Below, one piece after another: positions 1-64,000 of a stretch of DNA of 64,000 bases (positions are counted from its first letter, which is position 1; every line of letters begins with the position of its first letter). A program made the translations under genes and the position numbers. Source of the DNA: Escherichia phage FFH2; sequence record KJ190158; one strand, 5' to 3'. Under the pieces are notes generated by a model. It did no database searches. It worked only from the letters and a program-made list of their open reading frames with translations, and was not told the DNA's origin.

Positions 1-30
1 TTTGCTACCGGATTGTTCATTAAGCACCCC

Positions 31-609
31 TCAGCGTTCATAGTAAATCTTATTTAACATTACCTCATCCTTTGCAGAAAGGATATCTAGATATGCATCA
101 CCGAATCTACCTGCAACAACCTCTGCATGATACATCACTTCGTTAATATCGTCAAGAGTGATAACTGGATGACCGTATCTCTCTGAGTATTGTCTCAGAG
201 TGCGATGTAGGGAGTCATCATCATAGGCAGACTTTTTAATATCACAAACACGACGAATAGCCTTGATGTCGAAAAACCCTGTACGATACCAACCAAGAAA
301 AAGGTTTCGTGCAGTGTCAACATCTACATCAATACCATTAAGAACCTTATCTACAAGATAGCTGTCATCCTTTGGACCAGCTTCCTTAGTGCGAATGTAG
401 TTGCCATCTTTTCCAGGTGACATCTCCTTCTCATCACCAACCTGCATGCCATCATTTGGCGGTGTTAGCCACTTATCCGGATGCTTACGATCACGAGCGT
501 TAGAATGATTACGCTGGAAACCAGGCTTCCACTTGAAAGTTTTCTCCATCTGTTCTTCATTCTGATAACGTTTTGCAATCTTTTCACGGTCATCTTTGCG
601 TGAACCCAT
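31..609 (-). CDS. hypothetical protein (192 aa)
   Basis: Long ORF at window edge; no recognisable motif. Confidence 0.4.
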   Translation of the reverse strand: MGSRKDDREKIAKRYQNEEQMEKTFKWKPGFQRNHSNARDRKHPDKWLTPPNDGMQVGDEKEMSPGKDGNYIRTKEAGPKDDSYLVDKVLNGIDVDVDTARNLFLGWYRTGFFDIKAIRRVCDIKKSAYDDDSLHRTLRQYSERYGHPVITLDDINEVMYHAEVVAGRFGDAYLDILSAKDEVMLNKIYYER

Positions 610-1012
610 AGCTGCCTCCTCTTCAAGTTATAGAAAAACTCACTGTATCACTTTGTAACGAGCTTTTCTATCAAACTGGTGCGATTGCATTACCTGGTAT
701 AGTTTATATAGCTGTGGAGCGATTTAGGGGCCTTCTTGTCAGTTTCCACACATAAACTTCATCCAAGCTCGCGCGGGAGACTCTCAACCGACTCCTTACT
801 GCGCTGGCAAGCTTTCGTCGGTGGTCCACATCAGTGCTCGGCCTTTGGCCTGCGCTATCGCTTCGCTCCCACACATGTTAACAGACCTGCATGTATGCAC
901 TTCTGTTATTGTGTGCACCAAGGAGGCCCGGCATCTCGCCCCTCGTAGGCGAGTGCCAATGAAGGGCCGACACTACCTATAGTAAGTAATAATTTTAAAA
1001 CATGGTACTTAG

Positions 1013-1084
1013 GATCTAGTATATTCTACATAAGTTAAGTATATGTACTTAGTATCATAAGTACTAGATCTTTTATTTTTTATT
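1013..1084 (+). terminator. putative intrinsic terminator (nested inverted repeats followed by T-run)
   Basis: gatctagta(1013-1021)/tactagatc(1062-1070) outer stem, inner stem gtactta/taagtac, then ttttattttttatt. Confidence 0.45.
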
Positions 1085-1113
1085 ATTTAGTTATTTTAGT
1101 TATATTCTTTATG

Positions 1114-1172
1114 TGTCCGTATTACGGGCAGATGTGTCCGCGTGACGGACAGTAGTGTCCGTATCACGGACA
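1114..1172. promoter_or_regulatory. three tandem palindromic operator-like sites (TGTCCG-N5-CGGACA) with 21-bp periodicity
   Basis: tgtccgtattacgggca / tgtccgcgtgacggaca / tgtccgtatcacggaca read directly at 1114, 1135, 1156. Confidence 0.5.
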
Positions 1173-1247
1173 GTTACTGACCTCTGTTCCAGAGCGAACA
1201 TAAAACATACGAATCCTTATAGTACAGATATTTAAGTTTTTACTGGT

Positions 1248-1598
1248 CTAACCAGTTGTTGACATTCGAATAACCTCTTCTGGTGGCAAAACTTTGGAAA
1301 ATGTACATCTTTTACCTCTCCCTTGTGTGGATATTTCAACCACTCCTGCACATTCTAAAGTTTTAACGCACGCTGCTGCTTTTGTTTTCTTTATCCCAAC
1401 ATCTGCTGCAATTTTCCTTGTGCTTGGTGTGAAGCGTGAATTTCCTCCAAGCTTATACCAGTTGTGCAGGTAGCAGTATACGATCTTGTCATATAAGTCA
1501 AGAACAACAACCTCCCCAGTTGTGTCATTCAAAACTTTTGACATAGACAGTATTTCAAGGGGGACTTTAAGATATAGCAGCTTATCCCCATCTTTCAT
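1248..1598 (-). CDS. hypothetical protein, possible DNA-binding (HTH-like segment)
   Basis: 116-aa ORF; basic segment IAADVGIKKTKAAACVKTLECAG resembles an HTH; lies next to the operator-like triplet. Confidence 0.3.
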   Translation of the reverse strand: MKDGDKLLYLKVPLEILSMSKVLNDTTGEVVVLDLYDKIVYCYLHNWYKLGGNSRFTPSTRKIAADVGIKKTKAAACVKTLECAGVVEISTQGRGKRCTFSKVLPPEEVIRMSTTG

Positions 1599-1645
1599 AT
1601 CTCCTGATTCTCCTTGTGTGGCAATTTTCTTTAAAATAGCAGGGA

Positions 1646-2200
1646 TTACTCCCCGCTGTCAATAGCAAGACTCATTGCAATACGGTATGCCTCTTCTAAT
1701 GGTAAGAGTCTCCCCCACACATCCCAACCGACATCAAACTGCCTGCCAAACAACTGCTGTGTGGTTCCGTGAGCATGACCGAACAGTTGGACTGATCCGT
1801 GAGGCTTTCTGTTCCACTTTGCAAACTGGTAATGGCTCATACAGATCAAATTCTTGTTGTGGCGAAGCTCGTAATAATCTACAACCTCATGACCGAACTC
1901 TTTCATAATTCTGACAGTCGTCCTTGTGTCATGGTTACCACGAACAAGAATAATATGTCCGTTCAACATATTTAGAACATCTGGGAGCAATTTGTTGATA
2001 TTCTTATCATTAGTGCACGCAATATCTCCCAAGTGAAACACAGTGTCTGCAGGTGACACAACAGAGTTCCACTTGGTGATGATTCCCGCATTCATACTGT
2101 CAAGATTGTGATCATACTGAGATCTGTGTTTTTGACATGAATCGAACTCCATGACCCGCTGGTGGAGAAAGTGTGTGTCGCTTGTTACAAAGTATTTCAT
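1646..2200 (-). CDS. calcineurin-like metallophosphoesterase (putative RNA 3'-phosphatase of the repair module)
   Basis: Motifs SDTHF (DxH), HLGDIA (GD), GNHD; start reassigned to ATG at 2198-2200 (MKYFVTSDTHF), 7 nt after the kinase stop. Confidence 0.7.
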   Translation of the reverse strand: MKYFVTSDTHFLHQRVMEFDSCQKHRSQYDHNLDSMNAGIITKWNSVVSPADTVFHLGDIACTNDKNINKLLPDVLNMLNGHIILVRGNHDTRTTVRIMKEFGHEVVDYYELRHNKNLICMSHYQFAKWNRKPHGSVQLFGHAHGTTQQLFGRQFDVGWDVWGRLLPLEEAYRIAMSLAIDSGE

Positions 2201-2207
2201 ACATTCC

Positions 2208-2618
2208 TCATTTAAGTTTAATGCAGTTTTTAAGCTGGCGTTCCATACGATCCACAACCCTGTCTGGAACATCATGAATGCTTTTATTACCATGGCGGTT
2301 TTCAACCACGATCACGGTATAACTATACCCATGACTGATCGCCATGTCAATATATTCTTGCACATATTTTTCTTTTGTAAACGTATTACTTACCACGATA
2401 CGGTCGTATCCCATACGCATCATATCTTCTACGTTATCTTTGCACCATTTTGCTGCAAGTGTTACTTTACTTGCATCCCAGTTATAATTTCCATCATCAT
2501 CGTACCAGAACATGTCGTTCTCAAAATGTGGATACAGACCTTCTAAAGATAGCGCATTTGCCAGTGTTGATTTGCCAGACCCTGGCAGACCACGCACGAT
2601 ATATAGCATTTTAGACAT
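2208..2618 (-). CDS. P-loop polynucleotide kinase-like protein (T4 Pnk kinase-domain-like)
   Basis: Walker A GLPGSGKST near N-terminus; start reassigned to ATG 2616-2618 with GGAGG SD 6 nt upstream; directly upstream of the phosphatase. Confidence 0.65.
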   Translation of the reverse strand: MSKMLYIVRGLPGSGKSTLANALSLEGLYPHFENDMFWYDDDGNYNWDASKVTLAAKWCKDNVEDMMRMGYDRIVVSNTFTKEKYVQEYIDMAISHGYSYTVIVVENRHGNKSIHDVPDRVVDRMERQLKNCIKLK

Positions 2619-2718
2619 AGCAATCCTCCGTTTTAATTTTAATGATAGTATACCTAACTGTTTTGTTAATTTCAAGTGTTGACACTAGGTTATTTGTGTG
2701 GCAGGATAGACTGACAAA

Positions 2719-3654
2719 ATGACAAATGAGGAACGTATGATGAAGTATTTTAATGCAGATGACCTAGTAGACAAAGGTCTTGTAACCAGTCGGTATTATC
2801 CAGATCTTGGATTAAAGATCTATAAATATGCCAGAAAAGTATTCTACAACAATCTGTGGCATTTGTCTCCGCGTTTACTGGAGTGCCGAGGTATTGTTGT
2901 TGGCAATGAGGGGAATGTTGTGGCATGGCCTTTCACAAAAGTATTCAACTTAGGAGAAAACTCCACCAATCTACCGGACAGTAAACTTGTTACTGCGGTA
3001 GAGAAAAAGAACGGATTCCTCGGTGTGGTATCATCTCATAAAGGTGAACTATTGTTCTCAACAACCGGGTCTCTTGATTCCCCATATTGTAACCTCGCAA
3101 AAGAAACCATCAGGGAGCAATGTGGTAATTTAGATCTTATCAAGAAGGTTATGGGCAATGAAAACATGACATTCATGTTTGAAATTTGCCACCCTTCAGA
3201 TCCGCATATTGTTCAGGAAGATCATGGCGCATATTTGATAGGTTGCAGATATAATGATTCTGGAATAATGCTACCAGAAGCAGCTTTAGATGGGATTGCC
3301 AAATACCTTGGTGCAAAACGTCCTCACACTGTGCGTGAAATTCCGTTCAGCTATGCAAAAGAATTAGCTGCAGAAACAAGAGGTGAAGGGTATATGATTC
3401 GTAAGCCTTACTACCCTTATGATCTGCAGCTGAAGATCAAGTCTCCATACTATCTGGCACGGAAGGCAGTAATGAGGGGTAAAGCTTGGAAGATTTGGGA
3501 TGATGATATCTTTAAACGTGTTGACGAAGAGTTTTACGGTATGGTAAAATTTATTCGTAGCAACTATACAGAAGATGTGTGGAATTGCTTATTAGAGCAG
3601 GAGCGTCGTGAGATACTGGACTACTATTTCCACAACGAGGACTATATGCAATGA
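2719..3654 (+). CDS. rnlA: RNA ligase, T4 Rnl1 (gene 63) family
   Basis: LLECRGIVV, KVFNLGENS and nucleotidyl-lysine motif VEKKNGFLGVVSS match T4 Rnl1 (ECRGIMF, KFFNLNENP, ILTKEDGSLVS) as recalled. Confidence 0.8.
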   Translation: MTNEERMMKYFNADDLVDKGLVTSRYYPDLGLKIYKYARKVFYNNLWHLSPRLLECRGIVVGNEGNVVAWPFTKVFNLGENSTNLPDSKLVTAVEKKNGFLGVVSSHKGELLFSTTGSLDSPYCNLAKETIREQCGNLDLIKKVMGNENMTFMFEICHPSDPHIVQEDHGAYLIGCRYNDSGIMLPEAALDGIAKYLGAKRPHTVREIPFSYAKELAAETRGEGYMIRKPYYPYDLQLKIKSPYYLARKAVMRGKAWKIWDDDIFKRVDEEFYGMVKFIRSNYTEDVWNCLLEQERREILDYYFHNEDYMQ

Positions 3655-4001
3655 AGAAGTGGATTGTGTGGCTTGATGATTTTAGAGATCCGTCAGATTA
3701 TGGACTCCCAGACGCTCTGTGGCTAAAGAATTCTTCTGAGTTTATGGATTTTCTTAATGATAAGAGAAAGCTCTACAGACGCGTATCTGAGTGGTATTTT
3801 GACAATGATCTAGGTGAAGTGCTTGAAGGGTACGACTGCTTCTCTGCGCTAGAGGAGAAACTTGTATTCGGAAAGCCACCACTTATTGACAACGTGATTA
3901 TTTTCGTGCATACTTCTAATCCATCGGCAGCTCGTAAATTTATGCTTGCTGCTGACTCATTCAAGAAGTTTGGAATAGAGATTAAACAAAACATCTACTG
4001 A
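3651..4001 (+). CDS. hypothetical protein (116 aa), translationally coupled between rnlA and the sirtuin
   Basis: ATGA overlap with rnlA stop; 8 nt before sirtuin start; no recognised motif. Confidence 0.45.
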   Translation: MKKWIVWLDDFRDPSDYGLPDALWLKNSSEFMDFLNDKRKLYRRVSEWYFDNDLGEVLEGYDCFSALEEKLVFGKPPLIDNVIIFVHTSNPSAARKFMLAADSFKKFGIEIKQNIY

Positions 4002-4009
4002 GGACACTT

Positions 4010-4771
4010 ATGCGACGACTGATTATTATCTCCGGTGCTGGTTTGAGCGCTGAATCTGGTATTCCCACTTTCCGATCTGGTAGCACTGCAATGTGGGAGA
4101 ATTTCAGCATCGATGAGGTGTGCAACATCCACACCTTTGCCAAGAACTACTATAAGGTGCATGACTTTTACAATGCACGTCGTGTAGCTCTGGGCAGTGT
4201 TGATCCTAACCTTGCACATCTTCGGATCGCTGAGTGGTATTCCCGCTGGTCTGGTCGTGTGATCAACCTTACCACCAATGTAGATGATTTGCTGGAGCGT
4301 GCTGGTGTAAAACATGAAGATATTTTACATGTCCACGGGTATTTGCCTGAAATCACCTACGAAGATGCTGAAGGTAATGATGTAATTAAAAATATCGGAT
4401 ACACGGAGGTAGATACAGGCAAGTATACCTGGGTTAAGCCCAATGTAGTGTTCTTCGGTGAGGTTGCTCCTAAGTATACAGACATGTATGACCTGTTGAC
4501 ATCTCTCACAAGCAATGATATGGTGATCCTAGTAGGTTGTTCTAACACAGTTATTAATTTTAACTGGGAATTGTTTCCTGCTACTTGTAAAGGCACAAAA
4601 CTGCTGATTGTAAACAAGTATGACTCGCAGAGTGCAGATGGAAGTGGCATTTCACGTAGCGACCTTTATCAATATGAGGATCGCGGGATCCCTGTATGGT
4701 TTAACGGTGCTGTTGACGCTTTCTCTGATAAAGCATTTATTGAAACTGTAGAAAACTTTATGGAACTTTAA
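4010..4771 (+). CDS. Sir2/CobB-family NAD-dependent deacylase (sirtuin)
   Basis: GAGLSAESGIPTFR, FYNARR, PNLAHL, TTNVDDLLERAG, catalytic HVHG, VVFFGE; near-collinear with E. coli CobB as recalled. Confidence 0.8.
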   Translation: MRRLIIISGAGLSAESGIPTFRSGSTAMWENFSIDEVCNIHTFAKNYYKVHDFYNARRVALGSVDPNLAHLRIAEWYSRWSGRVINLTTNVDDLLERAGVKHEDILHVHGYLPEITYEDAEGNDVIKNIGYTEVDTGKYTWVKPNVVFFGEVAPKYTDMYDLLTSLTSNDMVILVGCSNTVINFNWELFPATCKGTKLLIVNKYDSQSADGSGISRSDLYQYEDRGIPVWFNGAVDAFSDKAFIETVENFMEL

Positions 4772-4784
4772 AAGGAGACCTTTA

Positions 4785-5498
4785 ATGCTGAATACTAAAC
4801 TGATCGACAACCTGGAAAAACTGTCTCAGCCTGAAAACTACCTTTGGTCTGCCAACTGGGTGGAAAACTGGAACCGTGTGGCAGCTAAAGTGAAAAAATC
4901 ATACACACCATTCGAATTACAGCTTAGCTTCATTGAGGAAGAGTTCAATGAGGTTTTGGAAGAGCTGGAGAAAGGTGATGGTGGAGATCACCTGCTAAAA
5001 GAGGCCTGCGATCTTCACGTTGTCACAAGTTATGCCGCTTATCTTGTTAATGATAATCACGAAAAGTGGTCAAACCTGTTTGATAATCCACGAGGTCTTA
5101 AGTTCAAGATCGGTGAGTTCTATGATACACTGATCGCTGCGAAAAACACATCCAAGCAAAGAGCGTCAGCTTACCGCTTAGCGGAGTTGTCAACAGCTTT
5201 GCTGTTCCAGCTTCGCGGCGATGTGTGTGGGATGATGCGGAAGGTTCTCAAATCGAATGACAGCAAGTTTGCACGGGTCAACCATCTACGGTATTCACAC
5301 GGTGCCAGTGCAGATATGCCTGCTGAACAACTCATCGAGTTGGAGATTAAAGATCTTGAGCGACGCTTTGATGGTCGATATGAAGGTTTTGTTGCTAAGG
5401 AAGAATTCTACAACGGTAATAAAGTTATCATATTCCTTGACAGTAAAGGTAAGATCATGAAGCCTTCAAGCTTCAAGGATGTAACAGAGTATATTTAA
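4785..5498 (+). CDS. hypothetical protein, possible MazG-like all-alpha NTP pyrophosphohydrolase
   Basis: Acidic EEEFNEVLEELEKGDGGDHLLKEACDL segment resembles the MazG/HisE E-x-x-E ... D motif; weak. Confidence 0.3.
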   Translation: MLNTKLIDNLEKLSQPENYLWSANWVENWNRVAAKVKKSYTPFELQLSFIEEEFNEVLEELEKGDGGDHLLKEACDLHVVTSYAAYLVNDNHEKWSNLFDNPRGLKFKIGEFYDTLIAAKNTSKQRASAYRLAELSTALLFQLRGDVCGMMRKVLKSNDSKFARVNHLRYSHGASADMPAEQLIELEIKDLERRFDGRYEGFVAKEEFYNGNKVIIFLDSKGKIMKPSSFKDVTEYI

Positions 5499-5538
5499 CA
5501 ACATAGCCGGGGATCACCCGGCTTTACTTGTTGTACAA

Positions 5539-5862
5539 GTGAGGCAGATAGTTATGTACAAGCACTCTAGAGATCTTGAAAACGATGCTGTGTTTGGAGA
5601 TCAGATGAAAGAGTTGGTTAAACTCATAGGCAGGATAGAGGATAAGTTTGACACTAAGATCTACATCGACAGCAAAGTATTCAACCACAAAATATGGACA
5701 AATCTGTGTGTTGGACTCCATGGAGATAAAGATGTGGTAAATTTAGTTGTAATTAAGTTCATAGTGTGGCAGAATAAAACTATAAATTATTACGATCCAC
5801 ACCTGCTTGTTTACCCGATAAAAGACCTATTAGATAAGGAGGACTGCAATGCCGTTATTTAA
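5539..5862 (+). CDS. hypothetical protein (107 aa)
   Basis: Co-oriented ORF in operon context. Confidence 0.3.
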   Translation: MRQIVMYKHSRDLENDAVFGDQMKELVKLIGRIEDKFDTKIYIDSKVFNHKIWTNLCVGLHGDKDVVNLVVIKFIVWQNKTINYYDPHLLVYPIKDLLDKEDCNAVI

Positions 5863-6118
5863 TCTTGCTAAACCTGTAGAAGCACACCAGTTTGATGGAA
5901 GCTCTTCATCAGTATCTGATCTGCAACGGTGGATTGATACAGGTGTGTTTACATCGTCACCTGTTCGGACCAGAGATATTCGTCGCATGTGTGAGCTTGT
6001 CGAGCCGTTTGGTAACCTGGTCTTGTACCAGGGAGATTGGTTAGTTGACTTTATGGGAGACTGGTTGGTAATGAGTAAAGAAGAGATGTTTAACATTTTT
6101 AAGGAAGAGGCCGAGTAA
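5849..6118 (+). CDS. hypothetical protein (89 aa)
   Basis: Co-oriented ORF; stop overlaps ligase start. Confidence 0.35.
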   Translation: MPLFNLAKPVEAHQFDGSSSSVSDLQRWIDTGVFTSSPVRTRDIRRMCELVEPFGNLVLYQGDWLVDFMGDWLVMSKEEMFNIFKEEAE

Positions 6119-7401
6119 TGCATCAGATCAAAACAACACTGTACGCACTGAACAAAGATGGCAGCTACCAACAGTGGAAAGTATTCACGGATGGTGATAA
6201 GGTTATCGTAGAGTTTGGCAAGCTTGATGGTAAACTGCAATACAAAGAGACGATCTGCACACCTAAGAACGTGGGTCGCGCCAATGAAACTACAGCTGAG
6301 CAACAGGCCGAGCTGGAAGCGATCAGTAAGTGGGAAAAACAGGTCCGACTCGGGTACGTGGAGAGTATGGAAGATTGTGAGCAAGGTGTTGATCTTTTAC
6401 CCATGTTGGTGCATGACTACCTGAAGCGTGGCAAGGCACTTAAATTACCTTGCTGGATCTTGCGTAAGTTAGATGGCCTTCGTCTACTTGTTGTTTTCCA
6501 GAATGGTGAGCCTAAATTTATTTCCCGTGGTAATAAGTCCTACCCTATTCAAGGGAAGCTTCTGGAGCAACTTCGCTCTTTCCACCTAACCACCGGGATT
6601 AAACAGCTCGACGGAGAGCTCTATATTCATGGTCTGCCTCTGCAGAAAATAGTGTCTCTTGCTAAACGGTGGCGCACACAGGAAGAAATTCAGGCCGAGA
6701 TCGATAAAGACTACAAGGCAGATAAAAAACGCCGTCAGGCTGCTATTAAAGCAGGTTTAGCAACATACAAAAACTTCAACAAGATGGACATTCCTGTTGA
6801 TGTTGAGCCTGTTCGTGATGATTTGCGTTACGGAGGGTACTGCAGCTACGACTTAGAGTATCATATTTTCGATATTCCTAGCGATAAGGTGTGGTGGGAT
6901 CCTGAAACAGAGTCTGGACGCTGTAAGGATCTTATGGAGGCAAATGGTGCTATTGCTTCTTTGATGCTTGATCATATTAAGGTTGTTGATGCAGAGCTTG
7001 CATACACAGTTGATCGGTGCGAAGAGTCTGTTGGTATATTTATGTCTGAGGGATATGAAGGTACCATTATGCGTAACTTCTGTGGTAAATATGAGTATGG
7101 TCAGCGAACATCTGAAGCATTGAAATGGAAAAAGTTCAACGACGCAGAGGTGAAAGTTATTGACGTTGAGAAAGATAAGAATGATGAAGGTGTTCTTATC
7201 TGTGTTGACAAGGAAGGTGTTATTGTTAAAATGAAGATGAAAGGCACGCACGAGGAGCGTAGCTATGACAGGATGCAGGAAATGATCGGCAAGTTTGTCA
7301 CCTTCAAATATCAATCAAGGACAGAAGACAACAACTACCAATTCCCTGTCGGTATCTGCGTCCGAAATGTTAACCCAGACACTTGGGAGGTGCTGGAATA
7401 A
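6118..7401 (+). CDS. ATP-dependent DNA ligase
   Basis: Motif I KxDGxR (RKLDGLR), motif III (QLDGELY), motif IV (EGTIMRN), motif V (KWKKF). Confidence 0.75.
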   Translation: MHQIKTTLYALNKDGSYQQWKVFTDGDKVIVEFGKLDGKLQYKETICTPKNVGRANETTAEQQAELEAISKWEKQVRLGYVESMEDCEQGVDLLPMLVHDYLKRGKALKLPCWILRKLDGLRLLVVFQNGEPKFISRGNKSYPIQGKLLEQLRSFHLTTGIKQLDGELYIHGLPLQKIVSLAKRWRTQEEIQAEIDKDYKADKKRRQAAIKAGLATYKNFNKMDIPVDVEPVRDDLRYGGYCSYDLEYHIFDIPSDKVWWDPETESGRCKDLMEANGAIASLMLDHIKVVDAELAYTVDRCEESVGIFMSEGYEGTIMRNFCGKYEYGQRTSEALKWKKFNDAEVKVIDVEKDKNDEGVLICVDKEGVIVKMKMKGTHEERSYDRMQEMIGKFVTFKYQSRTEDNNYQFPVGICVRNVNPDTWEVLE

Positions 7402-7543
7402 TTTAGGTATGTTTAGTAGCCAATTGAATAAGTGTTTTCAATTTGCACCTACATATGCCCTGATGTATGAACTGTGCAACCTAGCCACACCACACAGTGG
7501 TGCTGATCGGGGCTCGTTATGAGTGAACTGGAGAGTATGAAAA

Positions 7544-8014
7544 ATGAAACTTGATAAAAATGTTCAACGAAAGGCTTTCTTGGATATGATCGCATATTCG
7601 GAAGGCACAGATAATGGTAGACAACCTACCAAGGATCGGGGATACGATGTCATAGTCGGAGGCAAGCTGTTCAGCGATTACAGCAAGCATCCCGGTGTTT
7701 ACGTTAAGCTAAATGCTAAACTTACCTCCTCCGCTGCTGGGCGTTACCAGGTTTTGGAGAAGTTTGCTAAACACTACATGGAACAGTTAGGATTGCCAGA
7801 TTTTGGCCCTGCCAGTCAGGACAAGATTGCGTTGCAACTGATCCGTGAGTGCAAGGCTCTCGCCGACATTGACGAAGGGCGTATCCACGAGGCTATCCAT
7901 AAATGCCGTTCCCGCTGGGCTTCGTTGCCTGGTGCTGGATATGGTCAGCATGAACAGAAGATTGAGAAGTTGATCGAGGTGTTTAAAAAGGCAGGCGGTG
8001 TTGTCCTTGATTGA
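7544..8014 (+). CDS. endolysin, lambda R-like lytic transglycosylase
   Basis: QRKAFLDMIAYSEGTDNGRQ...GYDVIVGG...AGRYQ...WASLPGAGYGQ is near-collinear with lambda R as recalled. Confidence 0.85.
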   Translation: MKLDKNVQRKAFLDMIAYSEGTDNGRQPTKDRGYDVIVGGKLFSDYSKHPGVYVKLNAKLTSSAAGRYQVLEKFAKHYMEQLGLPDFGPASQDKIALQLIRECKALADIDEGRIHEAIHKCRSRWASLPGAGYGQHEQKIEKLIEVFKKAGGVVLD

Positions 8015-8077
8015 TCATTGACATAACCACACGGACGTGGTATTGTTACCTCATAAAATGTTTAGGAGGGTTTAACC

Positions 8078-8284
8078 ATGAAAGACTTTCTGTTGGCAAT
8101 TTTGTTCATGGCAGCATGTCTGGCCTGTGGTGTCGTGTTTGCAGGTGAAACAGCGTATCTTGTCGATGTATATCGGGACAATGGTAAACGTATTTGCCTT
8201 TATGAGACAAGTCAAGGTGAGCTCTACGAGCTTGTGAAACAAGGCGAGGCTGGATCTTGTCCTCGCACCCATTTCTTTGAGTGA
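8078..8284 (+). CDS. small secreted/lipoprotein-like protein (possible lysis accessory)
   Basis: N-terminal hydrophobic segment with Cys (LFMAACLACG); immediately downstream of the endolysin. Confidence 0.35.
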   Translation: MKDFLLAILFMAACLACGVVFAGETAYLVDVYRDNGKRICLYETSQGELYELVKQGEAGSCPRTHFFE

Positions 8285-8293
8285 GGAGAATAC

Positions 8294-8758
8294 GTGGAAG
8301 ACGGACGTTTAATGAAGTCTGAACGCAGGCTTATTGTGCAACTGATCCCAGAAACAGCTTGGTATAATAACCTCCGAAACGCTGTGAAGAAGAGTGAGTG
8401 GGATAAGATCCGCAAGAAGTGCTATAGAGAAGCCAACTACACCTGTGAGGTGTGCGGCGGTAAAGGAAGCAAACACCCAGTGGAGTGTCATGAACTTTAC
8501 ACTTTCGAAGAGGGAGTGATCCGGCTTGTCGGACTGATAGCGTTGTGCCCAGATTGCCACACATCGGTGCATCCTGGGTTAGCAAATATCCGTGGAAAGT
8601 ATGCTCAGGCAGTTAATCAGTTGGCTAAGGTGAATAAGATCACCAAAGGTATGGCAGAGGCGTATTACCGAGACTGCTTTGCAGAGTGGCGTGAGCTTAG
8701 TAAAGTTCCAGAATGGAAGACTGACTTTTCGTGGATAGAGGGTTACCTTGATGGCTAA
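8294..8758 (+). CDS. HNH-type zinc-finger nuclease-like protein
   Basis: CEVCGG ... ECHELY ... CPDCH..VH cysteine/histidine pattern. Confidence 0.45.
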   Translation: MEDGRLMKSERRLIVQLIPETAWYNNLRNAVKKSEWDKIRKKCYREANYTCEVCGGKGSKHPVECHELYTFEEGVIRLVGLIALCPDCHTSVHPGLANIRGKYAQAVNQLAKVNKITKGMAEAYYRDCFAEWRELSKVPEWKTDFSWIEGYLDG

Positions 8759-9041
8759 GAGACCTGTAAAAGAGAAATTCGATAAGACAGCTTTTGTATT
8801 CGATACACCTCTGGACGATATCATCAGAGGTATGCAAGCCTTGTATAGGAAGGCTGAATCTGAGCAGTTGTCTGAATCAGAACTTTACTGGCTTGGTTGG
8901 TGGGAGTTAAACCTGCCTAAAGCTGAAAGTTCTTGTCTGAGAACTGTTAAAACGTGCGCCCAAGAAAACGCTGCACTTGGAATCTACCACAAAAGGAAAA
9001 GATCAACAAAAAGCTCTCCAAGAAAGACTAAAAAGTCTTGA
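8748..9041 (+). CDS. hypothetical protein (97 aa)
   Basis: Co-oriented ORF. Confidence 0.3.
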   Translation: MMAKRPVKEKFDKTAFVFDTPLDDIIRGMQALYRKAESEQLSESELYWLGWWELNLPKAESSCLRTVKTCAQENAALGIYHKRKRSTKSSPRKTKKS

Positions 9042-9067
9042 CAAAAGTGTTATTAATCTGATATTAT
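9038..9067 (+). promoter_or_regulatory. sigma70-like promoter (TTGACA-18-TATTAT)
   Basis: Hexamers read directly; upstream of ORF 9101. Confidence 0.45.
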
Positions 9068-9100
9068 CGGTCAGATATCTATAAACTAGGAGAACTAGAT

Positions 9101-9409
9101 ATGCTTAAAATTTTTATTATTGAAGATAAAGATATTGTCCAGTTGTATGCAAACGAGAATCATAAAGGTATGATTCTGAAGAAGGCAAGCAACCTTCATG
9201 AAAACACAATTCAACCTGGCGATGTAATTAAGATCTGTGGTTATATGATACCAGACTCCTTGATGAAAATAACCCACCACTGGGGGTCTAATCCGTTCCT
9301 TTTTGAAAAGTATTGGGATGTTGAGTCACTTATTGCAGAGAGTGATGATGCATTCCATTACAGCATTCAACCATCTTGCAGAATAACTAACAGGAGGGTC
9401 TTTGAGTAG
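9101..9409 (+). CDS. hypothetical protein (102 aa)
   Basis: ORF with AGGAG SD. Confidence 0.4.
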   Translation: MLKIFIIEDKDIVQLYANENHKGMILKKASNLHENTIQPGDVIKICGYMIPDSLMKITHHWGSNPFLFEKYWDVESLIAESDDAFHYSIQPSCRITNRRVFE

Positions 9410-10541
9410 AGAATATCCACTTATTGAGTCCATAGATTGTCTGGCTGATCTTCTTGAACCTGACGCTATAGTTTATTATGACTTCGATCAGGTTGCATAT
9501 CAAGCTGCAGCAAGTTGTGAAAAAAGGACAATTGAGGTAACACACAAAGCCTCCGGACGTAAGAAGATGTTTAAAACACGAACAGAGTTCTGGGGGCGGC
9601 AGAAGAACACCGTTGGTGGTTGGTTAAAAGCTGAGAATACCAACCGTGAAGCTGCATGTAAAAAGGCTGGCAAGGAGTTTATTCCGTGGACACGGGAAGA
9701 TTTTGATGTCTTGGATATCCAAACCCCTGATCCTGTAGAGAACTGCTTGCACACAATTAAGTGTAAAGCTAATGCAGTCCTTAATTATCTCGGTATTCCG
9801 GAAGATCGGTGCGTGGGGGTACTTGGAGGCACAGGTAATTTCAGACTAGATCTTCCCATGCCGGAAAGATATAAAGCCAACCGTAACAATACTCTTCGAC
9901 CACTGCTGCTTGGAGATGCAAGACAGTATCTCCAAAAGCAGTATAATGCTCAAGTGATCAACGGTATCGAGGCTGATGACTGGTTAGCTATCCAGCAATT
10001 TGAAGGTTGGAACCACTACCAAAAAACAGGTAAGTTCAACAAGTTTATTATCTCTATTGATAAGGACCAAAGAACACTACCGGGGCTTGTGTTCGATCCC
10101 ATGCGAAACGATAAGGGAGATTTTGTAAGGGAAACCCCTATGCTGATCGATAACGGTATGGGTAACATCTTCATGAAGCCTAATGGAGAGGTTGGTGGTT
10201 ACGGAATGCTGTTCTTCGGATACCAAATGCTGTGTGGTGACTCTGCTGACAACATCAAGCCGTATCAAGGACTTATCGGTAAGGGTAAGTTCGGGGATGC
10301 CTCAGCATTCTACCTGCTGTCTCAGTGCAGCACTCCAAAGGAGATGTGGGTGGCTATTATTGATCAGTACAAGAAGTGGTTCCCGAAAGGTGTTGTTAAG
10401 TATACTGATTTCAATGGTATTGATCGTAGAATTTCCGTAGGTCAGTGGATGAGTATAATTTTTGACTGTTTGTATATGAAGCGAACATTCAATGATCAAA
10501 CAAAACTTGTTAACGTTCTTAGAAATGTTGGAGCAATTTGA
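9402..10541 (+). CDS. 5'-3' exonuclease / flap endonuclease (FEN, RNase H-like)
   Basis: ERYKANR and GIEADDWLA match the YKxxR and G-EADD motifs of 5' nucleases; TTG start with AGGAGGG SD. Confidence 0.65.
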   Translation: MSREYPLIESIDCLADLLEPDAIVYYDFDQVAYQAAASCEKRTIEVTHKASGRKKMFKTRTEFWGRQKNTVGGWLKAENTNREAACKKAGKEFIPWTREDFDVLDIQTPDPVENCLHTIKCKANAVLNYLGIPEDRCVGVLGGTGNFRLDLPMPERYKANRNNTLRPLLLGDARQYLQKQYNAQVINGIEADDWLAIQQFEGWNHYQKTGKFNKFIISIDKDQRTLPGLVFDPMRNDKGDFVRETPMLIDNGMGNIFMKPNGEVGGYGMLFFGYQMLCGDSADNIKPYQGLIGKGKFGDASAFYLLSQCSTPKEMWVAIIDQYKKWFPKGVVKYTDFNGIDRRISVGQWMSIIFDCLYMKRTFNDQTKLVNVLRNVGAI

Positions 10542-10873
10542 TGACTAAAAACTCTGTAGATAGTGCAATTATGGAAGCTGTTTTTGAGGATGATCATACA
10601 ACAGGGGCCATTAAAACAAAAAATACATTCGTTGTTGCCACAGGTATGTGGCGGTTGTATGAAGATGACACCATTTCATACATCCTGTACACAGATGATT
10701 ACGCAGATGACCGTGTATGGTCTGCTGTTTTAAAAGAGGATTGTGAGTTGATTGAGGGCGAGCGGTTATGCATGTTCACCAGTGTGGAAACAGATGTTAA
10801 GCTTTGCTCTCTCGTCTTGTTCAAAGATAAGGCTTATGCTCCTGATGAAGGAGAGGAGGATGAGGAAGCATGA
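10538..10873 (+). CDS. hypothetical acidic protein (111 aa)
   Basis: Overlapping start/stop with neighbours. Confidence 0.35.
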   Translation: MMTKNSVDSAIMEAVFEDDHTTGAIKTKNTFVVATGMWRLYEDDTISYILYTDDYADDRVWSAVLKEDCELIEGERLCMFTSVETDVKLCSLVLFKDKAYAPDEGEEDEEA

Positions 10874-11499
10874 GAGAGCGTCTATTATCCATAGACCAGT
10901 CGTTGACACACACAGCTTGCGTTGTATGGGACGATGGAAAGCCTGTTCATAAGGTTGTGTTACGAACTCAAAGCTCATCTGCAAAAGAGAAGAAACCAGG
11001 GACGGTTTCTTTTGCAACAGCTGCTGAGCGTATTGACTGGATCTGCAAACAGGTCAGATATTATATCCACACGCATCACGTTGACACCGTGGTTATGGAA
11101 GGGCTTTCCTTTGGATCACGCGGGGATGCCACACGTGAACTGGCTGGGTTGTTTTACGGTCTTGAAATTATGCTTTGGGATGCCTTAGCTGATTGTGAAA
11201 ATGACGGCCTGTTTAAGGTCCACACAGTGACACCAACAACTGCCAAAAAGTTTGCTCGTAGTCATCTTCCTGAAGAACTTGCTTTTGAGGAGAAGAAAAA
11301 GCTTGACAAAAAGACAGGTAAAGAGCATACTGTGAAGAAACCTGTTACAATGGATAAAAAGTTGATGGTTAAGGCCTGCGAAGTATCTGAACCTGGGTTC
11401 CTAGACGGGATCAATTTGGTACAAGGTAAGGCCGATCTCGCAGATGCTTATTGGATAGGCAGGGCTCATCTGGAGGGATTATCGCAAAGCGTAAAATAA
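10870..11499 (+). CDS. putative RuvC-like Holliday junction resolvase
   Basis: N-terminal SIDQSLTHTACVV resembles the RuvC GIDPG...G.. strand-1 motif; weak. Confidence 0.4.
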   Translation: MRERLLSIDQSLTHTACVVWDDGKPVHKVVLRTQSSSAKEKKPGTVSFATAAERIDWICKQVRYYIHTHHVDTVVMEGLSFGSRGDATRELAGLFYGLEIMLWDALADCENDGLFKVHTVTPTTAKKFARSHLPEELAFEEKKKLDKKTGKEHTVKKPVTMDKKLMVKACEVSEPGFLDGINLVQGKADLADAYWIGRAHLEGLSQSVK

Positions 11500-12056
11500 G
11501 AAAGAAAGCTGTCAAAGCCCCAGTTCATAACGGGTGGTTAAAAGATTCTAAGGACATAGCCAACTTTCGAAAAGAATTGTCAGAGGAGCAGGATGGTCTT
11601 GATCCGATCTTGTGCGAGCCACTTCGTAAGCCTTGTTTAGATCATGATCATCTGACTGGTCGTTGCAGGGGTGTTTTGTCTCAATGCACTAATACCTTTG
11701 AGGGGTATGTGCTTAAATACTGGATGAAATACTGTAACGAGTATACAGATTGCAGTTTATCAGAGGCGTTGCGCCGGATGGCTGACTATTTGGAGAAAGA
11801 CTACAGCGACTTCCCGCTCCACAAAAACTACAGAGATGATATGACAAAGTTCTTGAGGAGATGCTCTAAAGCTACGATTATTGCACGAGCAGAATCAGAT
11901 CTCAATCTTGTCATTGATCCGGAGTGCACCAAGCATGAGGCTATTGAGTTCTACATGCAAGAGTTTATAAAGAAAACTGAGGAGAGAGATTTCTATGGGG
12001 ATGAAAAAGGTATTCAATCCTTGCGACTCGGTCCTGATCAGGATGAAATACCGTAA
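11451..12056 (+). CDS. endonuclease VII-like (T4 gp49 family) protein
   Basis: CLDHDHLTGRCRGVLSQCTN matches the Endo VII Zn/HNH-like core (DHDH.TG..RG.LC..CN); annotated start overlaps upstream gene. Confidence 0.55.
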   Translation: MDRQGSSGGIIAKRKIRKKAVKAPVHNGWLKDSKDIANFRKELSEEQDGLDPILCEPLRKPCLDHDHLTGRCRGVLSQCTNTFEGYVLKYWMKYCNEYTDCSLSEALRRMADYLEKDYSDFPLHKNYRDDMTKFLRRCSKATIIARAESDLNLVIDPECTKHEAIEFYMQEFIKKTEERDFYGDEKGIQSLRLGPDQDEIP

Positions 12057-12216
12057 CTGGAAAGGTGTTGTTGCAGATCGCTGCGTTACTGAGCCTAATT
12101 TATGGTTTGGCTCTACAGAGTATCATAAAGAAGAGCAGTGGTTGATGCGTGCCTTCGATGTAGACAAGGGCGAATATCGTGACTTCGCTTTAAAAGACAT
12201 TCTTCAGTTTTACTAA
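11995..12216 (+). CDS. hypothetical protein (73 aa)
   Basis: Co-oriented ORF. Confidence 0.3.
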   Translation: MGMKKVFNPCDSVLIRMKYRNWKGVVADRCVTEPNLWFGSTEYHKEEQWLMRAFDVDKGEYRDFALKDILQFY

Positions 12217-12228
12217 GGAATCTTAACG

Positions 12229-13212
12229 ATGATGACAAAGTTAACTCTTGAGCAAATTTTAACACTAAAGCAACAGGGATACACTAATAGACAAATTGCT
12301 CGTGAATTTTTAGGCCGTGAGTCACGTGAGAGCTGGATCCGACTGCAGCTTAAACGTGCACAAGAGAATATGTCAGAGATTGTAGGAGAAGCAACGGAGC
12401 GCTTCCTTGAAGAGCACAAAGGTGCTAAAGTTTGGGTGTATGATACAGAGACATCTCCAACAAACGGCTGGTTCTTTGGGCACTATAAGACCAACATTCA
12501 AACCTGCGGTATTGAAATTATGCCATATATGCTAACTTTCGCAGGTAAGTGGTTAGACAGTCCTAGTGTGGTTGACTGCGCTCTTCCTGATTATAAAATG
12601 TGGAGCGAAGATATTCACAATGATCTTGAATTGATTCAGGACTTGTGGTATTATCTTGATAAATGCGATGTAGCAGTAGCCCACAATTCAGGTTTTGACT
12701 GTGGGTGGGCCAACCAACGATTTGCATTTCACGGGTTGCCTCCAACAAGCTCCTACAAAGAGGTTGACACCCTTAAAATGATCAAGAAGGCATTCCGTTT
12801 GAATGCAAACACTTTAGAGTATGCATGCAAATACTTCCAACTGGCCCGACAGAAACTGATTGACCACACATTTGAAATGTGGATCAAGTGTGTCCATGGC
12901 GATCTTGAGGCATTTAAACAGATGCGGGAGTATAATGTTGGTGATATCCTGTCTCTGGAAGGCTTGTATTTGCTGGCTCGCCCGTTTGCTAAGCAGCACC
13001 CAAACATGTCATTGTACTACCAGGACGAGGAGCCAAAGGTTCGTTGCCCACGCTGTGGTGGAGAACACCTTCACGAGGAAGAAGCTTTGGCGTATACTCA
13101 GCTGAGTGCATTTAAAACATACCGCTGCGAAGGTTGTGGATCTGTTGTTCGTGATCGTAACAACATCCGTACCAGAGAAGAGATGAAAAACACCCTGATT
13201 CAGATAATCTAA
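12229..13212 (+). CDS. DEDDy 3'-5' exonuclease with N-terminal HTH and C-terminal zinc ribbon
   Basis: Exo I VYDTETS, Exo II HNSGFD, Exo III YNVGD; CPRCGG...CEGCG. Confidence 0.6.
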   Translation: MMTKLTLEQILTLKQQGYTNRQIAREFLGRESRESWIRLQLKRAQENMSEIVGEATERFLEEHKGAKVWVYDTETSPTNGWFFGHYKTNIQTCGIEIMPYMLTFAGKWLDSPSVVDCALPDYKMWSEDIHNDLELIQDLWYYLDKCDVAVAHNSGFDCGWANQRFAFHGLPPTSSYKEVDTLKMIKKAFRLNANTLEYACKYFQLARQKLIDHTFEMWIKCVHGDLEAFKQMREYNVGDILSLEGLYLLARPFAKQHPNMSLYYQDEEPKVRCPRCGGEHLHEEEALAYTQLSAFKTYRCEGCGSVVRDRNNIRTREEMKNTLIQII

Positions 13213-13216
13213 CAAG

Positions 13217-13248
13217 TAGAGGGAGGCTTGCGCCTCCCTTTTCCTTTT
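13217..13248 (+). terminator. intrinsic terminator-like hairpin (GGGAGGC ttgc GCCTCCC + T-rich)
   Basis: Read directly; overlaps the annotated non-ATG start of the next ORF. Confidence 0.45.
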
Positions 13249-14076
13249 GGAGGCACTTTGAGCAAGAAAGAGTCTAACGACAAATACTACACAAACCCTG
13301 AGTATGCAGAATATCTTGTTGGTAGAGTAAAAGACAAGTATGGGAATTGTGCATACGTTGAGCCTTCTGCTGGAAGGGGTTCTTTTTCAAAACTATTTTC
13401 AGAGATACTGTCGTACGATCTAGTACCAGATCCTGAATTTGAAGGACCAACACCGTGCATTCAGGCAAACTTCTTGGAGGTGCATCCCAAGGCAGATGTC
13501 TTCATAGGTAACCCACCATTTGGCAAGAATTCATCTTTAGCTTGCAAATTCTTTAACCATTGTGCATCGTTGCTAGATCTTGGCGGGGCTATAGCCTTCA
13601 TCTTGCCACGGACATTTGAAAAAATATTTTTTGCAAACAAACTGGACATGTCTATGCACCTTGTCTACAGCGAAAGGTGCCCTAAGAACTCGTTTTTACT
13701 TAATGGCAAACCTTATGACGTGCCATGTGTTTTCCAAATTTGGGAGAAAAAGGCGTGCAATAGGGATCCTGTAGAGATTGGAGAGAATAGGTTATTTTCT
13801 TTTAGCACACCAGATGACTACGACTTCTGTGTAAGACGTGTTGGGTATAATGCTGGAAAAGTATTGGGTGATGATGACCCAAAATCTAAAGAATCTACAT
13901 ATTTCATAAAATCTTTAGTTGACGGTGTTGACAGAGTGTTTGCTGAATGCTATTCTTCTTTTCAAGAAGAAGCAGGTAAGACTGCTGGAATGAAGAGTAT
14001 AGGCAAGAAAGAACTACAATACATTTTGGAGACCCGGTATGATCAAAAGTATAGACTTGACCAAAGAACTTACTGA
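13228..14076 (+). CDS. N6-adenine DNA methyltransferase-like protein
   Basis: AdoMet motif VEPSAGRGSF and catalytic NPPF (FIGNPPFGKN); non-ATG start, exact start uncertain. Confidence 0.6.
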   Translation: MRLPFPFGGTLSKKESNDKYYTNPEYAEYLVGRVKDKYGNCAYVEPSAGRGSFSKLFSEILSYDLVPDPEFEGPTPCIQANFLEVHPKADVFIGNPPFGKNSSLACKFFNHCASLLDLGGAIAFILPRTFEKIFFANKLDMSMHLVYSERCPKNSFLLNGKPYDVPCVFQIWEKKACNRDPVEIGENRLFSFSTPDDYDFCVRRVGYNAGKVLGDDDPKSKESTYFIKSLVDGVDRVFAECYSSFQEEAGKTAGMKSIGKKELQYILETRYDQKYRLDQRTY

Positions 14077-14497
14077 TGCAAAAGCTTTTGGTGAGACAGC
14101 AGTACAAAGGGGGCAGGCGATGGGACTGGCACTACCTTTCGTCTTAAAAGAGCACTTTACAGATTTTCAACTTATCAAGGGTGATAAGGGAATGCTTATC
14201 CTGGAGCATAAGTTGAGTAAGAAACGCTATAAAGTTGTTTTTAATTCTAAAGCTCCAACAAAACTGGGATTCAGAACTTACAATCTTAACCCATCCTACA
14301 CTAAGGGTGTTGGAAGGGTAGAACAACAGCATTTCAGTGCCAGAGCTTCTTTAGCCCCTTTGATGCTAAATTTCTCAGGGGTGGCTTTAGGATACCTTGA
14401 TAAGAAAAGAGTTCTTCATGTCCGTTTCACAGACTTTGTAACGCTCTTAGCTAACAACGAGGTTGATGAAAAGGGACGTGTAAAAACAAACTTCTAA
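14039..14497 (+). CDS. hypothetical protein (152 aa)
   Basis: Co-oriented ORF. Confidence 0.35.
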   Translation: MIKSIDLTKELTDAKAFGETAVQRGQAMGLALPFVLKEHFTDFQLIKGDKGMLILEHKLSKKRYKVVFNSKAPTKLGFRTYNLNPSYTKGVGRVEQQHFSARASLAPLMLNFSGVALGYLDKKRVLHVRFTDFVTLLANNEVDEKGRVKTNF

Positions 14498-14512
14498 TAA
14501 CGCATAGTATGA

Positions 14513-14716
14513 TTGGAGACCGAAATGACACTAAAGTTAACAATTCCAGACAGCTTTTCAGAAAACTTTATCCCAGAAATGATGAGTAAGATGCGATCAT
14601 TGCTTGATCAGATTGAGGAGGCTGTTTGGGAAGACGATGCTGTAGTGGCTAACGAGCTGGTAGATAAGTGTAAAAGTATTATTGATGCAGTTGAAGAATA
14701 CCACGGAGGTTTTTGA
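14513..14716 (+). CDS. hypothetical protein (67 aa)
   Basis: ORF; ATGA overlap with next gene. Confidence 0.35.
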   Translation: METEMTLKLTIPDSFSENFIPEMMSKMRSLLDQIEEAVWEDDAVVANELVDKCKSIIDAVEEYHGGF

Positions 14717-15330
14717 TGGATATTATTGTTCTTAACGCCCCACCCAGCAGTGGTAAGGATCACATTGCAGATCTCTTGTTGGAAGCTATTCCTAACTCAC
14801 ACCACCGCGAGGTTAAGGAGATGCTCTTTAGTGTGGCAATTAAGGCAGCTGGTGTAACTCCTCAACTCTGGAATGCACTTTATGACCGCCACTACAAAGA
14901 AGAGCCTTGCCCTTTCTTAATGATAGACGGCAAGCATGTTTCTCCGCGAGAATGGATGATCCATTGTAGTGAAAATCTGATTAAACCTATCTTTGGTGAA
15001 GATGCTTTCGGTAAAGCCGCAGTCGCATCTTTGAAGAAAGATTTCCCTAAAGGTAAAGGGGTTGTTGTTTACTCCGATGGTGGATTCAAAGAGGAGCTGG
15101 CATGCCTTAGCGAGTACGCATACAGCACAGGTGGAGATCTGTTGTTGTTCCGTATTCACCGTGTCGGATATGACTGGGGAAATGATTCCAGAACCTATCT
15201 AAGTCTGGAAAAGAACGGAATAAAAGGAATTGAGTTTGATGTTGTAAACCCTGAAGGTGCACCTTGGGAATGTGCATCGGAGATTGTGTGCAAGTATATT
15301 GATGCTAAAGAGGCCCAAGAAGAATGTTAA
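14713..15330 (+). CDS. deoxynucleoside monophosphate kinase-like P-loop protein
   Basis: N-terminal IIVLNAPPSSGKDHIADLL resembles the T4 gp1 dNMP kinase P-loop (SGKD..AD). Confidence 0.5.
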   Translation: MMDIIVLNAPPSSGKDHIADLLLEAIPNSHHREVKEMLFSVAIKAAGVTPQLWNALYDRHYKEEPCPFLMIDGKHVSPREWMIHCSENLIKPIFGEDAFGKAAVASLKKDFPKGKGVVVYSDGGFKEELACLSEYAYSTGGDLLLFRIHRVGYDWGNDSRTYLSLEKNGIKGIEFDVVNPEGAPWECASEIVCKYIDAKEAQEEC

Positions 15331-15917
15331 TCGGAATTGATGTAGATTTGACACTGGTAGATTCAGGAACAGCATGGTGGGAGTGGTTGGAGCGTTTGTA
15401 TGGTCCAGCCAGTAAGACAGTCGCTAAACCTTCTAATGGACTGATGTATTACGATCTGTCAAAGTATTGGCCTGATCGCCCCAAAGAAAACATCATAGGG
15501 CCTTTTGATTTCTGGAGTGACCCATTCCTCTACGACTTTCTTAAGCCTGAAGAGGGGGCTATTGAGGTTATGAAAGATTTGGTGGCTCGTGGTCACAAGC
15601 TTGCATTTATCTCGGTATGCAAGAAAGGTCACCTTGCATCTAAATCAAGGTTCTTAAAGCGTTGGACCAGTGATTTTATGGATCTGGACGATCACACCCA
15701 GGGTCACGGCTTCTACGCCACACATTTCAAAGGAAATGTGGCTGTAGATGTTATAATTGACGACAGGCATGAATACCTTAACCAATTCGCTTCACGACCT
15801 GAAGTTATTAAAATCCTAAAAGATACGCCTTATGAGCAATTCGAGGAGTTAAAGGTCAGTGTTGACTATACCGCTAATAGTTGGTATAAAATAGGAAAGT
15901 TTTTAGAAGGTATTTGA
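15324..15917 (+). CDS. HAD-superfamily phosphatase (putative 5'-deoxynucleotidase)
   Basis: N-terminal DxDxT motif (GIDVDLTLVD). Confidence 0.45.
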   Translation: MLIGIDVDLTLVDSGTAWWEWLERLYGPASKTVAKPSNGLMYYDLSKYWPDRPKENIIGPFDFWSDPFLYDFLKPEEGAIEVMKDLVARGHKLAFISVCKKGHLASKSRFLKRWTSDFMDLDDHTQGHGFYATHFKGNVAVDVIIDDRHEYLNQFASRPEVIKILKDTPYEQFEELKVSVDYTANSWYKIGKFLEGI

Positions 15918-15918
15918 A

Positions 15919-16119
15919 ATGGGCAGATGTTCTAAAGGTGGCGATCCTGTAGTCAGATACGGTGACTGGCTGGAGGTATATGATCTGGGGGGTAAGCTAG
16001 TGTATGCCTCCAGGATCACCCAAGATATGTGCTCTGATATGTTTAACAGATACCTTGCATTTAAGGCCAATATAAACCCAGACGAAATTTCCAAAATTAA
16101 AACAAGGAGAGCTAAATAA
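15919..16119 (+). CDS. hypothetical protein (66 aa)
   Basis: ORF abutting thyX. Confidence 0.3.
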   Translation: MGRCSKGGDPVVRYGDWLEVYDLGGKLVYASRITQDMCSDMFNRYLAFKANINPDEISKIKTRRAK

Positions 16120-17102
16120 TGCTAAAACTGTGCACTGCAAAGATCATTGCTGACAGCATTTCCGAGAAAGGTAAGCGTATCACCACTTTTGAACTAGAGT
16201 ATCCTCGAATTATTCACTCAGAGCTTATGACGCACCGAGTATTCAGCCGAAACGCCATGTCTTCCCGTGCAGTGCCTGTCGGCAAGATGCTGCAGCAGAT
16301 TGTGGAGAATCCGGCAATGCCAGTTCGCTTCGGTGTAAATAAGCGAGGGATGGAAGATGGTGGGGAACACGATCAAAAGATCCGTGTAGAGTACACTGAC
16401 ATGGAGCTAACCCCTGAAGAGTTTTGGAAAGAAGCTGCAAAAAACGCCGCTTGGCATGCAGAGAAGTTCGCCCTTGCTGGTTACCATAAACAAGTATGTA
16501 ACCGCTTAGTGGAGCCGTTTCAGCGCATGAAAACAGTTGTAACAAGCACAGAGTGGAATAATTTTTTCCATCTCCGTTGCTGGCACGATGCGGATCCTAC
16601 GATTCAGATGTTGGCTAATTGTATGTGGGAAGCTCTTGTGAATAGCACTCCTGAAATCCTTAAACCAGGTCAATGGCACACTCCATATGTAGAGCACGTT
16701 TATTTGGACGGAGAGTTTAACTACGCTGTACGTGACACAGAAGGAAAGCTCTGCATTCTTGATACTAAAGAAGCTCTGTCTATTAGTGCTAGTTGCTGTG
16801 CACAAGTATCTTATCGAAATATTGACAGCACGTTTGAAAAGGCAGACAGTGTGGCTAAAAAATTGATTGGTGGGGATCGTATTCATGCAAGCCCTTACGA
16901 ACACCAGGCAACACCTATGGATCATGATAACGCAATGGAACGTTTAAACTACTACCTATCTTCATGTGAAATCACACAAGACATTAGTACTTGGCAGGAA
17001 GGTGTAACCCATCAAGACCGTGATGGTAAATTCTGGTCTGCCAACTTTTGTGGGTGGGTTCAGCACAGACAACTGCTTAATAACCACTTCGTGAAAGGTT
17101 AA
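16119..17102 (+). CDS. thyX: flavin-dependent thymidylate synthase ThyX
   Basis: ThyX signature RHRxxSxxxxSxR present (THRVFSRNAMSSRAV). Confidence 0.85.
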   Translation: MLKLCTAKIIADSISEKGKRITTFELEYPRIIHSELMTHRVFSRNAMSSRAVPVGKMLQQIVENPAMPVRFGVNKRGMEDGGEHDQKIRVEYTDMELTPEEFWKEAAKNAAWHAEKFALAGYHKQVCNRLVEPFQRMKTVVTSTEWNNFFHLRCWHDADPTIQMLANCMWEALVNSTPEILKPGQWHTPYVEHVYLDGEFNYAVRDTEGKLCILDTKEALSISASCCAQVSYRNIDSTFEKADSVAKKLIGGDRIHASPYEHQATPMDHDNAMERLNYYLSSCEITQDISTWQEGVTHQDRDGKFWSANFCGWVQHRQLLNNHFVKG

Positions 17103-17131
17103 TCCTATCACAGCGATAGGTAACTTTTGTG

Positions 17132-17160
17132 TTGACTAATAGTATCAGATAATCTATAAT
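17132..17160 (+). promoter_or_regulatory. sigma70-like promoter (TTGACT-17-TATAAT)
   Basis: Read directly; immediately upstream of ORF 17162. Confidence 0.5.
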
Positions 17161-17161
17161 A

Positions 17162-17662
17162 ATGGCTCACTTTGTTGGTGAGCCAGAAATGGAGACAGAT
17201 ATGAGTAATGTTATGATTCCTAAAAAGACATTTATTTCAGTTACTTTAGATTTCCTAGCTACCGTCCCTGGGTTTAACGTTCGCACACGAAACGGTCTCC
17301 GAGCTGCACTCTTCGCCGTAGGGTTTGATTTAAAAAATATTGATGTTCTTCGTGGAAAAAACGTTAGATGCAAAAATAAGCCAACCCATTATCGAAAGGC
17401 AGATGTATTTGCTGGTGTCATGCGTGCAGACTTTAGATACCCACAAATGTATAACGGTGTAGATATTTTAGATGTAGATAAAGCACCTGGTGAGGCAATG
17501 CTTGTTCAAGATCTTCCGTATGATATCCCTGTAGAGGATCGTGTTAATGTAAGAAAGTATACAAAACAATCTGAAAAGGCTGAAGATATTCATATTGTTG
17601 ATGAACCTTTCAATTTTGAAGATCTGCATCGCCTAGAAAAATTATTCGGTATTGAAAGCTAA
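17162..17662 (+). CDS. hypothetical protein (166 aa)
   Basis: ORF downstream of consensus promoter. Confidence 0.4.
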   Translation: MAHFVGEPEMETDMSNVMIPKKTFISVTLDFLATVPGFNVRTRNGLRAALFAVGFDLKNIDVLRGKNVRCKNKPTHYRKADVFAGVMRADFRYPQMYNGVDILDVDKAPGEAMLVQDLPYDIPVEDRVNVRKYTKQSEKAEDIHIVDEPFNFEDLHRLEKLFGIES

Positions 17663-17903
17663 GGTGGTGAAGATGAGTCATAACTCCAAGTGGAAGGATC
17701 TTGGTTTTGCAAGTCGGGCAGAATATGTTGGCTGGCTTTGGTTCAACGGCCTGACAAACGATATTAAAATGTATGATGATGTTTATTATGACGAGTATAC
17801 AGGTAAAATTATAAATATCTCTGTAGAAGAGGATACCTTTGTCCAGCAAGATACTGATACCTGCCTTGATAAATACGTTAATGAAGCGGAGGAAGCAAAT
17901 TGA
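17652..17903 (+). CDS. hypothetical protein (83 aa)
   Basis: ORF overlapping nrdA start. Confidence 0.35.
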   Translation: MKAKVVKMSHNSKWKDLGFASRAEYVGWLWFNGLTNDIKMYDDVYYDEYTGKIINISVEEDTFVQQDTDTCLDKYVNEAEEAN

Positions 17904-20215
17904 TCACCAAGGTAATTAAAAGCAACGGATGTGAAGTGGCATTCGATCCAGAACGTTTAAATAAGGCAGCTATTTTCGGTGACGACGGTAACGGCAATTG
18001 GTCACACATTGCACTGGATGCATACAAACGACTGTATGATGGATGTACAACCAAAGAAGTTAACCAAGCTATCATAGACTCCTGTGTTAGCCGTAAAGAC
18101 GAAGCACATTCCCGTATGGCTGGTCGTGTTCTTATTGGTCAGATTTATAAAGAGGCTTTTGGAGGGTTTACAAAGATCCCTTCCTTACCATCATTCTACA
18201 ATACCATGGTTGAGAAAGGGTATTGGGAGGATATGGGCTATAGCTTTACCGAGCTAAACACTTTAGACGCTGTTATTGACCACAGTAAAGATCTCGGTTA
18301 TGGCTATGCAGTCCTTAAACAGTTTCGCGACAAATACGGGATCAAGGATACTCTTAAAGACACCTTGTTTGAATCTCCCCAGATGATGTTTATGGGGATA
18401 GCAATGGCTGTCATGAAGAATATGCCGAAAGAACGTCGTATCAACGATGTTGTAAAATTATACACTTATCTGTCCGACTTAAAGATCAATGCCCCGACAC
18501 CGTACTTAAACGGGCTGCGCACAGGTAAGACAGGGTATGCATCTTGTTGTGTAATAAAAGCTGATGATACAGCAAAATCTATTGGTGTGGCACGTGAAGT
18601 TGCGTACACAATGACGGTTAACCAAGCAGGTATCGGCTACTATTTATCATCAAGATCTGCAGGCGATGGTGTTCGTGGTAACACTATTAAACACATGGGT
18701 AAGATTCCATATTATCGAGGTATTGATGCTGGGGTTAAGGAGAACAGACAACAATCACGTGGCGGTTCTGCAACAGTATCATTCCTTGCACTAGACCCGC
18801 AGATTGATGAGCTAATCCGTTTGAGAAACCCTATGACTGTTGCTTCAAAAAGAATCAACACCATGGACTACTCTATAGGTATTAATAGGTCGTTTATCAA
18901 CCGTGTGGCTAAGAATTTAGATTGGATGCTTGTTTCTTATAAGCACGCGCCTCAACTGCATGAAGGTATCTTCACCATGTCTATGGAGGAGTTTGATGCA
19001 GAGGTTGATCGTATCGCTAAAGATGACAGTATTCCTAAAACATGGATCCGAGCTAGAGATCTTGCTGTTGAACTGCTCACGCAGCGTATTGAGGTTGGAA
19101 GGCTGTTCGTATACTGGACAGACGAGATGAATAGACATACACCTTTTAAAGATGTGATCTATTCAAGTAACCTGTGTGCAGAAATAGCCCTCCCGACAAA
19201 AGGCTATTCAGATATGCGTAATATCTTCAAGCACGATGTTGATGATGGCGAAGTTGCATTGTGCTTCCTGTCATCACTTGTAGCTGGAAGGGTTACCCCA
19301 GAGGAGTATGAGGATGTTGCATATTACACGGTGCTTATGATTGACAATGTTATGGAAATCATGACATATCCGTATGAAAATATGGAGAGCACTGTTAAAA
19401 AACGCAGATCCATCGGAGTTGGCCTTACCAATGTTGCACATTTTATTGCCAGCCACAAGGTTACTTACGGATCTCCTGAAAGTAAACAGCTTGTTCACGA
19501 TCTTGCAGAACTTCACAGCTACAGCTTGCATAAGGCAAGTTTACGGTTGGCAAAAGAGCGTGGTGTCTGCGAGTGGATGCATAAAACAAAATATCCAGAA
19601 GGTTGGTTACCAATCGACACCTATAACAAAGAGGTCGATAGCGTGGTGAAAGATCCTTCTCTTAAACAGGATTGGGAAGGGTTACGTAAAGAAATCATTG
19701 AAAATGGTGGGCTACGTAATAGCGTTCTTGAAGCATATATGCCTAATGAAAGCTCTTCGCTGGCAACAAACACCACTAATGGGGTTTATCCTGTCCGTGA
19801 GCACATTATCTTTAAAAAATCGCCACAAGGGCAGGTGCTGTTTATCGTTCCTGACTATGATGAGTTGAAAGAGTATTACACCTCGGCTTGGGACGTTGAT
19901 ACTAACGACATGATCGATATGTATGCTGTGATTCAAAAATTCACAGGTCAGGCAATCAGCGCGGATTTATACATAGACTACACCAAGTTGAAAGATGGTA
20001 AAATTTCAATGAAGGAGCAGCTAGGGTATCTTATCCGTGCCACTAAATTCGGGATGAAGACATGGTATTATTTAAACTCCAGGGTTGGTGCTGGTGACTC
20101 CTTGGCAGAGGAACTTCATGCCAAGAAACAGGCTGAAGATGAAACCAGAAAGAACTATCCTTTGATTGCAGATAGTTCAGTTGAAGATCCGTATTGCGAA
20201 AGTTGTGCACTATAA
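17900..20215 (+). CDS. nrdA: ribonucleotide reductase class Ia alpha subunit
   Basis: 771 aa; N-terminal ATP-cone (VIKSNGCEVAFDPERL); C-terminal Cys pair (CESCAL); TTG start with GGAGGAAG SD. Confidence 0.88.
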   Translation: MITKVIKSNGCEVAFDPERLNKAAIFGDDGNGNWSHIALDAYKRLYDGCTTKEVNQAIIDSCVSRKDEAHSRMAGRVLIGQIYKEAFGGFTKIPSLPSFYNTMVEKGYWEDMGYSFTELNTLDAVIDHSKDLGYGYAVLKQFRDKYGIKDTLKDTLFESPQMMFMGIAMAVMKNMPKERRINDVVKLYTYLSDLKINAPTPYLNGLRTGKTGYASCCVIKADDTAKSIGVAREVAYTMTVNQAGIGYYLSSRSAGDGVRGNTIKHMGKIPYYRGIDAGVKENRQQSRGGSATVSFLALDPQIDELIRLRNPMTVASKRINTMDYSIGINRSFINRVAKNLDWMLVSYKHAPQLHEGIFTMSMEEFDAEVDRIAKDDSIPKTWIRARDLAVELLTQRIEVGRLFVYWTDEMNRHTPFKDVIYSSNLCAEIALPTKGYSDMRNIFKHDVDDGEVALCFLSSLVAGRVTPEEYEDVAYYTVLMIDNVMEIMTYPYENMESTVKKRRSIGVGLTNVAHFIASHKVTYGSPESKQLVHDLAELHSYSLHKASLRLAKERGVCEWMHKTKYPEGWLPIDTYNKEVDSVVKDPSLKQDWEGLRKEIIENGGLRNSVLEAYMPNESSSLATNTTNGVYPVREHIIFKKSPQGQVLFIVPDYDELKEYYTSAWDVDTNDMIDMYAVIQKFTGQAISADLYIDYTKLKDGKISMKEQLGYLIRATKFGMKTWYYLNSRVGAGDSLAEELHAKKQAEDETRKNYPLIADSSVEDPYCESCAL

Positions 20216-20254
20216 TTTTAAAGGGGCTTCGGCCCCATTTTAGAGGTTAGAATA

Positions 20255-21343
20255 ATGGCTGTATTTAATGCTGAGAACACCGCTCATAAAACTGGTGACT
20301 ATCCGCTGTTTCTAGGACAGCAAATGGGTATGTACGACTCTATCAACAAAAAATATCCACAACTGTTTGAACTATACAAAAAACAAAAAGAACAAGACTG
20401 GGCAGAGGATGAAGTGGATTTGTCGCAATCTATTTCAGATTTTGTAACATGCTCCAAGTCAACTTATGATGTGATGGTGCAGACCTTGATGTGGCAATGG
20501 GAGGCTGATAGCGTTGCGGCAAGATCGATCATCTGCCTCTTTTCACCATTCATCACTAATAGTGAGCTTTTCACTCTATTGATGAAACAGTCAGAGATTG
20601 AAGTTCTTCACGCACTAACTTACTCAGAGATTGTTAGACAATGCCTCCCCAATGCCCGTGAGATTATAGAAGAGATTCAGGAAAACCAAAACGTTCTGAG
20701 CAGATCTGGCGTTATTGTCAAATACATGCAAGAGCTTGAGGTTATTGGTGCAAAATACCGACTGGATCCTTCTAGTGTTAAAGAAGATATTGTGCGGAAA
20801 TGCATTCTTAGAGCGCTTTTTGCACTTTTAGCCCTGGAAAGTATTGAGTTTATTGCAAGTTTTGCATGCACTTTCGCAGTAGCTGAACAGGGTATTTTTG
20901 TTCAGGTGGCGCAGCTTGTTCAAAAAATCATGCTTGACGAAATGCTACACTCGAAAGGTGATTTTGCCATCATTGATATCCTGCTTAATGATCCGGCATG
21001 GGAGAAAAGCTTCCTTGAGATAAAAGGGGAGTTAAAAGAGATTCTTGATGAAGTACGAACCAAAGAGTACGGTTGGAGTGACTATATTTTCAGCGAAGGA
21101 AGAGCGATTATAGGTCTTAACTCACCGTTGCTTAAAGAATGGGTTGACTATAACTGCTCACCAATTTATGATTACTATGGCATCGACAAAGACTTTGTGC
21201 CGCCAACAAAGGACCCTCTACCGTTTATGCAGGTGTGGATGAAACCTTCATTGCAACAGACGGCGAACCAAGAAATGTCGAACACTGACTACCGCGTCAA
21301 CACAACTGTTAACGACGCTGAAGAAGAAATTTGGGAGTTTTAA
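20255..21343 (+). CDS. nrdB: ribonucleotide reductase class Ia beta subunit
   Basis: 362 aa directly after nrdA; ExxH iron-ligand pairs (EVLHA, DEMLH). Confidence 0.82.
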   Translation: MAVFNAENTAHKTGDYPLFLGQQMGMYDSINKKYPQLFELYKKQKEQDWAEDEVDLSQSISDFVTCSKSTYDVMVQTLMWQWEADSVAARSIICLFSPFITNSELFTLLMKQSEIEVLHALTYSEIVRQCLPNAREIIEEIQENQNVLSRSGVIVKYMQELEVIGAKYRLDPSSVKEDIVRKCILRALFALLALESIEFIASFACTFAVAEQGIFVQVAQLVQKIMLDEMLHSKGDFAIIDILLNDPAWEKSFLEIKGELKEILDEVRTKEYGWSDYIFSEGRAIIGLNSPLLKEWVDYNCSPIYDYYGIDKDFVPPTKDPLPFMQVWMKPSLQQTANQEMSNTDYRVNTTVNDAEEEIWEF

Positions 21344-21346
21344 TAT

Positions 21347-21625
21347 ATGAGCTGTGAAAAATCTTTTTTCTTTATTATTTACGGTAAAGATAACTGCCCA
21401 CATTGTGTAAGAGCAAAAGAATTTGCAGTCAGTAAGGGTCTGCCTTTTGTATATAAGACACTTGGCGAGGGTTACACAAAAGAAGAGCTTATTGAGAAGT
21501 GCAGTCCAATCGTACCCAGAACGTTGCCGCAGATCTTCTTAGAAAGTAATCTTGAAAGTGTCCATATAGGCGGTGCCGACGATTTCATCTCTTTTGTTAA
21601 AAATGGTTTTGGAGAGAAAAAGTGA
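21347..21625 (+). CDS. glutaredoxin/NrdH-like redoxin
   Basis: CxxC motif (DNCPHCVRAKEF); between nrdB and nrdD. Confidence 0.6.
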   Translation: MSCEKSFFFIIYGKDNCPHCVRAKEFAVSKGLPFVYKTLGEGYTKEELIEKCSPIVPRTLPQIFLESNLESVHIGGADDFISFVKNGFGEKK

Positions 21626-22482
21626 AAGTTGTAAAACGGGACGGTAGAGAAGAGTTCTATAACGGAATTAAGGTGATCAAGGCGGCAGAGTCCGCCTTAC
21701 TTGAGTCTGGACATACTGAAGAAGAAGCTTACCGGATCGCCTGCGCGGTTAATGAAGTTGTTGCTAACAATCTACCAACCGACCAGTGCACGATCTCTGT
21801 AAAAAATATCCATATCCTTGTTGAAGACGCTCTTATGGATATGGGTTTAAAATGTGCAGCCAGAGAATACATCCAGTATAGGCAGACAAGAGATAATAAC
21901 AGAGAGGCAGGTGGAAAACTGCTTGCAGATATTAGTGGCTTCTTGGATCGCACTTGTGATGAATTTACAAAAGAAAACGCAAATAAGCCTACCAATCATG
22001 TACACACTCATCGTGACCTGCTTGCAGGCATCCTTAGCAAACACCTTGCATCAACACAGATCCTGACAGACCGTGTCTCAGAAGAGCACAATAAAGGCTT
22101 CATCCATGTGCATGATCTTGACTACTTGATCAGTCCGTTAACAAACTGTTGTTTGGTAAATTATCCAGATATGTTGGAAAACGGATTCAACATTGGTAAC
22201 GCCCATGTCAGTAAGCCGAAGTCAATAGGGGTTGCAACAACAATCCTTAGCCAAATCTCTAGTGCAGTAGCTAGTGCTCAATATGGAGGTCAGACTATGA
22301 GCCATATTGATCATTATCTGGCACAGTATGCTGAAGCGACCTATGAGAAGAACCTTAAATTTTGCCAGGAACATTGGTTGCCAGATGCTGAGACTGTTGC
22401 AATGCAAATGACAGATAAAGACGTATTTGACAGCATGCAGACTTTGCTCTATCAAATCAATACGTTAACCTCTGTCAACGGT
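21622..22482 (+). CDS. nrdD: anaerobic ribonucleotide reductase NrdD, exon 1
   Basis: ATP-cone N-terminus (VVKRDGREEFYNGIK); reading frame ends ...SVNG then stop at the proposed 5' splice site (exon ends in U). Confidence 0.75.
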
Positions 22483-23280
22483 TAACAAACTGGCCGTTGT
22501 AAAACTCTCCTAACCTCATAAGAGGGGTCGGTAAATCCGGCTAACGGGGAACGCTAAGGCGAAAGCTATGCCAATCCCGTGACTAGTTCTTACAGGAGTT
22601 GGAACGGTTGTAACGACTAACGAAAGGCAGAGATGCTTGACAAACATTTCTGAACCAAGTAGTGTAGAGGTTAGTTGAAATACTAACTTCGAAATGGAGA
22701 GGCTCTATGAAAAAGATCATTCTTAATGGTGAAGAATCAAACTATGTGATTGATGAGGTTGGAAACGTATACGGAAAACGTGGAATGCTACACCCAATAT
22801 TGTGGGGAGGTTATGGAAAAGGTAACAAGCATGTTAAACGCCGTTATATGTACTCTTTCAACCACAAAGGTAAAAAGATTCGAATCCAAACCTCAAGGAT
22901 TGTTGCCTTGTATTGTTTGCCAGATGTCCCAGAAGACCCTGAAAACTGGGAAGTGAATCATAAAGACGGCAATACATTGAATGATCATCCGTCTAACCTA
23001 GAGTGGGTTTTGCCGGAAGATAATAAGAGACATGCTTTCCGAACAGGGCTTTGCCCAGGCAAGTGCTATAGGAAAGTGCAGGCATACAAAGGGAAAACCT
23101 TGGTGGGTGAATATCCTTCACTCTATGCCTGTGCAAAAGCCTTAAATTTGAACGTAGGTAACGTTCATAGGGCTATCGAAGGAAATGCCGAAGGTAAGCA
23201 TCTCACAATAAAGGGTTATTATCTTATTGAAGTAGAGTAAGAGATAGTCTGGCCCTGTGGAAACACAGGGGAGGAGACAG
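22483..23280 (+). mobile_element. putative group I intron interrupting nrdD, with internal HNH endonuclease ORF
   Basis: 798-bp insertion; splicing after T22482 and G23280 joins ...SVNG to QTPFITLSLG in frame; structured GC-rich flanks. Confidence 0.6.
22707..23240 (+). CDS. HNH homing endonuclease (intron-encoded)
   Basis: EVNHKDGNTLNDHPSNLEWV HNH motif; sits in the nrdD gap. Confidence 0.7.
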   Translation: MKKIILNGEESNYVIDEVGNVYGKRGMLHPILWGGYGKGNKHVKRRYMYSFNHKGKKIRIQTSRIVALYCLPDVPEDPENWEVNHKDGNTLNDHPSNLEWVLPEDNKRHAFRTGLCPGKCYRKVQAYKGKTLVGEYPSLYACAKALNLNVGNVHRAIEGNAEGKHLTIKGYYLIEVE

Positions 23281-24543
23281 CAGACTCCATTCATCACATT
23301 AAGTTTAGGACTGGATACCTCGGTCTTTGGTAGAATGATTACCAAAAATTACTTGAAAGTCCACAAAATGGGTCTTGGTGAAGAACGTATCACACCTGTG
23401 TTCCCTAAAGTGCTGTTCTTCCTAGAAGAGGGTGTCAACATGAACCCTGGAGATCCTAACTATGATTTGAAAAGATTGGCTCTGGAATGCTCTGCAGAGC
23501 GGATTTATCCTGACTTTGTTTCTGTTCCACTAAATCGTAAAGTGACAGGCTCGACAGATGGTAAAGTAACGAGCATGGGTTGCCGGAGTTTTCTTAGCAA
23601 ATACAATGACTTGGAAACAGGCGAGGAGAAATACCTTGGCAGATTTAACTTAGGCGTTGTTAGCCTTAACCTGCCAATGATTGCGGCAAAAGCTAAAACG
23701 GAAGGTGTTGATTTCTTTGCAGTTCTTGACGAATACTTGGATCTTGCATACGAGGCTCACCTTGTAAGGGTTAACCGTCTAAAAGGAACAAAGGCAGGGC
23801 AGAACCCTATCATGTGGTGTGAAGGCGCTCTTGCTCGCCTGGATCCTGAAGAGAGTATTGATAAACTCTTCTATGACGGGTACGCTTCCATCAGTATTGG
23901 GTATATTGGTGTGTATGAAACCTGTCAGATTTTGGGCAGAGAGGGTGACAAGGCTTTAGCTCTTGGAATCCTTCAGCACATGAAAGATGCTTGTGAGCGA
24001 TATAAGAAGGAAAGTGGACTAGCATTTAGCTTGTACGGCACCCCTTCTGAGAGTTTATGCTATAAAGCTGCAACCTGTCTGGATCGTGAATATCCAGAAG
24101 TGTTGAAGCACGAGCATGAATACCTCACCAACAGTTTCCATCAGCCAGTATGGATCAATAGTTCACCTTTTGATAAGTGGAAGTATGAAGAAGGTTTTGC
24201 TATGATCTCTTCTGGTGGCAACATTGGATATATAGAGACACCTAACCTGAAAAACAACCTGGATGCTTTAGAGGCTCTTGTTGACTTCGGGTATAAACAC
24301 ATTATGTATTTTGGTATTAACCAACCTGTGGATAAATGTCTCAAGTGTGGTTTCTCTGGTGAGTTCAGTGCAACAGCTAAAGGCTTTGTATGCCCAGAGT
24401 GTGGAAACCATGAAGAGGGAACGATCAGTGTAATTCGACGTGTGTCCGGATACCTTTCCAGTCCTAACTCCCGTCCTTACAATAAAGGTAAGCAAGCGGA
24501 AGTTATCGAGCGAGTTAAGCACTATGGAAGTTGTAGTTGCTGA
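23281..24543 (+). CDS. nrdD: anaerobic ribonucleotide reductase NrdD, exon 2
   Basis: C-terminal glycyl-radical motif RVSGY and Zn ribbon CLKCG...CPECG. Confidence 0.78.
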   Translation, partial: QTPFITLSLGLDTSVFGRMITKNYLKVHKMGLGEERITPVFPKVLFFLEEGVNMNPGDPNYDLKRLALECSAERIYPDFVSVPLNRKVTGSTDGKVTSMGCRSFLSKYNDLETGEEKYLGRFNLGVVSLNLPMIAAKAKTEGVDFFAVLDEYLDLAYEAHLVRVNRLKGTKAGQNPIMWCEGALARLDPEESIDKLFYDGYASISIGYIGVYETCQILGREGDKALALGILQHMKDACERYKKESGLAFSLYGTPSESLCYKAATCLDREYPEVLKHEHEYLTNSFHQPVWINSSPFDKWKYEEGFAMISSGGNIGYIETPNLKNNLDALEALVDFGYKHIMYFGINQPVDKCLKCGFSGEFSATAKGFVCPECGNHEEGTISVIRRVSGYLSSPNSRPYNKGKQAEVIERVKHYGSCSC

Positions 24544-24606
24544 TACTTGACAAAAGCTACAAGGATGTGGCATATTATTGACACACAGTGAGCTAGGAGG
24601 TACAGT

Positions 24607-24723
24607 ATGTCTACAGGTATTTATAAAATTTGCAAGTGTGGTTGTCGTTGCAATCTTCGTTGGTGCAAGGCACTGGACGATTTTATTTGGCATTGCCCTA
24701 AATGTGATGCGGAGTATCTATGA
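24607..24723 (+). CDS. small Cys-rich zinc-ribbon-like protein (38 aa)
   Basis: AGGAGG SD; CKCGCRC ... CPKC; ATGA overlap with nrdG start. Confidence 0.4.
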   Translation: MSTGIYKICKCGCRCNLRWCKALDDFIWHCPKCDAEYL

Positions 24724-25193
24724 ACATTGCCGGATACACAGAAATATCTTACACCGAAGGACCAGGTATTAGAACTGCCTTATGGGTATCTGGGTGCCCA
24801 CACGCTTGCCCTGGTTGCTTTAATCAGGCATTTTGGTCAAAAGATAAGGGGAGAGAGTTTACTGAAGAAGATTTGCAAAAAATCTTGTCAGATTTAGATA
24901 ACCCGTCTGTGTGCGGTATCTCTCTGCTGGGTGGAGAACCATTAGCATACTATAATGAGCCAGATATTATTAGCCTGATGGAGAAAATTAAGGAAAAATT
25001 TGGTGACAAGAAAACTATTCTTGTATATACTGGGTTCACATTTGACCATATCTCTAGTGATGTTCTTAAACTGGCTGATATCATCATTGACGGTAAGTAT
25101 GTAAAAGATTTACCAACCAAGAAACCGTTCCGAGGTAGCGATAACCAAAGAATGTTTAAAAAAGTAGCAGGCGGTTGGGTTCAGGTAGACTAG
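24720..25193 (+). CDS. nrdG: anaerobic RNR activating protein (radical SAM)
   Basis: CPHACPGC (CxxxCxxC) in GPGIRTALWVSGCPHACPGCFN. Confidence 0.85.
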   Translation: MNIAGYTEISYTEGPGIRTALWVSGCPHACPGCFNQAFWSKDKGREFTEEDLQKILSDLDNPSVCGISLLGGEPLAYYNEPDIISLMEKIKEKFGDKKTILVYTGFTFDHISSDVLKLADIIIDGKYVKDLPTKKPFRGSDNQRMFKKVAGGWVQVD

Positions 25194-25196
25194 TTG

Positions 25197-25226
25197 TTGA
25201 CAAAGCTTTGTTTAGATAGGTATAAT
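25197..25226 (+). promoter_or_regulatory. consensus sigma70 promoter (TTGACA-18-TATAAT)
   Basis: Perfect hexamers read directly. Confidence 0.55.
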
Positions 25227-25257
25227 TATCGTAAAATGAAAGAAGAGGGGGTGCCAA

Positions 25258-25371
25258 ATGGCTAAAAAAGCCTTGAAGAAGGCGTACAAAAAAGAGATTG
25301 CGCTTGAGCTTAAGAAAAAACACAAGCGTGAAAAGAAATATCATGAGGATGAAGAGGGGGTGCAACAGTGA
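25258..25371 (+). CDS. small lysine-rich protein (37 aa)
   Basis: Below ORF-track cutoff; SD present; stop overlaps the GTG start of the next gene. Confidence 0.35.
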   Translation: MAKKALKKAYKKEIALELKKKHKREKKYHEDEEGVQQ

Positions 25372-25718
25372 CACAAGAACGTATCGATTTGGCTAATAAG
25401 TTTGTAGATCTCATTTTGCCACGGTTAGTTACTCAACATGCAGATGCTATTTCTACTAATCTTGATGGCTTACGTCTAATGCTGAATCGCACAGATGACC
25501 CTCGTATTCGGGCTGATTTAGAAGCCTCTGCCAACAAACTGGAAAAGTTCTTGCAAGTGGACACGCAAGAAGCCTTGCACAAGATCATGGTGGAAGGTTT
25601 CTCTAAAGAATTTACCGTTAAAGAGCTTAAGGAGCTGATCCACCAAGAAGAGATGAATATCCGAGTTCAGGCTGTTGCAAGCAGCATGGAAGCGGCTATT
25701 GAAAAACTGTTGCAGTAA
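25368..25718 (+). CDS. hypothetical protein (116 aa)
   Basis: Co-oriented ORF. Confidence 0.4.
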   Translation: MTQERIDLANKFVDLILPRLVTQHADAISTNLDGLRLMLNRTDDPRIRADLEASANKLEKFLQVDTQEALHKIMVEGFSKEFTVKELKELIHQEEMNIRVQAVASSMEAAIEKLLQ

Positions 25719-25756
25719 AAGTACTTGGCACATCTCAATCTGAAAGGAGTCCCAAC

Positions 25757-26545
25757 ATGGGTCGAGCTAAAGAAACAAAACGCATGCGTGATGAAGCTAG
25801 AGAGGCTCGCAAATCTGATCGCCTGCGTAAGGCTGCTGAGAAATTTGCTGACGAAAGAGAGCACACTGCTCCAGCTCTCCGACCAATGAATAAGAAGCAG
25901 CAAAAGTATCTTGATTATCTAGGGTCACGTAAGATTATTATTGTAAACGGTGTGTTTGGATCCGGTAAGACGTTCATGGCATCTGCATATGCAGGTGATC
26001 TTCTGCGTAAGAACGAGATTGATAAGATCATTGTTGCACGTCCTTACGTTCAGACAGGAAAGACTTCAGGATTTAAACCTGGAAATGCAATGCAGAAACT
26101 GTGGCCCTATCTTCGAAGCATGATGGACACGATTTGTCGTCGTGTTGGCAAAGGTGCTTTTGCCGCAATGCTGGGAGACGGTCAGAACAGCCGTATCGAG
26201 ATTTGTGAGGTTGAAAGCATTCGTGGTCGTAGTTTCGATGAGCGATGCTTTGTCCTGATTGACGAGGCACAGCAAACTAACCCTGAAGAAATGTTGTCAA
26301 TTATCACAAGGATCTCTGATCAGGCCACCCTTGTAATTATGGGCGATAATAGCCAACGTGACATCCCTGGTAAATCTGGCCTTGCATGGGTGACGGATTT
26401 CTTTACTCGTCATCCAGATCCTGAGGTTGGAATGATCAGCTTTGATAGTCCAGACGATGTTGTTCGTTCCGGGTTGGGTCGTCAGATTGCACTCAATCTT
26501 ATTGAGGATCGTGCAAATCATATTTGGACCCCTGTTTCCGAGTAA
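25757..26545 (+). CDS. phoH: PhoH-like ATPase
   Basis: Walker A GVFGSGKTF; PhoH-like length and layout. Confidence 0.8.
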   Translation: MGRAKETKRMRDEAREARKSDRLRKAAEKFADEREHTAPALRPMNKKQQKYLDYLGSRKIIIVNGVFGSGKTFMASAYAGDLLRKNEIDKIIVARPYVQTGKTSGFKPGNAMQKLWPYLRSMMDTICRRVGKGAFAAMLGDGQNSRIEICEVESIRGRSFDERCFVLIDEAQQTNPEEMLSIITRISDQATLVIMGDNSQRDIPGKSGLAWVTDFFTRHPDPEVGMISFDSPDDVVRSGLGRQIALNLIEDRANHIWTPVSE

Positions 26546-26589
26546 TACAGAAGGGTGGTTATTCCACCCTTAGATATCTAAAACAGCTG

Positions 26590-26618
26590 TTGACAAACAG
26601 GTAAGATTTAGATATTAT
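26590..26618 (+). promoter_or_regulatory. sigma70-like promoter (TTGACA-17-TATTAT)
   Basis: Read directly. Confidence 0.45.
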
Positions 26619-26648
26619 TACCGGACAAGACAAGGAGAAGGAGATAGT

Positions 26649-26960
26649 ATGGCTACAATACAAGAGAGGCTGAATAAAATATACTGCCTGTTTGTCTATA
26701 ACGGCGAGACAATTTTGGCATATAAAGGATCCAAGAATGTATGGATCAAGGACAGTGGTGGTAATATAATCAACTTAGCGTTGCTACGTGAGCGCCGACA
26801 CAGATTCTTTATCGAGTCTCGGATTATTGAAAGCAACACCTGCTACAGAACAGGCGATAAAGTGATTGTTGACAATGATACGTGGTATGTGGTAGACTGG
26901 CAATCATTGAGCTGTGATGCTTCTGACAATCGTAAGTATTCCCTAGTGATTGCTAAATAA
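26649..26960 (+). CDS. hypothetical protein (103 aa)
   Basis: ORF with GGAGAAGGAG SD. Confidence 0.4.
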   Translation: MATIQERLNKIYCLFVYNGETILAYKGSKNVWIKDSGGNIINLALLRERRHRFFIESRIIESNTCYRTGDKVIVDNDTWYVVDWQSLSCDASDNRKYSLVIAK

Positions 26961-27020
26961 AGGTAAATGTGAATCAGGTTTAAATAAATAGCTTTCAACT
27001 TCCAATATTAAGGATTTCTC

Positions 27021-28070
27021 ATGAATTTAACACCTCGCAGCACCATGGTACACGGCATGAAAGAAAAACAGAACGGTTTCGAACCTATGAGTAATAAAAT
27101 GTTTGGTATGCCGGGTGGTATTATGGAAACATACAGCTACCCAACACCTGTTGTTGACCACGTTCTTTATATCGACGATTTGGAAGACTTACAAGATCAT
27201 ATGTCTCGTCTGCAGACGATCCGTATGGCTCAGCCGGAAGAAAGCATTCGGGTGATCATCAATAGCCCTGGGGGTTGCGTGCACATTGCAATGGCTTATC
27301 TGCAGGCATTCCGCGAGTCTCAGGCAAGCGTTGTTGCACATGCCGAAGGGATGTGTTGCTCTGCTGGAACAATCTTATGGCTTGGTTGCAAAGAACGTAC
27401 TGTGGCTCCGGACACAGAATTTATGTTCCACTACTATCAAGGTGGCACTTATGGTAACGGTGTGAACATGAATACTCAGGTCAGCTACTGGAAAAAACGT
27501 TTTGAACGCCTGATCGAAAAATACTACGGTGGGGTGCTGACAGAAGATGAGATCGCATCCATCACAGCTGGTGGCGAAGTGTGGTTGGACGGAGAAGAGC
27601 TGGCAGCACGCACTGGAGCTATTATTCTGGATGAAGGCAACATACAACGCATCCAGAACGGACAAAAACCGAAAAAGCTTCTGGCAAAAGGTGATGAGGA
27701 AGGCGTGTTAGGTGAAGCAGGTCTTCCGGAGATTCACCAGTGCACATCTTTAGATGAGTTAGTTCATGCTGTTGAATCTGCAAAAGCGGGCGGTTCGAAA
27801 GGTGATGTTCACACCGTGTTCCTGAACCTGCAGATGGAAAGTGGCGAGACCGTCAGAATTGCCCTGGGTGAAATTACTTCAGAAGATCTGCAGAGATTCT
27901 CTGTCGTTGAACTTCAGGATATTCTGTCTCAATTGAAGACTACTCTGAACGGCGGTGAAGAGGTTAAGGTGAAAGATAAGACTCGCAAGCGTCTGGTGGA
28001 TAATATTATTAAAACAGCAAAAGAGCTCAATGAAAAAATCCTGGGTGCAGGAATTGTCGAAGAAGTTTAA
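27021..28070 (+). CDS. ClpP-family serine protease with C-terminal extension
   Basis: INSPGG, active-site Ser context GMCCSAGT, His context MFHYYQGG parallel ClpP. Confidence 0.7.
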   Translation: MNLTPRSTMVHGMKEKQNGFEPMSNKMFGMPGGIMETYSYPTPVVDHVLYIDDLEDLQDHMSRLQTIRMAQPEESIRVIINSPGGCVHIAMAYLQAFRESQASVVAHAEGMCCSAGTILWLGCKERTVAPDTEFMFHYYQGGTYGNGVNMNTQVSYWKKRFERLIEKYYGGVLTEDEIASITAGGEVWLDGEELAARTGAIILDEGNIQRIQNGQKPKKLLAKGDEEGVLGEAGLPEIHQCTSLDELVHAVESAKAGGSKGDVHTVFLNLQMESGETVRIALGEITSEDLQRFSVVELQDILSQLKTTLNGGEEVKVKDKTRKRLVDNIIKTAKELNEKILGAGIVEEV

Positions 28071-28082
28071 ACATTAATTCTA

Positions 28083-28106
28083 AAGCCCTCTTCGGAGGGC
28101 TTTTAT
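28083..28106 (+). terminator. intrinsic terminator (AGCCCTC ttcg GAGGGCT + TTTT)
   Basis: Read directly after the protease gene. Confidence 0.7.
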
Positions 28107-28121
28107 GATCTGGAGATTTGC

Positions 28122-28655
28122 ATGACTTGTGCTAGAAAACCTGATGAACAACGTAACGCCTACGATGAGTATGTGACACCGGAGTGGTGTGCAGAAGGGC
28201 TGTATGACCTTATTCCGTTCCCAGAAGACTGGACCTACTTAGAGCCTTGCAGGAATAGTGCCTCAGGTGTGTTCTACTCCCGTATGCCGTTAGGATCTGC
28301 ATGGGGAGAAATCCAAGAAGGTGTTGACTATCTGAATACAGAATACAACCATGTTGACTGTATTATCACCAACCCACCATACAGCTTGGCTCGTGAGTTT
28401 GTAGACAAGGCGTTGAAAGATGCTGACGTAGTTATTATGCTTTTACGTCTTAATTTTCTGGAAAGCAAAGCCAGATTTGAATGGTGGCTTGATAATGCAC
28501 CTACCACTGTGATCACAATATCTAAGCGTCCATCATTTCAATCAAATGGTAGAACTGACGGGCAAGCATATGCATATTTTGTATGGGACAAGAAAAACCG
28601 TCTAGACTTGCCGCCATTTATGTGGTTGGCACCACCAGAGGCAGATTTGAAATGA
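28122..28655 (+). CDS. small N6/N4 DNA methyltransferase-like protein
   Basis: DCIITNPPY (DPPY catalytic motif) and EPCRNSASGVF (motif I-like). Confidence 0.55.
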   Translation: MTCARKPDEQRNAYDEYVTPEWCAEGLYDLIPFPEDWTYLEPCRNSASGVFYSRMPLGSAWGEIQEGVDYLNTEYNHVDCIITNPPYSLAREFVDKALKDADVVIMLLRLNFLESKARFEWWLDNAPTTVITISKRPSFQSNGRTDGQAYAYFVWDKKNRLDLPPFMWLAPPEADLK

Positions 28656-28936
28656 AAATGAGTGCTAAGGACAAGTTGCACCAGTTAGCGCTAAAACGTC
28701 CTGTAACGCTCCCTGACGAGCTTAACTCCATTTATGATGCGATTGTAGGGGAGATACAAAATAAAGCGTTAGCAGGCTTTCTGGGATGCGGATTTTCGAT
28801 AAATCTACCCTCGCATCTCTCAGATTACTTCCCGCACATTGTTGGGGATTTGAGGGCAGGAGGTCTGCAGGTGGATGTTGTTGGCATCTCTCCGGAGAAA
28901 AATAACACAGTTGCCTACTTGACAGTGACCTGGTAG
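28651..28936 (+). CDS. hypothetical protein (about 95 aa)
   Basis: Start reassigned to ATG overlapping the methyltransferase stop (ATGA). Confidence 0.35.
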
Positions 28937-28938
28937 TA

Positions 28939-29211
28939 GTGTATTTTGTTTTCAACAAGAGGGGGTCATTTATGTACAAGTCATTCTCAATCTACTCAAG
29001 ACAGGCGAAACACTACACAGAGATCCTGATCACTCAGAAAAAGTCTGTAGAAGGTGAGTGGGAGTATCACCATAAAATGTTGCGTCCAGATTGGGTTTTT
29101 GATAGACTTATTGCTATGATCCCTCTTGGAGAAGTATACCCTCTGACAGGTCATAGGGATGCTTGGGATTTAATTGATTACATAGATTCATTTAAGGAGC
29201 CCAGTGTATGA
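28939..29211 (+). CDS. hypothetical protein (90 aa)
   Basis: Co-oriented ORF. Confidence 0.35.
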   Translation: MYFVFNKRGSFMYKSFSIYSRQAKHYTEILITQKKSVEGEWEYHHKMLRPDWVFDRLIAMIPLGEVYPLTGHRDAWDLIDYIDSFKEPSV

Positions 29212-29606
29212 AGATTGAGATCACTAAAGAAGGTAAGAAAGTGTCTGGAGACTATGCAACAGTAATTCGAGATTTAATGTTTGAAACCACCAAGTTCGGC
29301 ACATCTAAAGTTGGTCAAACTGTTAGTGTGCAAGGCAATATCACCACAGGGGAGAAGATAATCATCGTGATCAAAGGACAAGATCCTGTGGAAGGAACAG
29401 TGGGCCGAGGAGGCTACCTGTGCATTTCTGAAGAACCGCGCATGCTGGTTGCTGATAACTCCACAGGTAAAAAGCGGGTATGTAACACGGACGAGGTGAT
29501 GATTATCTATCCAGTCAATCCAGATGATCCGGCAACATGGATTGTGGGAAATGAAATCTTCTCTTTAGAAGAGTTATCCTTTCCAGCTCCGCGCTCTGTT
29601 CAGTAA
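29208..29606 (+). CDS. small protein in the acidic small-gene array (MKIEIT N-terminus)
   Basis: N-terminus MKIEIT like ORFs 36728 and 40177. Confidence 0.4.
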   Translation: MKIEITKEGKKVSGDYATVIRDLMFETTKFGTSKVGQTVSVQGNITTGEKIIIVIKGQDPVEGTVGRGGYLCISEEPRMLVADNSTGKKRVCNTDEVMIIYPVNPDDPATWIVGNEIFSLEELSFPAPRSVQ

Positions 29607-29645
29607 TAATTTATCTTACCAGGGACGGTAGAAGTAGGAGGTAGC

Positions 29646-29879
29646 ATGAAAGTTAAATTTCTTACAGATTTAGGGTACCCTTCCTTGGTTGACTGCATTG
29701 GTAAAATTGTGGAAGCAAAACGGCTATCTGCAAACGATAATGTTGTCATGGTTAAGGGAAAAGATTTATTAGCTGCAGGTGCAGAGTCTGGCAGGATCTC
29801 TCCTGACTATACATATTACTTATCTTTAAGTAATCTACCAGAACGAGGCGGCAAAGGCCTTGAAGTTGTGGAGGAGTGA
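29646..29879 (+). CDS. small acidic protein, paralogue group A (MKVKFL ... GKDLLAAGA ... VVEE)
   Basis: Shares motif layout with ORFs 33306 and 33523. Confidence 0.45.
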   Translation: MKVKFLTDLGYPSLVDCIGKIVEAKRLSANDNVVMVKGKDLLAAGAESGRISPDYTYYLSLSNLPERGGKGLEVVEE

Positions 29880-30421
29880 CAGGTATGCTTCTGATTAACT
29901 GGGAAGACCTCTATGGGGACAAAGACCCTGTTGCGTTTGTTGATCGTAGATGGAGATACACTGAAGAACAACTGGCTGCAAAAAATTTAACTGCGAAACG
30001 CAGAAAGATCATCCAGTGCAAGTACAAATACGCACAATTTGCTGCAAAAGTGTCTCCACAAATCGAGAGTTTTGTACTTAAATTGTATGACGAATACCTC
30101 AAGTTCAAATTGGATTTTGTACAGGTGTACCGTGCACAGGTACGCCCAGATACCAACATATGTAGATGGAAGGTTGTTTGTGACGGTAAAGATTTGCCGC
30201 TCAGCTTGACAATTGAGTGGCGTTATGGGTATCATGAGTGTGGTCTGTATGATACTTGGGATGTCATTGTAGATCCTGCTAAGTACCTGAACACAGAGGA
30301 GCTGGAATATATCAATAAGGTTATTCTCGATATGTTTTTCAGATACACCCGTGAAAACTCTGAGAAAGAACGGGATGATTTTCTTGACACCATCAGCAAC
30401 CATCTGCAGTATACAATTTAA
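29876..30421 (+). CDS. hypothetical protein (181 aa)
   Basis: Co-oriented ORF. Confidence 0.4.
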   Translation: MTGMLLINWEDLYGDKDPVAFVDRRWRYTEEQLAAKNLTAKRRKIIQCKYKYAQFAAKVSPQIESFVLKLYDEYLKFKLDFVQVYRAQVRPDTNICRWKVVCDGKDLPLSLTIEWRYGYHECGLYDTWDVIVDPAKYLNTEELEYINKVILDMFFRYTRENSEKERDDFLDTISNHLQYTI

Positions 30422-30439
30422 CCTACAAAGGGAGGGCTA

Positions 30440-30664
30440 ATGAGTATAAATGTTGTGCTAATAGGCTACCTGGTAATAGCCGTTATAACAGCGGTATTCT
30501 TGACAGGTATATGCATCGTGTCTAGACGAAAGGTGAAGTTTGATGATTTTATCACCATCATCACTGCTGCACCTTTTTGGCCTATTGTTATCTTCATCGT
30601 AATAATGTGCCTAGTTGATTACTACAAGAATATTCGTAAGGAGAAAAAGGAGAGTAGGGATTGA
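30440..30664 (+). CDS. small membrane protein (74 aa)
   Basis: Two hydrophobic helices. Confidence 0.4.
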   Translation: MSINVVLIGYLVIAVITAVFLTGICIVSRRKVKFDDFITIITAAPFWPIVIFIVIMCLVDYYKNIRKEKKESRD

Positions 30665-30877
30665 GACCGCACCTAAAACTGTTTATACTGTTCTTAAAGA
30701 GATTGCGTTCTACGCAGATCTTAGCCAGGCACCTTTATGGGAAAAGAGCATGTATTTAAAATGGTGCGTTAATTTAGGGAGACCTTCCAGTGTTTCAAGC
30801 CATGTTTATTGAGATGCTATCTGGGGTATTGTTACTGGTAGCCATCTTAGGTGGTGCAGTTCTGATGTATAACTATC

Positions 30878-31081
30878 TTGAAAAAGGAGACAGCAATGGC
30901 AAAAAATAAATCTTTAGAGCAGGCTGAAAACCTTCTCCACGAGCTGGTAAAGGAGTGGAAAGTTGAATACTCAGATTTTAATGCACGAGAGGGTGAAGAT
31001 TATTGGCCTACGGAGCGCTCAGAGGGCGAATGGTATCAAGATTTTATAGAGTGGTTATATCAGACGTGCGATGAGGGGTGA
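30878..31081 (+). CDS. hypothetical protein (67 aa)
   Basis: ORF with GGAGA SD. Confidence 0.35.
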   Translation: MKKETAMAKNKSLEQAENLLHELVKEWKVEYSDFNAREGEDYWPTERSEGEWYQDFIEWLYQTCDEG

Positions 31082-31539
31082 CGATGTTTGTTAAATATGT
31101 AAAAACGTGCCTCAACAGTCTTGGCAGAGAGCATTGGTACACCTTACTTGAAAAAGGAGAAATTTTAACAAAATCTGGAAAGATAACTTTGATACCCTTG
31201 GACGATAAAGACCCGTCACTCCTTGTCATAGATGATTACGTTACAGGTGTGTCGTACGAGGTCTCTGTGGAGAGGTTAATACGCAGAGCTGGCGGCCCTT
31301 GTGATCAAAGAGAGTATGTTTTCGATTCCGTTACAGAGAGGGATCATCCGTCTTTAATGTTCAGGATGGTAATCAGGGATATGAGGTCATCTATAGATAG
31401 GATCGTAAAGGACATTAAGGAACCTTTTAGGGTAAAAGTTAAGAAGTTTTTTGATTCTAAGATTAACATACTTGCTGTTGTGCTAGGCGTAATTCAACTT
31501 CTGTTAATTTTGCACTATTTTGAACTGTTGTTTAAGTAG
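31078..31539 (+). CDS. hypothetical protein with C-terminal membrane anchor (153 aa)
   Basis: C-terminal hydrophobic helix. Confidence 0.4.
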   Translation: MTMFVKYVKTCLNSLGREHWYTLLEKGEILTKSGKITLIPLDDKDPSLLVIDDYVTGVSYEVSVERLIRRAGGPCDQREYVFDSVTERDHPSLMFRMVIRDMRSSIDRIVKDIKEPFRVKVKKFFDSKINILAVVLGVIQLLLILHYFELLFK

Positions 31540-31599
31540 TGTGCAACAAGGCACAAAGGATGTGCCATAATTAAACAAATTAAGAAAGAGGTAGAGAGA

Positions 31600-31947
31600 A
31601 TGTCAAAGATTAAATCGATATTAATGTGGGTAGCTGTTGTGGCTTTTGTAGGATACTGGACTTGGGAAACTGAATTAAAAGATATCGGATATACCAGTCT
31701 TGAGAGCAAGGCATGCATTGGCATAACCGATGCATTCAGGCAAAATGCTATGGATCACGAATGTGTCGATGCAGATATAGATGAGAAACTGTCTAAGGAC
31801 AAGGATTTTTACCATGGTCATGCCTTGCTTGATAGTGGTGACACTGTAGAATTCTGGTCGTGGTTCCGTGAAGATGGAACAATAAAGACAGCAGTAAAGA
31901 TTTCCAACAAAGAGTTAATGCTGTTGCAGCAGAAGGAGGTGCAATGA
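31600..31947 (+). CDS. hypothetical protein with N-terminal membrane anchor (115 aa)
   Basis: N-terminal hydrophobic helix. Confidence 0.4.
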   Translation: MSKIKSILMWVAVVAFVGYWTWETELKDIGYTSLESKACIGITDAFRQNAMDHECVDADIDEKLSKDKDFYHGHALLDSGDTVEFWSWFREDGTIKTAVKISNKELMLLQQKEVQ

Positions 31948-32231
31948 TTTGGATATCCTACACTGATGGCACCATGCTGTATACTGCAGGTACTAGGTAT
32001 GAAGTTCAGGAGGACGATAAAAAATTTATCGTAAAAACATTTGACAAGGACGACAACCTTTTGTTAGAATTGACTTACAAGGTTGGGGAGGTATCTAGCA
32101 TCCAATTGGATTGCGGTCATAAAGATAACCCGCTCAAGAAACCTGGGGTAGGTAAAGCTTCAGAAGAACGCCTGTCTCGTATTGCAGAAAGCGTTTCTGC
32201 ACAAAAATCTAAGAAGAGGATTAGAAAATGA
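31944..32231 (+). CDS. hypothetical protein (95 aa)
   Basis: Overlapping start/stop. Confidence 0.35.
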   Translation: MIWISYTDGTMLYTAGTRYEVQEDDKKFIVKTFDKDDNLLLELTYKVGEVSSIQLDCGHKDNPLKKPGVGKASEERLSRIAESVSAQKSKKRIRK

Positions 32232-32428
32232 GTGACAAAATTCTTAAATTTAATACCTACTATGAGAATGATTTGAACGATCTGTATTATATAGTGCGTA
32301 GCGAAAACCCAAATGTAGTACTGTTTTGCCGAGAACCTTTCAAAAAAGAGGAGATTGAATCTACCATGGATGTGGATCAGATTTCACACCTGCTGCTCCT
32401 TGGATCATTAAAAGAGGCAGTATTCTAA
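32228..32428 (+). CDS. hypothetical protein (66 aa)
   Basis: Overlapping start/stop. Confidence 0.3.
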   Translation: MSDKILKFNTYYENDLNDLYYIVRSENPNVVLFCREPFKKEEIESTMDVDQISHLLLLGSLKEAVF

Positions 32429-32447
32429 ACCAGGATGGAGGGTTTTT

Positions 32448-32633
32448 ATGAAGCACTATTGTCTGTCTGGTAGAATGGGTGCAGATTGTGATTGGGTTTT
32501 CTTAAAACTTGTCAGCATTCGAGAGTCCATTTCAGAGGAAGAGCAAGAAAGTGAGCTAATGTCCTGGATCAACCATTACGGTAACACTTTTCGGCATGTT
32601 AAGGTAGAAGAGTTGCCAAGTGAGGCTGATTGA
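32448..32633 (+). CDS. hypothetical protein (61 aa)
   Basis: Co-oriented ORF. Confidence 0.3.
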   Translation: MKHYCLSGRMGADCDWVFLKLVSIRESISEEEQESELMSWINHYGNTFRHVKVEELPSEAD

Positions 32634-32728
32634 CTATGATTGCATCAATATTAACGTTTATGGGTGGCGTGGCATTCGGATTCATTGTTTGCCTGTTTAT
32701 AGTGATTATGTCTATGCGAGGCTGAATT

Positions 32729-33025
32729 ATGAAACTTTTTGAGTGGTTTAAAAAGTTTAAATATAAAGCTGTAGCCATCGTGCCGTGGTCCATTCAGTGG
32801 GTTGATGAAGGTGGTCTACCAATACCTGGTGACAAAGATACTGGGTACTGGATTATGATGGAGAACGGGTTTGGAAAGCGAAAGTATACGTGCACAAACT
32901 CTACTCGATCTGCGCTTAATAGAGTGCCTGGTTACAAACTTATGGTTGTGTGGAAAATGTCAGGCGTGCCTCCAGCTAATGCTCAATTTCTTACTGACAA
33001 TCCGACCACGGTAGAGGAAGATTGA
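32729..33025 (+). CDS. hypothetical protein (98 aa)
   Basis: Co-oriented ORF. Confidence 0.35.
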   Translation: MKLFEWFKKFKYKAVAIVPWSIQWVDEGGLPIPGDKDTGYWIMMENGFGKRKYTCTNSTRSALNRVPGYKLMVVWKMSGVPPANAQFLTDNPTTVEED

Positions 33026-33309
33026 TAATGAAAAAGATTAACAGTGGTGAAGTTGAGTTTAAACTTGTCGGGAAAGGCACTTACTGGGAAGTTCGTCAAA
33101 AGGTATATTTGTTCGGTCTTATTCCCTATTGGTCTAAATTCTACTGGGGAGCTAACGAGTGGGGAAGATACGCCACCAAATCAATGGCACTTATTGGTAT
33201 AGCAGAGTACATTGCAGCCAGAGATAGGGTTGGAGACACTTATTACTATACTGCGGACGATATTCGTAACAGTGTTTACGTCCCACAACCACCTGATGGA
33301 GACCGTTGA
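33022..33309 (+). CDS. hypothetical protein (95 aa)
   Basis: Overlapping start/stop. Confidence 0.35.
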   Translation: MIMKKINSGEVEFKLVGKGTYWEVRQKVYLFGLIPYWSKFYWGANEWGRYATKSMALIGIAEYIAARDRVGDTYYYTADDIRNSVYVPQPPDGDR

Positions 33310-33533
33310 TGAAAGTTAAAGTTTTAGATTCAAGCTTCTATATTGGTCAGGAGCCTTTAGTAGGAAAAGTGTTTACTGCTGTCCCTAACGAAGATTACCC
33401 TGACCTTTTAAAAATAAAAGGAGCAGATCTTATTGCCGCTGGTGCATCTCAGGAATGCTTTGACAGTCAGTGGACCTACAACTTTGCCCTAGGTGAGGAT
33501 GTAGAGGTAGTGGAGGACGATCATGAAGGTTAA
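33306..33533 (+). CDS. small acidic protein, paralogue group A (MKVKVLD ... GADLIAAGA ... VEVVEDD)
   Basis: Clear paralogue of ORFs 33523 and 29646. Confidence 0.5.
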   Translation: MMKVKVLDSSFYIGQEPLVGKVFTAVPNEDYPDLLKIKGADLIAAGASQECFDSQWTYNFALGEDVEVVEDDHEG

Positions 33534-33777
33534 AATTCTTGATTCTAACGTCTACTTGGGACAATCCTTCCTGAATGGAAAGGTCGTTCCTGCGGTATAC
33601 TTTGAAGGGTTGCCGTGGGATGATCCTGTGCGGCAACATCACAGTTATGTAGGCCACAACGTGGTGTTTATCTTGGGATCAGACCTGATCACCGCTGGTG
33701 CACCTGAATATTATTTCGGGGAAGAGTCCTACTATGCCTTTGGGGTAGGGTCAGATGCAGATATTGTAGAGCTGTGA
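33523..33777 (+). CDS. small acidic protein, paralogue group A (MKVKILD ... GSDLITAGA ... DIVEL)
   Basis: Tandem duplicate of ORF 33306. Confidence 0.5.
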   Translation: MKVKILDSNVYLGQSFLNGKVVPAVYFEGLPWDDPVRQHHSYVGHNVVFILGSDLITAGAPEYYFGEESYYAFGVGSDADIVEL

Positions 33778-33789
33778 TGGGTAACCGTT

Positions 33790-34188
33790 GTGAAAAATAA
33801 ACTGTTTAAAGTTACAATGAAAATTCGCGGGGCTTGGAGCGTAAAGCAAGGGCGTATTCCAGAATTTGAGAAAGACTTCTACGTAGTCTCCACCTCGGAG
33901 GAGGCTGCATGCTGGCAGGCTGGCTATGCCTATGCAAGAACCTGGTACGAAGGGTACCAGACTGGGGGCTATGACGGAGAAATTATCAGCAAGGGTGTAG
34001 AAGAAATTAATGTGTTGACAAGTGAAAAAGTTTTTGTTATAGTGCATCCAGATTCCAGAGTGAAGCATTACTGGAATGCCAGAACAAAAACTTGGACACC
34101 GTTTGCAGATTCTGCTACGCCACTTTTAAACCAGAAAGCTCTTGACTCTGCCCCAAGTTATGGGGTTGTTGAAGAAAAGCTAAACTGA
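33790..34188 (+). CDS. hypothetical protein, paralogue group B (HP.S...YW...WTP)
   Basis: FVIVHPDSRVKHYWNARTKTWTP parallels FVMRHPHSNIAYYWDVLNNEWTP in ORF 35995. Confidence 0.45.
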   Translation: MKNKLFKVTMKIRGAWSVKQGRIPEFEKDFYVVSTSEEAACWQAGYAYARTWYEGYQTGGYDGEIISKGVEEINVLTSEKVFVIVHPDSRVKHYWNARTKTWTPFADSATPLLNQKALDSAPSYGVVEEKLN

Positions 34189-34205
34189 AACAGTGAGGTG
34201 TCACC

Positions 34206-34496
34206 ATGATGGATTTAATTCTAAATATTGATAACGCAGGAGAGTTTAAAGACGATGGTGTAACAAGCATGGACAAACCCTGCTCTGCTAAGGTTGACTC
34301 AAAATGGACCTACAAGTTTGACGGAGAGATCTTCGCAAATGATGAGAAGGTTGTAGATGCTGCAGCCATTTTAAACGCTCTAGGGTACGACCCTGTGAAT
34401 TCTTTGATCAAGGATCCTGTTGAGTTTGCAGAGTATGTTCGAAAAATGGCAGATCTTGCTGTGGATATTTTAAAAACTATCGACAACAAGCTGTAA
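34206..34496 (+). CDS. hypothetical acidic protein (96 aa)
   Basis: Co-oriented ORF. Confidence 0.35.
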   Translation: MMDLILNIDNAGEFKDDGVTSMDKPCSAKVDSKWTYKFDGEIFANDEKVVDAAAILNALGYDPVNSLIKDPVEFAEYVRKMADLAVDILKTIDNKL

Positions 34497-34502
34497 AAAC
34501 TG

Positions 34503-34531
34503 TTGACACAACGCTTCAGATTTAGTATCAT
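34503..34531 (+). promoter_or_regulatory. sigma70-like promoter (TTGACA-17-TATCAT) for the HPF-like gene
   Basis: Read directly; followed by 5' UTR hairpin GAGGGtttggttCCCTC. Confidence 0.45.
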
Positions 34532-34578
34532 TGTTTTCAAAGAGGGTTTGGTTCCCTCTTCTTTAAAAGGAACACGTT

Positions 34579-34896
34579 ATGCAAATTGAAATCACTGGCA
34601 ACGTAGAAATCACTGAAGGTATGGTGTCTTTCATTTCCCACAAAATGTCTAAGCTGGAGCGTTTGCACCCCTCTGCCAACTATGCACGTGTGAGTGTAAA
34701 AGTTGAAAATGATCACCAGGAAGTTATGGCGCTCATTTTTGACAATTCTGGAAAAGAAGTTATTGCCAGGGCTAAAGGTAGTGATGCTTACGAGGCAACT
34801 GACCGTATGGTAGATGTTGCAGCACGTCAGCTGGCTAAATGCGGTGGAAAGAAAGGTAAGGGGAAAGGCAAAGTAAAGATTGACTTTGGAGAATGA
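34579..34896 (+). CDS. hpf: ribosome hibernation promoting factor / RaiA (YfiA) family protein
   Basis: MQIEITGNVEITEGM...KLERLH...VSVKVEN...GKEVIARAKGSDAYEATDRMVDVAARQLAK parallels bacterial HPF/YfiA (MQLNITG.NVEIT...KLE.....V.V.....HA...D.Y.AID...KL.RQL.K) as recalled. Confidence 0.75.
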   Translation: MQIEITGNVEITEGMVSFISHKMSKLERLHPSANYARVSVKVENDHQEVMALIFDNSGKEVIARAKGSDAYEATDRMVDVAARQLAKCGGKKGKGKGKVKIDFGE

Positions 34897-34905
34897 GGTG
34901 CTACA

Positions 34906-35007
34906 ATGGGCGTGATTAAGAAACTAGTCCCAAATGTAGAGATTGCATGCTTTGAAATTATGTTTGCAATCGCAGTTGTAGTTAATGTGTTAGGTTACGG
35001 CTATTAA
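34906..35007 (+). CDS. small hydrophobic peptide (33 aa)
   Basis: Below cutoff; GAGGTG SD; single transmembrane-like helix. Confidence 0.25.
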   Translation: MGVIKKLVPNVEIACFEIMFAIAVVVNVLGYGY

Positions 35008-35033
35008 TATCAAATAATTGAGGAGACCTCTAA

Positions 35034-35303
35034 ATGAAAATTAAATTATTCAAAACTGAGCTGGCAGACAAAAACTGTGGACTGGTTGAAGGCATGATTG
35101 TCGAAGCACGACCAGTTGACTATATGAAGGTGGTTCGTGATGCCCTGGGTGAAGGTTTTGATCTGATGGAGCCAGCTCTGCGAGAAGATGTTATCGAGAT
35201 GGCTAAAAAGCACACACCTGAAGGAATGGTGGTGTTTGTTGCACCAGGTAACGGAGAAGAGTTGATTGTAACTCCGGATGTGTATGAGATTGTAGAGGAA
35301 TAA
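35034..35303 (+). CDS. small acidic protein in array (MKIKLFK ... EIVEE)
   Basis: Similar termini to neighbouring small acidic ORFs. Confidence 0.4.
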   Translation: MKIKLFKTELADKNCGLVEGMIVEARPVDYMKVVRDALGEGFDLMEPALREDVIEMAKKHTPEGMVVFVAPGNGEELIVTPDVYEIVEE

Positions 35304-35394
35304 TCCTGCTTGGATTAGCATACTTCCTCGACAAGGAAGGTTTGTAATTATTTGTGGGAAAGGAATCCCAATCTCTTACCATAGGTGATACTAT

Positions 35395-35658
35395 ATGATT
35401 GTTTATTTTAAAACTTCAGGTGGATACCCTGATTCTCAAAGCTTGATCGGAAAAACGTGCACAGCATACTCACCTCTTGATGAGGAGGTAGGCGATATTC
35501 TACGAAATATGTATCGGATTGATCCCCAAGAAGCCTTTGATCAAAACCTTGTATTTGTCAAGGGCTCAGACATGAAGTCTTTGGGAGCATTCCCTGAAGC
35601 AGATGATGATGCCGTTTATTCGTTCATGACCCCTTTTGAAGCTATGGTTGTCGGGTGA
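35395..35658 (+). CDS. small acidic protein in array (YPDSQSLIGK ... VFVKGSDMKSLGA)
   Basis: Resembles ORF 29646 (YPSLVDCIGK ... VMVKGKDLLAAGA). Confidence 0.45.
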   Translation: MIVYFKTSGGYPDSQSLIGKTCTAYSPLDEEVGDILRNMYRIDPQEAFDQNLVFVKGSDMKSLGAFPEADDDAVYSFMTPFEAMVVG

Positions 35659-35995
35659 TAATATGAAAGTACGCTTTATTGGTGAAACAATTCCTGTGCA
35701 TCTCCGGTCGCCTGAAGATTCTGCAGATCTTGCATCTCAGAAGGCGAGAGGTTATGATAAGAAAGTAATCTCAACCGATGTAGAACTTGAGGCTACTAGT
35801 CTACCTGACCCTGCTGCATTCTTTAATCATTATGGATACTATTTCAGCAATCTGATGAATATCGGTGAGCTTGTGTTTATTAGTGGTGGAGAAATTGTTA
35901 GCAAGCTTGGCGGCGATCCGGATGTCTTTCATGAAACCTGTCCTTTTGCATTTGTGGTAGGTTCAGATGTGGAAGTTATTGAGGAGGTGCGGTAA
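35636..35995 (+). CDS. small acidic protein in array (119 aa)
   Basis: C-terminus VVGSDVEVIEEVR like group A tails. Confidence 0.4.
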   Translation: MKLWLSGDNMKVRFIGETIPVHLRSPEDSADLASQKARGYDKKVISTDVELEATSLPDPAAFFNHYGYYFSNLMNIGELVFISGGEIVSKLGGDPDVFHETCPFAFVVGSDVEVIEEVR

Positions 35996-36390
35996 TGGTA
36001 AGCCTATACCGTGTTGAGTATAGCTCAGATACTGTGTACAACGTAAGAAGCAAAGATCGCAGCGACAGAGTGCAAGAAATGTATGTTCTTGCCGACAGTC
36101 CGTTATCTGCAGCGTTCAAGGCAGGGGCTCTTGCATCTCGTTGGAAATTTGAAGGCGGATCTTTCTATGAAGAAACCCTTGAAGATTCTGTTGTTATTTC
36201 TTCTGTAGAGGTTTCAGATGACTACGAAGGGAAAAAGTTCGTAATGCGGCACCCACACAGCAACATTGCGTACTACTGGGATGTTCTGAACAACGAGTGG
36301 ACCCCAGATCTTCAGAAGGCTACTGTGCTAACACCGTTTTTGGCAGATAAGTTCCCACCAGAAGGTAATTTATCCGCACTGTTTCAGTAA
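35995..36390 (+). CDS. hypothetical protein, paralogue group B
   Basis: Paralogue of ORF 33790. Confidence 0.45.
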   Translation: MVSLYRVEYSSDTVYNVRSKDRSDRVQEMYVLADSPLSAAFKAGALASRWKFEGGSFYEETLEDSVVISSVEVSDDYEGKKFVMRHPHSNIAYYWDVLNNEWTPDLQKATVLTPFLADKFPPEGNLSALFQ

Positions 36391-36408
36391 TTTTCTTGCA
36401 CACAGGTG

Positions 36409-36437
36409 TTGACAACACCAACCCTGTGTGAAATAAT
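36409..36437 (+). promoter_or_regulatory. sigma70-like promoter (TTGACA-17-AATAAT)
   Basis: Read directly. Confidence 0.35.
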
Positions 36438-36466
36438 ACCTTCATCTTAACAAGACGGGAGACTGA

Positions 36467-36727
36467 TTGATGAAGATTAAACTGAAAAACCTTGAAATGG
36501 CAGAGATTCAGGATGGTGTTGATTTCCGCTCTAAAGATGGTGACATCTTAGAGGTAAATCTTCCAACCTACGAGCTGATTAAAGGTTTTGGCAACGTTCA
36601 GGAAGAGGATATTCCAGAAATTCTTATGATGTTGATTCTTGACGGAACTGTGTTTGTAGGTGAAGGTGAGAACGCTATTGCAATCCCAGGCCATTTTTAT
36701 GAAGTAGTTGACGAAGAGGTGCTGTAA
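36467..36727 (+). CDS. small acidic protein in array (MKIKLKN ... EVVDEEVL)
   Basis: Acidic C-terminus. Confidence 0.4.
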   Translation: MMKIKLKNLEMAEIQDGVDFRSKDGDILEVNLPTYELIKGFGNVQEEDIPEILMMLILDGTVFVGEGENAIAIPGHFYEVVDEEVL

Positions 36728-37078
36728 ATGAAAGTAGAAATTACCGGTTTTGATGTGAATGTGGTTCCGGAAGATATTTTAGCTAAACTTCCAGAAGGTT
36801 TTGGTAACGGCGTTGTGGTGGATGCTGTTCCTCCTACCAAAGACATTCTGCTGCAGTATGGTGTAGCAGAGGAAGATGTCGATAAAGTTCTTACAATGAT
36901 GGCAATCGATCGTGTTGTCGTTGTTAAAGGTCTCGATAATTTTGAGAGTGATCCACTGATTATTCGTGGAGATGACTACAAAATCATCGATAATGAAGGC
37001 CAAGAGTTCTATGAGCCTTGTGCAGAAGATATTCTTAACTTATTACTGGAAGCAGGCACCGAAGAGGAGGACGAATAA
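36728..37078 (+). CDS. small acidic protein in array (MKVEITG ... TEEEDE)
   Basis: Acidic C-terminus. Confidence 0.4.
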   Translation: MKVEITGFDVNVVPEDILAKLPEGFGNGVVVDAVPPTKDILLQYGVAEEDVDKVLTMMAIDRVVVVKGLDNFESDPLIIRGDDYKIIDNEGQEFYEPCAEDILNLLLEAGTEEEDE

Positions 37079-37407
37079 TGAAGATTGACCCGTTACTGAA
37101 GGCTCGTGCAGAAAAAGCGTACACCATTAAGTTGACCAACTTGGTTCCTACTTGTCATCCGGATGTAGGTTGGCCCGAAGGTTTGGTGGAGGGAACTGTA
37201 ACAGCTGCATACCTTCCTAACATCAAATACCTCATGGAAATCTTGGAGCTGGATGAGGAAACGGCAGAAGAGTTCCAGTTGGACATGAAACAAAGTGGGA
37301 CTCTGGTTATTCACGGGTGGTATAATACTAAAGATGCAGAAGACCCTCTGGTAACTTCTAATCTGGCATATGAAATCTTAGGGCCTTTGAACCTGGAGGA
37401 AGACTAA
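37078..37407 (+). CDS. small acidic protein (109 aa)
   Basis: Overlapping start/stop. Confidence 0.4.
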   Translation: MKIDPLLKARAEKAYTIKLTNLVPTCHPDVGWPEGLVEGTVTAAYLPNIKYLMEILELDEETAEEFQLDMKQSGTLVIHGWYNTKDAEDPLVTSNLAYEILGPLNLEED

Positions 37408-37694
37408 TGAAAGATCTGGTTAAGATTAAGATTAAAGATACCAATGGAGAACTCAGTCATTTTGGAATTAATGATGGTGACGAGCTGATCGCACACCTGC
37501 CTACCAAGGAGGTTGTAAGCAAAGCAGTTGCCGGAGAAGAAGCTGCAATGCAGGCTGCAGGTGTGGATGAAAACTATGTAGCTATGTGCATGTGCCGAGA
37601 TCAGGTTGTTCTGTATAAAGCGTATCGACCAAACGGAGCCACGGAGTGGCTTGTATTCCGACCCGAAGGATATGAAATCTTAGAGGCACTATGA
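37407..37694 (+). CDS. small acidic protein (95 aa)
   Basis: Overlapping start/stop. Confidence 0.4.
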   Translation: MKDLVKIKIKDTNGELSHFGINDGDELIAHLPTKEVVSKAVAGEEAAMQAAGVDENYVAMCMCRDQVVLYKAYRPNGATEWLVFRPEGYEILEAL

Positions 37695-37783
37695 TAAATC
37701 TTGCCAAGGTTGCAACGGCACTGTTAATTATTTGCTGGTCAGTAACCTTAACACTGTGTCTTGTATTTCAGTGAGGTGCTTGT

Positions 37784-38047
37784 ATGAACATCCTGATGTG
37801 GGTTATAGCAGTGGCGTTTGTTGCATGTTTTTGCTGCTGGGTTGCGGTGAGGATTTCTGTAGCTACCCTTCGGAAGTTGGGGTTCTCAGAATGGGATATT
37901 AATATCCTTTCTTTTCGCAATGAAACAATCTCAGCCGCCCTGCTTTGTAAGAAATTTAAGTGGGAACCTTGTGAGGTCATGAGCTATCTAAGAACAGGCG
38001 ATATCCCTGAAAGATTTAAAAAAGTTCTTGACGGCAAGGATAAATGA
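37784..38047 (+). CDS. small membrane protein (87 aa)
   Basis: N-terminal transmembrane helix. Confidence 0.35.
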   Translation: MNILMWVIAVAFVACFCCWVAVRISVATLRKLGFSEWDINILSFRNETISAALLCKKFKWEPCEVMSYLRTGDIPERFKKVLDGKDK

Positions 38048-38202
38048 CAGTATAGTGACTAACAAGAGGTGAGGGGTGACTGATTTTACTGAAGCTTTAA
38101 TGATGGCCTTGTCTGTTTTAGCGCTATCGGTGTGTTTTGGGGCGTTATTCACATCTCTGGTTAAAGTTTTACATACAGTATTATTACCCAAGGAGCGCAG
38201 TA

Positions 38203-38454
38203 ATGACGAAGATTGACTTGAATGCTGGTGATCATGTTGTTGTCAAATGCATTGGAGATTATCTTGGATTCACAATCGGCAATACTTACGAGGCGGTAGT
38301 GGCGAAGGTTTATCATGATAAAGTCCTCAGTCTTGTATTTGACTGTGATGATGACGGAGATGACCGTTACGTCTGTGAGGTGCTGGCTCGTGACGATAGT
38401 GAAGACCAGAAATTCCTGGTTATTGAACTGAACGGTATTTTTGTAGAACGTTAA
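38203..38454 (+). CDS. small acidic protein (83 aa)
   Basis: Start reassigned to ATG 38203 with AGGAG SD. Confidence 0.4.
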   Translation: MTKIDLNAGDHVVVKCIGDYLGFTIGNTYEAVVAKVYHDKVLSLVFDCDDDGDDRYVCEVLARDDSEDQKFLVIELNGIFVER

Positions 38455-38482
38455 TTTAAAACAACATAAGGAGACTCTTACT

Positions 38483-38788
38483 ATGGCTAAATCTAAAGTT
38501 GAACTGTTCACCTCTCTTCCTTCTGACACTGCAGAGCGTGATCGCCTTCGCAAAACAATCGAAGAACTGGTGGAACTCCAACTTCAGATTAAAGATCTGA
38601 AAGATGCCATTAAGGATATCATTCTCGTTGAGAAGCAGGATCACCTGTATTCTCCTAAATTCATCAAATCTCTGGTTGCTACCGAGTTTGATATTCGCTA
38701 TGAGGCTGAAAAACGTCGAGCTAAAATCGAAGAAGAGGTTGAGCACATGTCCGAGGCAGACATTCTGTTCAAACGCTCTGTAGAATAA
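38483..38788 (+). CDS. hypothetical coiled-coil protein (101 aa)
   Basis: ORF with AGGAGA SD. Confidence 0.4.
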   Translation: MAKSKVELFTSLPSDTAERDRLRKTIEELVELQLQIKDLKDAIKDIILVEKQDHLYSPKFIKSLVATEFDIRYEAEKRRAKIEEEVEHMSEADILFKRSVE

Positions 38789-38793
38789 TGACA

Positions 38794-38822
38794 AAGAGGG
38801 GGGCTTGGGCCCCTCTTTTTAC
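38794..38822 (+). terminator. intrinsic terminator (GAGGGGC ttgg GCCCCTC + TTTTT)
   Basis: Read directly. Confidence 0.6.
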
Positions 38823-38843
38823 TATCTATGGAGGAGATTTAAG

Positions 38844-39176
38844 ATGGGTATACCGATCACTGTAAAAGAATTGAATGAACGTGATGCAGGTGGTCTATGG
38901 CCTGCACGAAAAATACGCTGCATCCGTATGAAAGAGAACCTTGAGCATCTTGAGCAACAGAAACGGATTGAGGTTGGCGATATTTTCGAAGTATTTTATT
39001 CTGATCGCCGTAACTGGGAAACCATTCAACCTTCCGGTTTTGTTCTTGCTAAGCTTGACACTGGAGAAGTGATTGTTCCTGGGTTGGATATTGTCTTCGA
39101 AATTATACAGGAGTGGGATCCGGACAAGATTAGATACGAAGAGCTATTCGGTGAAGGTATTATCAAACCTGTGTGA
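38844..39176 (+). CDS. hypothetical protein (about 110 aa)
   Basis: Start reassigned to ATG 38844 with GGAGG SD. Confidence 0.4.
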   Translation: MGIPITVKELNERDAGGLWPARKIRCIRMKENLEHLEQQKRIEVGDIFEVFYSDRRNWETIQPSGFVLAKLDTGEVIVPGLDIVFEIIQEWDPDKIRYEELFGEGIIKPV

Positions 39177-39484
39177 GGTGGATTATGTCTACAAAGGCGG
39201 CTAAATACTCCTATATGCCATCAACCTCTGCAGAGGTAGACTTTAGTTTCGATGTGTTTCCACTGTTTGAGGTGGTTCTGGCATACCCAACAATACTATC
39301 TACTCCTGAATCACTTGTGCCTGTTAAGTTGCAGAACGCTATGCATTACATGCACTACAACAACAAATGTAGGCACAGATGGTGTCAGGACGAGGAAAAA
39401 GATTTGGATAGTTTGAGAGATTTTGACAGTCACCTTTTGACACCTTTCAGCTACTCCAACCTTGATAAGCCCTCGTGGGTATAG
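39173..39484 (+). CDS. hypothetical protein (103 aa)
   Basis: Overlapping start/stop. Confidence 0.35.
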   Translation: MRWIMSTKAAKYSYMPSTSAEVDFSFDVFPLFEVVLAYPTILSTPESLVPVKLQNAMHYMHYNNKCRHRWCQDEEKDLDSLRDFDSHLLTPFSYSNLDKPSWV

Positions 39485-39506
39485 CAAAATATCAAATTTA
39501 AGACAC

Positions 39507-39535
39507 CTAGGACGCTCTGTGGCGTCCTTTTCTTT
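39507..39535 (+). terminator. intrinsic terminator (GGACGC tctgtg GCGTCC + TTTTCTTT)
   Basis: Read directly. Confidence 0.6.
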
Positions 39536-39844
39536 ATCTGGTGCACGATTGCATACCTTGGGTAGTTAATCTCATTACAGAGCGTTTAAGAGCTCCCTAC
39601 AAACAACTCCATATTTCGAGCGTAGCGAGAACGCACGTCCGTTTTGACCCAAATCACCATACGCTCGGATTTTAACCAAACCCTCGCGGCGTTTCTGTGG
39701 ACACATTACCGATCCAGTGATAGTATCCACACATAGTTTGTAGAATATGGAGTACACAATGAGAACATTGTCCGAAGTTTTAGTGGTGATCCTGATGATC
39801 ATTACGTCCATAGCGGCTGTTGCCGGAATACTCACGGGTGGAAC

Positions 39845-40057
39845 ATGATCAACACACATGCATCTGAAGAGACATCCGAAGGAGTTACCATCTGTCCCTT
39901 GGCTGAGCCAGTGAAAGAGGAAAACTTCGATTCTGAAGATTATCCATCTCCGTCCCAGGTAGATCCTGAGGCTGATGACCTAACGTGGGAAGACATCGTA
40001 GATATCTGGTTCTCTATTATGCCTGAGCACGAAGAGTTCAGGGGTGGTAGACTATGA
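39845..40057 (+). CDS. small acidic protein (70 aa)
   Basis: Start overlaps (ATGA) the stop of a 33-aa hydrophobic mini-ORF at about 39749-39850. Confidence 0.35.
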   Translation: MINTHASEETSEGVTICPLAEPVKEENFDSEDYPSPSQVDPEADDLTWEDIVDIWFSIMPEHEEFRGGRL

Positions 40058-40176
40058 AGCACCGAGCCCACACAGGTTCCTCATACTAAAGCATGGCCTG
40101 AAGAGGCAAACGTGCATAATTCCTGCGCATTTGGACGTATAATCCTGTTCACACTCTCATTTCCAGAGGAGATTTT

Positions 40177-40392
40177 ATGAAGATAGAAATATTTGGTGGA
40201 GCTGACAACACTCGTGGCCTGATTTACCTTGAATTTGATGAATCATACCTGCCAGAGGTGTTAAATATAGACTCTGTTGCTGAGGCTTTGGGAGTAAACC
40301 CTAAAGAACTCCACTCTTGTGCTGAGATCGATGGTTGGGAAGAGACCATGAACATTGATTTCAGTGAAGTAGAGGATGAACCGCTGGACTGA
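40177..40392 (+). CDS. small acidic protein (71 aa; MKIEIFG N-terminus)
   Basis: GGAGA SD; last gene of the rightward block. Confidence 0.4.
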   Translation: MKIEIFGGADNTRGLIYLEFDESYLPEVLNIDSVAEALGVNPKELHSCAEIDGWEETMNIDFSEVEDEPLD

Positions 40393-42805
40393 CACACAAT
40401 TAGCTGCCCGGCTAAAGTGCTGGAAGCACCTATAACACATCTTTCAACTAAATTTCCTACCACCACAATCACTTACCTCCCACACATGACTGTTTGCTTG
40501 TTTAGTGAGCAGTCATGCCTTGACATTCTTGCCTATCCTGATAAAATTAAGTTCTTCTCTTTTCTTTTACCGAGTAATTCGGGTTTTCTGTTCTCTTCGG
40601 TTTGAAGGGGTATAGAGATACACCTGAGTGAACAGGGTGAACAACCGAACATTTGGCTATGGCATTAGCATGGCGAAGCGGACGGGTGACGAAAGAGGGG
40701 CCGGAGGACACCAGTCACTGCCATATGATATATGGGTGATAACCTGAAGAGTCTGAATAAGTGTTTAAGTACCAGTCAGAGGAAAAGGTGAATGGTAGCC
40801 GAAGGGGGAGGGGGGTTTCTTGTATCTTTAATTTGTATATTATGTATACACTTGTAAACCAATCTCATCTGAATTTGTTTACCACACAAAGTGGATAGGG
40901 ACAAATATTACCTATTAAACTTGAATTATTTATAGAAATACCACAACACCACTTAAGTCTTTGATTTTACACACAAATCCTACAGATATTCACCCTCCAT
41001 ATTTAACATACCTGTAACATATTCCATACCCTACCTGACCGATCAATTCACCCAACTACATCCCCATATTTTCCCTGTCTGTACTACCCCTGCCCCGCCG
41101 GGAGTCCCGTCATATCTGGCTTTCCAGCAAATATCACACCCACAAATATCATTGCCTGAAGAGGGTTTCATCCCATAATACATGCCTTACCTGAAGAGCG
41201 CTTCATACACCACGTAAATTTTTTAATTGACCCCCTCCCCGCCGCCGGAGAGGTTGGCTTTTCCCACACAGACCTGAAGAGTCAGCCAGAAATATCTGAA
41301 CAGGTCCAGCTATGCCACGATTTTGTGCTTGTCCTACAGGAGTGCCTCCCTGTCAGGAGCCGGTAGCGACTGGAGTGCTGCCAGGCGGACGAAATGGGAA
41401 TCATTCTCATTCTTATAACAATTCTCAAATATCGAGGCAGTGAGGCAAATTAATAGGTGAGGCCGTTCACACAATGGCACAACATTTGCAACCTATCTTG
41501 TGGGAGTGAATGAGAATACCTATCATTGTGAGAATAGTTATCATTACGGGCAATTTAACATAATACCCATTATGCGCACCACTGGCGATCCATACAGGGA
41601 TTGATAACATGGGTTACTGTTTACACACATAACAATTATATTTCTTACTATTTGTGTGGGATATAGTTAGCAGCCGATAGATTAGATATTGACCTGTAGA
41701 CTTCCAACCGTCCAGACGTCTAAACGCCCACACAACAAGGGTTATACATACACAACTGAATGTAAACAGGGCCGCAAAAATGCTACCATACAAGCTTGTA
41801 AATTTTTCATGCAGCACTTGACAAAGAGGAGGAAAACTTGTCTGACACTTTAGACACAATAGTGACATAATATGACATAATGGTGACACTGAACATAATT
41901 GACATGCCTGACTGTTTACATAGCTAACTATTCATACAGAAATGATAAGCCATGCCATTCGTTTGCATGATAATAATTAACTTGTTTACAATAGATGACA
42001 TAATATAAAAGCAGGGCAACTATTAGAAGATCTATAGTTGCCTTGCTTGTTATGTCATGATTAACTAAATACAAGGCAACTATGATCTGATTAATAGTTT
42101 GCAGACAAACTATCACGGGGGTGATGGTTACTGCTTTTATATTATGTCGCGACTCCGTCGCGCCATGCCATTCGTTTGCATAGTTGCCTTATTGTTACAG
42201 ATAAAATAATTGTATTGTTAATTATTTCTTATCTTTCTCTTAGTCATCTAATGATTCCAGTCAGTATAGTAATGTACAGTAAACATTAGACGACTAAAGA
42301 TTTCTCTGTTTATTATAACTTACCGTGACAATTTCAGGCTGTTTACGAAAAATGTTGACACCTGGGCCGATTTATGTTATGCAGTTTACACGAATAATTA
42401 TTTTATGCAGGTATTGACTATTCCGTTATTCTATGGTTGGAATAAATACTTAGCAGACTATAGAATGGTGAGCGTACGTAAATTCTGAGATCTGGCGGCT
42501 ATAGTTATACTCGATTTTTCACGTAGAACACGCTTTTGTTAGTGTGTAAGTGTATGACTTATAAAGATTTTTAGTTGTTGACAAGATATTGAAGATGTGC
42601 ATCAGGTTAAATTTTGTGCAATAGCGGCATTACGTGCAATTTTGAGAGAGAAAACGGGTAAAAATGGCCTTGCTATCACACAATGAAAAATTATGCAATA
42701 GTTATTTTACATGTATGTTTGTACAGTGTGTGGGATTGATGGCTAGTCAATTATTCCACTTGCCAGGCTGGGCCGTTTGTGGTAGGAGAAATACAGACAA
42801 AAAGA

Positions 42806-42830
42806 AAGGGGCCTTTTAAAGCCCCTGATA
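42806..42830 (-). terminator. intrinsic terminator for the leftward block (GGGGC tttaaaag GCCCC + T-run on minus strand)
   Basis: Read directly just downstream of the stop of ORF 42845..43264. Confidence 0.55.
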
Positions 42831-42844
42831 GTTTAGTTAAGAAA

Positions 42845-43264
42845 TTATAATGATTCGTATATTTCATAGATTCGATTTGCCAGGTCGTTACGGTAGCGGA
42901 ATTTTTCCTCACGTTTGATCATCAGATCTTTAAAGCCATATTCTTTAAGCACTTCATTAACTTTATGGCGGCATACCTTCATATTATCCTGTGCGTCACC
43001 AATAAACCTGTTGCTATGGTGCATGGCTTTAATTTCTTCTTCCAGGACCAGAGCAACTATGCGGACCGGATCAAGCTGATAGGCGGTAACATCCATGCGG
43101 CATTGTAAACGACTTTTTACGTCTGCCACCGGATATACTGCAACCTCTTCCCCGTCAACATTGACAATAATTAGTTTACCATCGATTTCGAATCCTTTCG
43201 CCGCCGGACCGTGACAAAAAGCGTTATCAAAGCTATATGCCGGATTATTAGATTTAATGTTCAT
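42845..43264 (-). CDS. hypothetical protein (139 aa)
   Basis: AAGAGG SD; promoter TTGACA-17-TATATT upstream. Confidence 0.45.
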   Translation of the reverse strand: MNIKSNNPAYSFDNAFCHGPAAKGFEIDGKLIIVNVDGEEVAVYPVADVKSRLQCRMDVTAYQLDPVRIVALVLEEEIKAMHHSNRFIGDAQDNMKVCRHKVNEVLKEYGFKDLMIKREEKFRYRNDLANRIYEIYESL

Positions 43265-43410
43265 GGTGTTTTTACCTCTTAGTTAATTTTCTTACAACTT
43301 CCCTTCAAAAAAGAATATAGCAAAACTGCCGATCCTTGTCAACCAAGGATAGCATAATTTTTATGTGATCAAGGGGCTTTATTGCCCCCCTGATCGTGCA
43401 ACTTGTTGTA

Positions 43411-43674
43411 TTATTTGTTGCTCATCCAGTTTTCCCAAGCTGCCTGATAATCTGCCTCACTGCGGCGGATCTCTTCTTGTTCTTCAAGCCGGATCTCTTC
43501 TTCCAGGTACCCCAGGATATCGGCTTTTTTGGTCTGGCGTAACATCCAATCATCTTTTTTACGAGTAAAGATCTTATAAGCTTTCTCGCAAACCTCTTTT
43601 TTGCTACCTTTTTGGACTTCAAGAACACGATAAGCCATATATTGAACTAGTTTGAGCTGGTCAAGACGTTTCAT
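43411..43674 (-). CDS. hypothetical protein (87 aa)
   Basis: Strong SD. Confidence 0.4.
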   Translation of the reverse strand: MKRLDQLKLVQYMAYRVLEVQKGSKKEVCEKAYKIFTRKKDDWMLRQTKKADILGYLEEEIRLEEQEEIRRSEADYQAAWENWMSNK

Positions 43675-43734
43675 AGTGTTTTCCTCTTTGTGCGGTTCTG
43701 ATTAGTGGGCCTTTTGGCCCGTGTCATTATCTTA

Positions 43735-44007
43735 TTACTTATGGCGGCAGAATTCAAGCGTTTTTAATTGATAATCTTCCTCAGCCTGGAGTACTACCGC
43801 CTCGATCATTTCGTTGGCATTGTTAAAGCCATAACCTTTAGCGAACTCATCCGCGCCACCTTCGTGATCATGTTCTGCGTTCATCGCTTCCACAAAATGG
43901 AATTCCAAATTGTTGAGGTAGGGGCTTGATGTTCCGTCCTCTTTTTCGATGAGATCCCAGATAGCATTAAAACGTGATTCGACTTCTTGATTAATCCAGC
44001 TTGACAT
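43735..44007 (-). CDS. hypothetical acidic protein (90 aa)
   Basis: Promoter TTGACA-17-TAACAT and 5' hairpin upstream. Confidence 0.4.
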   Translation of the reverse strand: MSSWINQEVESRFNAIWDLIEKEDGTSSPYLNNLEFHFVEAMNAEHDHEGGADEFAKGYGFNNANEMIEAVVLQAEEDYQLKTLEFCRHK

Positions 44008-44218
44008 AATGTTTTCCTCTCTTCTGGTTGTTGTGTGGGCACTTTTGCCCCTTCAAGATAAATGTTACCCCACCCCCTGGCAGATGTCAACGGTTTTTAT
44101 AGTTCTTATATGACAGGCAGGCCCGGTGATTGTCTCCCCCCGTCGCCAGGTGCCTGCCGTTGAATAAGTATAACAAAAAACAGGACCATTGCAAGCCCTG
44201 TTTTCTAGTCAATAAGGA

Positions 44219-44410
44219 TTATATTTTTTCGCCTATGTAGTCCGGTCGGTTTTTCTCTGTCATGCGCTTTAGCAATTCTTGCATGTTACTTATGGCTTGT
44301 AGTGTATCCCCTTCCAGGCTTGAATCAACATAATCAGGATCGTCTATGACCTTTCTATGATTATGATAACGCAGTACCGCTAATACCTTTCTAACTTGTT
44401 CGATATTCAT
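44219..44410 (-). CDS. hypothetical protein (63 aa)
   Basis: ORF followed by terminator-like hairpin. Confidence 0.35.
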   Translation of the reverse strand: MNIEQVRKVLAVLRYHNHRKVIDDPDYVDSSLEGDTLQAISNMQELLKRMTEKNRPDYIGEKI

Positions 44411-44559
44411 TTTTACCGCTCTTTAAAACAAGGTGCCAACCGTTTCCAATAGATCACTGACTACCAGGACAATACTGATCAGCACATACCTAACCATAAG
44501 GGGAAAGAGCGCCAGCGATCCCGCCACAATCCCCAAGGTGATGATTATCTTTCTCATGG

Positions 44560-44844
44560 TTAACGGTTTACGTAAGCTTTACCGTTTACGGTGATGGGCA
44601 GATCTTCCAGGTCTGGATCTTCCTTAAGGTCGCGAGCAAGCTCACCGCACCGGATACCCTCGAATCCGTAGTACTCTGTCGTGCCGTCCTGGAAAGTTTT
44701 AGCGGCAAGGCATAAGCGATAAGTAACCCCGATTTGATTGACGGCATGAATATCCGTTAGATTAACCTCTTTTGCCAGCTCTTTAGCCATTACAGGCGCA
44801 TTAAGTCCAACAACCAGGGCAACCACTGCGATCATCTTTTTCAT
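44560..44844 (-). CDS. secreted small protein with signal peptide (94 aa)
   Basis: N-terminus MKKMIAVVALVVGLNAPVMA. Confidence 0.45.
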   Translation of the reverse strand: MKKMIAVVALVVGLNAPVMAKELAKEVNLTDIHAVNQIGVTYRLCLAAKTFQDGTTEYYGFEGIRCGELARDLKEDPDLEDLPITVNGKAYVNR

Positions 44845-44935
44845 TGTGTCTATCCTCTTTCTGCTACGTTTAAGGCGGCGGTAACCGCCTGTTTATGCTT
44901 TGTTGGTTAATTTTCGGGTATCGGTATAAATTAAA

Positions 44936-45151
44936 CTATGCTGTACGCTCAACTATAACAACGGTTTGGGGGATCTCCCCTTCCACCACTAGTAAGGCCT
45001 TTTTCTGCGTGATAGATATCTTTACCCGTTGCAGCGTGGCGGTGAAGTCTTTCATTTCGTCACGTGGTGTTTTAGTGCAATGCCAGATTTCAGGCTTGCC
45101 GATCTGTAAGTTGCGTAAAAATTCTGTTTTTCCTGTTTTGTTAGTGATCAT
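44936..45151 (-). CDS. hypothetical protein (71 aa)
   Basis: Co-oriented ORF. Confidence 0.35.
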   Translation of the reverse strand: MITNKTGKTEFLRNLQIGKPEIWHCTKTPRDEMKDFTATLQRVKISITQKKALLVVEGEIPQTVVIVERTA

Positions 45152-45160
45152 TTGTCAACC

Positions 45161-45265
45161 TCACCCGATACCGTTGGAAGACAAGATCACATTAGCCATG
45201 GTTGCAATCAGGCCAATACCTAAGGCAATAACCAGGATCACAGCATCAATTAATTTTTGTTTCAT
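45161..45265 (-). CDS. small hydrophobic peptide (34 aa)
   Basis: Below cutoff; AGAGAATAAACACC-ATG SD context shared with neighbours. Confidence 0.3.
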   Translation of the reverse strand: MKQKLIDAVILVIALGIGLIATMANVILSSNGIG

Positions 45266-45342
45266 GGTGTTTATTCTCTTCTGTTAGTAACCTTATTCAT
45301 GGGGCCGTAGCAGCGGCCCCAGGGTAAGGCGGCTATATGCTT

Positions 45343-45588
45343 TTAGTGTTTCATTCCAACCATCGCGGCACGGATCGCCGTAGTGCTGTACTTGAAGCCG
45401 TCCGGGGTCTTATCTTGTCCGGTTAGCTCCAGAAAAAGCATCATATCCCGCGCCGCATCATTACGATTAGCATTGGCGTTAATAAAGCCTTGGGCCAACC
45501 GGTACAATGACTCATCGTTATTAATCCAAAGGCTTACATTCCAATGAGTTTTGTTTTTGTAACCGTTATAACCTTTATTGCTTTTCAT
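45343..45588 (-). CDS. hypothetical protein (81 aa)
   Basis: Strong SD (AAGAGGTAAACACC). Confidence 0.4.
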   Translation of the reverse strand: MKSNKGYNGYKNKTHWNVSLWINNDESLYRLAQGFINANANRNDAARDMMLFLELTGQDKTPDGFKYSTTAIRAAMVGMKH

Positions 45589-45679
45589 GGTGTTTACCTC
45601 TTCTTTGTTCCAGGTGGCGGATCATTCTACCACCTTATGTATTATGCTTTGTTAGATGGTTGTTTGTTGTCAAACTATT

Positions 45680-45859
45680 TTAACGATAATCATCATATGC
45701 TTTATTGACCTGGCGAATATAACATTCAAAAGCTAGATCAATAGATTTATATTCACGGATATATTCACCGTAGGAAACCACATACATTTCTATAGCTTCC
45801 TCATATGCGAGTAGAATAGAATCTAAGCCTACGATCTCAGTCTTTGCAATAATAGCCAT
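45680..45859 (-). CDS. small protein (59 aa), below ORF-track cutoff
   Basis: AAGAGGA SD; fills an otherwise empty 346-bp gap. Confidence 0.3.
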   Translation of the reverse strand: MAIIAKTEIVGLDSILLAYEEAIEMYVVSYGEYIREYKSIDLAFECYIRQVNKAYDDYR

Positions 45860-45934
45860 GATTTTTATCCTCTTTGTGGTTGGTGGGGCTTGTTGCCCCC
45901 TTTGATTTATATATTACAGTCTTATATGGTCATG

Positions 45935-46168
45935 TCAACTATTTTCAAAAAATTTTTCTGCTGTGATATTCTTCCCGGTAGGGTTCGCTACTTTCAAAAT
46001 TTTATCATGCACTGGACGCCCAAAAGAATAAGCGCCGTACACAGTAAACCAATAATCGCCGTCAGGTTGTACTATTACCGCCGCATATGGTACGCCTTTT
46101 TCGTTTTTGCTGACAAAATAGATCACATTGCCATTAATAGCCTCAGCGCGTTTAATTTGTTCCATCAT
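45935..46168 (-). CDS. hypothetical protein (77 aa)
   Basis: Strong SD. Confidence 0.4.
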   Translation of the reverse strand: MMEQIKRAEAINGNVIYFVSKNEKGVPYAAVIVQPDGDYWFTVYGAYSFGRPVHDKILKVANPTGKNITAEKFFENS

Positions 46169-46222
46169 GATGATTTACCTCTCTTTATTTTCATAATTGG
46201 GGCCTTTTCGGCCCCGCCAGGT

Positions 46223-46507
46223 TTATTTATTGATAGCGTGCAGTGGGAAAGGTACGCCAGGTTGATAAATAACCTTTACAACCTCATCAGGACAAAAGAA
46301 GTTGCAGAACTCACCGCAATATGCCTCATCCTCTTTCAACTCTTCATCAACATACTCAAAAAAGTAGTCGATGCTTGGATAATCCTGGCCGGGATTATAG
46401 TCAACCATCGTTAATAATAACTCTTGATCATTCCGTAGGATGTGCATACCCGCTTTTAAGTATTTTGCTTCCATTTCTACTACATCGCCAGCGGTAACAA
46501 TAGCCAT
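46223..46507 (-). CDS. hypothetical acidic protein (94 aa)
   Basis: ORF with GGAG SD. Confidence 0.4.
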   Translation of the reverse strand: MAIVTAGDVVEMEAKYLKAGMHILRNDQELLLTMVDYNPGQDYPSIDYFFEYVDEELKEDEAYCGEFCNFFCPDEVVKVIYQPGVPFPLHAINK

Positions 46508-46637
46508 GATTTTAACTCCTATCTATCTGGTCAACGATTGGGGGCCTCCCCCTCGACAACTCTTATTATCCATATTGTCGGGAATGATGCAAGTACTTCT
46601 TTAAAAATTTTTTAAGCGCCCCGTATGCCGTTGTAAC

Positions 46638-46673
46638 GCCAAAATAATAAAGGCCATGCGGTTGCATGGCCTT
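46638..46673 (-). terminator. intrinsic terminator (GGCCATGC aacc GCATGGCC + TTTATTATTTTGG on minus strand)
   Basis: Read directly. Confidence 0.6.
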
Positions 46674-46709
46674 TATGTGATTATATTGCTGCAGGCCCTG
46701 CTAGGGGCC

Positions 46710-47060
46710 TTATTTTGCATTCTTGCCTGTATTGCCGCCACGGTACCAGCGTCTGCGGTGAAAATGGTAATAATCACCCTCGGCATTAAACATCAGATGA
46801 TTTTCAATAACCAGCTTACGAAGGTAGGCCGGATCTTGTTCCATTCTTGCCAGATTCCAGCGGCTGTTACGTAAGCGTATAAATTCCATATTCAGGCCGT
46901 TGATTGCAGTATGGATGTCAAAGTAACCACCTTTGAGACGTTCACGCATGGCGTTAAGCTCAACACAATATACAGATTTCTCACAAATCAAGGTATTAGC
47001 TATGGCGCGGACCTGGGCAAGGGGGTTAAGCTCATTAAGGTAATATAGTTTTATTTTCAT
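46710..47060 (-). CDS. hypothetical protein (116 aa)
   Basis: Co-oriented ORF. Confidence 0.4.
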   Translation of the reverse strand: MKIKLYYLNELNPLAQVRAIANTLICEKSVYCVELNAMRERLKGGYFDIHTAINGLNMEFIRLRNSRWNLARMEQDPAYLRKLVIENHLMFNAEGDYYHFHRRRWYRGGNTGKNAK

Positions 47061-47077
47061 AAAATCACCTGCTGAAA

Positions 47078-47386
47078 TTAGTTTGAGAAAACATCGTTCA
47101 CAATAGCGATCACAATGCCGCCCACCTTGTCACGGTCAACAACGCACAAATCACCATAGATCATGCGGTAGTCTGGATGATCTTTCACAGAATAGTCAAT
47201 AAGTGTTTTCTTGTCGTCCAGCTTCGTAACTTCCATTCTCATAACGATATGAGAATCATCAAAGGCATTATTCCGAAAAGTCATAGCCTGACCGCCAGGG
47301 CACCCGGTGATCTCCACTTCCACACCATCTACGATCTGACCATCAAAGAAATAAAGATTATTAGCCTGGATAAACATGTCTATCAC
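47078..47386 (-). CDS. hypothetical protein (102 aa)
   Basis: Preceded by the conserved promoter-hairpin repeat. Confidence 0.4.
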   Translation of the reverse strand: MIDMFIQANNLYFFDGQIVDGVEVEITGCPGGQAMTFRNNAFDDSHIVMRMEVTKLDDKKTLIDYSVKDHPDYRMIYGDLCVVDRDKVGGIVIAIVNDVFSN

Positions 47387-47424
47387 TCCTTGTTAACTGC
47401 GTGGTCTTTTAACAGGGTTTAAAT

Positions 47425-47470
47425 TTACTTTATTGATGGCCCTGAAGTCAAGGCCATCTAAAAATAAATT
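47425..47470 (-). repeat. conserved 45-bp promoter-associated hairpin element, copy 1
   Basis: tttactttattGATGGCCctgaagtcaaGGCCATCtaaaaataaatt; minus strand carries TTGACT in the loop and TAAATT 18 nt downstream. Confidence 0.5.
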
Positions 47471-47671
47471 TTACAGGCCTACAATCTCTTTGATTCGTTT
47501 AACCGCCGCCTCAGCGCCTTGGGGGTAAAAATTATGGTAACCAATCACGCGAGTGATACTAATCGCCGTTTGATGATCTTCATAGTCGCCCTTGAAGATT
47601 TCTTGACCGTCAATCAGCACGGCAATTTTTTCTTCTTTTTTGAAGTTAATAACGCGGATATTGTTGCTCAT
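47471..47671 (-). CDS. hypothetical protein (66 aa)
   Basis: Strong SD. Confidence 0.4.
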   Translation of the reverse strand: MSNNIRVINFKKEEKIAVLIDGQEIFKGDYEDHQTAISITRVIGYHNFYPQGAEAAVKRIKEIVGL

Positions 47672-48149
47672 TTTTGTTTCTCCTTTCTGGTTTTTGTGTT
47701 GGTGGGGATGTTTCCCCGTTGATTGTTATTATCCATATTGCGGACCAGATTGCAACACCCTGGAAGAAAAATTTTTTGAAAAAGTTAAGCCCCCATGATC
47801 GGGGGCGTTATCAGTTACTTATAGCAATAAAGTACATTCCTACCCCTAACAATATTTCAAGGGCGATGATCTCAAGCCATACCATAACACGGCGCACCTT
47901 ATCAGCGCATGGCTTATCCTTGGTTGTCATCGTCTCCCCCTTCCCTCCTGTTAGTAGTGACGTGGTTTACAATGGCCCCCAGGAGTCCTATCACCACGCA
48001 CACCACAAGAAAAATTATCTCCGCTGTTGTTCGATCCATTGTTATAAAATTCCTCAAGATCAGGCCTGAAAATAAAGCGTTCGTTATTGAATCCGTCACG
48101 CCAGGCGGCTGGCTTCAAATCTTCACTAAAGGGATTAATTAACGTGACG

Positions 48150-48521
48150 TTATTTAAACGGCTGGTCCACATATTTTCTATTCCTCTCAAATAGGCGATC
48201 CGCCTCAGTTAAACATATCTCATGGGCTTGGTCTCTGGTTTTAGCCTCATCAAAAACCTGTTGTGCCAGGCTGCAGCGTAGGGAGACTGGAAGATCACTA
48301 TAATAGGCGTTGACAAACGTTTGTGCGTCATACAGGTCGGAAAACACTTTACCCTTTCTATTATCGCCCTTGTCAACAATTGCAAGGATAACCAATACAA
48401 TAGTTGCAACCACTCCCAGGAAAATAGATATAACAAACCATAGAAAAGCGGATCTACCTATCTTGCCAGCGATCCAGGCGTTGAACAAGGCAACTACTAC
48501 AGCCAAAATAATAAATTCCAT
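48150..48521 (-). CDS. small membrane protein (about 123 aa)
   Basis: Start reassigned to internal ATG 48519-48521 with AAGAGG SD; 2-3 hydrophobic helices. Confidence 0.4.
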   Translation of the reverse strand: MEFIILAVVVALFNAWIAGKIGRSAFLWFVISIFLGVVATIVLVILAIVDKGDNRKGKVFSDLYDAQTFVNAYYSDLPVSLRCSLAQQVFDEAKTRDQAHEICLTEADRLFERNRKYVDQPFK

Positions 48522-48585
48522 TCTATGTACCTCTTTTGCAGTTCTGTTTAACAATAAGGCGGCAAATATGCCGCCTGTTACCTGA

Positions 48586-48966
48586 TTAAAAATTATCGCC
48601 GTAAATCTTTCCGCTTTCTGCCCACACCACCACGCGGGGCATGTTATCCCATACATCTTGTTTCAGATTTAACGCGTGCAATTCTTCGGTGGTGCTCATA
48701 CCAGGCACGGGCTGATTGTATACTGCAAAACGACCACCTGCATAATCATAGGCCAGGGTTAAATCACACTGAATCATCTTTTTGATCATGGCGTTGAGCA
48801 TAGCGTTAGCCGCATACTGGTCACGTTTTAAAGGCAACTCTTTGATTAGTTTGCGATAGTTTTCAATGTGATCGCACACTGTTTCACGTGGAAGATCTTT
48901 CATATCCTCGCGAAAGGTAACCAGGTTAAACATAACGGTGTCAATAGCTTTAGTAGTGTTTTTCAT
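48586..48966 (-). CDS. hypothetical protein (126 aa)
   Basis: Promoter TTGCAA-16-TATATT and 5' hairpin GGGGGCAAGacgtttGCCCC upstream. Confidence 0.4.
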   Translation of the reverse strand: MKNTTKAIDTVMFNLVTFREDMKDLPRETVCDHIENYRKLIKELPLKRDQYAANAMLNAMIKKMIQCDLTLAYDYAGGRFAVYNQPVPGMSTTEELHALNLKQDVWDNMPRVVVWAESGKIYGDNF

Positions 48967-49055
48967 AATGTTTTCCTCTTTGTTTTGTGTGGGGCAAACG
49001 TCTTGCCCCCTTGAGTTTTAATATAGCAGGTTTTTAGATTATTGCAACACTTTAT

Positions 49056-49679
49056 TTATGAAAAACTCATCTCTCCATATTCATCTACATCAAACCGCCA
49101 ATCATTGGCCTCAATAAGGCCGATCAGGTTTTCGGTAGTGAACTGCTCTAGATAGGCCTCCTCCAGGTCTACGTAAACCTTGCGGGATAGCTCCCGTACC
49201 GTCTCGGTGATCAGCTCTTCCAGGTCTTCCACTTTGTTTTCTTGTTTGGCGGTCAGATCTAGCCAGGTGGTATCAATGTATCCGCTTACAGTGTTTTCAT
49301 GGCTGTAATGGCTGTACTTGTCGCGTTCAATACTGGCTGATAACTCGCCATCGTGCATTGTGCCGAACAAGTGACGAATTGATCGGAACTTGGTCAGGGC
49401 CTTTACTTTACGCAAGAATTTTTCTAAATCCACGTTTTCAGCACTGATTGACGCGCCGTCACCCTGGCACCAAAAGCCGGACCAATGTACATCGGTATCT
49501 TCAAGGCCGTACTCTGGAAAAACTTGTTCTTTATAATATTCAATTACACTTTCTGCGAAAAAATCCTCTCCGCTGTGTTCTTCTCTTTCGCGGACCATTT
49601 CAATAGCTTTTTCTTTTTGTTCGTCGGTCAGCACGTCGAAAGATAAATTGCAACCTGTGGTAATGTTAACGGTGGTCAT
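49056..49679 (-). CDS. hypothetical acidic protein (207 aa)
   Basis: Promoter TTGACA-16-TATAAT and 5' hairpin upstream. Confidence 0.45.
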   Translation of the reverse strand: MTTVNITTGCNLSFDVLTDEQKEKAIEMVREREEHSGEDFFAESVIEYYKEQVFPEYGLEDTDVHWSGFWCQGDGASISAENVDLEKFLRKVKALTKFRSIRHLFGTMHDGELSASIERDKYSHYSHENTVSGYIDTTWLDLTAKQENKVEDLEELITETVRELSRKVYVDLEEAYLEQFTTENLIGLIEANDWRFDVDEYGEMSFS

Positions 49680-49736
49680 GATATTTTCTCCTGTTTTCTT
49701 TGTTAGTGGCGGGAAGTTTTCCCGCCTGTGTGTTTA

Positions 49737-49764
49737 ATTATACTTATTGAGATTTACTTGTCAA
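49737..49764 (-). promoter_or_regulatory. sigma70-like promoter (TTGACA-16-TATAAT) followed by 5' stem-loop GGCGGGAAaactTCCCGCC (49708-49726)
   Basis: Read directly on minus strand. Confidence 0.5.
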
Positions 49765-50014
49765 CACTATTTTTTAAATTATTGTGGCGCAAAATGTTTA
49801 AAATCTCTTCAACGTCATCAACACGGCGGCAATTTTTAAACGCTACCAATTGCCCCATGATTTTAATCACTGGGCGGCCTTGCCAGTGCCCCTGGAGAAA
49901 GCGCGCCTTGACTTTATCGGTGGGACTATCACGCCACCAAATGGCCTTGTTATTGCAGTAGTAAAAATTATTCAGGACAATATCAACTTTATCAAAATTT
50001 TTTAATTTACGCAT
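49754..50014 (-). CDS. hypothetical protein (86 aa)
   Basis: Co-oriented ORF. Confidence 0.35.
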   Translation of the reverse strand: MRKLKNFDKVDIVLNNFYYCNNKAIWWRDSPTDKVKARFLQGHWQGRPVIKIMGQLVAFKNCRRVDDVEEILNILRHNNLKNSVDK

Positions 50015-50259
50015 AGTGTTTACTCCTTCCTTCTTGCTTTGATGTGGTTAGTATATCCGGACTATTCCAAGGTGTCAAGCTTTAAATAAAATCACTGTCA
50101 ATGATATTTTTAACACCATAAAACGGCCCTAGGCGATGTTTTCAGGTTAATAAAGGGGATTGCATAGGTAGGGGCTTTTGTGGCGTTTGTGGGGCCAACC
50201 AGGGGCGCTATTCGTAGGATAGAAATAAAAAGCCCCGCACAATGGCGGGGCGTTGGTTG

Positions 50260-50481
50260 CTATTTGTCTTTGTGGCGGTATCGTTCCGCCTGTCGTTCAC
50301 GTTCCAAAAGCAGGCCCGGTAATTTGCGATCATAGTGATTTCTCCAGATCTTCCCGAACCTTTTCGGTTTATTCAGTTTATTGTTACGCTGGCGGCGTTC
50401 CGGCAGCTCTTCGGAATCGTGGGGGCGCTTTACAATTTTTTCGAAATTAATTTTCATAAACGCCCCCTTTACTGATCTCAA
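50260..50481 (-). CDS. small highly basic protein (73 aa)
   Basis: Arg/Lys-rich; possible nucleic-acid binder. Confidence 0.35.
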   Translation of the reverse strand: MRSVKGAFMKINFEKIVKRPHDSEELPERRQRNNKLNKPKRFGKIWRNHYDRKLPGLLLERERQAERYRHKDK

Positions 50482-50818
50482 TATTTGCCTGAATCGCCCG
50501 GATACGACGTTTTATAGTCTCCTGATCCTTGCAATCATATCCCCAAAAGTCTACGATTTTTGCGCCGCCAGCCTTTAAGCGGTATAATGTTTCTTGCATC
50601 TTGTAAGCTGGGATCGGTCTCGGTGTTACCTGGTCCCCTTTCCCATCCTTGTACTTGATAATGTAGTCTTCGTTGTCGTTGAATACCCAAAATGGGTATT
50701 CTGTAAGCGCGTTGCTCTCTTTTTCGTTTTTGGATTGGATCTTGTTTACAATTAAAGCCGTAGCAATAGCGCCAATAATAAAACTTGCCCCGCTGATCAT
50801 GTTACTTTCTCCTTTCAT
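50447..50818 (-). CDS. membrane-anchored protein (123 aa)
   Basis: N-terminal hydrophobic helix. Confidence 0.4.
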   Translation of the reverse strand: MKGESNMISGASFIIGAIATALIVNKIQSKNEKESNALTEYPFWVFNDNEDYIIKYKDGKGDQVTPRPIPAYKMQETLYRLKAGGAKIVDFWGYDCKDQETIKRRIRAIQANIEISKGGVYEN

Positions 50819-50876
50819 TGTGCTGATAAACTATCTTTATAGATGGCCCTGCCACCAGGACCACCGAAAAAACAGT

Positions 50877-51122
50877 TTATTTGACGATACCGACAAAACA
50901 GATCCCGCCTTCCCCTATATAGGCAATATCGGTAATTTTATAATTTGTCAAGATCCGCGTGTTCAGATCATTAATAAAATCGGTCATCGCGTTGGTGTAG
51001 TTGTCTTCCGTGTCTAAGGCATAATCCCAGGTGTAAACCTTTTTACGTCCGAAGCCTTTTACCATGATACGGGCGCTTTTGGTGTTGGTAGGGGCATAAT
51101 ATTTGGTAATTAGTGCGGCCAT
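50877..51122 (-). CDS. hypothetical protein (81 aa)
   Basis: Preceded by conserved promoter-hairpin repeat copy 2. Confidence 0.4.
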   Translation of the reverse strand: MAALITKYYAPTNTKSARIMVKGFGRKKVYTWDYALDTEDNYTNAMTDFINDLNTRILTNYKITDIAYIGEGGICFVGIVK

Positions 51123-51165
51123 TGTTTTAACTCCTCTATATTAGTTCAGTGTTAACAGTGTAAAG

Positions 51166-51213
51166 TTTACTTTATTGATGGCCCTGGAGTCAAGGCCATC
51201 TAAAAATAAATTT
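51166..51213 (-). repeat. conserved 45-bp promoter-associated hairpin element, copy 2
   Basis: Near-identical to copy 1 (ctggag in place of ctgaag). Confidence 0.5.
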
Positions 51214-51553
51214 ACTCGTTTTCTTCCAGTTCTGCAAGCTCTTCTTTCACTTCTTCAAGCTCTGTCTGTAATTCTTGGTATTCTTCATCGTCCTCAATAT
51301 CCAGGCTGTCGATGTAGTCGCTAAATCCGCAGCGGTAAGCGATAGGATCTAGCTCCTTGAGGATACGCGACGGAAGAAAAGAAATGTTTCCGATCATAAT
51401 TTCGCCGTAGATCTCGTCTAACCATTCATCATAGTTTTCGTCGTACTTGTCCTCGTCGATTTCAAAGTTATCGATCTTATTCTCAAGGTCTGCGATCTGT
51501 TTTTTCAGCGCGGCGATCTGCATGGCTTTTTCTGCGGCGGTCATAGTAGTCAT
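51212..51553 (-). CDS. hypothetical acidic coiled-coil protein (113 aa)
   Basis: Promoter TTGACA-18-TACTAA and 5' hairpin upstream. Confidence 0.4.
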   Translation of the reverse strand: MTTMTAAEKAMQIAALKKQIADLENKIDNFEIDEDKYDENYDEWLDEIYGEIMIGNISFLPSRILKELDPIAYRCGFSDYIDSLDIEDDEEYQELQTELEEVKEELAELEENE

Positions 51554-51631
51554 GGTGTTTTCTCCTTTTGTGTGTTCTGGGAAGTTTTCCCGTTTATGTG
51601 TTTAGTATACTGATCTAAGTTAGCTTGTCAA

Positions 51632-51751
51632 TTAAAAGTTTAAGAAAAATTTTGCGATACCGTTGGCGCTACCCATCAACATTTGCGCCAGGATGTAACC
51701 AATGATGCAAACGATAATAGTTACCTTTGTGTGCTGGCGTGTAGTACTCAT
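51632..51751 (-). CDS. small hydrophobic peptide (39 aa)
   Basis: Below cutoff; AAGGAGG SD; downstream of promoter-hairpin repeat copy 3. Confidence 0.3.
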   Translation of the reverse strand: MSTTRQHTKVTIIVCIIGYILAQMLMGSANGIAKFFLNF

Positions 51752-51783
51752 CTTCAAGCCTCCTTTTAGCTTAACTGGGATTA

Positions 51784-51830
51784 GTTTACTTTATTGATGG
51801 CCCTGGCGTCAAGACCATCTAAAAATAAAC
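51784..51830 (-). repeat. conserved 45-bp promoter-associated hairpin element, copy 3
   Basis: Near-identical to copies 1 and 2. Confidence 0.5.
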
Positions 51831-52226
51831 TTAGTAAGTTTTCAGTACTTTCCCGTCCAATCTGTCAAGCTGGATCTCGATAGCTGCAGAAAACCTATTA
51901 TAAACCACATCGCCCATGGAGTCCAGCCAATCTATGACGTTATACACCTGCTCTTTATTCTTGCAAGTCCGGATCCGTTTCATTACGTAAGACGGATCAA
52001 TATTAGTGCTCTCGTTGTTGTGGTCATGCGCCTGGCCTGCTGCATTAGTTATAGATTTTACAACCACCTGAAAGGGCTTTAAGGTGCCTTTTGCGTTCAT
52101 CTCACGCGCTTTTGCGGCGCGGTTGTTATATGTTACACAACGGCGGCAAATGTTGACCAAATGCATATCAATAATTTTTTCATCGTTTGCCAGTTCGTTC
52201 ATGATGCGGCGTACGTTCTTATTCAT
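51831..52226 (-). CDS. hypothetical protein (131 aa)
   Basis: Promoter TTGACA-16-TAAACT and 5' hairpin GGCGGGAAtgttTCCCGCC upstream. Confidence 0.4.
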   Translation of the reverse strand: MNKNVRRIMNELANDEKIIDMHLVNICRRCVTYNNRAAKAREMNAKGTLKPFQVVVKSITNAAGQAHDHNNESTNIDPSYVMKRIRTCKNKEQVYNVIDWLDSMGDVVYNRFSAAIEIQLDRLDGKVLKTY

Positions 52227-52312
52227 GATCTTTTTCCTTTGTGTTGGCGGGAAACATTCCCGCCTTTTGTGCCCAGTTTACTTTAATTTTGCAGCGTGTC
52301 AATAATTTTTTT

Positions 52313-52711
52313 TTATTCGTGGGCGCATGTCACAATGTGCTTTTTATACCCCAGGTGGGCAGCAAGTGCTGACAAAAACTCATCTTCATAGATCCAGCCG
52401 TTGGCAGTGATCCCCATAGCATTTAACGCGCTTTCAAGTGCTGCATTGGCCTTATCATAACCGTGACCGCTCGCCTTGCCACCAGTATAACCGTACTTGT
52501 TGTTCTTGCTGTCGTGCATCCAAAAGACGCAATAATGAGTGTTACCGCTGGAGGCGGCATAGTACCGGATCTCCGCTACTTCGTGCAAATTATTATCATC
52601 GTCCAGGCCAACCAGATTATAAGCCTTGTAAAATCCACGATCACGGCGGCAGTTCTTGACATCAGAAAAAGAGAAGTCGGCATTGTCAAAATTAAAGGTT
52701 GTGGTTTTCAT
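52313..52711 (-). CDS. hypothetical protein (132 aa)
   Basis: Co-oriented ORF. Confidence 0.4.
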   Translation of the reverse strand: MKTTTFNFDNADFSFSDVKNCRRDRGFYKAYNLVGLDDDNNLHEVAEIRYYAASSGNTHYCVFWMHDSKNNKYGYTGGKASGHGYDKANAALESALNAMGITANGWIYEDEFLSALAAHLGYKKHIVTCAHE

Positions 52712-52775
52712 GATTTTATCCTCTTAGTGTCTTTTGTGATTTCAGTATATTTTGTGTCGGGGCGTATGTCAATAC

Positions 52776-52973
52776 TTATTTTTTATTAAACCAGTGATTG
52801 ATCTGACCTTTTGTCAGGGCGCAACGATTAAGTTGGTGCCGGGTATAGCTCTGACCGCGACGGAATTTATAAAGGCCTTGCCCGTTGTTGATGGTTACGT
52901 CCACCTGGCAAACCATTTGATCGGTGACCACCTGGCGAGCGTTGCGACGTACTTTGATTCCGTAGGCGTTCAT
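52776..52973 (-). CDS. small basic protein (65 aa)
   Basis: Co-oriented ORF. Confidence 0.35.
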   Translation of the reverse strand: MNAYGIKVRRNARQVVTDQMVCQVDVTINNGQGLYKFRRGQSYTRHQLNRCALTKGQINHWFNKK

Positions 52974-53058
52974 GATTTTTTATCCTCTCTGTTAATTAGT
53001 GTGGTGTTGTTCACCTTGCGAGGATAAGAATAACAAGAACTGTCCGAGCTGTCAACTA

Positions 53059-53235
53059 TTAGTTAAAATTATTTTTTGGGCGGAATTCTCCAGCCGCCGC
53101 CCCTGCCAGGTTAACCATCATTTTTTCGTACTCTTCTTTATATTCCAACGCTCCCGCTATAGCCTTTTCAACCAGGGCGATAGCCTCAGCGTCATTAATA
53201 GCTACATTTTCCAGGGGGATCATATTACCTTTCAT
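53059..53235 (-). CDS. small protein (58 aa), below ORF-track cutoff
   Basis: GAGGAGG SD; Ala-rich. Confidence 0.3.
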   Translation of the reverse strand: MKGNMIPLENVAINDAEAIALVEKAIAGALEYKEEYEKMMVNLAGAAAGEFRPKNNFN

Positions 53236-53394
53236 TTTTGTACCTCCTCTTCAATTGTTACCTATCCTATAGCATAGGCCCACCAGGTTTACAAGCCTTC
53301 ATTCTCTCCTACCTGGTCAGTTAGGTCCTGCCAGGCTGGCCCCACTAGGTTGCAGCGGTTAGTGCATCAGGTTAGAAAAATTTTTTGAAAAGTG

Positions 53395-53520
53395 TTGACA
53401 GCGGCCCCGCCAGGTGGCACAATATACCTATCGAAAGGACGGCAGGCACCGGTGACGGGGGAGACAACCACCGGGGATGGGCGCTGCATAAAATGAGAAC
53501 GGTTATCATTATCATTTAAA
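53395..53520 (+). ncRNA. candidate small RNA unit 1 (promoter, GC hairpin with GGGAGACAACCACCGG, then GAGAACGGTTATCATT tail)
   Basis: TTGACA at 53395; shares hairpin and tail motifs with unit 2. Confidence 0.3.
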
Positions 53521-53538
53521 AATTTATGCAAAAAATCC

Positions 53539-53660
53539 TTGCTTTCTTTGTCCTGTGTGATACTATAATAACAAGCCGGGGCAACAGGGGCCGGGAGACA
53601 ATCACCGGGCCTGCCCGTTATTCTGCAAACGAGAATGATTATCATTCAAAATTCTAAATG
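53539..53660 (+). ncRNA. candidate small RNA unit 2 (TTGCTT ... TATAAT, GGGAGACAATCACCGG hairpin, GAGAATGATTATCATT tail)
   Basis: Tandem to unit 1 in a non-coding island. Confidence 0.3.
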
Positions 53661-53762
53661 AGAACTCCTCGCATTTAATAAATTTAATTAGCACGCTAAT
53701 TACACTCCGTAACAATTTACTATAAAATAGTATCCACTAAAATATTCCCATATAGAAATTTT

Positions 53763-53950
53763 AAAAATCCATTTCTGAAAACGAAAAATCGATTTCGTCC
53801 CTAAAAATTTCAGGCCTAGATCCGGAACGATTTCCAGAAAATCCGATTCAGAAAACGAAAAACAGATCGAGTACTGAGAAATTTATCGAGAAAAATTTTC
53901 AGAAAATCCAAGCCCTGAAATGAAAAGTAGATCGAGTACCTGGAAAGCTG
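53763..53950. repeat. three degenerate tandem direct repeats (about 65 bp each; core AGAAAATCC ... CTGAAAACGAAAA ... GATCGAGTAC)
   Basis: Read directly; inverted partial copies at 54112-54215. Confidence 0.55.
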
Positions 53951-54251
53951 CACCGCAACTTCAAGATAGTGGTTAGATTGTTACCATAGAAGGTCAAGGG
54001 TAAGTGGAGGAAGTTCTAGTAGAGGGAGGTTAGCATGTGTGGGAAATCTATAATGGTGGCCTGGAATATAGTGCAAACGATAGGATGAGTTATTCAGCTT
54101 GTCGCGCCTACTCTGAAAAATCCATTTTAGTTTTCGATCCATTTTCTGATTTTCTAAGAATTTTAAAATATCCGGCCCGGTGAAATATCAAAAGGAGGAA
54201 ATCCATTTTAGAAATCCCCCTTATACTTGATATGCCAGGAATTTTCAAGTA

Positions 54252-54581
54252 TCAGCTGTCTTTGTTTTTAGGTTTGTACATGCGCAGAGGTATGGTCTTT
54301 GTAACATTCCATTTCCTCAACCCTTCCCAGCTCCAGTTGTGGGCGTGATACCCGGTTATGCATGCACTGCTGGCGTGATCATAAGCATAAGAGAACGCTA
54401 TGTGCACCAGGTGGGGCCAGTCCTTCCACGGCTGTGGACCGTAAGCCTTTCTCCAACACCGACACAAACTAATTGTCTCAAGAATAGGGAGAATAACAAT
54501 TCCATATACCACCACCAGAATGGTCAGTGCAATGATTGTCAGGAACACATACCCTGCAGTTGAAATGATGATCTCTGTCAT
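54252..54581 (-). CDS. membrane protein (109 aa)
   Basis: Two hydrophobic helices. Confidence 0.4.
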   Translation of the reverse strand: MTEIIISTAGYVFLTIIALTILVVVYGIVILPILETISLCRCWRKAYGPQPWKDWPHLVHIAFSYAYDHASSACITGYHAHNWSWEGLRKWNVTKTIPLRMYKPKNKDS

Positions 54582-54781
54582 TTGTCGTCCCCTTTCTTAC
54601 GAATATAGATGTGAGAGCCTGCCTGTATATAAATTTCTCGACCATCCTCTGCAAAGATATGAAATACACGATCACCTTCGTACTCGATACGAGATATCTT
54701 CATAATGGTCTTTCCACCTGGGATACGGATCTCGTCCCCCACAGCGATGTTCCATGCAGATTTAAGCTTAAACATCTGCAC
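54578..54781 (-). CDS. hypothetical protein (67 aa)
   Basis: Overlapping start/stop. Confidence 0.35.
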   Translation of the reverse strand: MQMFKLKSAWNIAVGDEIRIPGGKTIMKISRIEYEGDRVFHIFAEDGREIYIQAGSHIYIRKKGDDK

Positions 54782-55013
54782 CCTCCTTTGGGAACTTGAA
54801 CTCTGGCATAGCCATATACGCTACAACAGGGTTGTGATCAAAGTAGAACTGACCGTTAATTATCCCGGTTTTGTCCACATAGTTACCAGATCCTGCAAGA
54901 ACAACCTCGCAAGCTCCGAAATCCACATTGCCATTCTCATCTGCCATGGCTACAATATACTTTCCTAGAGGCATGTTTTTAACGCCGTCTACAAATGTCC
55001 ACCCTTTGTTCAT
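54768..55013 (-). CDS. hypothetical protein (81 aa)
   Basis: Co-oriented ORF. Confidence 0.35.
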   Translation of the reverse strand: MNKGWTFVDGVKNMPLGKYIVAMADENGNVDFGACEVVLAGSGNYVDKTGIINGQFYFDHNPVVAYMAMPEFKFPKEGADV

Positions 55014-55034
55014 AACTTTATCTCCTGGACTTTC

Positions 55035-55367
55035 TTAAGGTAACCAGTAAACAATTTCGCCTTTCAGTTCCATGTCGTTACCGACATAGATTTTCCAGCC
55101 ATCCATTTTAGCCACTGCAGGAGTGAAGTCCGAAGAACCACTAACCTCTTTCCAAGTCCCGTAGTCAGGTTGCCAGATATAGAATCCACCTTCCTTGTCC
55201 CATGCTCCATATACCACATCGAGCAGGTTGCCCATTGCAACAATAGTAGGCCGTGGGAACAATGCATCTACAGATGCGCCACAATATCTAGTATCTTTTA
55301 AATTGCACTCCCAAAAGATGTCTGCCAGTGTGGCGGCGATAGCTTTACGTCTTTCTAATGTTACCAT
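55035..55367 (-). CDS. hypothetical protein (110 aa)
   Basis: Co-oriented ORF. Confidence 0.4.
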   Translation of the reverse strand: MVTLERRKAIAATLADIFWECNLKDTRYCGASVDALFPRPTIVAMGNLLDVVYGAWDKEGGFYIWQPDYGTWKEVSGSSDFTPAVAKMDGWKIYVGNDMELKGEIVYWLP

Positions 55368-55374
55368 ATCATAC

Positions 55375-55566
55375 TCACTTGTTGTTGATAAGTTCTAAAA
55401 CTTTCTGTCTTACTTTGTCAAGGTCTGTGGATTCAAAAACTGTACGATATCCCCAACTTTGCCCATAGGAGTGACTGCAATCCCCGTAGCACCATTGCTC
55501 AATTTGATAGTATTCAAGGAACGGGTGCTGTCTAACTATGATACCATCCCGGTTAAAAATTACCAT
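55375..55566 (-). CDS. hypothetical protein (63 aa)
   Basis: Co-oriented ORF. Confidence 0.35.
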   Translation of the reverse strand: MVIFNRDGIIVRQHPFLEYYQIEQWCYGDCSHSYGQSWGYRTVFESTDLDKVRQKVLELINNK

Positions 55567-55629
55567 AATACATCACTCTCTGTTAGTTTATGCATATATT
55601 ATACACTGCAGTTTTCAGATGTCAATCTT

Positions 55630-55881
55630 TTACAGGTTACTCCAGTATAATCGGCATTTACATTTTGGGCAATAAGGTTCTTTTATGTAATAACCATCAG
55701 TCTTTGGAACACTTTTTGGTGCAGTTTTAAGATTGTACCTGGTAAAACATCGGAAGCAGGTTACCTCTCCCACCTGTTGATCGTTGATCCACTCACCAGA
55801 GTAAAGCTCTTTCTTGTTTCTCATAATTCTCTCCCAAATCCTCTGCAATCTTATACCAAAATCTCCAGCCAGAAAGCACAC
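55630..55881 (-). CDS. small Cys-containing protein (possible zinc ribbon; start uncertain)
   Basis: CFRCF ... CPKCKC. Confidence 0.35.
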   Translation of the reverse strand: MCFLAGDFGIRLQRIWERIMRNKKELYSGEWINDQQVGEVTCFRCFTRYNLKTAPKSVPKTDGYYIKEPYCPKCKCRLYWSNL

Positions 55882-56074
55882 GGGAACACTTTGAGGATTG
55901 AATCTTTACTTGGCTCGGAAGTTCTTTTTCCGTATGGTAGGTAGAAATACCCTCCTGCAGACTCTAACACAGCCCCTTCGGTTGTATCTATCACAGCCAG
56001 AATTAAGATTTTAGTCTCCATAGTGCTCCCTCTCTCAATCGTTGTGGTGACTATACCATCTCAAAAACCAGCTG

Positions 56075-56614
56075 TCAACACTTTTTGTACTCCACCACGA
56101 TAATATCCATATCAAAAGTGGCAAGGTTAATAACGTCCTCTACGTGCTCCCACTTCAAACCGCCTATGCCGCACCCGATCTTAGGGATGTAGAATGGTAA
56201 AGTCGATCCACTGAATACCTCATTGACTAGCTCAAAGCCTTTCAGGATTGAGAAATATTCAGCATTAGGTCCTGGGTAGAACTGAGTATACAGATTGATT
56301 CCGTAGACAATACCTCTCGGAGATAAGTGCTCCCATCGGGAGAACGCACCCAGTTTACTTAGGCAACCATGTCTGGTCTCTTTGTCAGCTGCCAATGCTT
56401 GAGGGAACTCACGGGCAATCTGTTTTGCTATCCCCTTGCCCATTGTGTGGAAGCAGTTACAACCGTGGATCAGGTGACCAGCACCACTCTTAAAAAGGGA
56501 GATTAAATCTCCCTCTACAGTATCAATAATCACGGTATGCCAGCTCCTCTTCCACAATTTCAAAAAACTCATCCCAACCTTGTGGCATATTTGAGTTACC
56601 GAAGTGGCTTTCAT
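56075..56614 (-). CDS. macro-domain protein, Poa1p-like (ADP-ribose derivative phosphatase/hydrolase family)
   Basis: HGCNCFHTMGKGIAKQIAREFP and IPKIGCGIGGLKW match the Poa1p-like macro signatures (N-C ... MG.GIA and GCG.GGL.W); start uncertain (possible GTG near 56533). Confidence 0.65.
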   Translation of the reverse strand: MKATSVTQICHKVGMSFLKLWKRSWHTVIIDTVEGDLISLFKSGAGHLIHGCNCFHTMGKGIAKQIAREFPQALAADKETRHGCLSKLGAFSRWEHLSPRGIVYGINLYTQFYPGPNAEYFSILKGFELVNEVFSGSTLPFYIPKIGCGIGGLKWEHVEDVINLATFDMDIIVVEYKKC

Positions 56615-56948
56615 AGTAAAGGTTCTTACCGCTAGGAAGGTAGAAATCTGTTACCTCATAAAATCCACAATCGTCGCACTCACCTTCTTCAAACTTGGCC
56701 TTAACCTTAATACCGAGGAAGGTGAAAAGTTTATGGACATCTTCAGTTTCGAACTCCCAGGGAATGTTGTTTTCCGCATCGGTGTAGAACTGGATCAGCA
56801 GACCATTGTCCAGTTTACCAAAATACTCTGTGAAGTAACTTCCTTCCCAGAAATCTTTATGACAAATAATATCCATGCGTTTGCCCATAATAATGGTGTG
56901 AGCGTTTTGGGCATCGTCACGAATCAGTTTTGGCATTTCATAGATCAT
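56523..56948 (-). CDS. hypothetical acidic protein (141 aa)
   Basis: Co-oriented ORF. Confidence 0.4.
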   Translation of the reverse strand: MIYEMPKLIRDDAQNAHTIIMGKRMDIICHKDFWEGSYFTEYFGKLDNGLLIQFYTDAENNIPWEFETEDVHKLFTFLGIKVKAKFEEGECDDCGFYEVTDFYLPSGKNLYYESHFGNSNMPQGWDEFFEIVEEELAYRDY

Positions 56949-57016
56949 CTTAGTTCTCCGGGTTCAACAGGTGGTGGCGCTACAGGAAGATCATAAAACA
57001 TAGCTATCACAGTCTC

Positions 57017-57214
57017 TTACACAGGAATTGCTTCAAACAGGCCGTTATCTATACCGTCCTTCAGATAGAGATTATATTCTATGTCGGTATCTGTGTAAAG
57101 GGCAGCATCCAGCATTCTATCTGTGAGTCCATCCATTGGGTGGAGAAACCACCACCCACGCCAGTCAAAGTAACAGCCTGGTGCATCTTCTCTTACACGG
57201 ATTCGATAAATCAT
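57017..57214 (-). CDS. hypothetical protein (65 aa)
   Basis: Co-oriented ORF. Confidence 0.35.
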   Translation of the reverse strand: MIYRIRVREDAPGCYFDWRGWWFLHPMDGLTDRMLDAALYTDTDIEYNLYLKDGIDNGLFEAIPV

Positions 57215-57310
57215 GGGCAGTGGCCTCCTGTTAGTTATACATCCCAGTTTTCTTCGTTCATCACGTCCTCCCGTTCTATGAAGTTATAATTGCACACCTT
57301 TCAACCTGTG

Positions 57311-57727
57311 TCAACAGAAAACTTCAACAAATTCTTCCACAGTTTTAATGTCGTGGGAAAAAGGTTTACGGCTATAACGGGCAATAGCACTATCAACCAC
57401 CGCCCGGTACTCTAAATCTTCAGAGTATTTCATGAAGCATTGTAGCGTCTCTGGACAGATAGCTAAATAGCTCCACCACCCCTCTTCAGATTGGTAGTCG
57501 AATCCCATACTCTCCAACCATGAAGCGTACACACCTGCACCCTCTAGCCAGTGGGTATTTTCATCAAGAAATTTATTCACCGACATGTGTGCTTCCAGGC
57601 ACTCGTCAAGCTCTTTTCCGTTAACCAGCCATGCACTGACTGTGGCGCATCCGAGGTCTACAGATTGAGTTGACAGGTTGTATTGGTCATAGTTCTCAGG
57701 TTTAACAATGATATCTTCTAATGTCAT
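57311..57727 (-). CDS. hypothetical acidic protein (138 aa)
   Basis: Co-oriented ORF. Confidence 0.4.
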   Translation of the reverse strand: MTLEDIIVKPENYDQYNLSTQSVDLGCATVSAWLVNGKELDECLEAHMSVNKFLDENTHWLEGAGVYASWLESMGFDYQSEEGWWSYLAICPETLQCFMKYSEDLEYRAVVDSAIARYSRKPFSHDIKTVEEFVEVFC

Positions 57728-57789
57728 TTTTCAGATCTCCTTATACAAAAATGCCCCACCCTTTCGGGCAGGGCTATGTTAACTAGATG

Positions 57790-59016
57790 TTAAAACGGTA
57801 TGTCATCATCAAAGGCGTACTGTGCTGGATTCTGATCCATCGGGTCATCTTCCTCATCATTTACAGGAGGAGCGTCTACAGTGTTTTGCTGTGGAGCTGC
57901 TTCCTGTTTGGCAGCCTGAGGTTCTTGATGGTCAGTTGACCCAGCACCGTTCTTGATCCAATCGTACAACGGCTCAGCCAGATTAGTCAAGACATCTTTT
58001 GCTTCTGCAGTAATTGCCACTGCAAAATCATCAACTTTCGTTTTCTTGTCAATACGGCGACAAGCGTTCAACACCGCATTACCGACACTGGCACCTACTT
58101 CATCTTCAGTTCGGTTGGTGGCTTGAGCATACTCTTTCTTAAGCTCAATGGTGACTACGTGCAGTGTTTTAGCCACTCCCAGTGGGTCGTCTACCTTAAA
58201 CCCGCGATCCAGGATGATCTGCAACGCATTGATGCTATGCCCCGTTTCCACACCGATAGGGTCGTAAGAGGATTTACGCTTGCCACCAGATCCTTGAGTG
58301 CCGTTCTCTGCCTTAGGGGGATAGGCCTTGAAACCACTGATAATGTTTCCGGTGTCTTTGTCAACAATGGCTGCAACACGACCACCTACCACCAGGTCTT
58401 TAAGCTGCTCATCAGTTACAACCATAGCACCTTCGCCAATCTTGTGGTCATTAACAGTAACCACGTTGCCAACAATCTGAGTCACATCACCATAGATGCG
58501 TAAAACGTCCTGATTGGCATTCTGCTGAGGTTTCTGCTTCTGGCCTTGTGATTGTGCACCTTGTTGCTGTTTTTGCTGCTGAGTCGCTGCTGGAGCCTCT
58601 CCTGCACCCAGCTTAACCATCTTAGCCAGTGAGCCCTTGTAATAGGTCTTACCGTTATGCTCGTTTGCCTTCAAAGGGATATTTACGATCCATCCTGGCG
58701 TTACGGTTTCCCACTTGTCATCAATCTTAACAGAGACAGAGTCTTGATGACCTGGTTTAAGCAGCTTATCACCCATGCTGATCCAGACTTCTTCACCACC
58801 TTGAAGCAGGTTATCAGAGGAATCCAGTTCAGAAATCAGTAAAGAGATGGTGTGGCTGGATTCAATTTTCTTACCTTGCCACACAGTGGTTTTAATACCT
58901 GTTGTAGGATCAGCACCTTTAATAGGCTTGATGCTAACACGTTTAATCATGCCGTGAGCTAGTAAAACAGTTTCACGCGGATTCATTGGGTTAGCGAATT
59001 GTTGAATAACGCTCAT
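57790..59016 (-). CDS. putative ssDNA-binding protein with bacterial SSB-like C-terminal tip (DDDIPF)
   Basis: C-terminus ...AFDDDIPF matches the E. coli SSB acidic tip; Gln/Gly-rich linker; sits in the replication cluster near the DNA polymerase. Confidence 0.55.
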   Translation of the reverse strand: MSVIQQFANPMNPRETVLLAHGMIKRVSIKPIKGADPTTGIKTTVWQGKKIESSHTISLLISELDSSDNLLQGGEEVWISMGDKLLKPGHQDSVSVKIDDKWETVTPGWIVNIPLKANEHNGKTYYKGSLAKMVKLGAGEAPAATQQQKQQQGAQSQGQKQKPQQNANQDVLRIYGDVTQIVGNVVTVNDHKIGEGAMVVTDEQLKDLVVGGRVAAIVDKDTGNIISGFKAYPPKAENGTQGSGGKRKSSYDPIGVETGHSINALQIILDRGFKVDDPLGVAKTLHVVTIELKKEYAQATNRTEDEVGASVGNAVLNACRRIDKKTKVDDFAVAITAEAKDVLTNLAEPLYDWIKNGAGSTDHQEPQAAKQEAAPQQNTVDAPPVNDEEDDPMDQNPAQYAFDDDIPF

Positions 59017-59381
59017 TATTTGTCTCCTTGTTCTTCGTTAGTGCTTGCCGTGTGTGCGAACCCTGCTTGAATTAATTTGTCCTGAACTTGAGCCAACAGG
59101 CCCATTGCAAAACTTGTGGTCCCAGAGAGGGCCATCAGCATATCCCGTTGTTGAGCTACCCAACCTAAGGCATAGTCCAAACGACGATATTTTTCTTCTT
59201 CACGCAGAGCCTGAAATAATTGTTCAGCCTCCGGTTGTTGTGTGAGCTCCTGAAGTCTTCCCATGAAAGAAGAAAGCACTAGCAAAAGAGACACTTGATC
59301 TTTACTTAACCCTAAGAAAAATTCTTGAGGTTGTTCTTGCTCGTTCATCGCAACCGACTCTTGATCGTTCATTTGTTCCAT
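59016..59381 (-). CDS. hypothetical protein (121 aa)
   Basis: Start/stop overlap with neighbours. Confidence 0.4.
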   Translation of the reverse strand: MEQMNDQESVAMNEQEQPQEFFLGLSKDQVSLLLVLSSFMGRLQELTQQPEAEQLFQALREEEKYRRLDYALGWVAQQRDMLMALSGTTSFAMGLLAQVQDKLIQAGFAHTASTNEEQGDK

Positions 59382-59464
59382 TATGGAATCTCCGATTTTA
59401 TTTGAACAACATAGAAGGAGACACTATTTTAGCATCCCCTTCTGTAAATTACAATAGGTATTTG

Positions 59465-59710
59465 TTAGCCAATCACTTCGAAAGTTCCCCAATTCCCGTC
59501 CAGCAGGCAGGTGATCGGATCCCCATCGTCGTCAAAGATTTCAAAGTTTTCAGCATCCAGGATGTGGCCCTCGAACACAATACTTTCGTCGCCACCACCA
59601 GAGATAACAGCGTATTCCTTACCTTGAGTCAAGTTTTGACACCCTTTGCCACCAAAACCTACTTCAACACAACGTACTTTCTGTCCTGCGCGAGCAACTA
59701 CTTCAGTCAT
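59465..59710 (-). CDS. hypothetical protein (81 aa)
   Basis: Co-oriented ORF. Confidence 0.35.
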   Translation of the reverse strand: MTEVVARAGQKVRCVEVGFGGKGCQNLTQGKEYAVISGGGDESIVFEGHILDAENFEIFDDDGDPITCLLDGNWGTFEVIG

Positions 59711-59727
59711 CTTAAGGTCTCCTGATA

Positions 59728-60048
59728 TTAATCGTCAAGTTCAAAATAGATTTTAACAGCTTCATCGAAGATTGGAATCCCGATGTTGTTGATAAGCTGC
59801 CAAACTACCATATCTTTACCTGGATCTGGGAGAATGTCAACCTTTCTCCATGCGCTGTATACCCAGTTCGGACCGCCTTCTGCACTAACTGGCAGATTTT
59901 CACCAGCCTCCTGTAGATACTTATACAGCAAAAGATATTCTGGATACTCCAGAACACTGTCCTCTGTAGTATATAGCAGTTCACGGTATACTTTTAAGAA
60001 CCCTGCTGGGGTGATGTTTTCAGTCTTCATTTGCTGCTTCTCCTGCAT
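59728..60048 (-). CDS. hypothetical protein (106 aa)
   Basis: Co-oriented ORF. Confidence 0.4.
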   Translation of the reverse strand: MQEKQQMKTENITPAGFLKVYRELLYTTEDSVLEYPEYLLLYKYLQEAGENLPVSAEGGPNWVYSAWRKVDILPDPGKDMVVWQLINNIGIPIFDEAVKIYFELDD

Positions 60049-60409
60049 TCATCAGATCTGCCATAGCGTCACCCACGAAGAGAACAACCACATCGTTTAC
60101 CGCGTCAGCATCATCTTTGTTGACGTTGCTGAATTTAGGACACACAGCAATAATCATATAGACACCGTTACCCACCTGAACTGTCCGTGTGGTGCACATC
60201 ATGGCGGTATTTGTGCCTTCTTTGAAGGCGAAGCCTTGAAGACGCTCCTCTAGAGTGTTACCGGTAGACTTCAGAAGCGCCAGCTCGTCCAAGGCATAGA
60301 TGATATCTCCGGAAGTTAGTGTTGCCTTGCCATCAGACACCATAATCACTCCATCAGCACCGTCAAGCTTAGAGGCTTCAAAGATATCAATATCCCAAAT
60401 ATTTTTCAT
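60020..60409 (-). CDS. hypothetical protein (129 aa)
   Basis: Co-oriented ORF. Confidence 0.4.
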   Translation of the reverse strand: MKNIWDIDIFEASKLDGADGVIMVSDGKATLTSGDIIYALDELALLKSTGNTLEERLQGFAFKEGTNTAMMCTTRTVQVGNGVYMIIAVCPKFSNVNKDDADAVNDVVVLFVGDAMADLMNAGEAANED

Positions 60410-60741
60410 TACGCTTCCTCGTCGTCTAAGTAATCATCAAGAGAGGTGAAGATTTCACCGAAGTATTCTAAGATTTCTAGCTCACGTGTGGTGCAGCAAA
60501 CATAATCGCCTTGGTCGTCCTTAATAGTGGCCTCTTTACCCAGAATATCTACTTCAAGTTCATCGTTCAACAGGACGGCCCCTGTGTAAACTTTGTCAGC
60601 TGTGCAGTCCCGAAAAGCAGAGTCCTTCTCCAGATAGTCTGGCTTAACCTTGGCTTTAATTCGTTGGTATTGTTTGGTCATTGTTGTGGTCCCCTTTCGT
60701 TTTGATAGGACCATTGTATTAGGTCCTATCGCTGTTGTCAA
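60409..60741 (-). CDS. hypothetical protein, tandem paralogue with 60745..60999
   Basis: KPDYLEKDSAFRDCTADKVY vs KPECVANDRAFKDCTVGAIY. Confidence 0.45.
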   Translation of the reverse strand: MTTAIGPNTMVLSKRKGTTTMTKQYQRIKAKVKPDYLEKDSAFRDCTADKVYTGAVLLNDELEVDILGKEATIKDDQGDYVCCTTRELEILEYFGEIFTSLDDYLDDEEA

Positions 60742-60744
60742 GTA

Positions 60745-60999
60745 TTAATGTTCAGGTTTTACAAAAACGACTTCATTAACAGTGCACCAGACAGAGTCTC
60801 CTTCATCATCTTTAAAGGTAAGGCACTGTGCTGAGTTTTCCAGCTCATCGATCTCTTCTTGTGATAAAGGGGCCCCTTCTTCCAGAAGGGCTTTTACCAG
60901 AGGGTTCTCACAAAACTCTGCTTCATAAATTGCACCGACTGTGCAATCTTTAAAAGCTCGGTCATTTGCAACGCATTCTGGCTTCAAAGTAATTTTCAT
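60745..60999 (-). CDS. hypothetical protein, tandem paralogue with 60409..60741
   Basis: Shared motif and acidic tails. Confidence 0.45.
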   Translation of the reverse strand: MKITLKPECVANDRAFKDCTVGAIYEAEFCENPLVKALLEEGAPLSQEEIDELENSAQCLTFKDDEGDSVWCTVNEVVFVKPEH

Positions 61000-61075
61000 C
61001 TTGGCAGTCTCCTTAGTTATTTAAAAATCACCGATCTGTTTGTGTGAAGCATCTTATATCTAATCTTACTTCTTG

Positions 61076-61474
61076 TCAATGGCTATTTTCAATCAGCCAC
61101 ACAGGGTCGAGGTAAATTTGTTGGCGTGTTGCCCAATGACAAACTTCATTGTACATCTGAATCTCTTTGTCCGTCAGTTCACGAATAGGCTCATCTATAC
61201 CCTCATTTTTGTGGTAATCCCAGTCGGCATCGATTTCCCACAGCCATGACTTGTTGTCACCACGCTTACGCACACAGAAGTCACCGGGACGGCCTGCCAA
61301 TGCATTTAAGAACTCGTTCTCCGCTCGCTCTTGGAGAATACTAAGGAGCAAAACGTTAGAACATGACCGTAGAATATGCTTCAGCTCACAATCATCAATC
61401 TCAACTTCAATACGTTGTTTGACTGTGTGGGTACCTTTTACTAACATCCTACCTCCTCTAAACGAACTCTGCAA
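61076..61474 (-). CDS. hypothetical protein (132 aa)
   Basis: Co-oriented ORF. Confidence 0.4.
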   Translation of the reverse strand: MQSSFRGGRMLVKGTHTVKQRIEVEIDDCELKHILRSCSNVLLLSILQERAENEFLNALAGRPGDFCVRKRGDNKSWLWEIDADWDYHKNEGIDEPIRELTDKEIQMYNEVCHWATRQQIYLDPVWLIENSH

Positions 61475-61652
61475 GGGTTGTGTTGTTCACTGCACCGCAG
61501 TAAATGGAGTATCCCAGCCCATTAGAGTGCAGAAACCACGGCGTTCCGAAATTATCTTTCACGTAGACATCGCCGTTGCTTGTAAAGGGCCAATATTCTT
61601 CGCCAAGGGTAAAATACCTACTCATACCTTCAGCAAGATACTTTACTTTCAT
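61458..61652 (-). CDS. hypothetical protein, tandem paralogue with 61649..61876
   Basis: GTPWFLHSNGLGYSIYCGA vs GIAWFISHLANGEYHIYGT. Confidence 0.4.
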   Translation of the reverse strand: MKVKYLAEGMSRYFTLGEEYWPFTSNGDVYVKDNFGTPWFLHSNGLGYSIYCGAVNNTTLAEFV

Positions 61653-61876
61653 AGGTCCTCTTCTACAGCTACAAACTTGGCAAGCAGGGTGGTTCCGTAG
61701 ATATGATACTCACCGTTTGCCAGATGGGAGATAAACCAGGCAATCCCTTCCTCGTCTTTAATCATCTTGTTTGCACGATTTTTATCGTAATAAACCTCGT
61801 AGGTCTTTCCTTCTTTAAAGAATGACAGGTCTGTCATCTTTTCTTCTACAAAAGTAGCTTTAACCAAAGTTGTCAT
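61649..61876 (-). CDS. hypothetical protein, tandem paralogue with 61458..61652
   Basis: Shared motif. Confidence 0.4.
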   Translation of the reverse strand: MTTLVKATFVEEKMTDLSFFKEGKTYEVYYDKNRANKMIKDEEGIAWFISHLANGEYHIYGTTLLAKFVAVEEDL

Positions 61877-62190
61877 TGATCGGTCTCCTTCTTGTTAAGT
61901 CTGAATACTGCAATAATAACATTCCCAAGGTGCAGTGTCAAATCATTTCCAAGATACCACAACATTCCACGGTCATCTTTGATGAAAGGGTAACAATCTG
62001 GTGCCTTCCAGACATTGTACACTTTCCCAACCTGAAAGAAATCAGGCCCTGTTGGGATTTTGGTACCAGGCCACACTTGAGATACCTGAACACACTCCAC
62101 CTGCATAATAACAGGGATAGTCATAGATGTAAATGTTTTTGTTGGTTCTACTACCATAAAAGTCTCCTCTTTGCTCAACAACACTTCCAT
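61873..62190 (-). CDS. hypothetical protein (start probably internal ATG after polymerase stop)
   Basis: Annotated ORF overlaps the polymerase 3' exon by 40 nt; internal Met gives a non-overlapping start. Confidence 0.3.
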   Translation of the reverse strand: MEVLLSKEETFMVVEPTKTFTSMTIPVIMQVECVQVSQVWPGTKIPTGPDFFQVGKVYNVWKAPDCYPFIKDDRGMLWYLGNDLTLHLGNVIIAVFRLNKKETDQ

Positions 62191-62206
62191 GTGTTGATAG
62201 TTTACA

Positions 62207-62560
62207 TTAGTGACAATCACCCCAATTACGACCACACAAGTATTCACCTGTGATCTGGAACGGGACTCCCATCATTTTAGAAGCTTGCCAGAAGCAATGT
62301 ACCACCATTTCGCCCACAGGACTCCAGATAAGTTCAAGCTTTCCGTCATCGTTCAAGATAGGATCGTACACCGTGTTTCCGTCTCTGTCAACCACTTCGT
62401 TTCCGTCCTCATCCTTGCGTGCCTTTTTGTACTTATGACCGTCGAACACATGAAGTTTGGCCTCCTGCTCTGCCTTAAATGCTTCCAGTTCTTCGATTGT
62501 GTCGAAGGTGTACACAGTCTTATACTTCGGTGTGTCAGGGACTTGAAGCTGATATTCATC
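62207..62560 (-). CDS. family A (T7-like) DNA polymerase, 3' exon (motif C to C-terminus)
   Basis: Spliced junction reads YYH/DEYQLQV (motif C HDE); C-terminus ...GRNWGDCH parallels T7 gp5 ...GPNWAICH as recalled. Confidence 0.7.
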   Translation of the reverse strand, partial: DEYQLQVPDTPKYKTVYTFDTIEELEAFKAEQEAKLHVFDGHKYKKARKDEDGNEVVDRDGNTVYDPILNDDGKLELIWSPVGEMVVHCFWQASKMMGVPFQITGEYLCGRNWGDCH

Positions 62561-63403
62561 CATCTGTTCAGGTAGGTCGTTAAGCTACCCCGCACCATTA
62601 CGTGCATAGCCATACAGTTTCCTGTATGGATCGGACTACCTCACTGCCTTGGTAACAAGGCACCTCCCATTTCGACCGCACTTGCTGGCCTACTCTACTC
62701 GCTTCTTCACACCAACCTATGTTGGAGCTATGCTTTCGATAGTCTCTGAACGTTACTACCAGGTGTAGTTTTTAGAGATATGTTTCCACTGTCTTCTTTG
62801 CTTTATAGCCCTGACGGTCTCATAAGGATATCCAAGATCCCTAATCTCGCATTGTCGTAGACCACTCTGCAACAGTTCGCAAATCTCTATTACCTCATCT
62901 TCTGTCAGCACAGCGTTAGCATTATACTCACCAACTGGCCTTACTCTGAGGTCATTATCATAGGCGTGCTTGATATTTCCACCAGGGGTGGTCCATTCTA
63001 GGTTCCAGTATGCATTGTTGTACTTATTCCCATCCTTATGGTTCACCCATGTGAGTCTTTCAGGATCTGGGTTTGATACAAAGCATTCAGCAACCAGGTG
63101 GTGGACACCTTTTGTGCACTGCTTCCCCTCGATTAGCATGGTTACGCAAAGGTAACCTCTACCATTATCAAAACAAAACATTGTTGTATGATCACGTTTC
63201 GATAAAGGTATTGTTCCATCATCAAACACGGTATACCCGTGATAATCAGCTGTTCTAGCCATTTTAACTACACCCCTTTAGTCTTCGCTGCGGATTAGCA
63301 TATTGAGCTTTTACCATACTCAGGTGTAAAAGTCAACTTAGCTTCCCCGTCAATTAAAGAGGTTATTCGACATAGATTACTCTATGAAGCCACAATGTTA
63401 TTT
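62561..63403 (-). mobile_element. putative group I intron in the DNA polymerase gene, carrying an HNH homing endonuclease
   Basis: 843-bp insertion exactly before motif C; upstream exon ends in U (CAT), intron ends in G; the upstream frame stops immediately after the junction. Confidence 0.6.
62756..63262 (-). CDS. HNH homing endonuclease (intron-encoded)
   Basis: VNHKDGNKYNNAYWNLEWT HNH motif, similar to the nrdD-intron endonuclease. Confidence 0.7.
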   Translation of the reverse strand: MARTADYHGYTVFDDGTIPLSKRDHTTMFCFDNGRGYLCVTMLIEGKQCTKGVHHLVAECFVSNPDPERLTWVNHKDGNKYNNAYWNLEWTTPGGNIKHAYDNDLRVRPVGEYNANAVLTEDEVIEICELLQSGLRQCEIRDLGYPYETVRAIKQRRQWKHISKNYTW

Positions 63404-63997
63404 ATGGTAATAAATAATACGACGAACACCTTCATCGTACCACCCACGCTTCACCATTTGGTGGTGCATGAGTATCCCAACTAAGTCACACAACGATGCA
63501 CCACCATTTTGTTGGTATGCATTAAGTAAAGAGTGTTTAGATCGGGTCCAGATGGCATGACCATCAAAAGAGTAGATAAACTTCTTACCCGTTGCTTCCC
63601 AGAATTTCTCCAGATCCTCTTTACGGCCCTTAAGACCAGGGTTGGCATCCCAAAGCGCATCGATTACCCTTTGTCCCAACTCTGGAGAGATGTCCAGCAT
63701 ATCTGCAACTTTATCTTTTTGTGCCCCGTACATAACCCCATACGTGATAGGTTTACCGTCGTTACGGGACACCTCTCTGCCTGCTACTTTTGTATATGCC
63801 TCAGCATTGTTTTGGTGTGCGTCTCCGTTACTTACAACATCATAATACAAGCCGTTGTCGAACTCAAAGGCACCCCAAGCCCCGATAAGCTGCTCTAAGT
63901 TGGACCCGTCAATACCGATCTCAAAGTATCCAGGAGGAACACCCCACAGACTACGCATCTCTTTACCCATAACCACTTTAGGAGATGGTTTAGGCAT
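63404..63997 (-). CDS. family A (T7-like) DNA polymerase, 5' exon fragment (motifs A and B); N-terminus lies beyond window end
   Basis: GIDGSNLEQLIGAWG...FDNGLYYDVVSNGDAH (motif A region) and RNDGKPITYGVMYGA (motif B) parallel T7 gp5 GLDASGLELRCLAHF...RDNAKTFIYGFLYGA as recalled. Confidence 0.75.
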
Positions 63998-64000
63998 GTT

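Follow-up and report, generated by a model that had tools for sequence, protein, structure and literature searches.

In phage T7 the primary origin has two tandem promoters, 1.1A and 1.1B, with an AT-rich region behind them, and oriF and oriG of phage T4 each combine a promoter with a downstream unwinding element. In iteron origins (lambda ori, P1 oriR, plasmid iterons) the repeats have a period of ~19-22 bp, and the pac site of P1 is marked by repeats containing GATC. The ompA leader is an example of a 5′ stem-loop that stabilises mRNA. In repression by Fur the operator usually overlaps the core promoter, and titration of Fur by multicopy Fur boxes is the basis of an established assay, FURTA. 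The E. coli ryhB and fhuA operators bound Fur in gel shifts, and the same source reports 6-bp (or 3-bp) spacing in clusters of Fur sites (PMC2189734). The "injection stop signal" region of phage T5 (Repeat Region 3, in the left terminal repeat) is large, conserved and untranslated, with repeats, palindromes and DnaA boxes (bioRxiv 10.1101/866236). The replisome of rV5-like phages includes a T7-gp4-like primase-helicase, and the rV5 genome paper could not locate the origin by skew (PMC3606486).

We analysed a 64,000-nt stretch of DNA from Escherichia phage FFH2 (record KJ190158; hereafter the window), which belongs to an rV5-like myovirus (Vequintavirus) and is 98% identical to phage EdH4. Phages of this type are in wide use, and under wide study, as candidates for therapy and biocontrol with a broad host range. 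A preliminary description of the window had pointed to an island of about 1 kb with two promoter-hairpin units, degenerate direct repeats and inverted partial copies, and had offered a small-RNA locus, an iteron origin or a packaging site as readings. All of these elements were found, at roughly the positions assigned to them; the anatomy was correct, and the caution that nothing was thereby established was apt. Sequence and comparison with relatives mark the island as a conserved control region that rV5-like phages do not translate, and it is among the most conserved non-coding segments of the subfamily. It is best read as a set of rightward non-coding promoters that would be gated by Fur and would read into an origin-like repeat array. 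We put the probability of this reading at about 0.45.

Comparison across genera revealed a layout common to Vequintavirinae and Phapecoctavirus, in phages whose hosts are Escherichia, Klebsiella, Cronobacter, Salmonella, Pectobacterium, Proteus and Pantoea. The conserved order is UP-like tract, sigma-70 promoter, 5′ GC hairpin, Fur box, next promoter, AT-rich trough and repeats. Both modules face rightward, and the early genes around the island run leftward. In 8 Vequintavirus genomes the units, the repeats and a block to their right are nearly unchanged and the spacers between them are variable; large deletions are found at 53240-53330, and a second variable segment lies within the island:

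53947 to 54115, no strand: hypervariable spacer with many substitutions and 1-2-nt indels among the 8 genomes

The ORFs annotated within this spacer differ in length between records. A search of 5,426 genomes for an E. coli host homologue of the unit gave no meaningful match. No report of the island, of Vequintavirus transcriptomes or of Fur boxes in virulent phages was found in a limited library, an absence that is not proof.

The view that the island holds no credible ORF was borne out, as no reading frame in it is conserved. One frame is annotated here in rV5:

53367 to 53645, minus strand: 92-aa ORF (rV5 ORF198) without Shine-Dalgarno sequence, its ATG lying within a Fur box

The frame is broken by an additional A (+1) in EdH4, is altered towards its end by indels of 1-4 nt in FV3, ECP32 and Aya, and has no counterpart in the other genera compared. 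The island was rejected as coding sequence. For rV5 ORF198/199 (phrog_14993) the frame is not intact in relatives, there is no start signal, and annotations of the region conflict between records; ORF198, ORF199 and their PHROG family appear to be artefacts of annotation.

A sigma70-like promoter had been proposed for each unit. That of unit 1 scores 10/12; that of unit 2 is present at a weaker score (8/12), under the scan threshold. A third candidate follows:

53331 to 53394, plus strand: upstream block, nearly invariant in 8 Vequintavirus genomes, ending in the A/T-rich UP-like tract AGAAAAATTTTTTGAAAAGTG that abuts P1
53395 to 53423, plus strand: P1, sigma-70-type TTGACA-17-(TG)CACAAT with GC-rich spacer and TG extension, 10/12
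53515 to 53569, plus strand: P2 and its UP-like tract, AAAAATTTATGCAAAAAATCC, TTGCTT (53539-53544), 16 nt, then TGaTACTAT or TATAAT (53564-53569)
53688 to 53716, plus strand: candidate P3, TTAGCA-17-AACAAT with AATAAATTTAA upstream, its -35 element overlapping the palindrome TTAGCAyGCTAA

The 22 nt upstream of P1 are 82% A+T, and other early promoters are alike in this. In the promoter scan P1 was the sole plus-strand match of such quality in the region; it is invariant in the 8 genomes except for one spacer substitution in Gotham, and P1-type promoters with GC-dyad spacers stand at the equivalent position in other genera. P2 has a single variable base among the 8 genomes, and its slot is occupied in other genera by TTGCAA, TTGATC or TTGACC with TATATT, TATTAT or GATAAT (9-10/12), with unrelated spacers. 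The P3 hexamers are conserved among the 8 genomes. P3 scored 8-9/12 at equal offset in six of the nine Vequintavirus sequences compared, and a different hexamer pair scored higher in its slot in the window and in EdH4; other genera have TTGACA or TTGACT promoters after the last box, behind a AAAAATTT tract. P2 and P3 are weak by consensus in the window (8-9/12). Since the promoter hexamers are fixed in position across genera while the spacers vary, rightward transcription is supported.

The preliminary description missed that the tail of its units, GAGAAyGrTTATCATT, when read as DNA matches the Fur-box consensus in sequence. This match of the unit tails to a Fur operator is new here. The pairing of the tails themselves was confirmed (53491-53523 and 53627-53659, 73% alike). 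Sites were scored as matches to the 19-bp consensus GATAATGATAATCATTATC:

53489 to 53519, no strand: Fur-box-like operator 1, best 19-mer at 53495-53513 on the minus strand, GATAATGATAACCGTTCTC, 16/19
53617 to 53649, no strand: Fur-box-like operator 2, overlapping 19-mers at 53625-53643 (plus, 14/19) and 53631-53649 (minus, 15/19), offset by 6 bp
53656 to 53676, no strand: degenerate third palindrome, AAATGAGAACTCCTCGCATTT, differing from the palindrome pattern at 3 positions and scoring ~9/19 for the Fur consensus

Operator 1 is the only match with three or fewer mismatches in the 64 kb, where 0.06 would be expected, and the homologous site of rV5 scores 17/19. Operator 2 and the E. coli fhuA operator have 16 consecutive nt in common. 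It also resembles the ryhB operator, to which relatives are identical over a run of 15 nt; the stretch of operator 2 is 82-89% conserved in distant genera. The third palindrome occupies the position of box 2 of other genera, the homologous GAP31 box being AAATGAGAATGCTTCTCATTC. With the same consensus, the E. coli operators of ryhB, fepD-entS, entC-fepB, fhuA and fepA-fes scored 16, 16, 15, 14 and 13, so that the sites in the window match at the level of experimentally bound operators. The phage sequences score 15-17/19, with 15-16-nt runs identical to the ryhB and fhuA operators, and, like E. coli Fur operators, show overlaps at 6-bp offsets and extended hexamer arrays (53625/53631 in the window; 1526/1532, 1535/1541, 1598/1604 and 1656/1662 in relatives). 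Among nine relatives belonging to other genera, every one of the 21 sites of at least 14/19 falls in a 241-bp slot behind the hairpin, and none in the remaining 25.4 kb.

Immediately behind each operator comes the UP-like tract of another rightward promoter, first P2 and then candidate P3. The operators are at ~+45 to +80 relative to the preceding start site and at ~-55 to -75 relative to the following one; operator 1 is ~57-75 nt upstream of the predicted P2 start. None appears to overlap a core promoter, and there is no iron-related gene nearby. Box 2 is overlapped by a minus-strand hexamer pair, TTGAAT-18-CAGAAT, which reads into the hairpin; we rejected it, as other genera do not preserve it as a promoter. 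The phage sites differ from E. coli Fur operators in apparently lying off the core promoters and in a virulent phage genome.

Candidate P3 faces a trough of AT-rich sequence and a repeat array specific to the phage:

53650 to 53800, no strand: AT-rich trough, 26-36% GC in 100-nt windows against 42-43% for the genome
53746 to 53946, plus strand: three direct repeats of ~62 nt with spacings of 74 and 65 nt, core AAAATCC..GAAAAyGAAAA..GATCGAGTAC
54116 to 54215, no strand: right conserved block with AAATCCATTTT twice, GATCCATTTTCTG and an inverted partial repeat copy (54148-54164)

The three repeats that had been described were recovered at 53746-53807, 53820-53881 and 53885-53946 (61-73% identical); they are nearly invariant among the 8 Vequintavirus genomes, and the exact core GATCGAGTAC is confined to this array in the window. 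The inverted partial copy was also verified (53892-53908 against 54148-54164, 88% complementary), with direct copies of AAATCCATTTT at 54118 and 54199. Variable positions in the right block occur only at 54174-54182 among the 8 genomes, and exact copies of its motifs are unique to the island; the block takes part in two inverted pairs and two families of direct repeats. Homologous arrays in GAP31, ABPH49, W70 and phiTE have a core specific to each genus, and in five other genera 3-6 copies are repeated with periods of 63-76 bp. Of the suggested iteron origin, the conserved direct repeats and the adjoining trough stand, and their presence in every genus examined keeps an origin-like reading alive; the initiator gene and the DnaA and IHF sites are missing. 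No initiator gene was found beside the array, where the flanking proteins are without known domains, and no DnaA or IHF consensus sites or Fis-like sites were found in the island. The window encodes no homologue of a conserved ~270-aa protein without Pfam domain (phrog_12959, phrog_12463) that neighbours the array in other genera. GC skew was uninformative for an origin, as it tracks transcription direction and marks the convergent junction near 40 kb.

We propose the following sequence of events. Host RNA polymerase would make rightward non-coding transcripts early in infection, and their 5′ hairpins would stabilise them, as at other early transcripts of the phage. Fe2+-Fur on the operators may block read-through, occlude the UP contact of the next promoter, or both, so that rightward transcription into the repeat array would hinge on host iron status or Fur availability. 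The array would bind a phage protein and is most likely an origin-like organising site activated by rightward transcription. Should Fur bind the operators, this strictly lytic phage would be reading or manipulating the iron sensor of its host, and it may couple a control region for transcription or replication to the iron status of the cell. Iron limitation being the normal state in gut and blood, such a link, if true, could affect phage performance there.

Compared with the transcription-activated origins of T7 and T4, the island is similar in that its tandem promoters face an AT-rich trough, but its predicted promoters are of the host sigma-70 type, and Fur-like operators and a repeat array with a 63-76-bp period are interposed. 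With iteron origins it shares direct repeats adjoining an AT-rich stretch and a core that varies by lineage, which is what co-evolution with a binding protein would produce. It differs from them in its period, which is unusual for iterons, in having only three copies and an inverted partial copy, and in that no adjacent initiator gene was identified. The T5 injection stop region is likewise a large conserved untranslated region packed with repeats and palindromes; it carries sites for a host DNA-binding protein, as the island is predicted to do. In a T5-like genome we found the same local module, a GC hairpin followed by AATTCTCA and then ATGAGAATGATTCTCAT; the region also has TTAGCnnGCTAA palindromes and clustered Fur-like sites that are offset by 6 bp. 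The two regions differ in that T5 belongs to another phage family and its region lies within a terminal repeat; the overall sequences are not alignable, and the DnaA boxes of T5 are missing from the rV5-type island. We know of no two-step injection in rV5-like phages. The T5 injection-stop palindromes would, if Fur binding is true, gain a concrete candidate ligand. A general form of the proposal is doubtful. In it, the large non-coding control regions of virulent enterobacterial phages from two or more unrelated lineages (rV5-like and T5-like) would contain conserved clusters of operators for host Fur. The clusters would act either as an iron-status switch gating non-coding transcription into a replication-organising repeat array or as a decoy that draws Fur off the host chromosome, so that iron uptake and RyhB are derepressed during infection.

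The alternative that survives best is a true small-RNA locus, in which P1 and P2 would yield short, stable, trans-acting RNAs (~50 nt to the hairpin, or 90-130 nt with the tail). The hairpins of the units and a further copy are the following:

53442 to 53487, plus strand: unit 1 GC stem-loop with loop motif GGGAGACAACCACCGG, MFE -20.1 kcal/mol, z -3.0
53579 to 53616, plus strand: unit 2 GC stem-loop with loop GGGAGACAATCACCGG, MFE -21.6, z -1.84
44112 to 44194, minus strand: third copy, promoter TTGCAA-16-TATACT (44194-44167) and stem-loop (44158-44112) with GGGAGACAATCACCGG, MFE -23.8, z -2.4

The motif reported in both units, GGGAGACAAYCACCGG, occurs exactly three times in the window (53459 plus, 53593 plus, 44123 minus), against a chance expectation of 0.05 from shuffles. 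The third hairpin on the opposite strand was confirmed; it is found in rV5 too, is without Fur box or tail, and is followed by a next promoter, TTGACA-17-TAACAT, beginning at 44090. The stem-loops begin ~10-19 nt past the predicted start sites. Promoter-proximal GC hairpins are the usual style of this phage's early transcripts, and they begin close behind the predicted start site at five other early promoters in the window. The 3′ arm CTGCCCG of the unit 2 stem-loop is kept across genera, and a hairpin forms in every homolog, with registers that differ in the 5′ arms. A 5′ stem-loop of the ompA type likewise starts a few nucleotides past the start site, but the island hairpin is larger, has a conserved loop sequence and is followed by neither ribosome-binding site nor gene.

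The small-RNA reading thus keeps its promoters (P1 at 10/12, the P2 slot conserved), the conserved loop motif GAGACAAWCACC with three copies in the genome, and a 5′ hairpin in the house style of stable early transcripts; terminator, covariation and RNA family are all missing. We found no intrinsic (Rho-independent) terminator on either strand of 52800-54700, the unit hairpins being followed by YYATTCT instead of a U-run. Rfam 15 gave no match in the window at gathering thresholds and none in four related loci at E up to 1, and tRNA/tmRNA scans found nothing. The expected covariation of the units failed to appear, the MAFFT/RNAalifold alignment showing only the box palindrome; neither a consensus GC hairpin nor compensatory pairs emerged. 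The z-scores for folding are modest, lying between -1.8 and -3.0 in the window and between +0.2 and -3.9 in relatives, and there is no strand preference in energies or G·U pairs, the plus strand being more stable in 8 of 16 sequences. Copy 3 is a hairpin without the tail. The tail might act as a seed pairing with host transcripts that bear transcribed Fur boxes, such as the fhuA 5′ leader, and in the plus strand it shows complementarity over 16 nt to the promoter-leader region of fhuA; both being Fur boxes, however, this complementarity follows automatically. Without covariation, strand preference or terminator, a classic sRNA is not supported and the locus is unlikely to encode one; together with the module layout, these results suggest that the units are cis-acting promoter-operator modules, not classic trans-acting sRNA genes.

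The operators could instead serve as a sponge. Clustered, putatively high-affinity sites (2-5 per island, plus others in the genome), multiplied by replication, would titrate host Fur whatever their position, and the derepressed iron uptake and RyhB would serve iron-dependent phage enzymes. The number of boxes varies from 1 to 5 among genera with no regulated gene in sight, further boxes lie in a 2.2-kb non-coding region, and a similar cluster is present in the T5-like terminal-repeat non-coding region. Yet the box is fixed between hairpin and next UP-like tract across genera, which argues for a local cis role and makes a position-independent sponge quite unlikely.

Nor is the owner of the sites necessarily Fur. 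The phage palindrome departs symmetrically from the E. coli consensus (GAGAAT...ATTCTC), so a different, possibly phage-encoded, protein could own it, the Fur likeness being coincidental, and at least one transcriptional regulator is annotated among the phage's own genes (rV5 gp153). We consider this still less probable: the E. coli ryhB, fhuA and entC operators deviate identically, the palindrome recurs in at least 120 stretches of viral contigs, T5-like phages included, whose flanks are mostly unrelated, and the 6-bp phasing is typical of Fur.

It is very improbable that the hairpins are bidirectional insulators or terminators dividing the early leftward units, with the repeats as neutral or structural DNA. 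A terminator is annotated at the hairpin in phiTE, other genera place the hairpin between a rightward small gene and leftward genes, and the hairpin is without strand bias; but U-tract and terminator call are both missing, and a simple insulator does not explain near-perfect conservation of promoters, loop motif, boxes and repeats beside freely varying spacers. The pseudo-ToxI of phiTE was considered as an island equivalent and discarded, as it lies at 106.7 kb in phiTE, off the homologous island, and is unrelated in sequence.

A packaging (pac) site, also among the first suggestions, is hardly credible: the repeats contain GATC, which recalls P1 pac, and phiTE is a generalised transducer (PMC3475682), but the island lies within the early-gene block, and GATC is not enriched there (8 counted against 11.9 expected) and is missing from the W70 repeat core.

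One perfect H-NS nucleation motif, TCGATAAATT, is present at 53880-53889, with no enrichment. A second, larger repeat-rich non-coding region, at 40.6-42.8 kb of the window, is an alternative origin candidate.

The island and its flanks share 98% identity with Escherichia phage EdH4 and 96–97% with rV5-type phages (Vequintavirus). The long leftward early block around it is transcription unit "10-1-238-164" of the rV5 paper, in which ORFs were annotated in the island and no origin was reported (PMC3606486). No description of the island was found in the literature searched. The neighbouring genes on either side, both on the minus strand (53059..53235 and 54252..54581), fall into PHROGs without assigned function. 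An alignment of eight Vequintavirus genomes, 87–98% identical overall, divided the region as follows:

53240-53330: change-tolerant, with deletions of up to 48 nt
53331-53700: nearly invariant, units and boxes
53760-53940: nearly invariant, repeats
53947-54115: hypervariable, with 1-2-nt indels
54116-54215: nearly invariant, right block

Sequences 97–100% identical to this coliphage island were also present in 17 unannotated GenBank records labelled as Campylobacter jejuni phages, among them MG065635, MG065644, MG065646, MG065647 and MG065659 (C12, A147, D1, D#, C5); these probably represent rV5-like genomes that were mislabelled or entered as contaminants.

Two rightward units, each with a promoter, a GC hairpin and a tail, had been proposed. 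The elements of the units and of the third hairpin are:

53395-53423, plus strand: P1, promoter of unit 1, TTGACA-17-CACAAT with a TG extension
53489-53519: box 1, Fur-like site in the unit 1 tail
53617-53649: box 2, Fur-like site in the unit 2 tail
44158-44112, minus strand: copy 3, third hairpin

P1 was the top plus-strand promoter match of the region. The promoter of unit 2, P2, is present as proposed, but at 8/12 it is weaker than the preliminary description implied. Both are probably active rightward promoters. The hairpin motif stood up to counting, the 16-nt GGGAGACAAYCACCGG occurring exactly three times in 64 kb against 0.05 expected, and the two unit tails aligned with 73% identity (repeat family D4). 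The 17-nt spacers of P1-type promoters are GC-rich inverted repeats (for example GCCCGGCgaaaGCTGGGC, AGCCCagggatcGGGCT and ACCCAGCgcaaGCTGGGT) whose arms change together between genera (window 53401-53417; homologous loci L002 1297-1314, L006 1349-1365, L007 1307-1323 and L011 1280-1296). In the promoter before copy 3, the spacer itself is the stem of the preceding terminator.

On the minus strand, the unit 1 tail contains GATAATGATAACCGTTCTC, which matches the Fur consensus GATAATGATAATCATTATC at 16/19 positions (17/19 in rV5), and the unit 2 tail contains TTGAATGATAATCATTCTC, at 15/19; matches with three or fewer mismatches are expected 0.06 times per window. E. coli K-12 operators, fetched and scored identically, gave 16 for ryhB, 16 for fepD-entS, 15 for entC-fepB, 14 for fhuA and 13 for fepA-fes (of 19). 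The 16-nt ATAATCATTCTCGTTT is common to a phage box and the fhuA operator, and the 15-nt AATGAGAATGATTAT to boxes of relatives and the ryhB operator; Fur bound both of these operators in gel shifts (PMC2189734). Where box sites overlap, the offset is exactly 6 bp (53625/53631, and likewise in relatives), a spacing reported for Fur site clusters (PMC2189734). Nine relatives, all of other genera, have 21 sites scoring at least 14/19; every one lies inside a 241-bp slot just past the hairpin, with none in the other 25.4 kb. It is the box, not the hairpin, that is kept at 82–89% out to phiTE, GAP31, CR8, Mydo and Klebsiella phages. By sequence the unit tails are Fur boxes, and they are likely to bind Fur. 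A Fur sponge and a non-Fur operator were weighed as rival explanations.

The preliminary view of the island as non-coding was borne out. The rV5 ORF198 (53367..53645, minus strand), which spans the units, was rejected as a gene: an extra A frameshifts its EdH4 version, those of FV3, ECP32 and Aya carry terminal indels, and its ATG lies within the Fur-like box with no Shine-Dalgarno sequence. ORF annotations in the island are inconsistent across records (rV5, FV3, Gotham, EdH4 and others) and are broken by indels. ORF198, ORF199 and their homologues (phrog_14993; 53367..53645 and 53981..54142, minus strand, in the window) most likely arose as annotation artefacts and were then carried over into a PHROG family.

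Comparison of phiTE, GAP31, Mydo, ESCO13, ABPH49, F5M2A, SSE121, KpS11 and W70 revealed one order common to all nine and kept across the subfamily and Phapecoctavirus:

1, rightward promoter P1, often with a small rightward gene upstream
2, conserved RNA-like segment
3, TGTAAAGA direct repeat
4, P2 (TTGCAA, TTGATC or TTGACC with TATATT, TATTAT or GATAAT), its offset constant and its spacers unrelated
5, GC hairpin with loop GAGACAAWCACC and 3' arm CTGCCCGYY
6, one to five Fur-like boxes
7, AAAAATTT tract, then the further candidate promoter P3
8, three to six direct repeats with a period of 63-76 bp

The rV5-type phages carry unit 1, a second hairpin-plus-box module, in place of the first RNA-like segment. 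The segment driven by P1 in other genera, highly conserved and about 90 nt long (CGCCACCCCACGGCGAAAAGGCGGGGCTAAC...ACCrGG...CCwGGTyGGAAGGTGGATCGCCGG; L002 1320-1420, L003 1310-1410, L004 1310-1410, L006 1375-1470, L011 1310-1410), is absent from the window. Its RNAalifold consensus structure has 16 pairs, two with compensatory changes, and no Rfam match was found; the segment may be a new structured RNA. The sequence at its 3' end, GCCGGTAGCTCG, resembles what we take to be the ops element at 9 of 12 positions. In most non-Vequintavirus genera a direct repeat, TGTAAAGA-N2-3-TGTAAAGA, abuts the P2 −35 element on its upstream side (L002 1425-1450, L003 1415-1440, L004 1413-1438, L006 1488-1512 and relatives); it is absent from the window and may be a regulator site.

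A true sRNA locus was among the rivals weighed. All homologs can form a hairpin closing on the conserved 3' arm, with differing 5' arm registers. RNAalifold gave neither a consensus nor compensatory pairs for these homologs, folding z-scores were modest, neither strand was favoured, and a terminator scan of the island region called none. The five leftward early promoters at 44090, 45938, 49764, 51631 and 52302 (minus strand) share TTGACA, each with an A/T-rich tract upstream. Within about 10 nt of each comes a short GC hairpin (for example GGCGGGAAAACTTCCCGCC), and then a ribosome-binding site in leaders of CACAACAAAGAGG type. Because all five have one, a promoter-proximal hairpin is the normal start of an early transcript in this phage, and 5'-hairpin-capped early mRNAs look like its house style. 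The hairpins of units 1 and 2 and of copy 3 are bigger versions that share a conserved loop, the island units having no gene downstream. This supports real rightward transcripts from the units; early-style hairpins do not place them in any sRNA family.

Downstream, the direct repeats and inverted partial copies described earlier were both recovered, adjacent to an AT-rich trough of 26–36% GC:

53746-53946: three degenerate direct repeats of about 62 nt (family D1)
53880-53889, minus strand: perfect match to TCGATAAATT, between repeats 2 and 3
54118 and 54199: recurrences of AAATCCATTTT
54148-54164: part of the repeat unit, inverted

We take TCGATAAATT to be the H-NS high-affinity motif; matches with up to one mismatch show no enrichment across the window, numbering 9 against 5.65 expected. 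The repeat core is GATCGAGTAC here, CGATCGAGAACC in GAP31, Mydo and ABPH49, TGATCGAGACCC in phiTE and AACCTCTCAAGTTC in W70, the lineage-specific pattern that a co-evolving phage DNA-binding protein would give. A conserved gene encoding about 270 aa (phrog_12959, phrog_12463; no Pfam domain) directly adjoins the array in other genera (minus strand; L003 2107-2931, L002 2161-2997, L004 2116-2931, L011 2102-2920). No homologue was found in the 64-kb window, and its product may be a repeat-binding protein that is missing or replaced in rV5-type phages.

Each operator has a fixed place, just past one hairpin and just ahead of the UP-like tract of the next promoter. Fe-Fur bound there could roadblock transcription from the upstream promoter, disturb the UP contact of the next, or both. 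Host iron or Fur availability would in that case affect how much non-coding transcription runs rightward into the AT-rich stretch and the repeats. Such transcription could activate an origin-like site, in parallel with the T7 primary origin, which has tandem promoters and an AT-rich region. We give Fur-gated rightward non-coding transcription into an origin-like repeat array a probability of about 0.45. Against it, the operators are clear of the conserved core promoters, and a second, larger repeat-rich non-coding region at 40.6-42.8 kb also has Fur-like boxes; an initiator gene, DnaA sites and IHF sites were looked for, and none was found. That the island repeat region is itself an origin is rather unlikely. 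A plain insulator and a pac site were also weighed.

Devices in which a phage exploits the operator of a host regulator are already known. No report of Fur operators in virulent phages was found in the literature searched, and a conserved Fur-operator array lying among promoters and repeats in a non-coding island of lytic phages would be a new form of such a device.

The 2.2-kb ORF-free region at 40600-42845, which corresponds to the "non-coding" box of rV5 and separates the convergent gene blocks, is another candidate for an origin, or for a terminator region. It carries further Fur-like palindromes (41394-41411, 41510-41526, 41528-41545). Direct and inverted repeats are numerous there, for example GACATAATATAAAAGCAG with its complement at a distance of 116 nt, and AAGCAGGGCAACTAT/ATAGTTGCCTTGCTT.

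At least 120 viral-contig stretches contain the palindrome ATGARAATGATTMTCATT, T5-like genomes among them; in these it is located at the end of the left terminal repeat. In the T5-like Escherichia phage chee24, positions 3090-3700 (L014) hold the same local module as the island: a GC hairpin, AATTCTCA and then the box ATGAGAATGATTCTCAT. This region, the T5 "injection stop signal" non-coding repeat region, contains at least four Fur-like sites at 14/19 or more, including pairs offset by 6 bp (3513/3519, 3617/3623, 3658/3664), as well as two perfect DnaA boxes (3413, 3474) and TTAGCnnGCTAA palindromes. A comparative preprint on it describes the palindromes and DnaA boxes and does not mention Fur (10.1101/866236). 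In the window, a palindrome TTAGCAyGCTAA at 53688-53699, kept in eight Vequintavirus genomes, overlaps the −35 element of P3; the palindromes TTAGCCTGCTAA and TTAGCAGGCTAA around the Fur-like box of T5-like phages are similar to it.

Follow-up and report, generated by a model that had tools for sequence, protein, structure and literature searches.

The window (the whole 64,000-nt stretch of Escherichia phage FFH2 DNA, KJ190158, that was analyzed) encodes a stand-alone macrodomain protein of the ALC1-like class (TARG1/DarG/SCO6735/Poa1p) and of the phage Tk.4 family PHROG 335, an assignment that follows from the Pfam, PHROG, AlphaFold2/Foldseek and profile scores taken together. By analogy with T4 Tk.4, the protein is proposed, with moderate confidence, to act as an early anti-DarT2 DNA de-ADP-ribosylase of the AdfM type. 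The gene is already annotated publicly and belongs to a large, recognized phage family with two experimentally characterized members; no paper on the Vequintavirus macro protein itself was found in the literature searched. Added here are a corrected start, assignment to the tk.4 lineage, recognition of that lineage as Gln-type, and caution regarding the functional split.

Gene boundaries and transcription signals

The initial annotation had placed a macrodomain protein at 56075-56614 on the basis of two motif strings. The features of the window that bear on this gene and its expression are as follows:

56075..56533, minus strand: macrodomain coding sequence, 152 aa, GTG start, T4 Tk.4/AdfM homolog
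56534..56614, minus strand: 5′ extension (27 codons) of a 179-aa ORF, in another frame encoding the C-terminal end of the upstream product
56544..56549, minus strand: GAGGAG, Shine-Dalgarno-like, 10 nt 5′ of the macrodomain GTG, by direct reading of the sequence
56523..56948, minus strand: upstream gene, 141 aa, PHROG 8157 (unknown function), no Pfam family
57071..57099, minus strand: sigma-70-like promoter (TTTACA, 17 nt, TATAAT; 11/12), consensus match only
57286..57314, minus strand: sigma-70-like promoter (TTGACA, 17 nt, AATTAT, with TG), consensus match only
57753..57774, minus strand: strong intrinsic-terminator-like hairpin that ends the preceding transcription unit
56050..56078, minus strand: sigma-70-like promoter serving the genes that come next downstream, with its -35 TTGACA at 56078..56073

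An ORF of 179 aa with an ATG start is indeed present at 56075..56614 on the minus strand, and both motif strings, HGCNCFHTMGKGIAKQIA and IPKIGCGIGGLKW, are real and found in its translation, but its start had been set too far upstream by 81 nt. The real gene is probably 56075..56533, with the GTG start at 56533..56531 and the TGA stop at 56077..56075, and the 27-codon extension is probably not translated. The shorter form was adopted because the annotated product in HdK5 and APECc02, both close relatives, is the equivalent 152-aa protein, essentially all homologs in the databases are 150-153 aa long, in-frame stop codons lie directly 5′ of the equivalent MII/MIV start in the GEC-3S and T4 homologs, and the extension itself has changed, with 6 of its 27 residues differing between the window and HdK5/APECc02 and an internal Met lost. 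No counterpart of the extension is present in GEC-3S or T4, and the 5′ end of the 179-aa ORF overlaps the upstream gene by 92 nt. Together with the Shine-Dalgarno-like GAGGAG, the annotation of relatives, homolog length and upstream stops led to rejection of the 179-aa ATG form in favor of the 152-aa GTG form.

At the DNA level, the window shares 95-96% identity with rV5-like Vequintavirus genomes of E. coli. The macro gene is conserved in every one of the 118 records that match, including 113 that cover most of the 3-kb query, and in several it is labeled "macro domain protein," "O-acetyl-ADP-ribose deacetylase" or "phosphatase." It belongs to a block of approximately fifty small genes, all on the same strand, that lies downstream of the DNA polymerase region. 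As a functional clue, the neighboring genes were uninformative, since all ten fall into PHROGs without known function; no Pfam match was obtained for the three neighbors tested.

The stop of the 141-aa gene overlaps the GTG start of the macro gene by 11 nt, suggesting that the two genes are probably co-transcribed and translationally coupled. The candidate promoter at 57314..57286 is intergenic and stands ahead of a three-gene run (57214..56075) that ends in the macro gene, while the one at 57071..57099 lies inside a 65-aa ORF, 5′ of both the 141-aa gene and the macro gene. Downstream, the -35 element of the next candidate promoter includes the TGA stop codon of the macro gene. Upstream, a terminator is annotated in HdK5 at the equivalent of 57753..57774. 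Across the 8-kb region around the macro gene, 31 sigma-70-type matches were counted, mostly on the minus strand, versus 15.2 ± 4.3 expected. Such a promoter-rich region, read from consensus matches only, would fit early transcription by the host RNA polymerase.

Fold, family and active site

The macrodomain call made earlier proved right: the protein passes the gathering cutoff of Pfam Macro PF01661 (27.7 bits vs. 22, E 2.7e-6), as does T4 Tk.4 with a likewise 27.7 bits, and it matches PHROG 335, labeled "phosphatase," with an E value of 4.7e-59. Homologs were detected by tblastn in 2781 phage records, with T-even and other myoviruses accounting for the bulk of them. Taken together, these matches are well above what chance would give. 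An AlphaFold2 model built from 66 homologs (pLDDT 96.1, pTM 0.91) predicts a macro fold, with TM scores of 0.72-0.79 to TARG1, DarG and Poa1p. Foldseek comparison of this model to the PDB gave 175 matches at E ≤ 0.001, and the best 50 of these 175 are macrodomain structures or designed hydrolases, except for one rice PHR2-SPX2 complex. The top match is TARG1 (E 4e-10, TM 0.78/0.85), the other solved relatives being DarG (TM 0.76-0.78), SCO6735 (0.74) and Poa1p (0.72), with BT1257 also among the best matches. A family profile searched against the PDB ranked M. tuberculosis DarG highest (67.9 bits), followed by BT1257 (63.6), SCO6735 (63.0), TARG1 (61.5), T. aquaticus DarG (60.3) and Poa1p (55.9). 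Thus, the term "Poa1p-like" used in the initial annotation is acceptable as a broad label, given that the H-x-C-N-C motif is common to Poa1p and that the relative Adpp is a phosphatase, but there are nearer solved relatives than Poa1p, whose profile score falls below those of DarG, BT1257, SCO6735 and TARG1.

In both NCBIfam and PADLOC, the sole match was the DarG model. The NCBIfam match (NF048014) reached 46.7 bits against an equivalog cutoff of 250 and covered model positions 3-141 of 338. Filing the protein as DarG was rejected, as the score is below the cutoff and the catalytic Lys, the C-terminal domain and a darT gene are all missing.

Pairwise comparison to T4 Tk.4 extends over the full length (153 aa; 39% identity, 63% positives, E 2e-40, 120 bits). 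The GEC-3S (Krischvirus) protein has 68% identity to the window protein, and its gene lies between vs and tk, which is the T4 tk.4 position; T-even matches of the macro family likewise adjoin vs. In a neighbor-joining tree, only two clades were resolved, one of DarG-like phage proteins with M. tuberculosis DarG (98% bootstrap) and one uniting the window and GEC-3S proteins (96%). The node that places T4 Tk.4 with the window protein and leaves Adpp outside has 29% bootstrap, and deeper nodes in general (10-40%) are too poorly supported for phylogeny to decide between a Tk.4-type and an Adpp-type assignment.

The Asn/Gly-rich pocket residues, whose absence from the alignment would have spoken against a macrodomain, are present and invariant in the family. 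In all 66 homologs, down to approximately 32% identity, eight positions never vary (G24, N26, G34, A36, N80, Q84, P117 and G120), and H23, C27, M31, Y82, T83, I119, G122 and G125 are nearly invariant; G32, G122 and G125 are each conserved in at least 89% of these homologs. In DarG (K80 in T. aquaticus and M. tuberculosis) and TARG1 (K84), a catalytic Lys aligns with Gln84, and Gly124 aligns with TARG1 Asp125. A Gln at the DarG-Lys position also occurs in SCO6735 and BT1257 (ANMIGQHG), and H23, N26 and Q84 align to SCO6735 H24, N27 and Q85. By alignment, the entire Tk.4 family is therefore Gln-type at the predicted catalytic position, rather than carrying the DarG Lys, so its chemistry should follow that of SCO6735. 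The equivalent of SCO6735 K34, Lys33, is present in the window protein and in only 8 of the 66 homologs, and the basic mobile-loop lysines of SCO6735 (K89/K94) are absent, the corresponding loop of the window protein being short (QFYPGPN) and without Lys; in SCO6735, K34 and the loop lysines serve DNA binding.

Candidate functions

The earlier suggestion that the phage protein counteracts ADP-ribosylation, with DarTG named among the possible opponents, agrees with the genetics of its T4 homolog. In a T4 transposon library grown on DarTG2, tk.4 was the single significant hit (Humolli et al., 10.1101/2025.11.20.689424, preprint). A clean tk.4 knockout rendered T4 DarTG2-sensitive, and the gene was named adfM, for anti-DarT factor Macrodomain; enzymatic removal of ADP-ribose from DNA was inferred by the authors from evidence in T4 that is genetic only (10.1101/2025.11.20.689424). 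On the biochemical side, the Gln-type SCO6735 is able to cleave ADPr linked to T in ssDNA, and it rescues the toxicity of DarT (PMC9411070). Its Q85A mutant loses activity fully and N27S almost fully, and it was proposed that the Gln positions the distal ribose while a backbone-held water starts catalysis (PMC9411070).

On this basis, the window protein would be made early, from transcripts of the host RNA polymerase, as its position in a small minus-strand gene block rich in sigma-70-type matches would suggest, and would be translated from the GTG at 56533 in coupling with the upstream gene, judging from the overlap of the two genes. Homology and the AlphaFold2 model predict that ADP-ribose is held by Asn26, by the M31-G-x-G34-x-A36 loop and by the P117-x-I-G-C-G-I-G-G125 diphosphate loop. 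The bond between ADP-ribose C1'' and thymine, made by host DarT2 on single-stranded phage DNA, would then be hydrolyzed, freeing ADP-ribose and allowing replication to proceed in DarTG2-carrying hosts, as T4 Tk.4/AdfM genetics together with SCO6735 biochemistry would lead one to expect. Catalysis would follow the SCO6735 pattern suggested by the alignment, with Gln84, fixed by Asn26, positioning the distal ribose and with no catalytic Lys involved. Against DNA de-ADP-ribosylation stand the level of identity to T4 Tk.4, which is only 39%, and the absence of both the DarG catalytic Lys and the SCO6735 DNA loop, together with the poor conservation of Lys33 among the homologs. Net charge and pI were considered as indicators of DNA binding and found uninformative, a PhiKZ-like member of a proven DNA de-ADP-ribosylase family having a pI of 5.05. 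In a HIDEN-SEQ study of V5-like Bas54, the macro gene was not reported, and a DarTG2 challenge of the Bas54 library was likewise not described.

Family membership does not reveal the substrate, because the same PHROG-level family includes a proven ADPR-1''-P phosphatase, Adpp. The window protein may thus instead be a phosphatase of the Poa1p/Adpp type that converts ADPR-1''-P to ADPR, an alternative that is unlikely but carries real weight, and for which the substrate could be supplied by a host RES-type NADase (aRES) or by a sirtuin-centered, KptA-like RNA-repair pathway of the phage itself. In vitro, Adpp of Vibrio phage Gary turns ADPR-1P into ADPR, and overcoming aRES depends on it (10.64898/2026.01.28.702374). 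The macro protein of Vibrio phage Ceto, encoded in an operon of the same make-up (Adps-macro-Namat), has 35% identity to the window protein as well as the H-x-C-N-C and N-x-Y-x-Q motifs; H23, N26 and T30 of the window protein correspond to Poa1p H23, N26 and S30, two of which are the targets of the deposited mutants 6LFS and 6LFT. However, no homolog of Adps or Namat was found in the window or in the complete APECc02 genome (tblastn best E > 4; none annotated), so production of ADPR would not rebuild NAD+, and a role of the Adpp kind, feeding NARP1, is weakened by the absence of these two genes. The protein also scores higher with T4 Tk.4 (120 bits) than with Ceto Adpp (74 bits), shares its short loop with Tk.4 and lacks the 7-residue insertion that Adpp has after the Gln. 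The context, with no NARP1 genes for an Adpp-type partner, therefore favors the Tk.4-like function.

The phosphatase alternative also touches on a sirtuin, which the initial annotation had tied to the macrodomain through O-acetyl-ADP-ribose. The sirtuin gene is real, and its surroundings in the window are as follows:

4010..4771, plus strand: Sir2-family protein, Pfam 98.2 bits
2719..3654: T4-type RNA ligase, flanking Sir2
3651..4001: cREC domain protein, flanking Sir2

The gene that follows Sir2 is a nucleotide pyrophosphohydrolase by the APECc02 annotation. This neighborhood is exactly the one described for "Escherichia phage V5," in which the RNA ligase, cREC and Sir2 genes are not coupled to a Macro gene and the sirtuin is predicted to be KptA-like and to act in RNA repair (Iyer et al., PMC9503650). 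The Sir2 family occurs chiefly in T5-like and V5-like phages (1021 phage records), with no T-even phage among the 25 of these records listed, and its distribution across phages is largely different from that of the macro family. The proposed coupling, in which O-acetyl-ADP-ribose from the sirtuin becomes the macrodomain substrate, is unsupported and was rejected, because the two genes lie 52 kb apart on opposite strands, Sir2 sits in an RNA-repair cluster that the literature describes as not Macro-coupled, the distributions differ, and T4 has Tk.4 without a sirtuin. The same observations count against a sirtuin-derived substrate for a phosphatase. In its favor, the RNA ligase, cREC and Sir2 cluster was proposed to release ADPr>P that needs processing (Iyer et al., PMC9503650), and in Ceto a set of RNA ligase, ATPase and phosphoesterase genes directly adjoins the NARP1-macro operon. 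A looser link to the sirtuin, via ADPr>P or ADPR-1''-P by-products, is accordingly kept as part of the phosphatase alternative and shares its low probability.

Hydrolysis of some other ADP-ribose conjugate appears improbable. Candidate substrates would include marks placed on protein or RNA by a host defense ADP-ribosyltransferase (e.g., CmdT-like), O-acetyl-ADP-ribose, or cyclic ADPR-type signals. The class is promiscuous, with SCO6735 and TARG1 also stripping ADPr from proteins (PMC9411070), and phage Macro domains have been argued to target mainly soluble ADPr derivatives (Iyer et al.). Several database records call homologs "O-acetyl-ADP-ribose deacetylase," but such names are automatic transfers, and for none of these substrates is there an experimental precedent in the Tk.4 phage family. 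In addition, the TARG1 Lys84/Asp125 dyad, which serves protein-Glu de-ADP-ribosylation, is replaced by Gln84/Gly124. T4 is restricted by CmdTAC despite having Tk.4, which further counts against this alternative.

One enzyme could also perform more than one of the proposed activities. A bifunctional Gln-type Tk.4 site might both erase DarT2-made thymidine-ADP-ribose and dephosphorylate ADPR-1''-P or ADPr>P-derived products, which could originate from host RES-type NADases or from the Sir2/cREC/RNA-ligase tRNA-repair module of the phage. Such dual activity is a speculative proposal with a small chance of being correct; if true, it would link DNA-level and metabolite-level NAD+ counter-defense in a phage without NARP1.

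Least credible is a non-catalytic binder that, with no hydrolysis, neutralizes DarT or another NAD-using effector by contact or sequesters an ADPR-derived signal. In its favor, the protein has no canonical catalytic Lys, the inactive SCO6735 mutant Q85A can still inhibit DarT in vitro through interaction (PMC9411070) and ICP1 AdfB is reported to bind DarT directly, but the invariance of Asn26, Gln84 and both Gly-rich loops down to approximately 32% identity is typical of a maintained active site, and catalysis in SCO6735 needs the same Gln and Asn (PMC9411070).

Since the family includes Adpp, the labels "phosphatase," "AdfM" and "O-acetyl-ADP-ribose deacetylase" should not be carried across it without assays. 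The tie to the tk.4 lineage predicts that rV5-like therapeutic and typing phages would be naturally protected from DarTG2. By itself the finding matters little, as the gene is conserved and already labeled as a macro domain protein and the phenotype of its T4 homolog is published.

Comparison with known systems

Among the solved relatives, Poa1p (6LFQ) shares the LIH-x-CNC motif with identical numbering (H23, N26) and has Ser30 where the window protein has Thr30, with a TM score of 0.72. In contrast to the window protein, it has Ser at position 84, a 25-residue insertion and Phe152 in place of Gly124, and its profile score (55.9 bits) is the lowest among the class relatives. TARG1/OARD1 (4J5R/4J5S), the top structural match, is of similar size, has a similar loop 2 (PRIGCGL) and also cleaves T-ADPr. 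Unlike the window protein, it has the Lys84/Asp125 dyad in place of Gln84/Gly124, and a Ser occupies the position of the family Asn26.

The DarG macrodomain (T. aquaticus 5M31/5M3E, M. tuberculosis 5M3I) is the best-scoring solved relative by profile, and loop 2 of the DarG group closely resembles that of the window protein (PPLGVGNGGLDWE vs. PKIGCGIGGLKWE). The conserved Asn is shared with DarG and chimallivirus AdfM, and by analogy the substrate would be expected to be the same, T-ADPr on ssDNA. PhiKZ gp104, the chimallivirus AdfM and a different protein from T4 Tk.4/AdfM, is DarG-like, retains N23/K78 and removes T-ADPr in vitro (Morgan et al., PMC13309987). Unlike DarG and PhiKZ gp104, the window protein has a Gln in place of the catalytic Lys80/K78, and unlike DarG it consists of the macro domain only (152 aa), with neither a C-terminal DarT-binding domain nor a darT gene beside it.

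Adpp of Vibrio phage Gary is a macro protein whose gene lies between those of Adps and Namat; it lets NARP1 overcome aRES, and its closest characterized homolog according to the authors is Poa1p (Osterman et al., 10.64898/2026.01.28.702374). In the present comparisons it was represented by its Ceto homolog, which is 35% identical to the window protein over 141 aa (73.6 bits) and lies just as far from T4 Tk.4. The fold class and the H-x-C-N-C, N-x-Y-x-Q and IGCG-x-x-GG motifs are common to Adpp and the window protein. Whereas Adpp belongs to an Adps-Namat operon, has the 7-residue insertion after the Gln and has a pI of 8.3, the V5-like lineage has neither Adps nor Namat, and the window protein is without the insertion and has a pI of 6.3.

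SCO6735 (5E3B) and BT1257 (2FG1) resemble the window protein as members of the ALC1-like class in which Gln replaces the catalytic Lys. SCO6735 H24, N27, Q85 and G128 have conserved equivalents in H23, N26, Q84 and the Gly-rich 120-125 loop. Identity is only approximately 27%, and SCO6735 differs in its pI of 9.5, in the greater length of its basic mobile loop (K89/K94), in being the product of a cellular, DNA-damage-inducible gene, and in its Val25, which corresponds to the invariant Gly24 of the Tk.4 family.

T4 Tk.4 differs in setting, as it is encoded in the vs-tk interval while the window gene lies in a block of small unknown genes after the DNA polymerase region. The two proteins have several features in common: both are stand-alone macro proteins of approximately 152-155 aa from PHROG 335 with the same start, MI[IV]..., and both have HGCNCFHTMG, NLYTQFxPGPN and P-x-IG-x-GIG, the Gln at the DarG-Lys position and a short loop.

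Promoter matches and the gene upstream of the macrodomain gene

Within window 51500..59500, 31 sigma-70-like promoter matches were found versus 15.2 +/- 4.3 expected, a 2x excess that concerns consensus matches only, and these lie for the most part on the minus strand. Two such matches, together with the gene upstream of the stand-alone macrodomain gene (56075..56533, minus strand), are as follows:

55625..55598, perfect (12/12) sigma-70-like consensus match
56050..56078, minus strand, sigma-70-like consensus match with its -35 TTGACA at 56078..56073
56523..56948, minus strand, gene for a 141-aa product assigned to PHROG 8157 (unknown function)

The TGA stop codon of the macrodomain gene falls inside the -35 element at 56078..56073. 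Because the 141-aa gene overlaps the start of the macrodomain gene by 11 nt, the two genes are likely to be translationally coupled.

Relatives of the macrodomain segment and its protein

The 3-kb window segment 55000..58000 was compared to the records of relatives. In JES2013, ECML-10, inoa, nom, DrSchubert, EmilHeitz, and rV5_ev168, its equivalent occurs in two pieces over about 3.6 kb, separated by extra DNA that carries an endonuclease VII or homing endonuclease annotation; the insertion is absent from the window. Sixteen further records titled "Campylobacter phage" with C. jejuni as the stated host, including MG065635.1 (C12) and MG065653.1 (C14), are 96-100% identical to the E. coli Vequintavirus of the window (regions compared, 4010..4771 and 55000..58000), and the C14 Sir2 protein is 100% identical to that encoded at 4010..4771, suggesting that these deposits carry a mislabelled host or represent contaminating coliphages.

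The protein encoded between vs and tk (the tk.4 locus) in Krischvirus GEC-3S (L011:2501-2956) shares 68-69% identity with the Vequintavirus macrodomain protein but only about 45% with T4 Tk.4, suggesting lateral exchange of the gene between the Krischvirus and Vequintavirus lineages. The top viral structural match in BFVD is A0A481YV05 (TMq 0.93, 39% identity). This Marseillevirus protein of 302 aa, which bears the annotation "SNF2 subfamily protein," is reminiscent of the SNF2-macro architecture of ALC1/CHD1L. The ALC1/CHD1L macrodomain, like the phage protein, is reportedly Gln-type, with Gln at the DarG/TARG1 catalytic Lys position.

RNA-repair genes and their distance from the macrodomain gene

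Four plus-strand genes at window 2719..5498 constitute the sirtuin-centred RNA-repair neighbourhood described in phage V5 by Iyer et al. 2022 (PMC9503650):

2719..3654, plus strand, T4-type RNA ligase (Pfam, 55.5 bits)
3651..4001, plus strand, cREC cyclic-phosphate-processing domain protein (Pfam, 52.3 bits)
4010..4771, plus strand, Sir2 (Pfam, 98.2 bits)
within 2719..5498, plus strand, 237-aa gene, nucleotide pyrophosphohydrolase as annotated in the close relative APECc02

In the relative's genome, an ATPase and a phosphoesterase are located near this neighbourhood on the opposite strand. In Vibrio phage Ceto (L005:1-6149), the Adps-macro-Namat (NARP1-AP) operon is immediately preceded by a set of RNA ligase, ATPase and phosphoesterase genes; thus, RNA-repair genes and a macro-containing NAD+ operon are neighbours in Ceto, whereas in the V5-like genome the RNA-repair and macrodomain genes are not.

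Follow-up and report, generated by a model that had tools for sequence, protein, structure and literature searches.

The 64,000-nucleotide stretch of Escherichia phage FFH2 DNA analysed here (the window) carries, on its minus strand, an ATG-initiated open reading frame for a 408-aa protein, identified from the ORF listing and its translation (Table 1); the plus-strand reading of the same interval is riddled with stop codons. The translation ends in ...DQNPAQYAFDDDIPF*, and the end of the coding sequence, ...NPAQYAFDDDIPF, is followed by a TAA stop codon. The protein matches PHROG 4477, annotated as 'unknown function', over its full length (residues 1-408 against profile positions 1-393, E = 2.8e-173). 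Over the surrounding 3 kb, the window matches rV5-like E. coli myoviruses (genus Vequintavirus) at 98-99% identity; the counterpart in rV5 is gp209 (ORF214, annotated 'hypothetical'), and that in JLBYU08 is JLBYU08_126, which its depositors labelled 'putative single-stranded DNA-binding protein'. Sixteen GenBank records (MG0656xx) titled 'Campylobacter phage', with C. jejuni as host, are also 98-99% identical to window positions 57000-60000; they have the look of E. coli phage genomes that were mislabelled or arose from contamination.

Table 1. Coordinates of the SSB-like gene, its predicted domains and adjacent features in the window
Feature	Position	Strand	Remarks
Terminator-like hairpin GCCCTGCCCGAAAGGGTGGGGC and T-run	57743..57774	-	16 nt past the stop codon; pattern match
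CDS, SSB-like protein, ortholog of Bas52_0087 / rV5 gp209 / PHROG 4477	57790..59016	-	408 aa; stop codon 57790-57792
SSB-Ct type tip FDDDIPF, residues 402-408	57793..57813	-	
Insertion site of 640 bp in rV5 and Bas50	57796..57797	.	Within the Pro-Phe codons
Disordered acidic Pro/Gln/Glu/Asp-rich linker, residues 358-401	57814..57945	-	pLDDT < 50; composition
Four-helix bundle, residues 250-357	57946..58269	-	Family-defining motifs D252-x2-G-x3-GH-x2-N and G308-x3-G312
Codon Y351 (escape Y351C in Bas52)	57964..57966	-	Conserved in close clade only
Codon D252 (escape D252V in Bas52)	58261..58263	-	Asp in 92/105 family members
Second small beta-barrel, residues 170-236, acidic pI 5.0	58309..58509	-	Secondary structure, alignment gap
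Gln-rich disordered linker, residues 140-169, AATQQQKQQQGAQSQGQKQKPQQNANQ	58510..58599	-	pLDDT < 50; sequence
OB-fold domain 1, residues 1-139, basic pI 9.1	58600..59016	-	Near-invariant H55, K123, Y126
121-aa helical protein, PHROG 7310	59016..59381	-	Stop overlaps the SSB-like start codon (ATGA)
Sigma-70-like promoter match, TTGTAA-17-TAAAAT with TG	59426..59454	-	Upstream of the two-gene unit; weak, consensus match only

The gene belongs to a long block of minus-strand genes and lies a few kb downstream of genes that the record annotates as a 'gp4/SIO1-like' primase-helicase and a 'T7-like' family-A polymerase. It is translationally coupled to a gene for a 121-aa protein, homologues of which precede long-form members of the family (GAP31_234, and 113-aa genes in the metagenomic phages L011 and L012, E = 1e-10 to 1e-12) and are absent from phi92; this small protein may be a partner or regulator of the SSB-like protein. 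Its annotation as an SSB in JLBYU08 was rejected, because it matches no family beyond the function-unknown PHROG 7310. The hairpin and promoter matches that flank the two-gene unit are no commoner than such matches in shuffled sequence. Elsewhere in the family, one short-form homologue directly follows genes for a Toprim primase, a polymerase-like protein and a T7 gp5.9-like protein. The wider neighbourhood includes genes for a macro-domain (Tk.4-like) protein (56075-56614, minus strand) and a DUF7238 protein (59728-60048, minus strand), and another DUF7238 gene (L012, 7114-7389) immediately precedes the SSB-like cassette of an unrelated phage contig. The family-A polymerase gene is interrupted (window ~62870-64000, minus strand, and beyond; L016, 1-803; L002, 11836-14787): it is annotated as a two-piece join in Bas52 and as separate polymerase ORFs in rV5 (gp223 and gp220, with small ORFs between). 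An intron, a split gene or an element resembling an intein could account for this.

An AlphaFold2 model built on an alignment of 29 sequences contains three confident domains separated by disordered segments. The N-terminal OB fold is the probable main ssDNA-binding domain; residues 170-236 are predicted to follow the strand order b1-b2-b3-short helix-b4-b5 typical of OB folds, form a barrel that is missing from short-form relatives such as phi92 gp156 (an alignment gap in P0052-P0056), and are named OB-fold-2 in a preprint on the DRT10 defence system (bioRxiv 10.64898/2026.04.29.721553). The best fold matches are to SSB, RPA and PriB-type OB domains; a Foldseek comparison with gp2.5-like DUF2815 structures returned weak matches (E about 0.08-0.2). 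Structure prediction, proposed in the sequence-only reading as the check for OB folds, finds OB-type domains at 1-139 and 170-236. The Gln/Gly-rich linker described in that reading exists, but between these two beta domains and not before the tail: the pre-tip segment (358-401) is rich in Pro, Gln, Glu, Asp and Ala, with a single Gly, and the tail as a whole has a pI of 4.05 and pLDDT < 50 over residues 361-402.

That reading was also right in finding no obviously canonical SSB core. The folded domains matched nothing in sequence searches of Pfam, NCBIfam, PADLOC or the PDB; a Pfam search with the 408-aa protein gave no match to PF00436 at E <= 1, and TIGR00621 scored 12.7 bits against a cutoff of 53.95, with its alignment limited to residues 326-408, in the tail. 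Of the marks of a canonical SSB, the protein has the OB-fold DNA-binding core (as predicted structure) and the disordered linker with a terminal acidic D-D-D-[ILV]-P-F tip, and lacks a core match to PF00436 or TIGR00621 above the curated cutoff. Compared with E. coli SSB (PF00436 / TIGR00621; PDB 1kaw, 1eqq), the core has no sequence-detectable homology, and the layout differs, with two OB-like domains and a four-helix bundle in 408 aa as opposed to one OB fold in 178 aa; any oligomerization of the phage protein is probably through the helical domain and not, as in E. coli SSB, through the OB fold. The canonical phage SSBs compared (HK620, Vibrio phage BT-1011 and ACG-M12) are single-OB proteins of 150-180 aa that are recognizable or annotated as SSBs, whereas this family is a multi-domain sequence orphan. 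Homology between OB-fold domain 1 and the SSB of the T1-like phage ACG-M12, which share 'NE(R)EHNGK(T/V)Y', was considered and dismissed (BLASTP E = 6.6, non-significant).

The missing homology to characterised SSB cores, the extra four-helix domain of unassigned function and the conserved, translationally coupled small partner gene would also fit a protein that is not a replicative SSB at all, such as an OB-containing recombination mediator, an annealing factor or an N4SSB-like transcription co-activator, whose SSB-like tail merely reaches SSB-coated DNA or SSB clients. We consider this very improbable: Pfam and PHROGs revealed no similarity to the Rad52, RecT, Erf, Sak or Sak4 families; the top fold matches are OB domains of the SSB, RPA and PriB type; and an alternative SSB is absent from the genome. 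The complete genome of JLBYU08, which encodes a ligase, RNase H, exonucleases, two helicases, a polymerase and enzymes of nucleotide metabolism, contains no second annotated SSB, and in tblastn with the SSBs of E. coli, a Vibrio phage and a T1-like phage, with T4 gp32 and with T7 gp2.5, the sole match was to the tail of the SSB-like gene.

The terminal six residues are identical to the tip of E. coli SSB, as the sequence-only reading had stated and the translation confirms. E. coli SSB is the one PDB sequence that the family profile matches, through the last ~30 residues only, and the profile consensus, 'eppfDfDDdiPF', lines up with the final ~12 residues of that protein. Conservation in an alignment of close relatives peaks at the tip, and a PPMDFDDDIPF ending is seen in many family members. 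Conservation of the tail among relatives, which had been named as a further check, is extensive: 124 of 150 representatives of the family retain the tip, at identities as low as ~30%, as [ILVMT]PF in 105 and as an acidic xPF, xPW or xDF ending in 19; four others carry the tip followed by an extension, and the remainder are mostly fragments or have one extra residue. Since six fixed terminal residues are expected by chance at a rate of about 1e-8 per ORF, and since the tip is both the most conserved segment and so widely kept, its identity to the host tip is not fortuitous; the tail is the hallmark of the PHROG 4477 family. The C-terminal tip of SSB is the hub through which about 20 bacterial genome-maintenance proteins find ssDNA, and a phage protein with an exact copy of the tip can plug into this hub or jam it.

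A word-indexed search found 56 homologues, and 241 clusters were recovered at E <= 1e-3 when 1.84 billion representatives were searched with a profile. Members occur in the Vequintavirinae (rV5, GAP31, PVP-SE1/SSE121 and Klebsiella KB57/KP12-like phages), in the Stephanstirmvirinae (phi92-like), in Certrevirus (phiTE) and in Erwinia phage Hena1, and a few of their records already bear an SSB label. Two architectures are represented: a long form of ~350-420 aa, to which the window protein belongs, and a short form of ~260-300 aa without the middle barrel (phi92 gp156). The window protein has the common order of OB1, optional OB2, four-helix bundle, acidic disordered arm and [ILV]PF tip, and its D252 belongs to the motif with the highest conservation in the family, D-x2-G-x3-G-H-x2-N.

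A preprint of 30 April 2026 (bioRxiv 10.64898/2026.04.29.721553) identifies an orthologue, Bas52_0087 of the BASEL phage Bas52 (RudolfGeigy, MZ501102), as the 'SSB-like' trigger of the DRT10 (UG17) reverse-transcriptase defence. In that work, phages escaping DRT10 carried D252V or Y351C in Bas52_0087; added wild-type copies of the gene strengthened restriction; arabinose-induced expression of Bas52_0087 alone was non-toxic to E. coli and insufficient to activate DRT10; and overexpression of the host exonuclease SbcB (ExoI) weakened restriction of Bas52. The authors propose that Bas52_0087 competes with or displaces SbcB. Their Phold and AlphaFold2 layout consists of two OB folds, a four-helix bundle, a disordered region and an FDDDIPF C-tip. 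Bas52_0087 (QXV84166.1) and the window protein are of equal length and identical at 405 of 408 positions, with only three conservative substitutions (V333A, A369T and A401S); tip, predicted architecture and synteny with bas52_0086-0088 are the same, and both proteins have D252 and Y351, which fall in the four-helix bundle. As this protein, with its architecture and tip, has already been reported in the form of a 99%-identical orthologue, the finding is known, as a prediction backed by genetics. A DRT10 role of the window protein would be carried over by orthology, the phenotype being that of Bas52. What is added here is the survey of the family, the tail of the primase-helicase, the capped variants of the tip and the absence of another SSB.

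The reading that best accounts for these observations, and that we regard as likely, is that of a phage SSB carrying the host tip, in agreement with the independent preprint on the orthologue. The gene product would be the phage's own predicted ssDNA-binding protein, of a lineage missed by SSB sequence models. Its basic N-terminal OB fold and second OB-like barrel would bind ssDNA at intermediates of phage replication and recombination; the four-helix bundle, to which the DRT10 escape mutations map, would assemble the protein or contact a partner; and the long acidic disordered arm would present FDDDIPF for docking by readers of the SSB-Ct peptide. ExoI/SbcB and other host proteins that interact with SSB are candidate readers, and the effect of SbcB dosage in the DRT10 genetics points to a reader of the tail on the host side. 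During infection DRT10 responds to this protein, either directly or by way of its effect on the handling of ssDNA, as the genetics of the 99%-identical Bas52_0087 show. That work suggests that bacterial immunity watches for interference with the SSB hub.

The same genetics, together with the exactness of the copied host tip, could be read differently: competition with host SSB would be the main job of the protein, ssDNA binding being secondary or absent, and titration or displacement of, for example, ExoI/SbcB, RecQ or PriA would shield the phage's DNA or halt DNA transactions of the host. Such a mimic had been offered as the alternative to a phage SSB in the sequence-only reading. The SbcB competition or displacement proposed in the preprint and the modulation of Bas52 restriction by SbcB dosage agree with it; we nevertheless think it unlikely, as three folded domains, two of them OB folds, kept over about 241 clusters exceed the needs of a decoy, the gene occupies a position in the replication module and is the sole SSB candidate, and naturally capped tips are common. 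The lack of toxicity on induced expression, unexpected for an effective competitor at an essential hub, weighs mildly in the same direction. Of the two roles offered at the outset, that of an SSB with the host tip is favoured; a role within the phage replisome had been overlooked.

The case for that role comes from the primase-helicase. The rV5-type protein, encoded just past the window (> 64000; L001, 14362-15001; L008, 181-2259), ends in ...VPGFEDDETPF, and the corresponding tails are ...DNDTPF in GAP31, ...DEDTPF in SSE121 and ...DDDTPF in Klebsiella phages (KP12/K54), with DMDEDTPF and DFDNDTPF among the endings of relatives. An acidic tail with a terminal Phe is thus present both on the SSB-like protein (...AFDDDIPF) and on the gp4-like primase-helicase. 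In T7, as is well established, gp2.5 and gp4 both dock on the polymerase by Phe-ended acidic tails (the work of Kong and Richardson, cited in PMC5928155); like T7, the phage encodes a family-A polymerase and a gp4-like primase-helicase. No sequence similarity was found between the window protein and T7 gp2.5, and the tip is of the bacterial type, DDDIPF, compared with ...DGDF in gp2.5. Because two replisome proteins share acidic -PF tails in a T7-like arrangement, a reader within the replisome is plausible beside host clients, and, given the similar tip on the primase-helicase, the T7-like replisome of the phage itself would very likely be a reader too.

A stronger version of this argument, in which the protein is an SSB whose FDDDIPF is read mainly by the T7-like polymerase and recombination proteins of the phage, and identity to the host tip reflects ancestry or convergence instead of a hijack of host proteins, is a serious contender, though in our estimate a less probable one. 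Apart from the tails of the same-type primase-helicases and the annotated kinship of polymerase and primase-helicase to those of T7, it draws on the phage's own ligase, RNase H, exonucleases and helicase, owing to which host SSB clients would be little needed, and on the SSB of phage HK620, whose last six residues (NDYPPF) recruit the phage partner Sak4 (PMC5928155). The SSBs of HK620, Vibrio phage BT-1011 and ACG-M12 are likewise phage SSBs with a conserved terminal hexapeptide for partner recruitment. However, the tip and its flank are far closer to those of the proteobacterial host than to T7 gp2.5, the DRT10 genetics tie the protein to SbcB, a host SSB-Ct client, and the phi92 primase-helicase ends in ...ISAGSY, with no acidic tip, even though the phi92 SSB-like protein has the tail. 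A phage SSB carrying the host tip, with candidate readers in both host and phage, stays the preferred interpretation.

The tip is not free in all relatives. In rV5, in Bas50 and in the largest cluster of the family (P0001, 533 members), the protein runs past the Phe as ...DFCDDIPF-APVGLQYGKSRIHAL. Comparison of rV5 with the window locates a 640-bp insertion, comprising a 15-residue extension and an HNH/endonuclease VII gene (L002, 6791-7438), within the DNA that in free-tip phages encodes the tip as ...GATGATGACATACCGTTTTAA; substitutions are clustered shortly before the insertion site, at 57809-57826. A group I intron was discounted as the nature of the insertion: none of the junctions that would give back ...IPF* has a terminal G, the HNH ORF fills the insertion to its end, and no intron was detected with Rfam.

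The extension follows the motif AP[IV]GL[QP]Y-x4-[IL][HY]x[ILF], 15 residues directly after the tip, and is also carried by other family members, by several canonical phage SSBs (the OB-fold SSB of Vibrio phage BT-1011 and the T1-like ACG-M12 SSB) and by the primase-helicases of GAP31 and Klebsiella K54/KP12; the loci concerned are the 57796/57797 site, L002 (rV5), L003, L004, L005, L006, L017 and L021. It is found with and without an adjoining HNH gene. Over its first seven codons, eight loci show 120 third-position differences against 26 at first and second positions, with 115 synonymous and 14 non-synonymous codon pairs and stop codons in the other frames, so the extension is a selected peptide, under purifying selection at the level of its amino acids. 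Read-through into, or overlap with, the HNH gene was rejected as its origin on the strength of the same codon pairs and of its presence without an HNH neighbour in BT-1011, phi92 gp156, GAP31_233, SSE121 and P0048. A further idea was that the SSB-like protein and the primase-helicase of one phage carry or lack the extension together; this fits the window type and GAP31, but is broken by SSE121 (extended and bare, respectively), KP12 (bare and extended), rV5 (extended and bare) and phi92 (no primase tail), and we have therefore dropped it as support for a shared reader.

HNH genes lie directly 3' of tip-ending genes in rV5 (gp208; L002, 6791-7414), Bas50 (Bas50_0089; L015, 2444-3067) and GAP31 (GAP31_256; L017, 12888-13385), and at L003 2622-2963, L005 3120-3629 and L011 9161-9670, the tip-ending neighbours being SSB-like proteins, canonical SSBs and primase-helicases. 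As these HNH genes belong to at least two unrelated families, their placement suggests that the conserved tip-coding DNA is a recurrent homing site. No mention of the extension motif was found in the literature searched, and the capped-tip module and its association with homing endonucleases appear to be undescribed.

In canonical SSB-Ct binding, the pocket holds the terminal Phe by its free carboxylate, so the cap should block the tip or re-target it; the viability of capped phages shows that a free tip is dispensable. A speculative synthesis, to which we give little credence at present, is that the tip, borne by both the SSB-like protein and the primase-helicase, is a shared plug for one socket in the phage replisome and for host clients, which a mobile, HNH-spread cap switches off or re-targets. 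The HNH endonucleases would use the ultra-conserved tip-coding DNA as their homing site, the cap would cross between unrelated tip-bearing genes, and capping could let a phage escape defences triggered by the free tip or by what it does to ExoI. The family lends itself to clean tests, since phages that are nearly identical in other respects naturally have free-tip (Bas48, Bas52 and the window) and capped-tip (rV5 and Bas50) versions.

One further protein in the window, the product of a 373-aa ORF at 20222-21343 (plus strand), has an acidic or aromatic tail, ...DAEEEIWEF. By its position relative to JLBYU08 it is probably the beta subunit of ribonucleotide reductase, the C-terminal tail of which normally binds the alpha subunit.
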